Below are positions 1-64,000 of a stretch of 64,000 bases of DNA, in pieces. Numbering within the stretch: the first letter of the stretch is position 1; each line of letters starts with the position of its first letter. Both the position numbers and the translations under genes were made by a program. This DNA is from Bugula neritina. Its lineage: Eukaryota; Animalia; Bryozoa. The DNA lies in contig OZ037769.1 of NCBI GenBank assembly GCA_964035545.1, forward strand, positions 8,289,929 to 8,353,928. Direction: 5' to 3'. Under the pieces are notes generated by a model that worked only from the letters and a program-made list of their open reading frames with translations, was not told where the DNA came from and did no database searches.

Positions 1-309
1 TAAATGGCTTTACTTACATTTCACACTTTTTAAATACCTATTTTAAATTTGTTAATAGCTGTGACCTAGTTTAGCTTCATGTTCCTTTGATTTCTATTAC
101 AATATTTTTGTTCTATACCAATAAATAAAAACACTTATGGAAAACAAAAAGACACAGCCTACTCCTTCTTCAAAAAAATTAAACTGTACTAAAAGCTTTA
201 AATAGTTTGGAAAGTACTTTAAGTCACAACTGCAAGTTAATCAAGTAGAAAAATATACACACTCTGTGAAAGTGATACACTAAGACTGTGAATAAATAAA
301 CATTCGTGA

Positions 310-720
310 CACACTCATAAGCCAGGCTATATTCTGTTTTCCAACAAAGACTACTCAATTCAGACTGCATCATTCCTTGACAAAAATAAACTTATTCCCC
401 GTAAAAAGCTGCTATATCAGGCAGCCGTTTGTAGATCAGGGCAACAGTTGTTTCTATTAATGCATCATCTTTCAAAGAGTATGCCTAAGTTGTTAAGATA
501 TGTGCAGCATTAATGCAATATAAGACTGATTAAAGCCCGCACAACTGAACATGTGTTAGAAAATATTATGTACTGCCCCTGTAAGACCATGCGTTGCAAT
601 GCATCAAAATACTGATGCCAGGAGTCAAAGATTTAGTGCCCTGGTGCATGTCAGTGTAAGGATTGTCTGAACGTAAGATGCTTTGAAGAAAAAGACAAAT
701 ATGAGAATGATGACTGCGGT
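310..720 (+). mobile_element. Decayed Academ-type transposase C-terminal fragment (Cys-rich CXC region)
   Basis: Frame from 541 reads TTEHVLENIMYCPCKTMRCNASKY*CQESKI*CPGACQCKDCLN, matching the Cys-rich C-terminus of Academ transposases; in-frame stops are present. Boundaries approximate. Confidence 0.55.
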
Positions 721-1137
721 GAAAAAGGTGAGAATACTCTTAAGGTGGTAAAAAGTTAAATATAATGAAGCACTACCTTTAAAAAATTATTTATACAATT
801 TGCTTCAAACAATAAATTTCTCATCATCTGTTTTAATATTTTTGTGATTTCAAAATACATTTACAGAAAATTGGCAATTGTTTGTAATTAATAAATTAAT
901 AAAAAGGTGTCATCCCAAATATATGCTTCCCAGTTAGACACTATTTATTTATATTGGTAAAATTTATATTTTATGTGCAATTTATTTGAATATTATTTAA
1001 ATATTTGTATATTTAATTGAAGCTTGTATTGAGCACATAAATAGTTTTCTTTGATTTGCATTAACGTAGTAATTTTACATATTTTTTGTTTGAACATATA
1101 TTTTGTTAATGCGCATAGTATTCATTAATTAAAGATA

Positions 1138-1459
<322 letters not shown>

Positions 1460-1529
1460 GCTCCAATAATTCTATTTATTGAACAATTTGGAATAATTTA
1501 ACATACATTACCCAAATCTTCTAGGTTAA

Positions 1530-3600
1530 GTACACTGTTCAAGATACAGAACAGCGGAGTGTATTGTTTACACACCAATCCATATTAGATAATAATCAAT
1601 ATGACATTCGCATCAATATAATCATCTATTATATATAACAGTTTTGTACATGTTGAAAGAACATATAAATATAAACTAGTTTTATACATAAAATTATCAC
1701 AAGTAAAGTAGACAACAATGTTTTATAAAATAGCATCCAATTGAGGTTATTTAAATTGTTCTTCAACAATGGTTTGATATTCATATGTTCGTATCGTTAG
1801 AATAAAAATTGTTGACAATTATATTATTAGTTTAACATTTGAATTGTTACTAGAAAATTTGTTTATTTAATGTAAAAAAGTCATTTTGCAGTTACTCAAT
1901 GTAAGATAAGATACCGCAGCTACATTCACCGGTTTACCTCTAACTATCAGCAGGAAGTGTGTAGATAGTAAAATTTGACAGCTGCCAGAGCTGTTAATTT
2001 CTAGCATTGTGATAGTATATTGAGGTATGTATAGAACTGTTTGATTACTTTATATGCGAGTAAAATATGTCAATATCAATACATATTTCCTACAGAGATA
2101 TTTACACATCAGTTTTTCTTTTACCTTAATGCATCTTTAGAGGTGCTCTGCTGCTCGAAGAAGCCTAAACTGGTGATATACTAGGACATATGCAGGATAT
2201 TAGTTTTTGTCCTAATAGTTTTTACTTTCTGGTGTTTGATACGTTGAGCTGACTAGGTGAGGGACTGAAAATAGATGAGCTTCTTAATTCACATAATTAT
2301 TTTTCAGTCTTTTTTCTGAAAAAAGAAAAAATAATATCATAGGTTTAGCTGCTGAAATCCTGTTCCAAAGCATATACATGTTTTCCATGTTATTCACAAT
2401 TTTTTTCAATTTTCTTAAATAATTTTTCTATATAAGTTTGTATTTTAAAGACATGTAAAGCCAGTCAACTAATGAAAGACATGCTATTCATCAAATCCAA
2501 CAAAATAGTCAGAATAAATGATATTAGTTTTATATTTGACAGTTAATAGACTAGTGAATTATTACTTTTCTGCACCTACAATATATGTTATTACTACCTA
2601 TTATAAGTGTTCACCATTGTTGTTATTTCTTGAAATGATATTATATACCAGTAGTTATAATAGTTATAATGTTGAAGTAATGAATGTAACTCAATAACCA
2701 TATACTTAACCAGCTCTTTTAAGTTAAATATGCTGTTCAGAATACAAAACAGCTGAGTGTATAATAATTACTAATCTATACCGAACAATAATTATAATGT
2801 CATTTATAACAATACATAATCATTCATTATATATAGCAATATTGTACATGTTAAAAGAGAATTTACCAGATGCTGCATATACATAAAATTAACGAAAATG
2901 AAGCTGTAAGCAAGGATGGTTTATAAAATAGCATTGGTTTGAAGTTATTTCAGTTATTCTTCAACAATGGCCTAATACTCATATGTTTGTATTGTTGCAA
3001 TAGAAATGTTGATAATTATATTAGTTAAATATTTGAACGGTTACTAAAAAAACTATTTTATTAAAAGTAAAATAGATAATTTTGCAGTCACTTAATGTGA
3101 GAAAAGATACTGCTGTCACCTTCACCTGTTTACCTTTGAATTGTCTTCTGATGATTTAACTGTCAGCAGCAGAGTATGTGGATAATAGAAAGTGACAGCT
3201 GCCAGAGTTGGTATATGTGGCCATCTGTAAACTTTAAGCATAAGGATAATATATAAAGGTATATATGTAGGATGTTTAATTACTTGTTTCAAAGTAAAAT
3301 ATATCAATACCCAAAAAAACATAGTCTATTTTTAGCTACTAAAACTGTGTTCCTAAACATATTCAATTTTTTCAGTTTTATTCACGACTTCTCCCAATCT
3401 TTTGAAATGCTTTTTCATATAAAGAAAAAGGTGGCAAACATTTGCTATGCTCAATAAGCCTGTTTTTAAATAGCATGTAAAGCCATTCAATTAATTAAAG
3501 ACAAGCGTTTCATCAAATTCAAGAAAATGCTTAGACTATATAATGACAGCAGTATTAGAATCTATCGGAGCAACAACTGTTTAAATATCACCATCCTGAC
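1530..3600 (+). repeat. Older internal tandem duplication of an ~1 kb unit (about 1530-2520 vs 2730-3600; also 42980-44300 vs 45350-46300)
   Basis: Shared anchors in the same order: tgttca.gatac...aacagc, ataaaatagcat, cttcaacaatgg, tcagcag, gacagctgccagag, catgtaaagcca.tcaa. Confidence 0.7.
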
Positions 3601-5187
3601 TCAGTTGTCACAACTGTTTTGCTGTGTGTGTATCATTTTCACCAGGTCAGCTGTAATCTTCTTTTTTTATTCTCCTGCTTTTTTTATAGCAATGTAACCT
3701 TTAGCTTGCTGCTACCTCTAAGATCCCTTCTACTCCTATAGTTGGCTGATTTTTCATTAAACCTTTTCTGGTAAGATGCAATTCAATAAAGAAGTTTATA
3801 AAAAAATAAGTTTTAGCTGCGAGCTTTGTTTCATCTCACTCCCTTTTTAATAAAGATTTTCGTGCCATGTTAAATGGGTTTTATATTGACTCATTTTCTT
3901 TAATTACTGAAATCCATGTATATGTCATTCTTAAAGTATCTTCATGTTATGATTTCATATAGCTGTATTTACCCAAAACTAAACAAATAGCTAAATATAA
4001 TAATTATGTATGCATTTGTTTATTACATAACAATTCCCTTTCAAGCTATATAAAGACTAATAATCAAAAATGCCCTTTTTTTCCCATGTGCATGGTTTGA
4101 GCACTAAGTCTGAAGGATATTTTGTAGGTATAACTTTTTAATAGACCTAACCAATCTTTGTAAACTCGCTTTTAAATAAAACATGCAGAGACTGCAGCTT
4201 TCAGTCAATGACTTCTACAGCTTTATTTTCTGAAATGTTACAAGTTAGAAGCTCTGTACATGCTTTGCTGCTAAACAGTGGTATTTTTAATTTTGGATTA
4301 CATGTTATACCATTTTGACGCATGTCTGTTCATTCCTGTGCCTCATATCAGCTTTTAATGTGCCAATAACCTCTATTTCTCTCTTTTCTTTGTCTCCTGA
4401 AATAGTGTCTGGTTACAGATTTATTTTCTAAAAAGGCTACAAAATAGAAGCTCTGTACATGCTGTTCTGGTAAACAGTGATATTTTTAATTTGGATCCCA
4501 CATACTACTTTGAAGCATGTTTCATTGCTATACCTCATATCAGCTCTGAATGTGCCAATAACTTCCATTTCCCTTTTCTCTTGGTCTTGTGAAAGAGTGC
4601 GGGGTGTGTTGAAGTTAACACGCTTCAGCCATATTTCATCACAGCTCACCACAGTGTCACATGCACCAGTTTCTACCTTGAATAGTGTGCATGTCATGAC
4701 CATTTGCAAAGATTTTTACTGTTCAGGAGACGTGACTTATTTTAGTTTGCCAGTGAACTAGAAGTCATCCTATTGATTTTTTATTTCACTGACAACCTTA
4801 GACCCACCGCCTTTACTATATAGTGGTCTTTTTTATGATGTTTGTGCCACACTGCCTTTCAGCTGTATAGACAGTCGTCTTTCAAATGCACACTTTTTCC
4901 CAGTTATGTTTTACTAGAGGTACTAGCATGTAGCAGGCTTTCATTTTTTTTTCCAATTTGATTTATTGACTTATAGTGCCTTTTGAGATAATCTATCCTC
5001 CCAGAGAAGTTTATTTAATTTATTTGTACTGACAGTCGCTTCGTTTATACATGTATGCAACTGTGATGAGGCAACAGATCACTTTTTTACTATAGATTTT
5101 GATTGAGCTGGTTTAATAAACACAATTTTTCTTTGTTTTAAAGCTGGAAGTTTGCAATAATTTACTGCATCAACATCTTTTCTATAA

Positions 5188-6721
5188 GCAAAACAAAGGT
5201 GACAAACTTTTATGTAGTAATTATCGGCCTATCTCAATACTTCCAGTTTACTCTAAAATACTTGAAAAAATAATTTGCAAGCAATTAAATGCACATTTAA
5301 ACCTACACAAAATTTTGTCGGTTTCTCAATTTGGCTTCCAACAGAAGAAGGGTGCACAAGACGCACTGTTTAAGTTTTCAGACCAATCCTTCAAAGCACT
5401 TAATGACTCATTAGTAATATTGGGTATTTTCATTGATTTCTCAAAAGCATTCGATACAATCAACCACAATATTTTGCTACAGAAACTACGAGATTACAAT
5501 TTTGATTCTCACTCCATAAGTTTAATCCAAAACTACTTGACCAATCGAACACAGCATGTTATAATAGAGAACAGTATATCCAATTCCTTGCATATCACCT
5601 GTGGAGTTCCCCAGGGCTCTATCTTGGGCCCTGTGCTCTTTCTGCTGTACATAAATGATTTAGCTACCCATTGTCCTTTATTTGATACTATTCTGTTTGC
5701 CGACGACACAAATCTTTTTTGGAAGAGCAAAGATTTAAATGCTGATATTGGAAATATAAACTCCTCACTAAATAAAGTTAATAACTGGTGCATTGCAAAC
5801 AAACTAACTCTAAACTTAACGAAAACAAACTATATCATTGTTAAAAACTACCAAAAGAATTTTGTACTTAACAGTACCATCTATATTGACAATATACCTC
5901 TCTCACCTAGCTCAGAAATAAAATTTTTAGGTGTAGTCATTGACATTAACTTAAACTGGTGTGCTCATATAAATTCTTTAAGGACTCAGCTCAACAAAGT
6001 AACTGGTATGATATACTTAGCTTCAAAGTTTTTACCATACAAAGCTTTGATTTTATCATATAACAGTCTGATAAACAGCAAACTTACATATTGCTTAGAA
6101 GCCTGGGGAAATGCTCCTAAAACCCATCTGAACAAGTTGCTTTTAATTCAAAAACGCATTATTCGCATTATTTTCCACAAATCACCTACTGAACACACGT
6201 CACCTCTATTTATCAAAGCAGAAGTTCTTCCTATTGATCTCTTGTATATCTACCGCCTATGTCTTCTTGGTCATTCAGCTTATTATACTCCATCTCACAC
6301 CAAACAACCACCGACTTACCTCACCAGACATTCTGAACTTTCCTTACCCTTACCTCTCTCTACCTCCGCAGCAGGTCATCGTCAAGTGTCCTACCAGATG
6401 TCTAGCAATTGGAATAAACTACCTCTGACTTTAAGACATCATCAAAGCTTTGCCACATTTAAAATATTGTTGAAAAAGCACCTACTAAAATCTTTAACTT
6501 AATCTGAATAAATAGTTCCCACTATTTTTTCAACTGCCACTTGGGCCCAGCTCCTTGAATAGCTATGCTACTGAGCACATGGGCCCCCATCTTGACTTCG
6601 ATTGATATTATATACAAATTGAATTTAGCTCTTTTTGTGTTACTGTTGTATATTTGTATTTTTTTGTCCTTTTGTTTTTTTTGATGGAAATAAAGAAAAC
6701 AAACAACAAACAAACAACAAA
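5188..6721 (+). mobile_element. 5'-truncated CR1-group non-LTR retrotransposon (RT C-terminal part, 3' UTR, (ACAA)n tail)
   Basis: Reads NYRPISILP...FIDFSKAFD...GVPQGSILGP...FADD, open to the stop at 6502. 3' stem-loop (gggccca...tgggccc, ~6543-6597), AATAAA at 6689, AAAC-rich tail. Empty site ctataa/ccttgtctac seen in the paralog at ~47481. Confidence 0.92.
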
Positions 6722-7158
6722 CCTTGTCTACTGACTTCACCACTGTAAAAGTGACCTCACTGCTTCTACCAATTTAAAATAAGTGCTCAAAGCTCAAGGT
6801 GTTATAACCTTGTGATTTTAGTTTTTTTTTACTTTTTGCATTATCCCATATCAACCCAAGGCGATTATGTGTCTAAGTATCTTATTTATTGGAATTGTTG
6901 GGTCAGCATTACCCCTTCGGTATAGTTAAATTTGTATTTGGCAGTTAATGACGTCAATTCTGCATAAAAGGTATCTAAAGTCACTTCTGTGAGTTGGTTC
7001 CTCATATTGAACTTGTCTCTATCATGCACCACGTTGCTCTCTCTAATGCAGTGCTGGTCCAAAGTATTAGTATGGACTTGAGGCTTTGATCTTCCTCATA
7101 CTTTGCAGATGATTCTACAACTCTATAGCTGCACTATCATTTACTGCCATGTATAGAG

Positions 7159-7578
7159 CAGGGTTGGGGTAATTGTAATTTGTAATTGGTTGTAAATAAT
7201 TATGTCTTTTCAAGTAATTAACTGTAATTTGTAATTGATGCGTATAAAAATGTAAGTGTAACTGTAATTACTTACATAGCCAATGTAATTGATTTTTCCA
7301 ATTACTTTATAATTACATAACAATTACTTCAATTTTTTAAATCTTATCTAATTCATACTTCTCCTAACATGTCTACTGGTTAATAAAAAGTTCATAATAA
7401 TTAAATGTGGTTTTGTATCACCCTACTAATCCCTGTGGAGAACATAGGAGGTTCTCCGCTGTCAAAATTGCCCAGGTAGTTGGACTCCAGAAGTAAGACT
7501 ATGTAACTTCTATTTATTATTTGTGAAAACAAAAGTAATTGTAATTGTAATTAATTACATTAATATGTAATTGACTCC
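7159..7578. mobile_element. Non-autonomous hAT-like element with (GTAATT)n subterminal repeats, right end deleted
   Basis: Begins cagggttgggg; homologous to the complete copy at 47913-48429. Confidence 0.7.
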
Positions 7579-8682
7579 TCAGGTGCCTAGATGAAATTTT
7601 TCATGAGTCCCATGTACTTTTGAATTCTTGAAAATTTACCTCTGTATTTGAATCAAGAATAACCTTACATGGAAGCTGAATCTTAGATATATTCTGGGAC
7701 ACTACAACTGTCCTAGGAGCTGTTTATCTGTTTTCTGCATTCATTTTTTCTAACATACTTCGGTTGCCATGTATGATATTTTGTTTTGTTAAAGGAGAAA
7801 TTAAAATGAATATTTATACTGATCGAAAATATCTTTTCCTTGTTTCACACTTGGTATACTTTGAATTGTGATGTCATTGTTATTATGACTGAAAATACCA
7901 TAATACATTCAGGAATTTCAATAATGATTAATAATATAAAAGTGAGAGCATAACTTCAAATTGAGCATAATAAGACAATGTCATGGTACTTTCTAATAAA
8001 AGTTAAAAATTGTGGTGACCAGCAGGGGTTAGCAAAAAAAAAGCTCCTTTTCACAGTTGAGCAAAATTTTTGAATCAACATTAAAATACCCTAATTTACT
8101 TCATGAACGATTTCAAAGACACTGGACAGTATTTTTTAGGTAAAGAAAGTACAGTAAATTTTAGCATGAGCCAAACCAAAGTGCAATATGTTTGGTTTTA
8201 TCCACAGTTATTTCTCTTGTTGATTTCTCTTTTTTTTTCAAAAAAAGAAATGAAATCTTAACTTATATTAATTTATTTATTGGTTCAACATATAATATAC
8301 CAGTATGTATATTTTTTCTAATATAAGTAAATCATTCAATTTTTTTTAAATCAACTTTTGAGTGGAAGCAAAAATTATTTTCCTCAATTGAAAAGTGTAT
8401 TGTATTATAGGTTATTAAAGCAAACAATCCGCTAAATACATATAAGCTGCATATATATTACAAAAATTCTAACTCTTATTGACACACTGTTAAATATTAG
8501 TAAATAATTATTAGGCTTCTTTGGTAATTTGCAAAGAAATATAAATAACTTCTCTAGTCAAATAAATAAACCAAAACTTTGCTATTTGAATTAGAAAGTC
8601 GTTTAATACAAATTGCATCAGCTTATTAAAATTAAAACTTTTAAGCTGCTGTGCTCCTCTGAGACAGTTGTTTTCTTCAAAC

Positions 8683-11191
8683 ATGAAGTTACCACTGGTT
8701 TACACACTGCTAACTTTACTTTTCGCACCAGCTTTGGCTTCAACTAACGTGACTCAGCAAATGTATTGTGTGAAGAATATCTCAAGGAACGTTGGTTCAG
8801 AATCTTACATTTTGGAGTCTCGACAAGGTATAAACTTTGTTACTACATTTTAGCTGTAGCACTTGCAAAAGAATATGTGACAAAAAATCATTCTATGCAT
8901 TAGTATTATTCAATGTCTCTTCATAAAAATCAAAATATATAATTTTTATATTCTGAGCTTTAAAAGACATTTCAATGAATAATAGTTCTCCCCATGGCAA
9001 TCTATAAAGTAATAATTAGCTGTTTAGGTAAGGTAATTAATTTACCTTTTTTGGAAGCTTATAATTTTAGTACTTTAGTACATTCAAATCTGAAGAATGT
9101 GTTATGTCGGAGCTTTGTGACGCTGTATCATTATCTAAAATTTAATCTTATATAAAAACAGTTTTCTGACATTAAGTAAAGACTTGTTGCTTTAGCACAC
9201 CTCTAAGCTGTAGCACAATCTTTCATTTATTTAATTGATTAATTTGCAAACAGAACATCTCAAAACACAGTTGAGTGTCTGGCGCCTTGTGGGGGACTTT
9301 ATTTGCATTTATATAAACTACAAAATTTTTTTATTAATAACTATTTTAATGTAGCACGGAGTATGCTTCAGTGCATGACTCAATGCAGTTTTCACAACAC
9401 CGGGTGTCAATCTGGTACCTTTGAATCATCAGACCAGGTTTGTCAGCTTTATAATGACAGCATTCTAAATCACCTAGAGGATGGAGAGAATAAGGAAACA
9501 ATTTACTTTGTGAAGTTATTTTCTATAATGATTGGTAAATATTTCATACAAAATACTCTACTCTATATAAGACTTTGTTAATATATGATAAATATGCTTC
9601 ATATATAAGAATAAGAAATTGATTGTTTAACTGAATAATAAACAGGTGTGAATATTAACTAATACTATAAGAACTTACCAAAACAACCTTGGATCCATGC
9701 CAAGTTTTTCAATTACAAAATAGTTAGATGTATACTGACATAATTACTTTTAGATCAGACATCTGCAGATGTGATCACTTATTACAATAAAATTATTCCT
9801 TCTACATATGAATCCTGCCTGTCTCTTTGTTCTTGTGACCAATCATGCGTTGCCGTGTCATATGACAAGATCTCTTCAACCTGTTTCCTGTCTGATAAAC
9901 CAAATTTGCTGAACACCACACAGGAAGCAGGTAGATTCTGTTTGGTTAAGGAGATCTACTCCGAAGACTTGGTGACCTATGGCTTCTCATCCAATCTTGC
10001 TAAAGGTGAAACAGCTTTCTTGTTGAAACTCTTTTGAATTATAACTTTTCTAGACAAGCACATGAATGATATTTGATGAGCTAATTTTGGAAATACAACT
10101 AGTATAATAAATAGCAACATATTTTCAAATTTTTCATGTTAAGAATATTTTTGAATTATGGTTAATATTTTTAAAATGATTTTATCACATTTGTTACATC
10201 TATTTATTCACCTAACAGTATACTCATTCATATGACATGCATTATTCAACCAGCAAACATGACAGTTTTCTTACATTTTGTTCACCTGATTTTAGACAAA
10301 GCAGTTAACATGAGCAGCATATTCAGTGCAAGGTATTCAGGATACAAAGCTACTGATAATATTTACCTCCCTTCTGACTCTGGTCTGGGAGAGCTTGACA
10401 GTTTAGCACACACTTTACCAGAGCTGTCTCCATGGATACAAGTGGATTTAGCTGTCAACCACTTTGTTGATGGAGTCAAGATCTGGGACAGATCTGAAAG
10501 CTACAATTCTGGTGAGTCAATACAGAAATTGTTGAGATTTGCAAGTTATTTGTTATAACAATGTTTAAATGTACTAACTTTTTTTAAAACAAGAATGAAT
10601 AAAATTTGTATAAGCTGTTTATACTAGCTAACACATGATAAAATTTAAAATATATTGTTAAACTTATAGCTTTGGCTAAAGCAAATGATTAACCTGGTGT
10701 CAACATTAGAATAAAATAACCAGCATTGAAAAGCATAGAAAACTATATCAGCTCAAACTAAAGGCTTTTTTGGTTTTTTTTTACTATTGGCTGTTTACAA
10801 TTTTAATTGCAAATAGAAATATGATTTATGTACATGTAGATAAATGTATGTAGTAGTCGAGCAATGATTAGTAAAATTATGACTACATGTCCAGTTTAAA
10901 ATGATTACATTCCAAGTTCATAGTTTATACCATCCTCATCTTTTAGCTAGCAATGACAAACTGGCCAATGTCAGAGTAGCAGTAGGTAAAACTGATACTA
11001 ACTTTGATGATCCACCAGAGAAAGAGATCTGTGACTACCTTCCTGGACAACCACCAGCAGATATATTTCTGGTTACATGCCGTACTAGAATGTATGGTAG
11101 ATATGTGAGAGTAACAGCTGTTGAAGTAAATAAAGCACTCAATATTTATGAGCTTGAGATTCATGGACTGGAAGCTTTTCATAAACCTTAG
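8683..11191 (+). CDS. Secreted PAN/apple x2 + F-type lectin (fucolectin/FTP) domain protein, copy 1; exons 8683-8827, 9355-9534, 9754-10005, 10296-10511, 10947-11191 (345 aa)
   Basis: All introns are GT-AG and phase 1; the exons sum to 1038 nt with an open frame. Signal-peptide-like MKLPLVYTLLTLLFAPALA. Two PAN patterns (C-x3-C...C...C.L). FTP motifs NLAK, ATD, HT..E..PWIQVDL, H-x26-R, GRYVRV, L.IYELEI. Confidence 0.88.
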
Positions 11192-11746
11192 CAATCAGGA
11201 TACATCAATATAGAGCATTTAAAAAATTGCATAACTATAACAAAGTTTTTTTTTTCAAATATAATATAACAATAGATAAAACTAGCAAAATAGATCTGCT
11301 GTATCAAATCAACATGCTAAATTTAAAATAAGCAGAAATTTTGGGATGAACAAAATAGAAGAAGCTTTGATAAGCACAGAGTATATAAAGTAATATATTA
11401 CAAATCTAATAACCTTTTCACCCAACTCTACGTATAATATACCTATGCTTATTATTTTTTATTTATTATCTTATTTATTATTTTATTTATTATTTTTTTA
11501 TTTTATCAACAAATCTCTGTAAAAATATTTAACTAAACACATTTAGGCCTAATAGTTTATTGGACTATAGTTCAAGCCAAATTGACATTTTCTCTGTTTT
11601 TTATGGTAGATAATTGTTGTTATAAAAGCAGACGCATGATTGGAATCATTCTCTCTCTTATTAATTACTATTTATAAACTAAAACCTTGTATTATCAGAA
11701 ATGGAAATTTGTACCTAAATTACTGTTTTAATAAATATGTTCATGG

Positions 11747-11748
<2 letters not shown>

Positions 11749-11826
<78 letters not shown>
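11749..11826. repeat. (TA)n microsatellite (empty site for the 272-bp hammerhead repeat found in the paralog)
   Basis: Flanks gttcatggcaata.../...ggatt... match 52680-53600 without the insert. Confidence 0.9.
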
Positions 11827-11834
<8 letters not shown>

Positions 11835-13274
11835 TCATTCTTTTGGATTGTTGGTCTTTCAGTCGGTATATAGCTTAAAGTAAATTTTTAACTTAGAAAA
11901 AATTGTTTTATTTTATAATTTATGACTGTACTTCGGAAGCAAATAATCTAACCATTGTTTTCTCTAAAATAATTATTGATATTTAAAATGTGCTGAGCAG
12001 TTTCACAAGTCGGGCTTAATCATTAACAAGCTTAATTTTGACTACTTAATTAATCTATAATAAGTACACTGTGATATTAGAGTTCGGCCTTCAGAAAAGA
12101 AACCTTTGAAGTGGTAAAATGATAATACAGAAGCCTTTATATTTAACATTAATAAATTGCAACACACTAACATTTCTAAACTACAGTTGATAAATCAATA
12201 TTTGTAACTTTATACGTACTACATTTTGTTTTCTTTAAAGTTATAACTAATTAGAGTTTTTAGTAAATGAAGTATTATGCAAAAAATCAACTATAATATT
12301 TATGCATATATATTGATTATATAAATCCTAACCATAAAAATATAATTTACTTGTCTTTCATTTATAATTTAACAGTAATATACATACTAATCAATTTTTC
12401 TTTTCATGTCTCATGGAAAATAAGATAAGGCTTAGTGCATTTGTTTTATAATAGAAGCCATGGGTGACCCTTTATTGGAATTTAAAGTGTATATGCGAAA
12501 TGTATAAGTTTATAAAAAACTTCACCATTATTGCTCAACAAATACATTTTGCATTTCAGTGGGCCACTAAAAACTAACTATTTCTGAATTAAAATGTTGT
12601 GATGATTGCGAAATTAAATTTTTAAAATTGTATCTCTACCCGAAATTCAAGCAATTAGGAAAAATGGATAGCCAACATCTTGAATGGATGATTCAAGTAA
12701 AAGTATAAATTGCACAAAATAGTATCAGATATCAACTAGCTGTTTATAAACAAATTTATTTGATGAGATACCAAACTTGATTGTTTTTCTAAGTCTACGC
12801 TTGAAACATTAAGTATAGTGAGTATATAATTACCTGAGAGTTACTCGAAGTATGTAGGCATGACATTGAAATATCGAAAGAACAATAAAGTGGGGTCTGG
12901 CCGGCCAGGGGAAATACAAGGACCAAAAGTATAGTACTGATTTATAATTATTTTATCACTAAGTCTATCGGCGTGTTTATCTACTGTAGGCTGACATCTT
13001 TCATCTTGTAGTCTCTCGTTCGTCCTTGACCCAATATGTATTTTAATAAACAAATGCACATGACATTATAACGTAGCATCTCGCTAGTCCGTAATTAGTG
13101 ATAAACAAAAGACACATAATAATATAACATCTCCCTTCAGGTGACTTTCTTCTATAACATTGTGATTAAGGTTGCTGAGATTAATAATATGATACGAGTA
13201 TACATGATTAATATGGATTGGGGATTAACAATGAAACTAAATAACTATGTACAGGGTGGGAAACGGCTAATAGC

Positions 13275-16200
13275 TTATCCCATGTGGAAGTCCTTGTATT
13301 TAGCGGGGAGGACTCCACGGTTGCTTCTGGATTGAGGCTCTGGTGGTGGTGCCGCGTTCTTGAGAAGTGTTGCAGGCAGGGCAGGCATGTGGGGGAATTC
13401 ATTAAGAGCATCTCCAACATCAGTATCAGCAGCATCAGCGACACCAAGGGTCTGTGTGTTATCTGGTTTGAGGTGAACACGATTCCTACGCACTATAGAC
13501 TGACCGTTGTCAACCAAGTAGGATCTGGGGGAGTCATGCTGTTCGACAATCATTCCTGGCGACCATTCTTTGTCAGGGCTTGACCTGATTAGTGCAGGAG
13601 TCCCAGGTTCCAGATCAGCCAACGGCCGTGCATGGCGGTCATGGTACTTCTTCTGCAAGTTTTGGTTGGCTATTAGTTGTTGGCTAGCCTCAATAACAAC
13701 TGGTTTAAGCGACTCGGCAGTGATTGGCAAATCACTTCTTAGGGCTCTGTTGAACAGAAGCTCAGCTGGACTGAAAGCACAGCCAGTGATAGGAGATTGC
13801 CTGTATCTGAGTAGTAACCTGTATATATCCTCTCTTTCATCCTCACATTTTTTTAGAAAGGCTTTCATCGTTTGCACATAACGCTCAGCCATTCCATTGG
13901 ACTTAGGGTAGTGCGGACTAGATGTTACAATGGTGAAGCACCAGCTTGATGCAAAAGTCTGCATGCTTCTACTGCTGAAAGGCATGTTGTCCGCCAGAAT
14001 GGACACTGGCACCCCGTGTACAGCAATAATAGATTTTAATGCCAAAACCACGTCTTCAGCAGTCTTTCTCCTGAGTAATCTCAGCTCGGGGAAGTGAGAG
14101 TAACAGTCCACAACTACCAAGTAATCATTATTCTTATAGGACAGTATATCCATAGCCACTTTATTCCATGGTAGACTTGGCAGTTCATGAGACATTAACG
14201 GCTCTTTCTGTTGACGGTTGGAAAACTTAGCGCAGGTGAGGCAACTTGACACTTCATTCCGTATATCAGCAGATAGCCCAGGCCAATAGAATGATTTTCT
14301 CGCAAGCTCTCTGCATTTCTCAACGCCCAGGTGGCCCATGTGTAGCGACTTTAGAATGTGCTTCCTCTGTGACTTCGGAACTATAAGCCGCTCTTCAACG
14401 TAAAGAAATTCATCCACATCATAGATGTCAGATCTAACATTCCAGTAGGGTTGGATTTCTGTGGGGGCCTGACTCCGTCTACTCCATGACCAACCATCTT
14501 GCAGTGCTTTTTTCAGACTGTCCATTGTTGGGTCTTCAGCATATGACTGTCTCATCTCATTCATGGTGCTATCATCGGTTTCTAAGGCATGAACCATCAC
14601 AACTTCACCTTCGAGATCACACTGATCATTTGTAACGTGCTGAAGGTAGGCTCGGGATAGTGTGTCAGCAATATATAAATACTTGCCTGGAACATATGTG
14701 AACTCAGCTATCCGGTATCTTTGTAGTCGCAGAAGTAGTCTTTGCAGCCTTGGGGATGCCTTGTGCAACGACTTGTTCCTTAACGGGACGAGAGGTTTGT
14801 GATCCGTCTGTATGTGAACAGCACGTCCATAGAGGTAGCTGTGAAAGCGCTCACAGCCGAACACAACTGCTAGCAGCTCCTTATCTATTTGGGGATAGTT
14901 GCACTCAGTCTCAGTTAAGCTGCGTGAAGCATATGCAACAGGTTTACCTTCCTGTAGTAACACTGCACCAAGCCCCGACTTTGAAGCGTCAACTTGTAAA
15001 TGCGCATCCTTGGTAACATCAAAATACTGCAAGACAGGTTCGGATGTAAGCAAGCGTTTAATTACCTGGAAGCTTTCCATTTGTTCTTTGGACCACACCC
15101 ATTGACTATCACTCTTCAGTAGCACTCTCAAGGGCTCAGTACAGGCTGACATGTTGGGTATGTAGGCTCTTAGAAAATTGAGAGTACCAATCAGTCTTTG
15201 TACTCCCTCTCGGTCTGTTGGGTCAGGCATGGCCTCAATAGCAGCTATCTTGTCTGGGTCAGGACGCAGACCATCTTTCGATACTATATGGCCTAAATAG
15301 CGTACCTCCGTCTGATTCAACTGAATCTTCTTGCGATTAAACTTCACATTAGCCTCTTTGGCTTTTACCAATAGCTTTCTCAGATTGGCATCATGTTCCT
15401 GTTGTGTCTTTCCAGCTACAATGATGTCATCAAAATACACTGAGACACCAGGCAAGTCTCCAAATATTTGCTCCACCTTCTTCTCAAAGACTTCAGCACT
15501 TGAGTGAAGACCAAATGGAAGTCTATCAAAACAGTAGCGACCATATGGGGTGTTGAACGTTGTGAGCAGACTACTCTTTTTGGTCAAGGCTACATGCCAG
15601 TATCCATGTTTCATGTCCATGATGGTGTAGTATTGCATACCATTGAATCTGAAGGCGATGTCTTCTAATGTGGGTATCTTGTGATGTTCTCGTCTCACTG
15701 CTCTGTTCAGGTCCTTGGGGTCTAGGCATATACGAACCGACCCATCTTTCTTTTCAACGCATACCATACTACTCACCCAGTTGGTTGGTACGTCAACCTT
15801 AAATATGATTCCAGATGCCTCCATATCATCCAGTTCCTTTTTCACTTTGTCTAACATACTGAGTGGGACACGTCTTGGATGATGAACCACAGGCTTCACA
15901 TTCTCGTCAACACATATCTCGTGCTCTCCATCAAGTCTGCCAACGCCTTCAAACACTTCAGGGAACTCCTGAAGTATCGAGGTTGACAACTGATCAACTC
16001 TGCTGATCAGACCAAAAGATTCAGCAGCCTCGAGGCCAAGTATGGGAGGAAGGTCCTCATCAACCACCTCGAAGTGAACACTCTGGCTATGCTCGTTGTG
16101 GTTCACGGTGAGTTGAACTGCACCCATATTCTTGATCTTGGCTTTATTATAGCCGTAAAGGCATACAGAAATGGGCTTTAGAGTAGCACCAAGTGACTGA

Positions 16201-16289
16201 ACGGTTCTTAGGTTGATGCAATTTGTTTCAGCTCCAGTATCAATCTTAAACGGAATATCATTGGCCTTTCCTTTGTCACTGACCTTCAT
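13275..16289 (-). CDS. pol: Pol (protease, RT, RNase H, integrase) of the Mag-like Gypsy element
   Basis: Protease IDTGA, RT YFDD, RNase H VDASKSGLGAVL...DKELLA...TDHKPL, integrase HHCC zinc finger plus D-D-E (MD, ADN, AER); 1004 aa with no stops. Confidence 0.96.
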   Translation of the reverse strand: MKVSDKGKANDIPFKIDTGAETNCINLRTVQSLGATLKPISVCLYGYNKAKIKNMGAVQLTVNHNEHSQSVHFEVVDEDLPPILGLEAAESFGLISRVDQLSTSILQEFPEVFEGVGRLDGEHEICVDENVKPVVHHPRRVPLSMLDKVKKELDDMEASGIIFKVDVPTNWVSSMVCVEKKDGSVRICLDPKDLNRAVRREHHKIPTLEDIAFRFNGMQYYTIMDMKHGYWHVALTKKSSLLTTFNTPYGRYCFDRLPFGLHSSAEVFEKKVEQIFGDLPGVSVYFDDIIVAGKTQQEHDANLRKLLVKAKEANVKFNRKKIQLNQTEVRYLGHIVSKDGLRPDPDKIAAIEAMPDPTDREGVQRLIGTLNFLRAYIPNMSACTEPLRVLLKSDSQWVWSKEQMESFQVIKRLLTSEPVLQYFDVTKDAHLQVDASKSGLGAVLLQEGKPVAYASRSLTETECNYPQIDKELLAVVFGCERFHSYLYGRAVHIQTDHKPLVPLRNKSLHKASPRLQRLLLRLQRYRIAEFTYVPGKYLYIADTLSRAYLQHVTNDQCDLEGEVVMVHALETDDSTMNEMRQSYAEDPTMDSLKKALQDGWSWSRRSQAPTEIQPYWNVRSDIYDVDEFLYVEERLIVPKSQRKHILKSLHMGHLGVEKCRELARKSFYWPGLSADIRNEVSSCLTCAKFSNRQQKEPLMSHELPSLPWNKVAMDILSYKNNDYLVVVDCYSHFPELRLLRRKTAEDVVLALKSIIAVHGVPVSILADNMPFSSRSMQTFASSWCFTIVTSSPHYPKSNGMAERYVQTMKAFLKKCEDEREDIYRLLLRYRQSPITGCAFSPAELLFNRALRSDLPITAESLKPVVIEASQQLIANQNLQKKYHDRHARPLADLEPGTPALIRSSPDKEWSPGMIVEQHDSPRSYLVDNGQSIVRRNRVHLKPDNTQTLGVADAADTDVGDALNEFPHMPALPATLLKNAAPPPEPQSRSNRGVLPAKYKDFHMG

Positions 16290-16298
16290 AGGAAGAAT

Positions 16299-17189
16299 CT
16301 AAGATTTGAATTTAGATTCATTAGAAAGAGCACCAACAGCACCTATGAACAAGCTATTCATTTGTTTCGCTGCAAGAGCTTTGCCTTTGCAGACTTTCTC
16401 AAAGTGATTTTTCTTCCCGCAGTTATGACATGTCTTGCCATAAGCAGGACATCTACCTTTGGCATGTGTATATCCACAAAATTTGCAATCTATGTTGTCC
16501 TTACGTGTGTTACTTCTGGTTTTATTTTGCGTAGCGCCAGGCTGACTCTGCACAGTGCTGACTGCAGCATAATTTATCTCATTGACTGTCTTCATAGTAG
16601 TATCACCGGCAGCCATCCTTGACATCTGCTGTTTGGTAATCTCAGCAGCACGGATGTCATCTAAGGCACTCTCAAGTTTAACGTTTTTGTCACGGAGTAG
16701 CCGCTCCTTCAGCTTTCCATCAGTGAGTCCAAACACAATTCTGCAGAGAAGCATTCGGTCTCGCAATTCGCCAAAATCACATTTTGTAGCTTGAGTTTTT
16801 AGACGTTTCACAAAGGTGTCAATGGGCTCTCCATCACTCTGACTGAGAGACCAAAAAACAAACCATTCATACAACACGTTACGCCGGGGATTGCAATAGG
16901 CTTCAAACTGCTCCAAAACATCAGCCATAACATCCTTGCTTTTACCTGCGGGAAAGTCAAATTGACCATAAATCTCAGTAGCTTCCTCACCAGCCTGGTT
17001 CAGAAGTATAGCAACCTGACGTCTATTAATACCCGCATTCTCAGGAGGAGGCTCTTGGCCACTCTCTTGAGGCTTCAAAACCAAATCACTTGCAAGCAAA
17101 TAATTTTCCAACGCCCTTCTCCACTTCCTCCAATTGTCTGACACATTACCTTCAAATGATAATTCTCCAGGGGCCTTCAAGCCTTCCAC
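16299..17189 (-). CDS. gag: Gag of the Mag-like Gypsy element (two CCHC knuckles)
   Basis: CKFCGYTHAKGRC and CHNCGKKNHFEKVC. The expected start codon reads GTG (VEGLKAPG), and the ORF ends at a TAG in frame with pol. Confidence 0.9.
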   Translation of the reverse strand: MEGLKAPGELSFEGNVSDNWRKWRRALENYLLASDLVLKPQESGQEPPPENAGINRRQVAILLNQAGEEATEIYGQFDFPAGKSKDVMADVLEQFEAYCNPRRNVLYEWFVFWSLSQSDGEPIDTFVKRLKTQATKCDFGELRDRMLLCRIVFGLTDGKLKERLLRDKNVKLESALDDIRAAEITKQQMSRMAAGDTTMKTVNEINYAAVSTVQSQPGATQNKTRSNTRKDNIDCKFCGYTHAKGRCPAYGKTCHNCGKKNHFEKVCKGKALAAKQMNSLFIGAVGALSNESKFKS

Positions 17190-17970
17190 GACAGCTCCAA
17201 GGCAGACCAACACAGTCCACAACAACAAACAACTAAAAGCTAAACAATCACCACTCCAGTGGCAAAGTAGGGTGCGAGTACGATCTAGCTGCCACCATGA
17301 AACATTAAGTATAGTGAGTATATAATTACCTGAGAGTTACTCGAAGTATGTATAGGCATGACATTGAAATATCGAAAGAACAATAAAGTGGGGTCTGGCC
17401 GGTCAGGGGAAATACAAGGACCAAAAGTATAGTACTGATTTATAATTATTTTATCACTAAGTCTATCGGCGTGTTTATCTACTGTAGGCTGACATCTTTC
17501 ATCTCGTAGTCTCTCGTTCGTCCTTGACCCAATATGTATTTTAATAAACAAATGCACATGACATTATAACGTAGCATCTTGCTAGTCCGTAATTAGTGAT
17601 AAACAAAAGACACATAATGATATAACAACGCTGATTCTGAATTTGTAATTTATAAAATGCTATTTTAATTCAAAACCAATTTGTCAATAGAAGCATATGA
17701 AATGAAAGAAACAAGCAATGTAAGATTAAATGCTTTTTATGCTGATAGGTAAAATATATAGCACAAGGGAGTTTGTTGAAATCTCTTGAGCATCGGCTTA
17801 GTGAGTCTTTTATTGGTTTTGTCCCATATAGAGGCTTCCCAGTTACACACTAATTAATAAGCTAAATTTTCCACTGGGACGTTTCCCACTTGGATGCTTC
17901 TCAGACACTATTTCTTATTTTGGTACCACATAATTATATAAAAATATACTTATATATAATATGTATATAT

Positions 17971-18015
<45 letters not shown>

Positions 18016-18040
18016 GATCTTATATATGATCTTATATATA

Positions 18041-18185
18041 TTGGTGATGTTAGGGAAAGCATCCCTGTAGTAATAATTGCTCCTGCGTCTCATCTGAAAG
18101 ATTAGTTTTTAGTTTGAGTTTACAAAAAAACTGTTCCATCAAGGATTTTCTAACAAAAATGGTGACCACGGTGAGTTTGAGTTTT
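18041..18185 (+). mobile_element. Degenerate 3' part of a tRNA-derived SINE (same family as 42730-42944)
   Basis: Shares ttggtgatgttagg.aagcatcc...ttgctcctg.g.ctcat...ccatcaagg. Confidence 0.65.
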
Positions 18186-19640
18186 ATTTAATCCTTTATT
18201 TGGGTGAGAAGAAGCAATTAATTAAACTCGTTGTATGGTAGTGTTCTGCAATATTTATATAATGCATATTATGTGCCAATACCACACTAACAATCTGCAG
18301 CACGTGTAAATACTACAATATACAGGATTCTTCAACTCCACTCAACACAGTTTTACAGTATTATAATAGTGCTTAATATAAATGAGCTCGTGAAAAAAAT
18401 TTAGATTTAGGGGTTGCCTCCCTTGTTTAATTTCCTCAATGATGTGTTGTCCTAAAGATAAAAATACAATTAATAATTTAAAAAACAACAATGCCCCTGC
18501 ATTTTATAAACACATTACTGTAGCGTGAAAAGCTTCTTTATCAAATCATCTCAAAAAAAAATATTTAAAATAAAGAACACTCAGGAGTTCACATGTTTGA
18601 ATATATCACTCAACCGTATATTTCCGGTGACTAGTTAGAAAAAAAACCAAATTTACTTTAAGAGATATAATTATTTGGGTTGTTGAATGCATACATGCAT
18701 TCAACTCAAATAGAAATTCATGCACGGGCTTTCCATGTACCGATCTCAGGGAGATCGATCTGAGAAATGTGCTCAGATCGATCGGTTTTCCATGAGAGTG
18801 TCAGATCGATCTCGCTGAGTTACCTCCTCTTGAGTGAAGGATGCTTTAAAAGTATAATTTGTTCACCTATTTGAGTGATTAAAGCTACTACTGTTGAAAA
18901 CAAAATTTTCGTAGTCTAAAATTTAATCCCAGCTATAAACTATACGCAGCAAAGCTTTCAGTGTATGGTAATTTGGCCAATTTAAAATGATTCATTTTAA
19001 TTTTTTAGCTTGACAGCTTATATAAGATTATTGGCTGTCTTGCAGATTATTAATAAACTTACAGGACTGTTAGGCTTAAAATTACAAAGAAAATAGCTAA
19101 TGAAACTAAGTTTTAGTTGTCATTTGAATTCAATTTAAATTCTCCCATTTTTTTACCTTCTACTGCATATAATTGAGTTTTCTTGATCATTGTACTGAAA
19201 GTCAAAGTTTTGGCATCTGAAAAGGTGGCTATTATAATTATTTAATACTTTGTTTAGTAGTTATCAATAAATTATCATTTTTATTAGCAGACAACATTGT
19301 AGCGCGCAGTCTTTTTCTACTTCTCAGATCGATCTAGCGTCTTTCCATGGTCTTATTGACACGAGATCGATCTCGAGCTTCACAGACCGACCAGCTCAGA
19401 TCGACGGAGATCGATCTTTAGCGTCTTTCCATGGATCGATCTCGCTAAGATCGATCTGAGATCGGTACATGGAAAGCCGGTGATAGAAAGCTGGTGATGA
19501 TGTAATGAGTGTACAAAAGGTTATGGGTACCAGAGGATTACATGGAAAACTGTGTCAACCTTACTTCTTACATACCATTTGTGAAAAAAAATTATTTTCA
19601 TCAACTTCCTTATGGCTTTCAACCTAGTTTTGTTGTCAAC
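18150..19640 (+). repeat. Duplicated segment paralogous to ~24960-29310
   Basis: Shared aatcctttatttgggtgag...gcacgtgtaaatactacaatatacag...gcattcaactca and, after the insertions, atgatgtaatgagt...aaaaggtta...ttatggctttcaacc. Confidence 0.8.
18723..19482. mobile_element. Non-autonomous DNA transposon (MITE-like) with 27-bp TIRs and AGATCGATCT subterminal palindromes
   Basis: cacgggctttccatgtaccgatctcag ... ctgagatcggtacatggaaagccggtg (one mismatch). TSD not clean (atg/ata), so no superfamily is assigned. Confidence 0.85.
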
Positions 19641-21769
19641 TTTGTTTATATGTCAGGGAGTCCCACATGCTTCAAAGTGTCAATTGATATAGTTGCATAA
19701 CTATAGATATTATAAAAATGTGCAGTAAATTCACTGTTAAGATGGGCTGCAAAGCAATTATAGTGACTTTGAATAATAAAAACTATAATATACTTTCTGT
19801 ATAGCTACTCAAAGAATTTTCTGTTATTAATGTTGTAGTTTTCAGGAATATATTTACTCTTTGACGCTACTACTAGAAGTGCAGCATGTTTTAAATAAGC
19901 TTGTATGGTTAGTTAAGATGCAATAATTTACTGTATTCTCTGTTTACTTAAGTTGTCTCCTCTTTAATAAACTGTGAACTGCAGAAATGTAATATAAGTA
20001 TAATATATAACTTACTGAAATGGCAGTCGGTTTATTTTTACATCTGGTATAATGATTTTGATGATTCTTCACTATATATTTTTAGCTTTGCTGGTAATTT
20101 TTTATAAGAAAGCTACCGTACGGTATGCGCTGTGTATACAGGCATCATGTTACATTTAGTTGGCACATTTCCAATTATCTTACTGTATATTTATATCACC
20201 TGACTACATTTTTTATCTTTTACCAAATATCTGTGCATTTTTTCAGAACGCATTTGTCTAGCCTGTGTTAATACAACTCTATTCATGCATATAATTACTA
20301 TAATAACATGATGATCTACACATATTTTTCTTGTACAATAAACTATCACCATTTTATATTTATTCTGATCATAATGTAGACATTGCTCATTAATGGTAAG
20401 AAATTACTTATACCTTGTGTTCCTACATTTTGAGCTCTCTGAGGAAGAGACGTGGCAGGAAATATGTGAACATAGAGTGAGTTGTCCGCTATGTGTGTTT
20501 GGGTGTCCAGCTTCAACTAGTCACTGTAAAAGGGGGGGAGTTGTTGAAAGAAGGGGGTAATCATATAGACCAGTTAGAATATAATTTCTGGCATAAAAAC
20601 AGTAAATGGATAATCCATTAGGATATGGTGTTGGAAGTGGGATACAAGAATAAAGCAATTACTCAGCTTCATTTATGTTGACACCTAAGTGTAGTTGACC
20701 TCTGTAGTTGACAGTGATTGCAGGTTGGTGATGTGTTGCTTATAGGTATAATGGATACACATACTGAAATAATTATGATAAATATAGTTGTCATCTGTAA
20801 ATAATGTACTTGAAAATAACGAAAGGAGATGTAAGTATATTACATAACCTACTCAGTGTTCTATGAATATAATCAATATCAGTAGAAGCATCATGTTATG
20901 GTCTGACATCTTGTGTAATTAGTTACTTATAAAAACAAAACAACAAAACAGATTCGAATGAATGAAATACAAATATTAAAATAAATGGTTGGACCTACCT
21001 AAGCCTATGCTGATAAGAAATCTTATAGTCTATTATTTACAACACTGATTAATGATTTAATACCATCATGTGCAAACATTATGCTTTGAGACTTTAACAT
21101 AAATTGCACAAACCTGCCACATTTAGCTTTGAAACTTTAATGCAATGCAACTTTTGTGTATTATAACTTTAATAAATAAGATTTTGTAGATAAAATTTAA
21201 TTGCTTTTTGTATTCTATTTAAATAAATTGCACTTCATTTATGTGAATGTGCACAATATTTTAAAAACTGTAGTCTCGGATAGTCAATTGCTGTATTAAT
21301 TAAAATAAGCGTAAAAAATGCATATTCTTCTATTTCAAATAATTCGACATAGCTCTGACGTTCTTCCTAATTTTGTTCATGCCTACTTATAAAGTATAAT
21401 AGCCCATAATTACAATGAATTTCACAATGTGTTTTCATGTCGATGATATGTATTAGATAAATAATTTATTAAATATATAAATAAAAATCAATCAATCAAT
21501 AAATACACAAAGAAATTATTAAATAAATAACTTATTGAATAAATAAATAAATCAAACCCAAAAAACCTTTGTGTTAAAACTTTAGTTGAAGTATTTTTTG
21601 GAGTTGTCATGCATATGATGTACTATAGACGTGCAAGGAGTGGTTATGTGTGAATGATTTTTCAACCTGAGCCAAGTGTTGACTGAGTTTGACTTGCCTT
21701 TAATGTGTTCCCTTTATTTGTGGATAGTTTGGCTGGGCTGCAGCTTCATTTCTGTATCTACAAGGAGGA

Positions 21770-22440
21770 GAGTTATATCACTTGCCTCCTGAACGCGTTG
21801 TACTTGCTACCAATGCTCCTGTAGATAACATGGTATCAGAAAGTGTGTTGGGATATGCCGATTTTCTATTTCGAAGAAGTATAATGTTACCACTGATGCA
21901 TATAATGCTGCTAAAATAGGTTATGCTAATAACCAAACGTCTGATTGGGTTGAGAAAATTACCGATTCAAATCTTTACGGCATAATTGGTAAATCAAAAA
22001 GCGTTTTAGAAAAGTCTAGAATAAATGGCAGGGATGTTCAACAGGAAATATGTAACAGATTGCTAGAGAAATTGCAGAAACAAAGGCAGCAAAAGCAGCG
22101 AGCTCTATGTTCTGCAATCAAACAGTTGATTCAAGATCCTGACCATTTCTCTGCTGGTATCCTTGCCCACGATTCACAAATATCTCCAGATCTCATTGAA
22201 ACTGCTTCCGGTATTGTAAATTCACCAAACAGTCTCCTTGGTAAAGAGTTTATTTTGAAACAAAATAATGGTAACACATTTTTTCGCCATAGAGTAATAG
22301 AGCGCAGGGATAATGGCAACTGTGTGAAATACATGTCTGTGGTTTTTTGAAATTGAAAAGGATGTTGATAAAGCGCAGGATTTTATTTTCTCTTTGCACA
22401 ATTTTGTTGCGTCATTTTTGTTAGAAGAAGCATATTTTGA
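21770..22440 (+). mobile_element. Decayed DDE transposase C-terminal fragment (hAT-related)
   Basis: NAPVDNMVSESVLGYADFLFRR / frameshift / YNAAKIGYANNQTSDWVEK... continuing into the 22060-22350 ORF. Resembles the N..SER.FG..D.L.R...N.T..W motif of hAT-related transposases. Confidence 0.5.
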
Positions 22441-23223
22441 GTGACCCTGGTATAGAAATTATCTTGAAATCCAAAATCTTACGTGTCTGTCTAGCATCCA
22501 CATTTATTAGACTCAAATTTTGTTTAGACCTCATGCTACGCCCTTTTTAGGACTCGGATATATTCTAAAGCGAGCATTCAGTTTTATTTACAGACTTGTA
22601 GTAACTTAACCCAGCTGTTTAAATTGTCTCAAGATTTTTGGGTAGGCGTTTTAGTAATAACTGTATAATGAGGAATTTTATGGCCAGTTTATTATATGCA
22701 TATGTAGTTAGTAAAGCAACTTTTCAACAATGTTCCACAGCTGTTTAAAGCAATTGTTGATTGTATTACAAATTGTATAGTAGGATATGTAGTAGCCAAG
22801 AGAACTTATTATATTATATTGTGTGCTGCAATTATAACTCAAGTGTTAACTTCAAGTATTCTAGTGTGTATTATTATCAGGTGTGGGTAACAAATAATTA
22901 GGTGTGCTTTACATATATCTAATAATTTTGTTTGTGTTTCAAATGCATTACTTTTCACTAGAACTAACTTGTTGTAAAATATAATTTTATAATAGAGTTT
23001 TATGAAAGCTAATAAATACAGTATATTTTGTATATAATGTATACCATCCTCTACTATTGTAATTCACAGTATAGCTCCCAAGTGTAATTTATAACAGTTG
23101 CTTGCGTGCAAGTGGCACGGCTGCAGTCCAATTCCCAAAGTGGGCAAACAATTCCACATATATTTTGTTTCTATAACAATGAAATGATTATGCATAACAA
23201 ATAAAGTTTATCTGCAAATTATT

Positions 23224-23322
23224 GTAGTGTTGAGTTACCAAGTGGCCCCGTGGTGTAATGGTAGTACACTTGCTTGCAAGCCAGAGGACTCTAGATTCCC
23301 AGTAAGGGCAAAATTATTTTTT
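23224..23322 (+). repeat. tRNA-derived repeat (tRNA-Ala-like head, TGC), homologous to 43751-43853
   Basis: A-box-like tggtgtaatgg, cttgcttgcaagc, degenerate B-box; same ~20-nt leader as the 43751 copy. Confidence 0.6.
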
Positions 23323-23607
23323 AATTATGATCATAATAATTATTTAATAAGGATTATGATAAATATGGGCTTTTTATTAGGATTAAGAAAAGCAGTTACT
23401 GCTGTGTAAATTGAAATGATTTTTTTGACAATGCAATATGCAACAAGCATAATTTAAAGAACAAAAAATGTTGGAAACAACAAAAATGGCCACTTGTATT
23501 CTTTAATGTAGTTCTGGTAAGACTCTCACCACTTCCTCAAGCATCATGCAAATGGATTGTTTGCTCCATGTCTAAGGACGGTTGCAATAGGTGGTACTGG
23601 TCATGCA

Positions 23608-23721
23608 TATATGTATATATGTATATATGTATATGTGTATATGTGTATATGTGTATATGTGTATGTGTGTATGTGTGTATGTGTGTATGTGTGTGTCTAT
23701 GTGTGTGTGTGTGTCTATGTG

Positions 23722-23769
<48 letters not shown>

Positions 23770-23787
23770 TGTGTGTGTGTGTGTGTG
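23608..23787. repeat. Compound microsatellite (TA/TG/TGCG)
   Basis: Direct reading. Confidence 0.97.
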
Positions 23788-23788
23788 C

Positions 23789-23828
23789 TACTCTGAAGAT
23801 GGGTACAGTGGTACCCGAAATATCAGTA
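23789..23828 (+). ncRNA. Minimal Penelope-type hammerhead ribozyme in a pLTR fragment (fragment extends to ~23880)
   Basis: tact-CTGAAGA-T-GGGTAC-agtg-GTACCC-GAAA-TA-TC-agta: stem I tact/agta, 6-bp stem II, palindromic ATAT stem III. Downstream sequence is homologous to 54954-55029 (minus). Confidence 0.75.
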
Positions 23829-24350
23829 TAATTACTTTACCTAATAATGTGATAAATCAACAACGTTTCTCGTATACTTATTTATATATATATGAAGACC
23901 TCAAAAGAAAAACGACATTTGTCCATTTTCAAAAAAAATGAGATTTTTCTTCCCCTGGATAGCCCAAGTATTAAAGTTTTAGTCATAAAATTATCAAAGA
24001 GAAAAACAAATTTTGTCCATGGTTTTAAGGCTGGATTTCAAACCCACCCCAAAGCAACAAAGACCTATGTCCAGTCATCACAAAAGAAAAATAACTTATG
24101 TCCAGTCATGTGATAACAATTGACCAATGACGGTGCGCATGTGAAATATTTTTAGACTAGCAAATTGTGTATTTTATGTAAACTTGGTCAAATTTCCTTT
24201 TGTTTAGTTGTTTGAAACATGTTCAAAAACCATAATATCAAATTTGGTTAGAATTGATTCATATCGATAGCAGTTGCAAATTTCCAAACTTTAATTTTCA
24301 ATTTGTGAAAATTTGCAAAATTGGACATATGCCATTTTTCCTTTGAGGTC

Positions 24351-24860
<510 letters not shown>

Positions 24861-24861
<1 letters not shown>

Positions 24862-24985
24862 CCTTCTGTGCCTCATCTGCATAATTAGTCTTTAGCCCGA
24901 TTTAACAAAAAGAAACTTTTCAATCAAGAGTTTTCTCACAGGGATGATGACTGTAAACTTGTGTGAGTGAGTGTGAGTGAGTTTT
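24861..24985 (+). mobile_element. 3' fragment of a tRNA-derived SINE (family of 42730-42944)
   Basis: ctgtgcctcat...agtctttagcccg.t.taacaaaaa...cagggat...gact.taaacttg.gtgagt with a (GTGA) tail. Confidence 0.7.
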
Positions 24986-27144
24986 AGTTAATCCTTTATT
25001 TGGGTGAGGAGAAACAATTAATTATTATCATTGTATGGTAGTGTTCTGCAATATATTTATATAATGCATATTATATGCCAATGCCACACTAACAATCTGT
25101 AGCACGTGTAAATACTACAATATACAGTAATCCTCAACTCTACTCAAAACAGTTTTACAGTATTAAAATAGTGCGCAATATAAATGACCTCATCAAAAAA
25201 ATTTAAGTTTGGTAGTTGTCTCCCACGTCTAATTAACTCAAATATTTGTTATTCTAAAGACAAAAATACTAATATTGGTATAAAAATCACACTATACGTT
25301 GCAGTTTATAAACACAATTTTCCTATATAAAAATTTCTTGCAAGAAAATTAAACAAAAATAACAGTTTTGAGTGAATAACACTTGGCAGTTCATAAATTT
25401 AAACATATTAGAAATCAGTCTATTTCAGGCTTGAGACATTTGGAGAGAGAGAAATTTAGGGATAACTCCTATTTCTGTTATTATTTGTGCAGTTGATTGC
25501 ATTTGAGCATTCAACTCATATATGCCAATTTATCACTTAGGTTTGCAATCCCTGATAAAGTTTTTTACTCTCCTGATTATTCAAATATAGGGTCTAAGTA
25601 AACGTTTGCAGGTAGATGTGGACTTCTTATCCTTGAGCATTTTGAGAATATGAAGATGGCTGCCAGGCACCAAACGAGTTTTTATAATTCAAATGTACTT
25701 ACCCATTGGGGCTAAATTTAGGGTTCCACTGCTTTGAAATCTTTAGAAATTAATATAATACAGATGCATGTGCCTTTATCATGTGCATTATTGAGTAATA
25801 GGCAAATGATAACCAAGGGTAACTAAGCTAAGCCTTAATCATTTATTTTTTCCAGTTTAACCTAGCCTTGCCGTGTTTATAATTTCCTTGCATCCTTGCA
25901 TCAGTTTGTTCTAACTTCATGAAAATTTACTGTATGGTGTGATTTTATATGCTGTTTACAAATATGTCCACCAAATAAAGCTGAAAGGAGTTCTGCAAAT
26001 TTAAAATGCAACGTCATTGCCATATGAGCTAAATAGCAATTTATTTCAAACTAGCATGCTTATCAAAAAGGTTTGTTGAGCTGCCAACTTAATAGTTATT
26101 TTCAGTTTTAAAACTTTAGTTATGTTTTTTAAAGTTATAAAAAGGGGTCAAAAAACCTTAATAACACAACACCATGGTTTCTTAACATAATTTAATTGCT
26201 TTATTATTGACACATCATTTATCTAAATATTGACATTTTTGCTTTCGAAAACTATATCTACAATCAGCACATTTGAATTTTCCTCTAAAAGCATTTGTCA
26301 ACAGTTTTTTATGATGGGGCAAGTAATATATCTATTAGAACAGTGGTTCCCTACCTTTTTCATACCAATCTCCTTTCATTAACGTTTACTATTAATTTCT
26401 CCGCCTTTTAATGACTTATGTTGAGTGCACTGGCACACTAATGGCTGAAATTGATTTGGTAGAAGTAGTTAATTCTACTTTTGGTGGTTTCTCCAAAATG
26501 CTAAATAGAAAAGTTTTTCCAGAATGTACGATGTCTGATAATATTGGTGGGAGAGCTGTTAAAGCCAGTCTTCATGAAAGTGTAATCACTAGCATGAAGG
26601 ACTTTGAAAAGATGTTGATTAGAATTGTAGAGAGCTCAAGAACAGCAAAACTGTGGGCCATGTGCTTTATTGGACCAATTTTTACCATCAACACCCACAC
26701 CATAGTTGTTAAAGAGGGAGACTGGGCCTTACACCTAACAATGGAAGAGGAAATGCACTATCTGCATAGCATGGAGGTCATGACACAAGATGTAAGGATT
26801 GGATCCGCGGCTGGTAACCACACAATGCATCATAAACGCGGCCAGCTTGACGGCATCTGGCCAGACATGACCATTGAGGTGACCTTCGTGAGATTTGGTC
26901 ACAGCGAGGGGAAATCATTGGCATCACTACTAAATCTGAAACTCTCAAGGTGTGGGTGTACAGCACTTTTGCATGCAACAAGATACAGTAAGGCCTCAGT
27001 GACATCAGAGATGAGTCTGAAATAAATGCTTTCACTACTCATAAGGATGAGATGCAATCAAGAATCCACTCTGATTCAAAAGCAGGGAGTCTGTCAAATG
27101 GAAAATTGAACTCTGCAATGACCCACTCAAAGAATGATGCCACC

Positions 27145-27560
27145 CAGTTGCTCTTGTCAATATTGAAGCAGATAAGTGCAACTGAGATGAGGATGCTTCA
27201 ACACATTTACAATAGAAATTGGGAAGACCATGTAACAAATGATAATATAAAGGAGGAGGTGAAAATAGAAGCCATTGCAATAGACATGAGGAGGAGACCT
27301 CTTCAATGGTATGTACATGTGAGCAGAAGAGATAGGGAGGGAGATATTATAATGGTGGCTGAGATGAAGATACAGAGAAAAAAGAAGGGGGCCAAAGAAA
27401 AGGTTAATGGATACAGTGAAGGATGGCATACTAAAATGTGGTCCTTCAGATAAAGATGTTGATGACAGAATCAGATGACACTCTCTGATAGCACTTGTTG
27501 CCCTGCAAAACCGCTACTCATCCTGAACCACAGTGTACTAGGTGAGAAATTCCGAGACAA
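27145..27560 (+). mobile_element. RTE-clade LINE 3' fragment nested in Academ copy A
   Basis: ATEMRMLQHI...WEDHVTND.IKEE...MRRRPLQWYVHVSRRD is typical of the RTE ORF C-terminus. The same insert is in copy B at ~35965-36392. Confidence 0.8.
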
Positions 27561-27940
27561 AGCCCTATAATAAACAATTTGCTGCCTTCCCATGGCCTCT
27601 CAGGGTGTCATACAGTGGCAACAATGTAAAATATTGGAAAGGAAGTCAAACTAAATGTCTTCGTAGAAGGAAAGTGTGATTTGGTGACACTAGTGCTTCT
27701 TTTCAGGATGACTATTCATACAAGCTACCAAGTTTATGCTATTTTACTACAATTATGCAAAGTGCTCCTCCATGACATCTACAAGACAAAAGGCTTGGGA
27801 AACCAAGGTCAACAATGCTGTTTGCGATGTGCCTTTAACTTATGTACTTTGCCTCCTACAGATGAAGCTATTGGACAATGTCACCAGAAGACACCTCCAG
27901 GTAGCCATATGAAACTGCGACATTAAACCCACTAAAAAAT

Positions 27941-28416
27941 TGGTAGGTAAAAGGAGATCTAATAGAATCTCTTTTCTCAAAAGGAATAGGAAATGATGTT
28001 TCGCTTACAGCAGACAGTATGAAGTGGATCATTTTACTTAATTTGGTGTACACTCGATGACTCTAGCTTTTGGCGATTTTTTACAATTTAGCTGCTATTG
28101 TATAAATATTTTTGTCTCAAACTATTAAAGTTTTAACAAATAAAACTGAGTAATTAAACCTTTTCCAATTATGCATGATTTTCTATGTCTTCCTAATTTA
28201 TTAGTACATTGAGATATAATACAGGCCGTGATGATTCACAAATATATATTTAGCTCGTATGACAATGACGCCGCGCTTAAATGTTGCAGGACTTCTTCCC
28301 ATTCATTTTTGTTATGCATAGATAGAATCAGCAAATTCTATTACCCCATATAGTAAGTTTTCATAAATTTTGAGCAAACTTTAAAATGTTTGATCATAAT
28401 CTGCTGATGTCTACTA
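27941..28416. mobile_element. Probable nested non-autonomous element (TAG-type ends, AAT TSD) interrupting the Academ ORF
   Basis: tggtagg...tctacta flanked by aat/aat; Academ coding remnants resume immediately afterwards. Confidence 0.45.
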
Positions 28417-30198
28417 AATAAAATAAAAATGGCCCAAATTCATTAAATGCTCCTGTGGAAGCCAACAATCATGCAAAACAACAAGATATGGCTTTTCTAG
28501 TACATCAATCCCATGCACAGAGTTCTGCCCTTGTGAAGCAGTAACAGGAGTGTGCTGCAATGAACTGACATTTCTAACAAATGCTAATGGTAGAAAAAAT
28601 GAAAGGGATGTTTAATATGAACATGAGTGTAAGTTTGTAGCATTTGTACGATTATATATATGTTCCATTTTAACTTTAGCTAAACAATATGCTGCCTCTG
28701 TATCTTTTTTCACTTTCTATTCGCTGGCAATAAGAATTTTTTTCATTATATATCTGTCCAGTGTCCAAACAGTTATTCAAAAACCTTGTACCTATCCTTT
28801 CTCTGCACCATATGTGATGTTTTATTGAAACAATTCCGATTTTTGAGCTGAGAAACATGTCTCTTGGTTCTTTACTTTGATTCATTTTTTGCTGGCAAGG
28901 CACATATTCATTCCAAAAATGCGCATCTATTTCAATCATCAAAAAGATTTTGTTTTTGCAATATAATATAGACTTTATGCCTACTAGATTACGATTTTTT
29001 CATAATTGGCGGCCATTTTGGATTTCTCAAAATGCTCAAGGGTGGCAGGTCCACACCCACCTGAAAACATCCACCTGGACCCTCAAGATAAATAATCAAA
29101 AGAGAAAAAAACTTTATCCGAGATTGCGAACCTAAACCCCAGTTCTGCCAGACTATAACATGATGTAATGAGTTGACAAAAGGTTAAGGGTAGCAAAGGA
29201 TTTCAAGGAAAACTGTTTCAACCTTCCTTCTTACATACCAACTGTGAAAAAGAATTAATTCTCATCAACTTGCTTATGGCTTTCAACCAAGCTGCTGACT
29301 TTGTTTACATCAATCATTTTGTTAAGCACATACCACTCGATATATAAATTATTTCTATGTTATTTCAATTTACAAAACTGTTGGGATGATAAATACATAA
29401 TATATCTACAACATAAAAGACAAGACAAAGTTTCGAAAAAAAACTCTCTTTCTTTTGCAAGTAGAAACTTGGCCAATCATCAAATTACTCTATATATATA
29501 ATTGTTATCAATATGATTATTGAATAATTTATTATGAATAACTTCCACTTTAAGCTTATTTTGTAAGACCCGAAGTACAACGCCTCCAGGTGAGCCTTAC
29601 ACCAAAATCTCTAATATATTGTGGGCAACAGTTGTATGTAATACAAATTGGAAATATATAAATATTGAAAAAGCAATTTTTTTAAAATAAATTGAATTTT
29701 GATATTTGTCTTCCTTGAATTTTTCAAAATAATTTTCTGTTCTTGAAATCCAAAAATACAAATATTGAGCACTTAAAGCTGTTGAACAACGTAACGTTTT
29801 ACTATTGTTGTATAACTGAAGTTTTAACTATCAAGTCAGGTCAACATTATTCAAATGAAATTGCCACTCCGAAAATAAACAACTTGAAAGTCAAATACTG
29901 ATTTTTGAAACAGTGTTTCAATGCATTAAATTCTTCACCTAAAATAGTCATATGTTTTTGATTGAACAGCTGTTGCATCGTGCAAGCAGCTTACCTATGT
30001 ATGTGCCACCACCAGCAAAACAGTTTTCTCTAAAGGTAATTACTTTGAGCTTCTGTTGGTTCCGCTACTTTGCAAACTCTATATGACACTGTAGCTACTC
30101 TCACTGCTTTCCCACACATAATTCCTATAGTCTGATGATTCAAATGGCTGTAGATGAACATATGAACATATGCAGTCAGTGTTTACCTCTGTTGTATT

Positions 30199-30453
<255 letters not shown>

Positions 30454-32779
30454 CTTTCAAAATCTTTAGACTAATTTAAATCTTCGGGCTGCATGAGAAG
30501 ACCTAACTATTCACAGCAAAAAATGCATGCAGTCACATAAAATAATCCAACATTTATACCTCCTTATATTTTGAAGGACACTTTAGTTGTCTAATAATTT
30601 CTTATTGCTGCTTGCATTTGTAAAATAATCATCTGATCTAAAAATTAGATAACCGGAGTTATAGCATCAATATAGAAAAAATATTTTGTATTTAAAACTA
30701 GAAACATTAAAACGCCTGCACACAATTTATATGTCCTGAGAACATCAAGTGTTTAAAAGAAAGCTTTAAGGAATATTTTGTCCTCTTCATTATGCTGTAA
30801 AGTATACAGTATCTCAAATTTTGCATAGAAAAGAGAAACTTGTGCAAAATTAGAATGACAAAATACTTGCATGTGACTAATAAAATATGTGACAGCCATG
30901 TTTAGGACCACAAACTTTTAGACAACTTTTAATATTAACAGCTAGTGTTATAAAATACTCTCAGCTTTGTCTTGCGTTGAGGAGTGCAGGTAATACCTAG
31001 TATCTGTGTTTAAAAGCTGCTTTTGGACTTTCAAACCCAACGAGATTATGCAGCAGAGATCGAAATGCATATTATTCTGTGCAGTATTTAGAGCTGAATG
31101 TAATCAGGCCCACCAATTTTTGCTAGACATGGCTCCTGTCCGATAAATTTGTGAACCCTATGAAGTGCACTCAAATTGAATTTTATTATCTTGCTTATAT
31201 GTCAGTACTATATAGTTGTGATTTACATACAAAATTGATACAATTCAAAACAGCCACTGGATATTTTTGGTTGCTCAGAAAATGCTATAAAATACCTACA
31301 CGTAAAATGCTTTGCACACCAGAAAAAAAAATATATATATTACTTTTCATTTGTTTTGTTGTTATTTTATTGTTGTCACTAGTTATGGGTATTTGAAGCT
31401 GAATAAATACTGCCGAGTGGGAATAGGAATATGGTTTATTTATGCAAATGATATAAGAATGAAAATAACTATACAAAAGACTAACGTTACATAATTACAC
31501 AATAGTCTAAGCACAACTTCACTAGTCCACTGCTACTATTCAAATGCACGGCTGTCCAAGCTGTTAATCAGCTTATCTCATTGGCCCCATCCCACGGCAT
31601 TAGCCCCATCTCTAGCATTGGCTATTCATTGAGGCAGCTGCTAAGGGTTATAGTCCTTAGCTCCTTTGTTCCTGAGCATCGGTAGGTAACATCCAAGTTA
31701 CATCAGTCGAGTGCATTAGGGTAAAAGAGTATTGGGATAGGGAGTTGCCTTTCCGATATGCATGTACTAGATTCTCCACAGTATTACGACAGTATAACCA
31801 GCAGTGAAATACACTGCCCATGGACCGTAGGTCAAAGATACATCTTGTGACACTAAGTAGGTTCTACTAGATAACCTCAGCTGCATTAGCAAGTTTACTG
31901 AACAACTTGGTCCAATATTTACCTTGCAACTAATTATGTTCACTATATCATTATTGTTGTTTGTATAGTTGAAAGTTTTGATGGCTTTTTAACATCTTGC
32001 AATAAGATTATAGCCTTATACTGTAGGCCTACTCTCTACCTGCACACTGTTTTTTGACTGGTACTAACTACTTTAGCCTTATTAAGCTGAAGCTGTCTTT
32101 ATTATATTATATAGGTGCAAACCTAGACTGCAAATTAGACTTTATTAGCATAATTGTACTAAATATTATTTAGTAAAGAAATTTTCACAAACTTTGCATT
32201 GATCAAATAAATCATTTATATTTGCCAAAGTATTAAATAAGCATAAAAATTAACTGGGCCACGTTGACACTAAAATAATAAAGTACCCAAGTTACTAATT
32301 AATAAGAGTAAAAAAAATTGATACATGTGTAGATTAACTAATAATATGGTTAGTGGAATACCTTTTTCCAATGTTTCGAATTATATTTTGCTTAATGATT
32401 CAACTTTAACCCATTTTAATATTATAGGTAAACCAACTAAATTATTGGTTAAAATTGACTTATGGGTTCTATAACAGACAAAACAAAAAAATTTTTCATC
32501 ATTGACAATTGGTATTGCATTATAAACTATTAAAGCAAGTATAGGTCACTAAATATATATAGAAACAAACTTTATTGACATCCTCTTAAATATTAGTAAA
32601 TAATTAATAATTGCTTCTTTTGGCATTTCTGATAGAAACATAATTAACTACTCTTTCTAAATATTTACCAATACTTTGCTATTAGTTAGAAAGGTTTTTA
32701 ATTCAAGTTGTATTAGTTGATTAACATCAATACTTTGAAAAATGTACTGCCTACCTTCAGTAGGGTTTAATTCTCAAAC

Positions 32780-34158
32780 ATGGAGCTACCTTTGGTAATT
32801 TACAGGATGCTGACTTTACAATTTGCACCAGCTTTGACGTTAACTAATGTGACTCAACAAACATATTGCGTGAAGGATATCTTAAGCCACATTGGTTCAG
32901 AATCTTACATTTTGGAATCTATTCAAGGTAGACACTTTGTTACTGCATTTTAGCTGTGGCACTTGCAAAAGAATATGCGACAGAAATGCTTTCTATGCAT
33001 TAGTTTTAGCCTCGTTAAAAGTCTGAAAATTTTACAGGCATCAAGATAGGTTTCTTTATTTTTTAAGATTTAAGATAACATGTTATTTCAATATGAAGCA
33101 TTTTCTTCCCATGGCTATTTAAAGCAAAATGCTGCTTGAGTAAAGGCCTGGCCTTACGATCGTGAGAATCACAAGAAATCGTCTATTTGACACGAAAACA
33201 CATTTGTACAAAAAAATTTGAGGGAATTTAAACGAAATTGTCACACGATTTCGTGTGATCCTCACAATCGCGAGACCAGACCTTATGACCAGCCACACAC
33301 TCGGTAGACGAAACACATAATAAATAGTCCGTGAATGAGTCTAACACAAAATACAAACACAGAAAATTGCTAAACAGAGAAACGTAGTAGAAATGAAGTA
33401 ATTACTGTTGCTAAAATTATATTGACCAATCAAATGATGCTTATAGTTATTTGGATTTTTCGTCTATTGTTTTCGTTGGGTGCACCCATTGAAGACAATT
33501 TCGTTTGAGTTCCCTCAAATTTGATCGAACATTTTCGTTTTTGTGACAAATAGACGATTTCGTGTGATTCTCACGAGTATGTGGCCAGGCCTTAAGTTTA
33601 TTAAGTTACTAACTGTTTTACAACAATTTAATGCAATATACACTCAAATTAGGTGTAGGTACATATATAATGTTGGAATTATATCATAGAATATATCATT
33701 ACCTACAATATTTTTTAAGTAAAAACAACCATCTGAAATTATGAAAAGATTTTTTTATTTTGACACACTTCTAATCTGTAGCTTGACTTCTGATTATTTG
33801 AATTACTTTGTTTAAGACTATAAAAATATTGTAGCTATATAAAGCCACAGTTGAGTGCTGGAATGTATGGAACTGCTTATAACTATATTCATTTGAATAA
33901 AAAAGATATATTATTATTACATATTTAATATATAATCTGGCAACTTTTATGAAACTAGAGAAATGAGATGTAACTTGGTTGTAGCACGGAATATGGTTGA
34001 ATGCATGACTCAATGCAGTTTTCACAACACCGAGTGTCAGTCTGGTACCTTTGAATCATCAGACCAAGTTTGTCAGCTTTATGACAGCATTCTGGATCAG
34101 CTAGAGGATGGAGAGAATAAGGAAGCAATCTATTTTATGAAGTTATCTCCTATGATCA
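32780..34158 (+). pseudogene. Truncated third paralog of the PAN-PAN-F-type lectin gene (exon 1 32780-32927, exon 2 33985-34158; exons 3-5 not found)
   Basis: MELPLVIYRMLTLQFAPALTLTNVTQQTYCVKDILSHIGSESYILESIQ / ARNMVECMTQCSFHNTECQSG...; splice sites intact. Followed by Academ and Gypsy insertions, with no recognisable downstream exons. Confidence 0.8.
33144..33592. mobile_element. PIF/Harbinger-type MITE in intron 1 of the third paralog
   Basis: ~55-60 bp imperfect TIRs aggcctggcc...cgtgagaatcac..gaaatcgtctatttg; TAA TSD on both sides. Confidence 0.88.
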
Positions 34159-34292
34159 GTAAATATATCATCAAATAATACTCTATTTTGTATAGAGGCT
34201 TTTCACTCATATAAGTATGTTTTATCTATGAGAATACGATAACTATTCATGGTGAGGAGACACTATAGCTAAATAGAACAAAACAACAAGTA

Positions 34293-36779
34293 TAGTCTGG
34301 CAAAAAAAGGGGAATTTTTGACTTATAGGTTCGCAATCCCGGATAAATGTTTTTTCTCTCCTGATTATTCAAATATAAGGTCCAGGTAAATGTTTCAAGG
34401 TGGGTGTGGACTTGTTACCCTAGCTTGAGCATTTTGAAAAATTAAAGATGGTCGCCAGGCACCAAATGATTTTTTCTAATTCAAATGTACCTATACCCAT
34501 TGGGGCTAAGTATAAGGTTCCAATCTTTGAAATCTTTAGAAATTAATATAATAAAGATGCATGTGCCTTTATCATGTGCATTATTGAGTAATAAGCAAAT
34601 GATACCCAAGGGTAACTAAGCTAAGCCTTAATCATTCATTTTTTCAAGTTTAACCTAGCCTTGCCGTGTTTATAATTTCCTTGCATCTCTGCATTAGTTT
34701 GTTCTAACTTCATGAGAATTTACTATAATATGGTGTGATTTTATATGCTGATTACAAATATGTCATCCAAATAAAGCTGAAAGGGGTTTTGCAAACTTAA
34801 AATGCAACGTCATTGCCATATGAGCTAAATAGCAATTTATTTCAAACTAGCATGCCTATCAAACAGGTTTGTTGAGCTGCCAACTTAATAGTTATTTTCA
34901 GTTTTGAAACTTTAGTTATGTTTTTTAAAGTTATAAAAAAGGGTCAACAACCTTAATAACACAGCACCATGGCTTCTTAACATAATTTAAGTGCTTTATT
35001 ATTGACACATCATTTATCTAAATAATGACATTTTTGCTTTCGAAAGCTATTTCTGCAATCAGCACATTTGACTTTCCCTCTGAAAGCATTAATTTTGTAA
35101 ACAGTTTTTTATGAATGAAAATGTATTTCATGCTGGGGGAAGTAATACATCTATTAGAACAGTAGTTCCCTACCTTTTTCATACCAATCCCCTTTCATTA
35201 ATGTTTACTATTAATTTCTCCGCCTTTAATGACTTATGTTGGGTGCACTGGAACACTAATAGCTGAAAGTGATTTAATAGAAGTAGTTAATTCTACTTTT
35301 GGTGGTTTCTCCAAAGTGCTAAATAGAAGAAGTTTCCCCAGAATTTACGAGGTCTGAGAATATTGGTGGGAGATCTGTTAAAGCTAGTCTAGAAGAAAGG
35401 GTAATCACTAGCATGAAGGACTTTGAAAAGATGTTGACTGAGATTGCAGAGATTGAGCTCAAGAACAGCAACTGTGGGCCATGTGCTTTATTGGACCAAT
35501 TTTTACCATCAATACCCACATCATAGCTGTTAGAGAAGGAGACTGGGCTTTACACCTAGCAATGGAATAGGAAATGCACTATCTGCATAGCATGGAGGTC
35601 ATGCCACAAGATGTAAGGATTGAATTCGCGGCTGGTAACCACACAATGCATCATAAACGCTGCCAGCTCGACGGCATCTGGTCAGACATGGCCATCGAGG
35701 TGATCTTCGTGAAATTTGGTCACAGCGAGGGGAAATCATTGGCATCACTACTAAATCTGAAACTCTCAAGGTGTGGGTGTACAGCACTTTTGCATGCAAC
35801 AAGATACAGTAAGGCCTCAGTGACATCAAACATAAATCTGAAATAAATGCTTTCACTACTCATAAGGATGAGATGCAATCAAGAATCTAATCTTATTCAA
35901 AGGGCGGGAAGTCTGTCAAACGGAAGATTGAACTCTGCAACGACCCACTCATAGAATAATGCTACCCAGTTGCTCCTGTCAATATTGAAGCAGATAAGTG
36001 CAACTGAGATGAGGATGCTTTGACACATTTACAATATAAATTGGGAAGACCATATAACAAATGATAATATAAAGGAGGATGCCAAAATAGAAGCCATCGC
36101 AACAGACATAAGGAGGAGACCTCTTCAATGGTATGGACATGTGCGCAGAAGAGATAGGCAGGAAGATATTATAATGGTGGCTGAGATGAAGATACAGAGA
36201 AAAAGAAAGAGAAAGAGAGAGGGGCCAAAGAAAAGGTTAAGGGATACAGTGAAGGATGGCATACTGAAATGTGGCCTCTCTGATTAAGATCTTGACGACA
36301 GAATCAAATGACACTCTCTGATAGCACCTCGTGCCCTGCAAAATTGCCACCCATCCTGGATCACAGCGTATTAGGTGAGAAAGTCTGAGACAAAGCCCTA
36401 TAATAAACAATTTGCTTTCTTCTTGATACGGTGGCAACAATGTAAAATATTAGAAAGGAAGTCATACTAAATGTCTTGGTAGAAGGCAGGTGTGATTTAG
36501 TGACACCAGTGCTTCTTTTCAGGATGACTATTCATACAAGCTACCAAGTTTATGCTATGTTGCTACGGTTATGCAAAGTGCTCCTCCATGACATTTTCAA
36601 GACAAAAGGCTTGGGAAACCAAGGTCAACAATGCTATTTGCGATGTGCCTTTAACTTATGTACTTTGCCTCCTATAACAGATGAAGCTATTGAACAATGT
36701 CACCAGAGCACACCTCCAGGTACAGCCATATGAAACTTTATCCGAGATTGCAAACCTAACCCCAAGTTCTGCCAGACTA
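34293..36779 (+). mobile_element. Internally deleted Academ DNA transposon, copy B (both ends present)
   Basis: TIR tagtctggca...tgccagacta plus a subterminal inverted motif taggtt.gcaatc.cggataaa; 3-bp TSD GTA; same transposase and RTE remnants as copy A. Confidence 0.9.
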
Positions 36780-36803
36780 GTATATCTAGTTATTATTAGA
36801 ACT

Positions 36804-36808
<5 letters not shown>

Positions 36809-36891
<83 letters not shown>

Positions 36892-36895
36892 ATAT
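36809..36895. repeat. (TA)n microsatellite
   Basis: Direct reading. Confidence 0.97.
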
Positions 36896-37521
36896 AACTA
36901 TTGCATTTATTGCTAAATGGCTAAACTGCTAATATATAGCTATAAAAGCTAACATGACTGATATCTGAAATAATATTCTAATCTTGTAGATTATTGCGGC
37001 AAAAAACAGTAATATATTGTTGTAATTTGCACAATTACTGTTGCGTCGATTTTGCTTGTGTATTCAGTGCTGGCTCTAACTAGTAATTACTAGGGTAGCT
37101 GTCGAGTAATAACCTTTATTATCCACAATAAAGCACAATACAAACATTACATCAATTTACAGTTAATATTAGTCATTCATTAATACGTGTTTACACTTCG
37201 AGTCCTCGCTCACAACAACGTGATAATTGCTAATTAACCCGGGAATTGTCACTGGACGGGAAGCTCGCCTACCGGTTATTCCTATTGGACGGTACAGTAT
37301 GGTCTTTAGTATTCCCCAAAAGGAGAGGAGATGATCCCATATTGTTTTACTGCGTAACCCATTACACCTCCCCTACCAGCAGAAAGCCCTACTTTCTGAT
37401 TAAAAAACAAGTATAATAATATATAAAATTTAACATAAGTAAACCCACAAAGAGAAAGAAGAGAAATCAAGTATACAAGCGTATATACATAAGGTACAAT
37501 AAAATGGTCAACACACAGTTG

Positions 37522-37657
37522 GTCAGCTACAGAGAGAGAGCAGTCGTCGATTGTCACGCAGACCAATAACCAGCTGAACGTGGTACTTAGTCAGCTACAG
37601 AGAGGGAGTGGTCACGAATTGTCACAGAGACCAATAGCCAGCTGAACGTAGCATTTA
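37522..37657. repeat. Two 68-bp tandem repeats in the Gypsy 3' UTR
   Basis: gtcagctacagagag...ttgtcac..agaccaata.ccagctgaacgt starts at 37522 and 37590. Confidence 0.85.
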
Positions 37658-37717
37658 CATGATCACAATGTGGTACCCTGAAGATATCCGGGAAGAGCAT
37701 CATCCGTAAACCAGTCC

Positions 37718-38458
37718 TTATTCCTGTAGTGATTGAGATCTGTGTCGTGCCTGACGTGCACGTAGTCTCCGTTTCAGTCGCCCCACGGAGTCTTTTAGTT
37801 GATACAAGCCTGTCGTCGTACTGAGCAGGTCCCGGGCCAATTGTGTGAATTCTGCCTGTAACCTCAGAAGCCGTTCTTCTGCTGTTGCCAGTCGGCTAGG
37901 TCCAGGCGGGGGTGGAGTCTTCTCCTTCGTGGGAATTATCGTCGTACCGTCTTCTGTTGGAGTGTCGTGAGAAGTGATGGGGGTGGATGGTGGAGTCTTT
38001 ACCATAGGGGATCGTTGGCGGGTGGCAGTCAGTAACGTCTGGAATCCCGAAGTCAATGCAGCCAAGGTCAGGGCCTTCTTAATTACAGGCCAGATAGCTT
38101 CTGGATTTTGAGGGAAACAATCTTCATCTACCACGTGGCCTTCTCCCGCGTAGCAGGTCATCTTGTCTACGATGACGGGGTATGGGTATACATCGTGAAA
38201 CCCACACGGGCAGAAATGTAGGAGGAAGTGCGCATCTACATGCAGCCGTAGTGAGTGGTGTGAGGGACGCTCCTCTTGGCAGACCTGGCAGGTCTTGCGG
38301 GGCCACTTGGGTCCTCACGCTTCCTCAACATTTCGCTCTATCGCCCGCGACACCCATCTGTGTCGTTGGCAGAGCACCAAGGGCAGTCCATGGTCCTTTT
38401 CCGGTTTGTCGTCCATAGGTAGTGGGGTTGGCTGGTCCTGTGGCTGGGAGATAGCCAT
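37718..38458 (-). pseudogene. ORF3 of the Gypsy element: C2H2 zinc-finger + coiled-coil protein (246 codons, one in-frame TGA at codon 48)
   Basis: MAISQPQD...EEA*GPKWPRKT-CQVCQEERPSHHSLRLHVDAH (C-x2-C-x12-H-x3-H)-FLLHF-CPCGFHDVYPYPVIVDKMTC, then a Pro/Thr linker and heptad-like LATAEERLLRLQAEFTQLARDL...LYQLKDSVGRLKRRL. Splice-acceptor-like CTCTTTCAG 11 nt before the ATG. Confidence 0.78.
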
Positions 38459-41444
38459 TCAAGTGTGATCTGAAAGAGTTCAACAGTGTAAATGGTTATA
38501 CACTAAAGTACCGCCGGCGTATACAGCCTGGCAGGTGTTCTGTTCAGTTAGACACTCGTGAGATTCAGGCTAATGAATAGTTGATCAAGAGCACACACCG
38601 CTATGGTAGACCACTAGGGTCTCTAAGTCAATGTGTACTCCCACCACTATTTTCATTATCGAATCTCCAGCTCGTTAACTGGTACAGTTAGAGCTGACTG
38701 ATGTAGTTTAGTTCTCGTACCAAAACAAAACTAACTCACCCCTCGAGCCAGAATAGTAAGACATTTTGAGTGAGAGTGGTAATGATTACTGTTTCTAAGT
38801 ACGTCTACTCTTGACTGCATCAGCATAAGAAAAGAATGAACAGCGTGGTTGTAAAACAAAGCTAGGACTTTTTGTTTCCGGCGCATGAATCTCGTGCGTG
38901 ATTCAGCCGAGGCAAAAGTTGATATTTCCGTGGTGTTCATAACTCCCACGTCTTTTTGCCCGTCTCCCTGTGCGGTACCTAGTAAGGTCTTTGTACCTGC
39001 CGCAGATGGTGCGGTCACGTACTAAGTCCTTTCGGTATGCTGGGGGTTGCCTAGTGTACTGTCCTGGAGGTGTGGTCACTGTTGGAGGCGGTGTGCTCAC
39101 TCGTGGATGGTTACGCCTCGCGAGTTGTACTTCCGGCCTGTCTGTGACAGTTGTGGTTTCTCTAGTGTCTCTATACGAAGCCCCTCCCGCGGGGGGTTTT
39201 TGCACTTCCGGATCTGTAAATGATCCTGGAAGTGGTGGCGGCAGCCTTGGTGCTGGAGGCGGTAGGCGCGCTTCCAAAGATGGAAGTGGCCTTTCCTGCC
39301 TCGCCACAACTCCTTGGGGTGTCATGGACATGATTTCGACTAGGTCGACAGCCTCCGCCTGCCAAGGCCCGTCTGCATTTTGCGTCTGCCGTCCCGCATC
39401 ACTAGGGGGACGGCCATGCTTGTTGGCCTGGCAGGTTTCGCACTGTCTCACTCGGCGTCGTACATCACGCTCCATGTTGGGCCAGTACCACCGGAGTTGT
39501 AACTTGGTGAGCACACTCTGGACTCCTGCGTGAGCCAGTTGGTGGGTGTCCCGTATCTACTCTCGGCGGTTGGCAGTTGGGCAGACCACCCTCTCCTTTG
39601 CTGGTTGTCCGTGGTTGGCGGCCAAAGACATGGTCAGCAGACCATCCGGCCCGATCCGCAGTAAGTTCCAACGTTGACAGTTCAGCCGTAACTCGGCGCA
39701 TCCCTGCCTCTGTTGTTTGTCACTGGGTTGTTGCCTTTCCTGTTTGGCTCGGTACACATCGGCTACCACCCCCGGAAAGTTTTCCTGGAGATGTCATTGC
39801 TCCCTGACGCCACCGGTCCAGAGAGGTTTGGCGCGGAGGTTGTGTACTATCTCCGGGGGCATGCCAGCCCTCTGTTGGAGTTGACTCTGGTTCCAGTCAT
39901 ACTCAGTTTCTAGAGAGTTCTGTTTGTCCGGCTTGGACGGCGGGGAACCCCTGCCCTTTCTCCTAATGGCTCTTCGAGTAGGGGCAGTCTCCGCAACCAG
40001 TGGTGCTTCATGGCGCACAGCCCTATTTAGGCTGTAAACATGGTCTCCCTGGTGGTGCTTGTGTAGAAACTTGGCTTTACTCTGGCGCTCTCCGTTGCCT
40101 ACACAGCCATCCGAATATCCGCCACGCGTCCCAGAGTGGTATGGGGCGTGGTGCGGGGCGGTCCTCCGCCCTTCAGATGAGTGCTGCCGATGACTCTCCG
40201 TCGTGGTTTCCCGCTGTCTTCTTCTTGAACAGAATGGAAGCGGCCCAGTGTAGAGCCGGACGCTAAGTTTACCGACTCCGGGAAGGGGTTGATACACTGC
40301 ACCCAGATCTTTCCTCGTTTTGTCAGCTAGTTAAGACTGCGGGCGAGTTGGATTCTAGCGTGCGCACTTTTAACAACTCCCAACCTAAAGAGATAGCCAC
40401 CGTCCACTTTACAGTGAATGGTGGCCCGGAAGTGGCCGGGTATAGTAAAGCTCCGTACTACCAGTACCTCTCCCGCTAGGGAACGGCCAAAGTTATCAAC
40501 ACAGGTGAGCTCCCTATCCCCCATTAGCATCGCAGATTTACTGAAATCGATGCGACACCCGTGTCGTTGTAAGAATGGCATCCCAAGGATAACATCCTCG
40601 TTGAGCTGTCTGGCAATGAACGTCTCCTGGATGGTCTGGTCGCAGATGCGTCCATTAACCTCAGAAATATCATAGAAGGGAATGCACGACCTGTCTGCTC
40701 GGGTGCCATAATCCCCTTCGTATGGTTCCAGCCCCCTCCTGATCGTAGCGCCGAGTGTGTCAAAGAATTGACGGCTCAGGAGAATGGTGGTGCAGCCTGA
40801 GTCAAGTAGGAAGTTGGCAGGCTTGCCAGCTATCTTTCCTGGTAGGAAATAGCTGCTTCCATGGGGCTGCATCCGTACCTGCCGTGGCTGCACCTCCCTC
40901 ATCACAGGTCCAGGAATTGGTGATTGGTGACGACCGTGAACCAGCTGCGGGGGGTAAAACGACACGCCTCGGGGCGTCCGTGTTGCTTTCCTCGCAGGCT
41001 CTACAATCCGCAGTCTGTCAAATCTGTTGTGGAGCGGCACAGAGAACACAGGTGGCGAGTGGCTGGAACTGCCCACTTGCCATGTTGGTGGCAGTTCCAT
41101 GAGGTTGCTGAGTGGTGCCCAGCGTGGCGGCCACTACTTTGTTCTCCCTTGGGAATTCACCGGCGGCCCGCAGGAGGTGGAGCATCTGCGCGCCACGGTA
41201 ATTTAACCCCGGCTGAGGTTGAAGACAGCTCTTCTGGAAGTGTCCAGGCCTTCCGCATTCTCAGCAGAAAGGGTGCCCCGTACCTGGTGACTGTGCCGGC
41301 GGCCCGCTAGGCTCACGGGCGATGTCTACCTGGTTTGGGGGGGCTAACGTAGAGACCAGTTTGGCTAGCATGTCGATCATTTGAGCGACCTTCAATGCTA
41401 CCGTCATCTGTGTCACGTTAGCCACCGCTGGAGTAGTGAGTAGC

Positions 41445-42204
41445 TACACAGGATAGTTAAGGGCATCCTCACTAAGAATATCATAAATTTCTCTCAAAAT
41501 GTAGTTCAGGTTCTTGAATAATATTGCTCTGCGGGTGGCATGCGTGTTGCCTACTTGTAATTGTTTAGCCTAAGATTAAACTACAGCCAATGAGCAGCAA
41601 CCTTCATTAGGGCTGCGTTATCTATCAACATTACATTATGGGTGCTACATAAACAAAGTACAAAGCGAGCTATTCATAATAGCCTGCCAGCTAGCAAGCC
41701 TATAATTAGCATGTACGCGCCAATATCTTCTCATCCCTACGTGCTCATTGAAGCGTGAAGCACTGCGCGCTGCTAGTTTCTTATGAAAAAATATGGCATT
41801 TTCAGTGTATAAATCACCAATTTATGGGCAATCTAGCAGAGTTATTGGAAAATGAAAAAAAGTTGCACTGGAGAAATATCTCAGGATTCTAGCAATGTAA
41901 TTTTTATTCAGATATCATGTTTTGCTGCTGAGATATTTTACTGGTACTGAAAAGTCAGCTTTTCAGGCAAAATTGGCCAAAATCGGGCAGTTTTTTGTCT
42001 ATAACTTTGCAAAAAAAATGAAAATTGAAATTTCCAAAAAAGTTGCACTGGGGAAAAACAAGATCTACAACATAGTTTTTAAATTTTGACTCTAGCACAA
42101 TTAGGTGAGATTTTATTTTACTGGTACTGAATTCTTATATGATTACAATGCAAACCTCAGCAAGGCAGTTGCAGCTAAAAAGTTGCCCTTAACTATCCTG
42201 TGTA
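41445..42204. mobile_element. MITE with 21-bp perfect TIRs inserted in the Gypsy gag region
   Basis: tacacaggatagttaagggca ... tgcccttaactatcctgtgta; direct repeat agtgagta on both flanks (offset by 2 nt on the left). Confidence 0.85.
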
Positions 42205-42598
42205 AGTGAGTATAAGGGTGAATGGTGATGAATTGTCCTGTGCCACTGTATGCAAAAGTGTGTAATAAAAAAATGATCAAAACGCTACATTTATTATCCA
42301 CAATAAAGTGCAATACAAACATTACATCAATTTACAGTTAACATTAGTCATTCACTTCGAGTCCTCGCTCAGAACAACGTGATAATTGCTAATTAACCCG
42401 GGAATTGTCACTGGACAGGAAGCTCGCCTACCGGTTCTTTCTATTGGACGGTACAGTATGGTCTTTAGTATTCCCCAAAAGGAGAGGAGATGATCCCATA
42501 TTATTATACTGGGTAACCCATTACAATAATATTAATAACAAAAATTATCTTTAATTAATGAATATACTCAAACACAAAATATATAACAAACCCCAAAG

Positions 42599-42726
<128 letters not shown>

Positions 42727-42729
42727 AAA

Positions 42730-42941
42730 ATAACTCACGCAAGTTTAAAGTCGCTATCCCTGCGAGAAACCCTTGATGGAAAGGGTTTTTGTTAGAACGG
42801 GCTAAAGACTTGTTCAAATGAGGCACAGGAGCAATGATGATTGGATGCTCTTCCTAACATCACCAATGGCCTTTGCCAGGGTTCGAACCCACGACTTCGT
42901 GTTCACAAAGCGAACGCTTTAACCCCTAGACCACGGCTGCT

Positions 42942-42944
<3 letters not shown>
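42730..42944 (-). mobile_element. Full-length tRNA-derived SINE inserted in (TA)n
   Basis: Minus strand: A-box TGGTCTAGGGG, B-box GGTTCGAACC, then body ttggtgatgttaggaagagcatcc...; other copies at ~18041 and ~24861, and a related one at ~60200. Confidence 0.85.
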
Positions 42945-42980
<36 letters not shown>

Positions 42981-43750
42981 TTAAGTGCACTGTTTAAGAT
43001 ACAGAACAGCGGATCGTGTATTGTTTACACACCAATCCATATTAGATAATAATTAACATTTAATTCGCATCAATATAATCATCTATTATATATAACAGTT
43101 TTGTACATGTTGAAAGAACATATAAATATTATATACTATAGTTTTATACATAAAATTATCACAAGTAAATTAGACAACAATGTTTTATAAAATAGCATCC
43201 AATTGAGGTTACTTAAATTGTTCTTCAACAATAGTTTGATATTCATATGTTCGTATTGTTAGAATAAAAATTGTTGACAATTATATTAGTTTAACATTTG
43301 AATTGTTACTAGAAAATTTGTTTATTTGATGTAAAAAAGTCATTTTGCAGTTACTCAATGTAAGATAAGATACCGCAGCTACATTCACCGGTTTACCTCT
43401 AACTATCAGCAGGGAGTGTGTAGATAGTAAAATTTGACAGCTGTCAGAGCTGCTAATTTCTAGCATTGTGATAGTATATTGAGGTATGTATACAACTGTT
43501 TGATTACTCTATATGCGAGTAAAATATGTCAATACATAATTTTCACAAAGATATTTACACATTAGTTTTTCCTTTACTTTAATGCATCTTTAGAGTTGCT
43601 CTGCTGCTCGAAGAAGCCTAAACTGGTTATATACTAGGACAGGCTAGATATTAGTTTTTGTCCTAATTTCTTTAGACCCAATAGTTTTTACTTTCTGGTG
43701 TTTGATACGTTGAGCTGACTAGGTGAGGGACTGAAAATAGAAAAGCTTTT

Positions 43751-43853
43751 GTAGTGTTGAGTTTACCCAGTGGCCTCCATGATGTAATGGTAGCACACTT
43801 GCTTGCAAGCCAGAGGTCTCGGGTTTGACTCCCAGTGGTGGCAATTATTTTAC
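43751..43853 (+). mobile_element. 103-bp tRNA-derived insertion with 7-bp TSD (AGCTTTT)
   Basis: Absent at the paralogous site (~2278). tRNA-Ala-like core with B-box-like GGTTTGACTCC. Confidence 0.75.
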
Positions 43854-46800
43854 AGCTTTTTAATGCACATAATTATTTTTCAGTCTTTTTTTTTAAAACA
43901 GAAAAAATAATATTATAGGTTTAGCTGCTGCAATCCTGTTCCAAGGCATATACATTTTCTCCATGTTATTCACAATTTCTTTCAAGTTTTTTAAATAATT
44001 TTTCTATATAAGTTTGTATTTTAAAGACATGTAAAGCCAGTCAACTAATGAAAGACATGCTATTCATCAAATCCAACAAAATACCCAGAATAAATGATAT
44101 AATAGTTTTAAAGTCGGATTGAGTAGCACCCTTCTGACTCAGTGTTATAACTGCATTGCTGCGTTGGTATCATTTTCACCAGTTCAATATTTTATCATTT
44201 TCATCTTATAACTGCTTTTTTTAACAACACCCTTTAGCTAATATTCCTTTTTCTCCCATAGTTGGTTACTCTTTTACGAAGCTACTTTCTTGTGAAATTT
44301 ATCATTTTTGTTGTATACTGGTCCATCCATATACAACAAAAATTAGTGCTAATACTCAGGGCTCTTTTAGTCCAGTCTAGAAAATACATTAAAGGAAGTC
44401 CAACTTGACTTTAAAAAGCAAAGCCTTTTTCTCTGTTATTATTCAGTATTAGTAGCAAAAGTGGATCAATTCGTGGTAACTCGCCAGGTGTTTGAAGTAT
44501 GACCAAGTTTCAAACACATTCATTTTTAGAAGTTATAGTAAAAACACTTATTAAAGCAAAACAGTTAAAAAACGTGTCAATTTTTATTGGATAAATTTTT
44601 GAAAAATTTTAACTATCAACGGTCACTTTGAGTGTCAAAAGTCTGACATTCATTGGAGCAGGAGAAGGCTGGGTGTTTCCATTTTGAGTTGATGTTACAT
44701 TTGTTTAAGTATTTGATCCTGAGCCAGTATTATATTTGTTTGAGTCTTTTTATTCACAGTTGATCTTGAAACCGTTTAGGTTTGGGTTTCTCTAAACTTT
44801 ATATTGTTAAGATTATAATAGTCTGTTGTGAGATGATGTCCTAAATACAATATGCTTTATTCAATCTCCTATAATAGATGTACATATTCATAGATAATAG
44901 TACTTAAAAATAACTTATAGACACTTGAAGGGCTGACTTTGGTTTTTCCAACACAAAAATATTTGTCTAAATTTTTCAACAAAAGCGCTAGTTATAGTAA
45001 AAGCGGAAACTTTTAAGTTCCCACAAACAGTAAACATTCTGCATGATTATATTATAGTTAGCTGGAGTAATGACAAAAATTTGTATTTTTGTGCAAGATA
45101 AATATCTTACTAAAAATTATAAATTTTTTAGATGTTATATATAAATAATATAATGAAATTATATTTGGCAGTTTAGACTAGTGAATTATTACTATTCTGC
45201 ACCTACAATATTGTTATTACTAGTATAAGTGTTCACTGTTGTTGCTATTTCTTGAAATGATATTATTTACTAGTAGTTATAATAGTTATACTGTTGAACT
45301 AATGAATGTGATACAATAACCATATGCTTAACCAGGTCTTTTAGGTTAAATATGCTGTTCAGAATACAGAACAGCCGAGTGTATAATAATTAACAATCCA
45401 TATCGAACAATAATTATAATGTCATAATGTCATTATATATAGCAACATTGTACATGTTAAAAGAGAATTTACCAGATGCTGCATACATGAAATTAACAAA
45501 AGTGAAGCTGTAAGCAAGAATAGTTTATAAAATAGCATTGGGTTGAAGTCATTTCAGTTATCCTTCAACAATGGCTTAATACTCATATGCTTGTATTGTT
45601 GCAGTAGAAATGTTGATAATAATATTAGTTAGATATTTGAACTGTTATTAAAAAACAACTTTATTTAAAGTAAAATAAATAATTTTGCAGTTAAATAACG
45701 TGAGATAAGATACTGCAGTCACATTCACCTATTTACCTTTGAATTGTCTTCTGATGATTTAACTATCAGCAGCAGAGTATGTGGATAATAGAAGGTGACA
45801 GCTGCCAGAGTTGGTGTATGTGGCCATGTGCAAACTTTAAGCATAAGGATAATATATAAAGGTATACATGAAAGGATGCTTAATTATGTGTTTAAAAGTA
45901 AAATATATCAATACCCAAAAAAAACATAGTCTAATCTTAGCTGTTAAAACTGTGTTCCTGAGCATATTCATTTTTTTCAGTTTTTTTCACAACTTCTTTC
46001 AATGTTTTGAAATGATTTTTTTATATAAACAATAAGTGGCAAACATTTGCTATGCTCTTAAGTCTGTTTTTAAAACAACTTATTAAAGGCAAGTGTTTCA
46101 TCAGCACCATATTCTGACTCGGTGTCACAACTGGCTTGCTGTGTGTGTATCATTTTCACCAGGTCAGCCGCAATATTTTTTTCAATCTACCACTCTTTTT
46201 ATAGCAATTTACCCTATATAGCTTTTTGCTACATTTAATATCTCTTCTACTCCAATATAGTTGGCTAATTTTTCATTAAAATTTTTTCTGTCGCGATTTA
46301 ATTTAATAAAGACGTTTATAAAAATAAGTTTTAGCTGGGAGCTTTGTTTCAAATCCCACTGCCTTTTTGATAAAGATATCTTTGCCATGTCAAATGTGTC
46401 TTGTGACTAATATTCTTCAACTACTAAACTCAATCTATGTCATTCTTAAAGTATCTTCATGTTATGATTTTATATACAGTATTTAACTAAAACCACACAA
46501 ATAGCTAAATATAATAATTATGTATGCATTGGTTTATTACGTAACAATTCCCTTTCAAGCTATAATATAAAAACTAATAATTAAAAATGCCTTATTTTTC
46601 TTATGTGGTTTGAGCACTTAGCCAAAAGGATGTTCTGTAAGTATATAACCCTTTAATTGACCAAACCAATCTTTGAAAGCTCACTTTTAAATACAACATG
46701 TAAAAATTTCATTTATCGAGTGAATGAATTCTACAGCTTTATTTTCTGAAATGTTACAAGTTAGAAGCTCTGTACATGTTTTGCTGATAAACAGTGGTAT

Positions 46801-47912
46801 TTTTAATTTTGGATCACATATACTACTTTAAAGGATGCCCCATTTCTGTACCTCATATCCGCTTTTAATGTGCTAATAACTTCTATTTCTATCTTTTCTT
46901 GGTCTCCTGAAATAGTGTCAGGTTTGTTGAGGTTAACATGCTTTAGCCATGCTTCAGCACAGCTCATCACAGTGTTTTCTGCACCACTTGCTACCTTGAA
47001 TAGTGTGTCATGGCCATTTACAAAAGATTCTGCTGTTCAGGAGTCAACTAGACCTATTTTTAGTTTGCCAGTAAGCTGGAGATCATCCTATTGATTTTTT
47101 ATTTCACTGACAACTTTAGACCCACCGCCTTTACAATATTGGTCCTTTTCATGATATTTGTGCCACACTGCCTTTTAGCTGCATGCACAGTCGCCTTTCG
47201 AATGCCCATTTTTCCCAGTTCTGTTTTACTAGAGGTACTAGCATGGAGCAGACTTTCATTTTTCTCCAATTTGCTTTATTGACTTATAGTGTCTTTTGGG
47301 ATAATCTTTCCTTCCAGAGAAATTTTTTTAATTTATTTGTACTGACAGTCACTACGTTTATATATGCGACTGTGAAAAGGCACTATAGCTCACTTTTTAC
47401 TAGATATTAAGTTTGTTTACTAAACACAGTTTTTCTTTGATTAGCTGGCAGTTTTGATAATGTACTGCATCAACATTTTTCTATAACCTTGTCTACTGAC
47501 TTTACCACTGTAGAAGTGACCTCACTGCTTCTACCGATTTAAAATAAGTGCTCAAAGCTCAAGGTGTTATAACCTTGTGATATTATTTTTTTTTACTTTT
47601 TGCATTATCCCATATCAACCCAAGACGATTCTGTGTCTAAGTATCTCATTTAATGGAGCTGTTGCGTCAGCATTACCCCTTCGGTAGTTAAATTTTTATT
47701 TGGCAGTTAATGACTTCAATTCTGCATAAAAGGTATTTAAAGTCACTTCTGTGAGTTGATCCTCGTATTGTGCTTGTACCTATCATGCACCACATTATTC
47801 TCTCTAATGCAGTGCTGGTCCAAAGTATTAGTATGAACTCAAGTCTTTGAGCTCCCTCATACTTTGCAGACGAGTCTACAATTCTAGCTGCACCATCACC
47901 TACTGTTTATAG

Positions 47913-48429
47913 CAGGGTTGAGGCAATTGTAATTGTAATTGGTTGTAATTAATTGTAATTTTTCAAGTAATTTAATGTAATTTGTAATTGATGTTAATTG
48001 TAACTGTAATTAATTGCATAGCCAATGTAATTGATTTTTCCAACTACTTAATAATTACATAACAAAGACTTCAAATTTTCAAATCTTATACAATTCCTAC
48101 CATGCATGCCTACTAGTTATTAAAAAGTTCATACCAATAATATGTAGTTTTGTATCATCCTACTAATCACTGTGGAGAACAAAGGAGGTTTACCATTGTC
48201 AGAACTGCCCTAAGTAGTTGGACCTCAGAAGTGACATCATATAACTTTTATTTGTCTCCTGTGAAAACAAAAGTAATTGTAATTGTAATTAATTACATTG
48301 CCGTGTAATTGTAATTAAAAATATTTAGATTAATTTTAACTGTAATTATAATTGCAATTGCAATTGACAAATTTTCATTTAATTTTAATAGTAATTAATT
48401 ACTACCATATGTAATTGACCCCAACCCTG
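47913..48429. mobile_element. Non-autonomous hAT element with (GTAATT)n subterminal repeats
   Basis: TIR cagggttg...caaccctg; 8-bp TSD gtttatag/gtttttag (7 of 8 match). Confidence 0.85.
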
Positions 48430-49580
48430 GTTTTTAGTAGCAATGCTTTCTGGGCACCTAATGACTATACTTAGGTGCCTAGATAAATTTTCTCATGACT
48501 TCAATGTACTTTTGAGTTCTTGAAAATTCACCTCTGTATCTGAATCAAGGCATGGAAGCTAAATCTTGGGTATATTCTCAAACACTAAAACTGCCCTAGG
48601 AGCTGTTTATCTGTTTTCTGCACCCATTCTTTTTAAACTACTGCGGCTGCCAAGTATGATATTTTATATTGTGAAAAGAAAAATTGAAATAAATAATTAT
48701 TTATAATGATATAAGATATTTTTTCCTTGTTTTACTTTTGATATTTTTAATTGTGATGCCATTGTTATCGTGGCTAAATATATCATAATACATTCAGGAA
48801 TTTCGATGATTTCAATAACAATTTAAAAATCAGAGCATAAGACAATGCCATGGTTTCTAATAAAAGTTAAAAATTTTGCTGACCAGCAGAGGTTAGCAAT
48901 AAAAAAGAAAACTCGCTTTCACAGTTGAGCATATATAGATATTAAAATAGATACTGAAATTTTTGAATAGACATTAAAATACCATAATTCTTTCAATGTA
49001 AGATTTTAAAGACACTGGACATGGACACGGACAGTATTTTTTAGGTGAACAAAGTAAAGCAAATTTTTAACATGAGCCACACTAAAGTGATATATGTTAG
49101 TTTTTATCCACAGTTAATTATCTTGTTGATTCCTCACTTTTACCTAGAAAAAAGAAGTCAAATTTCAATTTATTTGAGTTTGTTTATGGGGTCAACATAT
49201 AATATATATCTAGTTTTTCTAATATTATATATAGATATATAACCCATTTTTTTAAATTATCTTTTGAGTGGGAGCAAAAACTATTTTCATCAATATAAAA
49301 GTATATTGTATTATAGATCACTGAAGCAAATAGCCCGCTAAATACATAGCTGCATATTACAGAAACTAACTTTTATTAACACACTGTTTATTATTACTGA
49401 ATAATTAATAGGCTTCTTTCGGTAATTTTCAAAGAAACATAAATAACTCTTCTTGTTGAATAAATAAACCAAAACTTTGCTAATTGAATTAGAAAGTCGT
49501 TTAATACAAGTTGCATAAGCTTATTAAAATTAAAACTTTTAAGCTGCTGTGCTCTTCTGAGACAGTTGTTTTCCTCAAAC

Positions 49581-52165
49581 ATGGAGTTACCACTGGTTTA
49601 CACACCGCTGACTTTACTACTTGCGCCAGCTTTGGCTTCAACTAATGTGACTCAGCAAATGTATTGTGTGAAGAATATCTCAAGGAACGTTGGTTCAGAA
49701 TCTTACATTTTGGAGTCTCGACAAGGTATAAACTTTGTTACTACATTTTAGCTGTAGCACTTGCAAAAGAATATGTGACAAAAAACATTCTATGCATTAG
49801 TATTAGCTTCAAATGTTTAATGTCTCTTCATAGAAATTAAAATATATAATTTTTATAGTCTGAGCTTTAAAAGACATTTCAATGAATAATAGTTCTCCCA
49901 TGGCAATTTGAAGTAATAATTAGCTGTTCAGGTAAGGTAATTAATTTACCTTTTTTGGAATCTTATAACATTAGTACATTAGTACTTTAGTACATTCAAA
50001 TCTGATGAATGTGTTATTTCGGAACTTTGTGACACTGTATCATTATCTAAAATTTTATCTTATATAAAAACAGTTTTCTGACATTAAGTAAAGACTTGTT
50101 GCTTTAACACACCTCTAAGCTTTCATTTGTTTAATTGGTCAATTTGCAAACAAAACATCTCAAAACACAGTTGAGTGTCTGACGAATTGTAAGGGACTTT
50201 ATTTGCATTTATATATACTACAATAAAAAATTATTAATAATTAGCTTGATGAGCCCTAATAACTTTAATCAAAAAATATGGTAAGTATAATTATATTTAT
50301 TACACAATATGGTAACTTCTATGAAACTAAAAAATGATAGGTTAATTGGTTGTAGCACGGAGTATGCTTCAGTGCATGACTCAATGCAGTTTCCACAACA
50401 CCGAGTGTCAATCTGGTACCTTTGAATCATCAGACCAAGTTTGTCAGCTTTATGACAGCATTCTGAATCAGCTAGAGAATGGAGAGAATAAGGAAACAAT
50501 ATACTTTATGAAGTTATTTTCTATAATGATTGGTAAATATTTCATATAAAATACTCTACTCTATAAGACTTTGTTAATATATAGAAAGAAAAAATTGATT
50601 GTTTAACTGAATAATAAACAGGTGTGAATATTAACTAATACTATAAGAACTTACCCGAAACAATGTTGGATCCATGCCAAGTTTTTCAATTACAAAATAG
50701 TTAAATGTATACTGACATAATTACTTTTAGATCAGACATCTGCAGATGTGATCACTTATTACAATAGAATTATTTCTTCTACATATGAGTCCTGCCTGTC
50801 TCTTTGTTCTTGTGACCAATCTTGTGTTGCCATGTCATATGACAAGAGCTCTTCAACCTGTTTCCTGTCTGATAAACCAAATTTGCTGAACACCACACAG
50901 GAAGCAGGTAGATTCTGTTCCATGAAGGAGATTTACTCTGAAGACTTGGTAATCTATGGCTTCTCATCCAATCTTGCTAAAGGTGAAACAGCTTTCTTGT
51001 TGAAACTCTTTTGAATTACAACTTTTCTAGACAAGCGCATGAAAGATATTTGATGAGCTAATTTCGGAAATACAACTATTATAATAAATAGCAACATATT
51101 TTCAAATTTTTCATGTTAGGAACATTTTTGAATTATGGTTAATATTTTTGAAATGATTTTATCACATGTATTACATCTATTTATTCACCAAACAGTATAC
51201 TCAATCATATGACATGCATTATTCAACCAGCAAACATTACAGTTTTCTTACATTTTGTCCACCTGATTTTAGACAAAGTAGTTAACATAAGCAGCATATA
51301 CCATGCAAGGTATTCAGGCTACAAGGCTACTGATGGTATTTACCTCCCTTCTGACTCTGGTCTGGGAGAGCTTGACAGTTTAACACACACTTCACCAGAG
51401 CTGTCTCCATGGATACAAGTGGATTTAGCCATCAACTACTATGTCGATGGAGTCAAAATCTGGGACAGATCTGAAAGCCATAGTTCCGGTGGGTCAATAC
51501 AGTAATTGTTGAGATTTACAAGTTATTTGTTATAACAATGTTTCAATGTACTAACTTTTTTAAAAAAAAAATGAATAACATTTTTATAAGCTGTTTATAC
51601 TAGCTAACACGTGATAAAATTTAAAATATATTGTTAAACTAGCTTTGGCTAAAGCAAATGATTAACCTGGTGTAAACATTAGAATAAAATAACCAGCATT
51701 GAAAAGCATAGAAAACTATATCAGCTCAAACTAAAGGCTTTTATGGCTTTGTATTTACTATTGGCTGTTTACAATTTTAATTGCAAATAGAAATATTATT
51801 TATGTACATGTAGATAAATGTATGTAGTAGTCGAGCAATGAATAGTAAAATTATGACTACATGTCCAGTTTAAAATGATTACATTCCAAGTTCATAGTTT
51901 ATACCATCCTCATCTTTTAGCTAGCAATGACAGACTGGCCAATGTCAGAGTAACAGTTGGTAAAACTGATACTAAATTTGATGATCCACAAGAAGAAGAG
52001 ATCTGCGACTATCTTCCTGGACAACCACCAGCAGATATATTTCTGGTTACATGCCGTACTAGAATGTATGGTAGATATGTGAGAGTAACAGCTGTTGAAG
52101 TAAATAAAGCACTCAATATTTATGAGCTTGAGATTCATGGACTGGAAGCTTTTGGTAAGCCTTAG
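49581..52165 (+). CDS. Secreted PAN/apple x2 + F-type lectin domain protein, copy 2; exons 49581-49725, 50356-50532, 50731-50982, 51273-51488, 51921-52165 (344 aa)
   Basis: Same exon structure as copy 1, 1035 nt open frame, GT-AG introns, about 33 amino-acid differences from copy 1. Confidence 0.88.
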
Positions 52166-52709
52166 CAAACAAGATACATCAATATAGAGCATTTAAAAAA
52201 TTGCATAACTATAATAAAGTTTTTTTATTCAAATATAATATAACAATAGATAAAACTAGCAAAATAGATCTGCTGTATCAAATCAACATGCTATATTGAA
52301 AATAAGCAGAAATTTTGGAATGAACAAAATAGAAGAACCTTTGATAAGCACAGAGGATATAAAGTAATATATTACAAATCTAATAACCTTTTCACCCAAC
52401 TATAATGTACCTATGCTTGTTTTTTTTTATTTATTTTTAGACTATTTAGTCAAAAATCTCTGTGTAAATATTTACCTAAACAAATTTAGGCCTGAATGTT
52501 TTGTTGGACTAGTTTAAGCCAAATTGATATTTTCTCTGTTGTGTATGGTAGATAGTTGTTGTTGTAAATGCCGATGCATGATTAGAATCATTCTCTCTCT
52601 TATTATTTACTGCTTATAAACTAAAACCTTGTATTATCAGAAATAAAAATGTGTACCCAAATTACTGTCTTAATAAAAATGTTCATGGCAATATAGATAT
52701 ATATATGTA

Positions 52710-52748
<39 letters not shown>

Positions 52749-52751
52749 CAA

Positions 52752-52798
52752 TCTGTGGACAGCAGCTGTTTCGGGGTTTGTCCCCTCATCAGCACAGA
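52752..52798 (-). ncRNA. Type I hammerhead ribozyme (unit 1)
   Basis: UCUGUG-CUGAUGA-GGGG-acaaa-CCCC-GAAA-CAG-cug-CUG-UC/CACAGA: full catalytic core, stems I-III, GUC cleavage triplet. Confidence 0.92.
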
Positions 52799-53023
52799 AC
52801 AGAGTACCATGGCCCACACCTTCGCAATAGTAGAAACTTATGTTTCTACTAAAGCATATTTAAAAGGTGTGTAAACTCAAGCCAGAGAGCTCAAGTGACT
52901 CTAGGGGTCACCTAGGAGTCACGAGCCTTGCAAAATGCTAGCAGCTTGAGTTTGTGACCATGGTGAGAGAGCTCAATCACTGAATGTCATTGCTGAGCAT
53001 TAGGTGAGAGCATAATACCTCAA

Positions 53024-53070
53024 TCTGTGGACAGCAGCTGTTTCGGGGTTTGTCTCCTCATCAGCACAGA
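53024..53070 (-). ncRNA. Type I hammerhead ribozyme (unit 2, stem II mismatch)
   Basis: As unit 1, but stem II is GGAG/CCCC. Confidence 0.85.
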
Positions 53071-53295
53071 ACAGAGTACCATGGCCCACACCTTCGCAAT
53101 AGTAGAAACTTATGTTTCTACTAAAGCATATTTAAAAGGTGTGTAAACTCAAGCCAGAGAGCTCAAGTGACTCTAGGGGTCACCTAGGAGTCACGAGCCT
53201 TGCAAAATGCTAGCAGCTTGAGTTTGTGACCATGGTGAGAGAGCTCAATCACTGAATGTCATTGCTGAGCATTAGGTGAGAGCATAATACCTCAA

Positions 53296-53342
53296 TCTGT
53301 GGACAGCAGCTGTTTCGGGGTTTGTCCCCTCATCAGCACAGA
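53296..53342 (-). ncRNA. Type I hammerhead ribozyme (unit 3)
   Basis: Identical to unit 1. Confidence 0.92.
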
Positions 53343-53553
53343 ACAGAGTACCATGGCCCACACCTTCGCAATAGTAGAAACTTATGTTTCTACTAAAGCA
53401 TATTTAAAAGGTGTGTAAACTCAAGCCAGAGAGCTCAAGTGACTCTAGGGGTCACCTAGGAGTCACGAGCCTTGCAAAATGCTAGCAGCTTGAGTTTGTG
53501 ACCATGGTGAGAGAGCTCAATCACTGAATGTCATTGCTGAGCATTAGGTGAGA

Positions 53554-53589
<36 letters not shown>

Positions 53590-54868
53590 TATTGGATTTT
53601 TGGTATATAGCTCAAAGTAATTTTTTAACTTAGAAAAAAACGTTTTATTTTATAATTTATGACTGTACATCGGAAGCAAATAATCTGACCATTGTCTCTT
53701 TTAAAATGATTAATGCTATTTAAAATGTGCTGAGCAGTTTCACAAGTCAGGCTTCATTAACAAGCTTGATTTTGGCTACTTAGTTAATCTATAATAAGTA
53801 CACTACGTGATATTAGAGTTCGGCCTTCAGAAAAGAAATCTTTGAAGTGTTAAAATGATAATACAGAAGCCTTTATATTCAACATTAATAAATTGCAATA
53901 CACTAACATTTCTAAACTACAGTTGATAGATCAATATTGTGTAACTTTATACTACATTTTGTTTTGTTTAAAGTTATAACTGATTAAGGTTTTTAGTAAA
54001 TGAAATATTATGCAAAAAAGCAACTATAATATTTATGCACATATATTGATTATATAAATCCTAACCAAAAAAATATAATCTACTTGTCTTTCATTTATAA
54101 TTTAACAGTAATATACATACTAATCAATTTTTCTTTTTATGTCTCAAGAAAAATAAGATAAGGCTTATATAGTGCATTTGTTTTATAATAGAAGCCATGG
54201 GTGACCCTTTATTGGAATTTAAAGTGTATATGCAAAACCTATAAGTTTATGAGTAACTTCACCATTATTGCTCAACAACAACATTTTGCATTTTAGTAGG
54301 CCACTGAGAACTAACTGTTTCTAAATTAAAATGTTGTGATGATTGCAAAATTAAATTTCTACAATTGTATCTCTACCCAAATTCAAGCAATTAGGAAAAA
54401 TGGATATCCAGCATCTTGAATGAATAATTCAAGTAAAAGTATTAATTGCACAGAATAGTATCCAATATTAACTAGCTGTCTATAAACAAATTTATTTGAT
54501 GAGATACCAAATTTGATTGTTTTTTTAAGTCTGCGCTTTTTCTGAATTTGTAATTTATGAAATACTATTTTAATTCAAAACCAAGTTTTCAATAGAAGCA
54601 TATGAAATGAAGGAAACAAGCAATGTAATATTAACTGCTTTTTATGCTGATAGGTAAAATATTTAAATTGAAAAAAACATATAGCATGGGAGCTTGTTGA
54701 AATCTCTTGAGCATCCGCTTAGTGAGTCTTTTATTAGTTTAGTCCCAGGTAGACGCTTCCCAGTTACACGCTAAGCTAAATTTTCCACTTGAACGTTTCC
54801 CACTTAGACGCTTCTCAGTTAGACACTATTTCTTATTTTGGTACCATATAATATAGCAATATACCTAA

Positions 54869-54906
<38 letters not shown>

Positions 54907-54921
54907 AAATTATTCATAATC

Positions 54922-54953
<32 letters not shown>

Positions 54954-54957
<4 letters not shown>

Positions 54958-55462
54958 GATTATGAATAATTTATTAGGCAAAGTAATTAACTTATATTTC
55001 GGACACCACTTTGCCCATCTTCAGAGTTACAATGAATAATCAAATTTCAAAAGTTATTACGTTATGTTGGACACTATGCATGACACAAAGAATAGAAAGT
55101 GGCAGTTATTGCAAATTATTCAAACTGAAGGAAATAATGTTGCTTTTTATATTACACAAGTCAAAATTATGCTGACTTCTTTGCATAAAAAATAAATTAG
55201 AGTTGACAAAATTTAGATATCCGAGTATAAAAACAACATGAATTAGTGAAAAGTGTGTCAGAGTTGAGTAGTGTAAAGCTTATTGGTATAGTTTTATTAA
55301 TGGTATGGAGTAATTTTGCTTGTTAACTTGCAGTTTTATTGTTTAATGTAGAGAGCTTCAGCTAATTTGCGGTGGTGGATTCCTTTAAATGACTGATTTA
55401 GAACTGGTACATTGTCTATTGAAATGCTTCCGTGGTTAGTGGTGGAGATATGTTGATAAATT
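54954..55462 (-). mobile_element. Penelope-like element 3' end (GIY-YIG C-terminus + pLTR with hammerhead)
   Basis: Minus strand reads IYQHISTTNHGSISIDNVPVLNQSFKGIHHRKLAEALYIKQ, the H...H...IL...RK..EAL.I pattern of PLE endonucleases, followed by a hammerhead and a TA tract. Confidence 0.8.
54988..55029 (-). ncRNA. Minimal Penelope-type hammerhead ribozyme
   Basis: taact-CTGAAGA-T-GGGCA-aagtgg-TGTCC-GAAA-TA-TA-agtta; stem I taact/agtta. Confidence 0.72.
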
Positions 55463-55479
55463 TTTGAATTAATGTCATG

Positions 55480-55975
55480 ATAGTATTCTCTCAAAACAAC
55501 ACAAATTTATTCATTGCAAACATGAGCAAAAGATTAAACAACTTCGAAACAACATTCAAGACCCTAAAGCTCAAGAATTGAACACTGTGAAGAGCCTACA
55601 CAGTTTCTTTTCAGTTCAACTTACAAATCAACAACAAGCTATTGCCAGAGAATTAGATGTACACACTCTTACAAGAACTAACAAAATTCATATTGCATCA
55701 CAACTTGAATCTTTCTACCAACAAACTTCCTCAAATCAACATCAAGTATCTAAAGTTGAACTTGAAGTAATTAAAGGTAAACTCTTAGATATACGTATGA
55801 TCTAACTTTATAAAGATTAAAACACCAAAATATTTTGATGACTCTCCAAAAAAAATTGAAAAATAAAAAAGTGATCACATTAAACAAAACAAAGGAAAGG
55901 GTATACTTTTGTCATGAATAAAAAGGATTACATTACCAAATGTTAAGAAATACTGAAAACAGTAAAATTTTCAAC
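55480..55975 (+). mobile_element. Decayed Penelope-like ORF N-terminal fragment, inverted relative to the adjacent 3' piece
   Basis: Contains the 55578-55805 ORF and downstream remnants KQNKGKG...VMNKKDYITKC..IL...KF, resembling the PLE DKG...V.M...DY..K motif. Confidence 0.6.
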
Positions 55976-56167
55976 ATGTTTCATCCTTTAATTTCAAAAA
56001 TTAGTTGAATACAACAAAGTTTTATTTCCTGTTATTGCAGTGTTATCTCAAACCAATGGTTTGCTTCAGCAAGTATGAAACACTATTAAGCCTTTATTCT
56101 CAGCATGTTGATGTTCACATAACTTTACGATTAACATAATATCATAAACTGAATAAAGTACAACTAT

Positions 56168-59100
56168 TTAAGCATCACAGTTGACAGGTATAGATGAGCA
56201 AGTCTTTACAAGATCTACTCTCAGTTCTTCAACAAAGATGTGGAATGCAGATTGCCAGCCGGTGTAGGCATCAGTGTCACCGTACCCAGAGCATTGACCA
56301 ACAGCATAGGTGATGTTGTGACTTCCCAGAGATATCCCGTGACATATTCCACTCACTGAAATATTTAACAAAAATCTGTATGAAGCTTGTTTCAGTTCTT
56401 CTTATAATTATTTGCAAATACCTATTACCAATAATAAAACATTACATGATATGGTTGTGTAGATATTTGATGTGTGAGTCTAAAAAGAATAAAGAGCTCA
56501 GAAATGAAAAAGTTGAAGCCTGTTCAGAATGAGCATACAGTTCATGTTTTGTATAAGCAACGTATAATTTGTGCCGTCTAAAACCATTTACCTTGCATTG
56601 GATGGTGCATAGTTGTCTCAAAATTGAAGAAGTATATTCCTTCTATCCTCCCTGGCGAAGTGCATTCAGCATTGTCAATTTTAAAAAACCTGTAATAAAT
56701 ACATATATTGGGTTAACATGTACAGTTTTATTACAATAACTAAAATTCCTTATCATTGAACTATTATTTTCATAATCTTACCATCTCCCACATAACGAGT
56801 ACCCATTACCCGATTTAATCTGATGATCTCCACTAGCTGTCAGTCTGAGTCCAGTGTCTGCATATTCCTTCACATAAGTTATGGTGTACAGATCTGCCAC
56901 ATCTTCATCTTTATTACTTGCCCAGTAGTGAAATCTCTCTAGATTTCCGCTGTGACTTCGATACATCTGATGGTTACGGTATGTCACTAAAATATGCAAT
57001 TCTTTCAGGTAAACATCAAAAGAAAGCCTGTGATATTAATTTGATTCAGTACATTGGGTTATAGATTTGAGACAGCAATTAATGTAATATGCTGACTGCT
57101 TTCTGCACAATAAATTTACTTCAAATATACAAATTTTTCATTGTGGCAACAGGAAAGCTTGCCTTGTTAATTTCGAATTAAATAAAGTTTTTGGAAACTT
57201 TCACGTTCTTAGCAGCTTAAAATTTTATACTTGCAGAGCAAATTTTAAACAATTTGTTTTGTTGACTATATGCATGCAGTTTAACTGAAACTATTTTTCA
57301 TTCAAAAATGCTTCTCAATTATAGTAACAAGTTATATTTATTTAAAGTCGAAGCCTATAAACTTAGTTAAATGATGCATTCAGTAACAGAAACATACTTT
57401 AAATAGAAAAAATCATATTGTTGATTAGGAAAAGCAAATACTTCTTCAGAGATATATTAGAAAGTTGTATTCAAATATGTTTGGTAAGACAACTATATTA
57501 TGTGACTTCTAACAAGAATTGATTTCCACTGCATTGACTTCGTGCATGATCTCTTCTCACTTTTTAATATGTATACTTAGAGCCTTGAATGCACTATATA
57601 TAACACCAATTGGAGCTCATTCAGAGCACTTGCATGAACAATTTTACTTTGTTATCCGTATTATATAGGAACTAAAATCTTAAAATTATACTTATATACA
57701 TATTAACTATATGCTCATTAGGAAGTCTATTAGCACCTCCATCAACTGCAAGACCTCTCCTCACTTCTTCAATGTGCAGACGTGAAGGAGAGTTAAATCC
57801 ACCAGTAATAGTTCTTGTGGGTTGACTAAAACTATCAATGCATCTCCCAACGTATATTCTAATGGTGTGTGTTCCTTTAGGCAATACGTTGTCACATATT
57901 CCTTCCACTGAAGCAAAAAGTTATGCAAAATGCATATTTATACTTACAGTTTTATAAAATGCTGGTAAAAAATAGTTGATTATTAGTGCTTGTCATACAG
58001 GGGACCAGCTACCAAAAATGAAATTTTGTTTAGGCTTTTATAATTGAAATATTTTAAATGACTTGCATATGGGTCTGATTTTGACTCATTAAATGCTTTT
58101 TTAAATCAAACAGTTGCAACAAAAGAATGACATATTCACAACCATTATACAGAAATTTAGTGAAAAGCATAATCCATAATCCATTTTTTAAAAATTTTTT
58201 TATGAAACACGGTACATATAATTGCATTAAAATTTGTATTTGTGTTGCCTATCAAAAAATATTCCCAATAGCTAACATAGCACCTTATGTGACTAGAATA
58301 AATTAATCTCCAGTAACAGCTTAAATTAGTAATCAACTAACTAGTCGTTCACTCAAACATATAGCTTATGTAGTTGCTATACGAGACATAGCTTGATTAC
58401 TGAGTATGCATACAATGTCTCCCATGGCTGATCCGGTACTGTAAACAAGCACTGATGATAAAAACTTAGGAAGTATTACTATATAAACTACGGATTCAAA
58501 GCCACAGCAACACCCCCTATACCATCAAAGATCTTGCCAGGTTTAAAAGCAAAGTTAGATTCATGGTTTAAAATATCAAATTTACAAAAGTACGCTGCTA
58601 GTTTCATAAAACGATAAAACAAGACCTAGCCCAGACGACCGGTAGTCTACTAATTATAGTTTTATTATATACGTGAACTGGCAAAAAAAGATGTTTACCA
58701 TATGAAAATTTCCGAAGAAGAGCTTATACTGCACAACAACATTGCTAGGGATTACAAAAAAAGATCAAAGGAGACCTCAAGAAATAAACTTAAAAGCTAA
58801 ACATCGGTGCTTTGAAAAAAAATTATGTAATATTTACAAGTTCCGCTTTTCCTATGATGCCTCCAATATACATAGTTATTAGGTGAAGTGTGAGGTATTA
58901 CATAATCAAGTTGGGGAGAGCACTCACTGTCTTCTATCTTCACAAACCTGTAAAAATGTGAGCAGTATCTAAGAATATGCTAAAACCACCAACACACATA
59001 GAAATTGAAAAGTGTTGAAATACAGCTATAAGTTTTTAAAGTCAAACTGCTAAATTTTTAAAACGACAATTGAAGCTCAAAATGGTGCTTGTTAAATGGT

Positions 59101-62100
59101 AATTGGCCAAAATAAACAAACTTTCACCAGCTACATTTTACACTCGCCATGCATGCAACATTCTTTGGTCGCAGTCCGTGCAGCAAATCAGCATTGTGTG
59201 ATTTTAAAGTACTTTCATTACAAAATATAAATGGCTTATATAGTGTTAAATTCTCAAAAACCTCAGTTAATCACCTTGACAATTGAAATTGTTTTTTAAT
59301 CTAGACACAATATAGATATAAATGTTGTACCAAAAAGAATTCAATATAGTAGTTTGTTTTTTTTATTCAAGAAAAAAAAGCCATTTATTAACTTTTTAAA
59401 AAATGTGATAGACCAAACCTGTTATACTGTTTAAAATTTTGTGTGATCTAAAGCCTGAAACATGTATGAAATTGAGGTTGCTTTAACGATATAATGCACT
59501 GGCGAAAAACTGCCAATAATGATCTATGATCATGACAATCATATATGCATATTTTTGAGTGATTTCCTAAAAAAAAGTTCCTTTAAGATTGTAAGATTAC
59601 TATAATGAGAAGGAGGTTACTTGAAATTTTCCTAAAAAAGTCTTAAAACTTAATAAATTAAAAGTGTATATAGCAGCTCAACAAGTTGTAAAAATGAAGC
59701 ATTGTAAAATAACTAAGAAATACAAACATAATTTATATAAATAATATAAGTAATAAATTATGCTAGTAAAAATACCTAAAAGTGTCGCCTAAACTTTCTT
59801 ATTACTTTATTATCAGTCTAAAAGTCACTGTTTAAAAATTATTACTTAATGCATGGAACTTACCACCTGGCGCAGTAAGGTGGTGCTTTTGTATCAAGCA
59901 CTACAGATGCCAATGCGCTGTACTTTATTCTAAGACTTGTGTCGTCTGAAACTTTGTCGTATGTCACTTCCTGTGTAAGAAAATGCTAGCTTAACAAATA
60001 GATTATGCCGCTTGTAACTATATATTTTTGTTTGAATATAGGATATTTAATTTTTATTCGGAGTTTATTAATCCGAAAATATATTATAATGCATGCTTCG
60101 AACACTGTGTAAATACTCCAATAATAAAAATATTTTATTATAACACCGCTGTTGTAAAAGTCTGATAAAAAAGTAAGTCATGTTTCTTTCTTATCTTGGA
60201 GAGCCTTGCAATGCTAGTAGCTAAAGTGCTGGGCTAGTAAACACAGGGTGGTAGGTTCAGATCTTGGTAAAGATAATTGGTGCTGCCAGAAAAGGCATTT
60301 AACGTCATAATTTTCTATGTGTCACAGTAAAAGCAAGCCTTTAATCTCTCAGGAGTGTTTTCATTGGTGATGACTTTAGAAATAAGTGCGAGGATGAATA
60401 CAAAATTATTTAAAACAACAAATATTTAATTAAACTCTTTTTAGTTGCTTATAGTTGAGATAATTTTAGCGCTATGGCTTGCCTTTAATAACGCAATCTA
60501 AGGTTTCAAAAAGATTGAAAAGAAATTGTGACATTTGAAAATAAATTTGCCAAGATTCAATTGTTAGAATAGCTGCTACAGCAAAAAACAAAATATATTG
60601 TTGGGTACAAAGTCACACGTCCTTTAACAACTTTTTATAATTTTATAGTTTAATTTTTACTATCAAGTTTGATTTAAAAGCTGAAACTAGAAAAATGGTT
60701 TTATTCAGCCAGAGCTCATATTTTTGTGTGGTACGTTAGCTTAAGTGAATAAAGGTTTATGCATGCAGGAATATGTATAGATCATATAGTACCTTAATGA
60801 GGATTTCAACAGCATGAAGATCAACCGTCTGATCAACTTCTTCATTCCAAGTCTCATACATGTAGTTGAACCCGTTGTGGAGAGGGCAGAAAAGAAGGTT
60901 TTCTTCTAAAACATATTGGTGAAGGATATTTATCTACAATACCCGATTTTCATCAAGCTGATAAATACGACTACTTAATATTCATTATAAAGTTGCTAAA
61001 GCAGCTGGCTAGTCAGCCAAATGAACTCGTAAATTAACTTGATTGCTAACATATTCCTAAGATTTATCATTTGCCGGCAATACTATAAGAAAAGTTGTGT
61101 GACATATATTTTATTTGTTTTAGCTAATAGACTTAGCAATTTATGAATAATTAATCTGCTGCTTGAGCTTGAAATCAATAACAATATCAAATTAATTTTT
61201 TTAAGATATTTGCAGCGTTCCAAGTGAGTTTTACCACAATGTATATACACTGAACAGTTAATGGTACAAAGAACAAAGAAACACAAGTTTCTGTCGCTGA
61301 TAATCATAGAGCTCAAACTCACTACATCTGTCATGGTAATGTTGGGAACTTGATGTATTATTGTTATTTATGATAATTTCCCAACGTAATTATAATTGAT
61401 TTTGATTTTGCTAAAGTTAAATTACAAATTTTTTGTAAAGTACTTTTAAGAACTGTGATGCTAAAAGCTAGAAAAAAAGTTTTAATTTGCTTTATCTCAA
61501 CACTTTAGAGACTAATTAGAGCTAAATCAAAGAATTCTTTGTCTTCACAGCGTTATATCTAATTCAGAAAGCTGCTGCATACCTAGAGTTACTTGTGGTG
61601 GCACCATCTCCATAATCAACATCGTTCTTGCAGAGTTCCATCCAGAGTTAGCATCACTGGATCCATAACCATCACATGGGCCGACTACTAACTCTACTAA
61701 TCTGTCACCAGCCTCCAGTCCATAGCATGTGCCATCAACTAAATATTAATTGATTTAAGTGACGCTAACATTACCTACTGCAACAAATTTGCAGAAATCA
61801 ACACCAATTCTAGTTAGTCTCTGTTTTTATAAGTAATGCTCTTTGGTTTATAAAATTACATTGTATCTGGCATCTTAAAAATAAAAGTAGACATTTAAAG
61901 TTTTCAAAAACTTATTATCTTGTTACATAGCCTTTTAACAGTGGTTTGTTTCATGAACAGCATATTATATTGCATTTCACTAAATAGTTCTTCTAGGAAA
62001 ACAATCAATATTTAAAATAGTGTTGTTATACTAAACCTACTGTCTATTGCTCGGTGTAATTCTCCTGTAGTAGCACTGTAATCTAACACCTCAATAGTGT

Positions 62101-63773
62101 CTGGGTTAGAGCACTTGTTACCATCAAATGTCAAGTACCAGTGGTGACAAAAGTCAGCTCTATTATTATGTCCTCTGACAGCCATGTGGATAATAACTCT
62201 CAGTCCTGATTCAGCCCTAGACTTTGGATATGTGGCTATCTGAAAATATTATTAACATAATCTGACTAACAGCTTCTTAAATCTTATAAGTCAACACAAA
62301 CCTAGTTTTGTATAAATAAAGAAATATATAATATATTATATATTGACACAATTGCTGTAAATATAAATTTATTTCAGTTACTTTTTAAAAACAACAACTG
62401 GATGTTTTCAACAGAATTGTGCATTAAACCTAATACAGTTGCTCAGTACAAACTATTGCTATAGTATATTTTTACAATTGTACATCTTACCATTATGATG
62501 CCTTCATCTTTGATATCTTGAAGATCTGTAGACCAATAATGTCTGATGTTTGTGTATTCATTTTTCAACCCACATTCAGTTGATTCCTCACCTGCTGTAG
62601 AATTATTCTCAAGTATAATTACTAGAATCAAGATGGTTGTAAAATAGACCTAATGTTATCTTACATAAATGCAATCTAACTTAGTGATTGTGCTTTTTTC
62701 AAACATAGAAATTTAACTATAACTATAATCTATAATTATTGCTATATGAAACGGGAATATATATACACTGTTGTTTTAATATTGTTACTTCGGTTTTGTG
62801 TACAGGCATAGCTAGACTGCTATGATATGTAAGATCTTGAATCACAGTGAATTTTACCATTGCAAAAAGAGTGAGAGATTAAAAAGCCTTAATTATTTTC
62901 AGGAGAACATATTTCTACTTTATTCATAAAATAGTGTGAGTTAATTGAATGCATCGATGCTTTGTTAAAGCACAATTATTTCATAGGTCCCTGTAATATT
63001 GTATTGTGGTTAAACATGAGAATTCACCTACCTAAGCAAATCGGGTTTTCCAAGACAGTCTCTCCACATCCAACCATACAGATTTCTAAATTTGAACAAT
63101 TTCTACCACTGCAGTTTGTCAGCTATCAAACAGAAAAATAGACAAATATTTATGTACATCACAATTGACAAATATATTCAATCAGTATATTAAATCAGTA
63201 AACTAAAAATATACTTTGTGTTTAATATTTCTAAATATAACAATTATTTATAATTTATATTTGCATGCATGTTAGCAGTAGCCCACAATAAAGGACTGAA
63301 TATAGAAAAAAGTATTACAAAATATGTTTAATTACTGGCATACAGTCTTTAAATCATACAAACAAGATAAAATAATAAATTTATAAAAATACTTTTAATA
63401 TGTTTTATTATGCTGGTTTGATTTTAATTAATGTTTAAAAACTGCATAAATCAACAAGCTAAAAGATTATTTGAAATGTAGTCTGTATACTCACTACACT
63501 ACAGTTGTTCCCAATAAATTAGTAGTATAGCAGTATTTTACCCCGAAAAAGGTACCAAATAATTTTAATAAAACGAAATACAATCTAATATAAAAGTTTA
63601 AAGGCACCATCACCTCTGGAATTATTGAGGGAAATTTAGCTTATTTAAATTTGAGTGGGGTTTAAAGCTTACCTCCCCTGTTGCCATTAGCTCCATGAAA
63701 TATCCGTCAACGGAACCATTTTTAGAAGATAAATTCAAAGTAGAAGTTGACCCATTCAATTCATAACACATTC
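56168..63773 (-). CDS. 3' portion of a gene with at least 3 tandem CTHRC1 C-terminal-like domains; exons 63773-63673, 63122-63032, 62621-62491, 62239-62041, 61738-61583, 60905-60793, 59970-59864, 58947-58838, 57907-57737 (donor uncertain), 56986-56782, 56689-56592, 56355-56168; 5' end outside the window
   Basis: Twelve GT-AG exons with compatible phases, ~556 aa open. Each domain shows Y.K....LR...C..W.....EC...I/L...H....GIC/GTC...VG.C...D/T..G(W/F).S, as in the CTHRC1 C-terminal domain. AATAAA on the minus strand near 56098. Confidence 0.85.
60198..60392 (+). mobile_element. Degenerate tRNA-derived SINE in an intron
   Basis: B-box-like ggttcagatc, then ttggtgctgccagaaaaggcat...gatgacttta, related to the 42730-42944 family. 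Confidence 0.5.
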
Positions 63774-64000
63774 CTAAAACAGCTATGATGTGTCATAATT
63801 ATAGATATGAAATCACCAAACAAATATTTTAGGTGCATCATAAAGATGCATAATTAACCTGATTTCTTAATTGCTAGTGAAAAAGAAATTGAAATAAAAG
63901 TATCGCATTAGCATTATTCTCATTTGTTTATTTACTATAATTATTTTAAGCTACACTTTAAAATATTTTGTTAAGTGCTACATATTTTATTAAATGAATC

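Follow-up and report, generated by a model that had tools for sequence, protein, structure and literature searches.

What kind of gene does a bryozoan Gypsy retrotransposon carry between pol and its 3' LTR, if that gene is not env? The question arises from a 64,000-nucleotide stretch of Bugula neritina DNA (here called the window), for which a preliminary description had proposed a zinc-finger, coiled-coil third ORF (ORF3) behind its own splice acceptor. The answer bears on a wider problem, since few LTR retrotransposons are understood in how their unspliced RNA escapes the splicing and silencing of the host and reaches the cytoplasm. Judged by its relatives, the ORF is a broken member of a third gene that is conserved across an animal Gypsy family, and the gene is discussed here together with the RNA and the element that surround it (Table 1).

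Table 1. Features of the element, in the element's own 5' to 3' order (positions in the window)
Feature	Positions	Strand	Basis
5' LTR, 3'-truncated	42287..42525	-	228 of 239 aligned bases equal to the 3' LTR
Foreign high-copy repeat DNA	41447..42286 (approximate boundaries)	.	LTR match ends at 42287; much higher contig depth; gag match resumes at ~41430
gag 3' remnant	41195..41431	-	matches relatives P0244, P0250, P0260
Aspartyl protease and next pol region	40210..40992	-	Pfam gag-asp_proteas, E 5.9e-8
Junction of RT/RNase H deletion	39943..39953	-	window match of RT-bearing relatives breaks off here
Integrase zinc-binding domain and beginning of core	39311..39556	-	Pfam Integrase_H2C2, E 2.4e-14
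pol C-terminal tail	38903..39310	-	ORF list
Long RNA hairpin in pol-ORF3 spacer (predicted; candidate response element)	38560..38667	-	sense z -5.8, antisense -3.9
Three-way RNA junction (predicted)	38460..38558	-	z -3.4
Candidate splice acceptor CTCTTTCAG	38470..38478	-	sequence; compatible tripeptide in relatives; contig ends
Third ORF (246 codons; internal stop at codon 48)	37718..38458	-	ORF reading and relatives
Zinc finger 1 (C2H2)	38228..38290	-	motif, conservation, fold model, weak profile matches
Zinc finger 2	38153..38212	-	intact relatives have C2HC; window copy lacks one ligand
Pro/Thr-rich disordered linker	37904..38008	-	least conserved part; pLDDT 50-61
57-residue helix, heptad coiled coil with Arg-rich end	37724..37894	-	fold model, heptad count
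Two 68-nt tandem repeats in 3' untranslated region	37519..37654	-	79% alike
Polypurine tract	37367..37377	-	sequence, abuts 3' LTR
3' LTR, 328 bp, TG..CA ends	37039..37366	-	LTR comparison

A Gypsy element without its enzymes

The element has the direct TG..CA LTRs and the polypurine tract of Ty3/Gypsy elements, its 5' LTR being truncated. Foreign repeat DNA has replaced the LTR end, the primer-binding site and most of gag; the CCHC knuckle of the gag remnant (41266-41225) is broken by a stop within the motif, and the element's flanks, ATTAT and GTAAT, match at three of five positions. The pol order is that of Ty3/Gypsy (PR-RT-RH-IN), with protease followed by the integrase zinc domain in the window and PR-RT-RH(-IN) in relatives P0244 and P0264. 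The protease DSG lies at 40809-40795, and relatives of the protease region are 50-80% identical. RT, RNase H and the integrase core are absent, so that the window element is not autonomous.

These losses are old in the lineage. The RT/RNase H junction is crossed in one open frame, free of RT motifs, by 12 of 35 pol relatives. The integrase core is deleted at about 39311, where full pols cease to match (39311-39317) and where three relatives cross the same point. Moreover, the enzyme-deleted relatives form a clade (100/100) that shares the window's deletions. Such a lineage would borrow its enzymes from autonomous relatives, and export of its own RNA would still be required. An old non-autonomous lineage appears to retain an accessory gene after enzyme loss.

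The third ORF is a family gene

The frame runs on the minus strand as had been described, from ATG 38458 to a TAA at 37718, with codon 48 (38317-38315) as its sole internal stop, and the element map bears out its place in the env position. A search of 1893 candidates gave 148 relatives at E<=0.001, of which 120 are listed; 51 of the 120 are near full-length and open, with pairwise identities of 39-92%. A one-off capture or insertion is rejected by these 148 relatives, as the earlier view of a family ORF had anticipated. A chance ORF is rejected by the relatives, by the pattern of changes and by a shuffle test: the finger 1 motif is unique in the window in all six frames, and its mean count was 0.0 in 200 shuffles of the 3.7-kb element.

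In the eight zinc-ligand columns, 11 changes are singletons and one is common to at least three copies. The ratio of shared to singleton changes is 1.08 for the linker, compared with 0.48 for the fingers and 0.37 for the coil. Conservation of the ligands and the coiled coil, and not of the linker, is a sign of purifying selection. Five zinc ligands are invariant across 85 sequences that range down to 21% identity, and the other three are kept in at least 90%. The residue that had been guessed for codon 48 did not hold up, being present in only 1 of 89 relatives.

Scans of metagenome, viral and genome contigs did not yield a further contig on which pol and ORF3 stand together; equal-sized contigs for ORF3 and protease matches gave a weak hint of linkage (2 coincidences vs. 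0.39 expected). Three distant pol fragments lie within bacterial assemblies, with no ORF3 match there.

A two-finger domain and a coiled coil

The first finger, C-x2-C-x12-H-x3-H, is present at codons 57-77 and combines the classical C2H2 motif with a predicted beta-beta-alpha fold. Its Pfam scores are weak: the zf-C2H2 check proposed earlier succeeded to the extent that 11 of 20 members match zf-C2H2_4, with a best E of 0.0044. The finger also resembles DNA-binding C2H2 fingers (SALL3, E 1.4e-4). The presumed second finger has three of four ligands in the window copy and the full pattern in 69 of the 81 relatives that cover it. Five residues, most of them hydrophobic, link the two fingers within one predicted folded domain. 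The Pro/Thr linker, heptad helix and basic tail of the preliminary description are likewise all in the window's frame, and the a/d positions of the helix have a hydrophobic fraction of 0.73 vs. 0.24 overall. An Arg-rich tail (at least 6 R/K in 14 residues) occurs in 46 of 51 relatives; the basic stretch is weaker or elsewhere in a second ORF3 family and in the bryozoan genes discussed below.

A fold model based on a shallow alignment scored low (pLDDT 53.8); for the intact natural relative P0004, a two-finger domain and a long helix are predicted at pLDDT 82.3. The structural comparison suggested earlier yielded a fold and no clear match to it. The whole-protein model of P0004 had no match in PDB or BFVD at E<=0.001, the sole hits of a wide fold search with the same model were generic coiled coils (Z at most 6.0), and the nearest Atlas models, ASCIZ and IDD-type fingers, fall under the Atlas naming bar. 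What can be defined is an unnamed two-finger domain common to element ORF3s and bryozoan genes.

Could the protein nevertheless descend from an envelope? Its place behind an acceptor and its coiled coil are what a degenerate env or fusogen would offer, but we find that origin scarcely credible. The peak 19-residue hydropathy is 1.14 (only 8 of 115 ORF3 relatives reach 1.6), there are no N-glycosylation sites, the Cys and His residues stand at zinc-ligand spacing, and the viral fold search gave no match at E<=0.001. The transmembrane anchor and glycosylated ectodomain of an errantivirus third ORF are both missing, and Env identity is rejected, in agreement with the first reading of the locus.

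Translation start, splice acceptor and folded spacer

ATG 38458, at first taken as the start, is probably not that of the family: of the 31 relatives that extend upstream, 3 retain it, and the second Met is retained in 40 of 49. In the window copy another in-frame stop directly precedes ATG 38458. The acceptor-like CTCTTTCAG is present as reported, ending at 38470, 11 nt before that ATG. Taken alone it is unremarkable (rank 14 of 282 AGs by a crude score). However, an acceptor-compatible tripeptide is read through by 26 of the 120 relatives listed, 4 of these with the variant expected from TAG. In 3 of the 16 contigs listed, the spacer match extends to 38462-38470 and is followed by unlike sequence of 133-1148 letters; among the matches listed, none joins or breaks off at the acceptor in a way that would mark a spliced copy. 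On these sequence grounds the third ORF is likely made from spliced RNA. Splicing at 38470 would either join it to an upstream exon or leave translation to start at the second Met. Sequencing run X1, whose RNA origin is a guess, covers non-coding repeats and is DNA-like.

The non-coding spacer (38460-38700) has a strong predicted fold (sense z -6.0), and a stem of the predicted junction pairs the acceptor AG (38474-38470 with 38547-38543, probability 0.98). The spacer is not the sole stable fold, since 8 of 71 sense windows fall below z -2.5 and a second strongly folding stretch lies at 39200-39350 in the pol tail (z about -5.5 to -5.8). Values below -4 are found in none of 62 windows of a two-gene Gypsy and none of 50 flank windows, and the 3' UTR folds no better than shuffles (z +1.7). 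Differences between copies, drawn from the best-supported 40 of 86 rows and mutually non-independent, lie in loops or preserve pairing in 19 of 23 cases, with 4 that break pairing vs. 9.1 expected (P 0.017). The 23 listed differences include no double compensatory changes, and Rfam gave 0 matches.

What the protein may do

How might the protein relate to the folded RNA? By analogy with Rev and CERV, we tentatively favor a spliced regulator that may bind the folded unspliced RNA and steer it to export or away from splicing, a reading that we put somewhat short of probable. With its two zinc fingers, coiled coil and Arg tail, the ORF3 protein would be nuclear, would self-associate through the coiled-coil helix and would contact the predicted hairpin. 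In this model the hairpin is intronic and would therefore be present in the full-length RNA but missing from the third-gene mRNA. The anatomy favors RNA-level control more than the LTR transactivation or targeting named in the preliminary description. Because intact versions of the gene occur in nature and a candidate RNA target can be named, the RNA-export reading is directly testable.

The main rival to the Rev/CERV-like regulator is a factor that binds DNA and, dimerised through its coiled coil, activates the element's own LTR or shields it from silencing; we consider this reading rather unlikely. The weak matches of finger 1 to DNA-binding fingers argue for it, as do the acidic N-terminal extension of the second ORF3 family and psi-K-x-E motifs in low-copy bryozoan genes. 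The occurrence of GTGACAAT in both LTRs and both 68-nt repeats would also fit, but its count is within chance (5 seen vs. 2.76 expected, reached by 15 of 100 shuffles). Furthermore, DNA-reading finger arrays usually have a flexible linker between fingers, whereas the short hydrophobic link found here sits inside one predicted domain, and an LTR activator leaves the folded spacer unexplained. Perhaps the protein instead acts on other proteins, countering piRNA or chromatin silencing, tethering the integration complex or aiding particle assembly via the coiled coil. The compact C2H2-C2HC domain, with no fold match in the whole-protein search and with ASCIZ and IDD-type fingers as its nearest Atlas models, could be a protein-binding module. 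Domain profile searches of the third ORF, however, found no enzyme or chromatin-reader domain, and a targeting role fits poorly because the gene is retained in a lineage without an integrase core; we judge protein-level action unlikely.

Low-copy bryozoan genes could point to yet another origin. Proteins KAF6037488 of Bugula neritina and XP_067940964 of Watersipora subatra have the two-finger domain (27-32% identical; duplicated in the Watersipora protein) and a C-terminal coiled coil, and differ from the element ORF3s in their low-copy look, their N-terminal extensions and their uncharacterised state. If a host zinc-finger exon had been captured and were passively carried, the shared domain and coil would follow. 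In the Bugula gene model an upstream exon is spliced on immediately ahead of the domain, so capture could have left the acceptor behind as a relic. Passive carriage is nonetheless quite improbable: shared changes spare the ligands and coil, which is not expected under it, and two multicopy ORF3 families, only 25-35% identical, preserve the entire architecture. The tree of element ORF3s and bryozoan genes is unrooted and fits host-to-element and element-to-host transfer alike. The sharing of the domain may reflect either capture or domestication. A more sweeping proposal, which we regard as doubtful, is that a marine-invertebrate Gypsy family evolved a Rev/RRE-like system of its own, in which a coiled-coil protein with zinc fingers is paired with a folded RNA in the intron that also masks the acceptor. 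In this scenario a parasitic lineage would have kept the module while discarding RT, RNase H and integrase core, and the domain would have passed between elements and genes of bryozoan hosts.

Comparison with known systems

To our knowledge, HIV-1 Rev has no zinc finger. Rev has a clear export signal, whereas NES-like patterns in the ORF3 protein are confined to the folded domain. The likeness lies in the small size and the Arg-rich helix, and in the spliced RNA and self-association that are proposed for ORF3; as with the Rev response element, structured RNA (predicted here) would be found only in the intron-retaining RNA (Rev is summarised in PMC10309623).

The env position is shared with errantivirus env, which differs in that the window protein is without a membrane segment; neither "zinc finger" nor "C2H2" appears in the main text of PMC13524379, which covers Gypsy elements of marine invertebrates including Bryozoa. 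LTR elements of bdelloid rotifers have family-specific, non-Env ORF3s in the env slot, typically from spliced messages, and these are GDSL esterases, DEDDy exonucleases, coiled-coil or transmembrane proteins; the word "zinc" is absent from that text (PMC5408684).

CERV, from the Gypsy-type element Cer1 of C. elegans, is made from a spliced mRNA and is required for export of the genomic RNA (PMC10309623). It too belongs to the accessory proteins encoded by animal LTR retrotransposons, and it carries a Cys loop resembling a zinc finger, together with a leucine zipper and a basic signal. CERV is nevertheless a protein of 517 aa that overlaps gag, with a C4-type loop and a G-protein-like domain. 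The ORF3 protein is smaller, at about 246 aa, its gene sits between pol and the 3' LTR, and its fingers are of the C2H2 and C2HC types. The claim of novelty therefore survives in part: we found no described Gypsy cargo of this form in the literature searched, but non-Env third ORFs in rotifers and a spliced zinc-finger/leucine-zipper protein in Cer1 were already known, and because these precede it, ORF3 is a new form of a known phenomenon. With CERV as the accessory protein of an animal Gypsy-type element found in the literature, the ORF3 family is a second, apparently unrelated candidate.

The window copy of ORF3

The Gypsy element that carries the third ORF (ORF3) has a complete 3' LTR (TG..CA, 328 bp), preceded by a purine tract, and a shortened 5' LTR that is identical to it at 228 of 239 aligned bases; no clean target-site duplication was found in the flanks. 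The LTR end, the primer site and most of gag have been replaced by foreign high-copy DNA, after which come a broken CCHC knuckle, the protease and the integrase zinc domain. RT, RNase H and the integrase core are absent from the window element. In one relative, P0136, part of the same high-copy repeat is fused to ORF3.

Coordinates of the Gypsy elements, ORF3 and associated repeats
Feature	Position	Strand	Content
Gypsy element	42525 to 37039	minus	LTRs and internal remnants
Third ORF	38458 (ATG) to 37718 (TAA)	minus	246 codons, single stop at codon 48
High-copy repeat DNA	41447-42286		replaces element sequence
3' UTR tandem repeats	37519-37654		two 68-nt units
Second Gypsy element	12855-17627	minus	two genes, apparently intact

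The frame with one break reported in the preliminary description is present, with an in-frame stop immediately 5' of its ATG. It holds the canonical C-x2-C-x12-H-x3-H finger that had been noted, the sole such motif in the window's six frames (mean of 0.0 over 200 element shuffles). When the break is read as X, Pfam detects no zinc finger in the protein and matches it only to a coiled coil, weakly. Finger 2 has lost one ligand. The arginine once proposed for codon 48 occurs in just 1 of 89 relatives. The window copy of ORF3 is dead.

A non-autonomous lineage

The integrase deletion is spanned, with zero differences, by an 836-nt contig of sequencing run X2, from which the window may itself derive. 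Of the longer protease-region relatives, 35 in number, 9 have RT motifs and 14 are uninformative; the other 12 lack RT motifs and have a single open frame running across the RT/RNase H junction, and 3 of these also cross the integrase junction. In Pfam, the pol relatives P0235 (716 aa) and P0236 (722 aa) show a protease and an integrase zinc domain and nothing else. In a pol tree of the window and 31 of the 35 relatives (4 were too short), the window, the 9 included deleted relatives and 3 uninformative rows form one clade (100/100), placed among RT-bearing relatives. Judging from these comparisons, loss of RT, RNase H and the integrase core is a trait of the whole lineage. The window pol differs from P0236 by 3 stops and 2 frameshifts; considering these lesions together with the shared junctions and the clade, the element is a degraded member of a lineage that is old and non-autonomous.

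The second Gypsy element in the window has 275-nt repeats that are 99% alike, a gag frame of 345 aa and a pol frame of 1007 aa that includes RT, RNase H and integrase; a third ORF of at least 100 aa is absent. Gypsy pol fragments also occur within bacterial metagenome-assembled genomes (L001-L003), probably as host contamination.

ORF3 as a conserved gene

That the family encodes ORF3, as had been suggested, is borne out by 148 relatives among 1893 candidates. Among the 120 of 148 matches listed, an open frame of nearly full length is found in 51, whose pairwise identities are 39-92%. Of the listed matches, 81 cover the fingers: the finger 1 pattern is complete in 62, the suspected second finger appears as a complete C-x-C-x12-H-x3-C in 69, and both are complete in 53. 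A full HMMER search gave 56 matches, including members at 27-35% identity, and in 85 sequences five zinc ligands are invariant and the remaining three at least 90% kept. Two ORF3 families can be aligned over 233 columns, including both fingers and the coil (probability 99.8). On this sequence evidence, the third ORF is a real, conserved family gene.

Selection was gauged at the protein level in the 51 near-full relatives, by comparing changes shared by at least 3 copies with singleton changes. The shared/singleton ratio is 0.48 in the fingers and 0.37 in the coil and tail, against 0.79 in the post-finger helices and 1.08 in the linker, where indels are concentrated; the eight zinc ligands show 1 shared change versus 11 singletons. 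We take this for the pattern that would be expected if changes were filtered during element replication and copies then decayed.

For other copies, the evidence that links ORF3 to the element is indirect. Pol relatives reach into the spacer, the non-coding stretch between pol and ORF3, as far as 38770-38789. Of 231 ORF3 relatives, 16 have matches to the window upstream of 38480, with 15 of these lying in the spacer as far as 38730, and 6 have matches to the 3' UTR. The full length of the element is represented in contigs from two runs, as many divergent copies, and scans of metagenome, viral and genome contigs found no second element locus as DNA.

Named relatives are bryozoan only: KAF6037488 of Bugula neritina and XP_067940964 of Watersipora subatra, the latter with the finger domain twice. 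Together with two further proteins, they make up small clusters whose members are nearly identical, in contrast to the scattered element copies, and may therefore be host genes. For the Bugula protein, the gene model (317 aa) leaves the unspliced reading (257 aa) just ahead of the domain, implying an intron there. A marine invertebrate is the likely host of the window. An unrooted tree, subject to a long-branch warning, splits the window's ORF3 family from a second multicopy family and low-copy genes. Members of that second family (P0155, P0157, P0180-P0232) are about 365 aa long with an acidic N-terminal extension. The annotated Watersipora gene (P0147/P0171; XP_067940964, XP_067940963) encodes two finger domains and a C-terminal coiled coil, and is a candidate domesticated or source gene.

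Possible splicing, start and predicted RNA folding

The acceptor-like CTCTTTCAG noted earlier ends 11 nt ahead of the ATG, and this candidate, at 38470, ranks 14th of 282 AGs by a crude score. Among the 120 of 148 matches listed, 26 relatives could be called through the acceptor, reading L/F-S-D in 22 and L-L-D in 4, both compatible with a retained AG. The proposed start at ATG 38458 is probably not that of the family: of 31 relatives extending upstream, 3 retain it, and a further 16 begin there; the second Met is present in 40 of 49. The true start thus likely lies at the second Met or in an exon upstream. In 3 of 16 contigs among the matches listed, the spacer matches up to 38462-38470 and the sequence is then unlike; contigs that share 38462-38630 in this way suggest that related elements carry another third gene, or one that has diverged further.

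The spacer is predicted to fold far better than its shuffles (z -3.9), into a long hairpin and a three-way junction in which the acceptor is paired. For 38460-38700, z is -6.0 in sense versus -3.4 in antisense. No control window, among 62 of the two-gene Gypsy and 50 flank windows, fell below -4; of the element's own windows, 8 of 71 had a z below -2.5, with a value of -5.8 for one that lies in the pol tail. Between copies, 23 differences in the spacer are listed from the best 40 of 86 rows: 11 lie at unpaired positions, 8 leave the pairing intact and 4 disrupt it, where 9.1 disruptions would be expected (P 0.017). The minus-strand pol tail is also predicted to fold strongly at 38900-39050 (z -3.4) and at 39200-39350 (z -5.5), the latter straddling the integrase-deletion junction. 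Each 68-nt repeat of the 3' UTR has a strong acceptor-like pyrimidine-AG and contains the GTGACAAT word, present in the LTR too.

Possible roles of the ORF3 protein

AlphaFold2 was applied to a natural relative, P0004 (71% identical), giving pLDDT 82.3 with an 85-row alignment and just 53.8 with 51 close rows. The model predicts a single folded domain at about 21-150, where helices surround a pair of beta-beta-alpha fingers, followed by a disordered linker and a helix (189-245). Finger 1 weakly matches SALL-type fingers (E 1.4e-4), 11 of 20 members weakly match zf-C2H2_4, and Atlas entries for the Bugula protein fall in generic C2H2 clusters. A tail with at least 6 Arg/Lys in 14 residues is found in 46 of 51 relatives, and NES-like patterns are confined to the inside of the folded domain.

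The reading we favour, while giving it somewhat less than an even chance, is a role like that of HIV-1 Rev or of CERV, the accessory protein of Cer1; past the anatomy, we infer every step. The protein would be made from spliced RNA, enter the nucleus through its basic tail, self-associate via the helix and, on unspliced RNA, attach to the hairpin in the intron. Such a role fits a lineage that would borrow enzymes yet still has to export its own RNA. An LTR transactivator seems a weaker prospect, and a factor in protein-level anti-silencing, targeting or assembly slightly weaker again. Passive cargo is improbable. The top 19-residue hydropathy is 1.14 and N-glycosylation sites number 0, in agreement with the original view that the protein is not Env; a degenerate Env is hardly credible.

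Comparison with known elements

The earlier impression that no known Gypsy lineage has such cargo agrees with the literature as sampled, which held no C2H2 third ORF in animal Gypsy elements; Repbase, Dfam and GyDB lay outside the search. In the passages covered, PMC8220671, PMC8556966 and PMC6338049 contain none, 'zinc' does not occur in PMC5408684, which lists rotifer non-Env ORF3s, and the main text of PMC13524379, on env-bearing Gypsy elements, has no zinc-finger ORF. A C2H2 third ORF in this form is apparently new to that literature, and accessory third ORFs of Gypsy elements are already known as a kind; CERV, the accessory protein of the C. elegans element Cer1, is described in PMC10309623.
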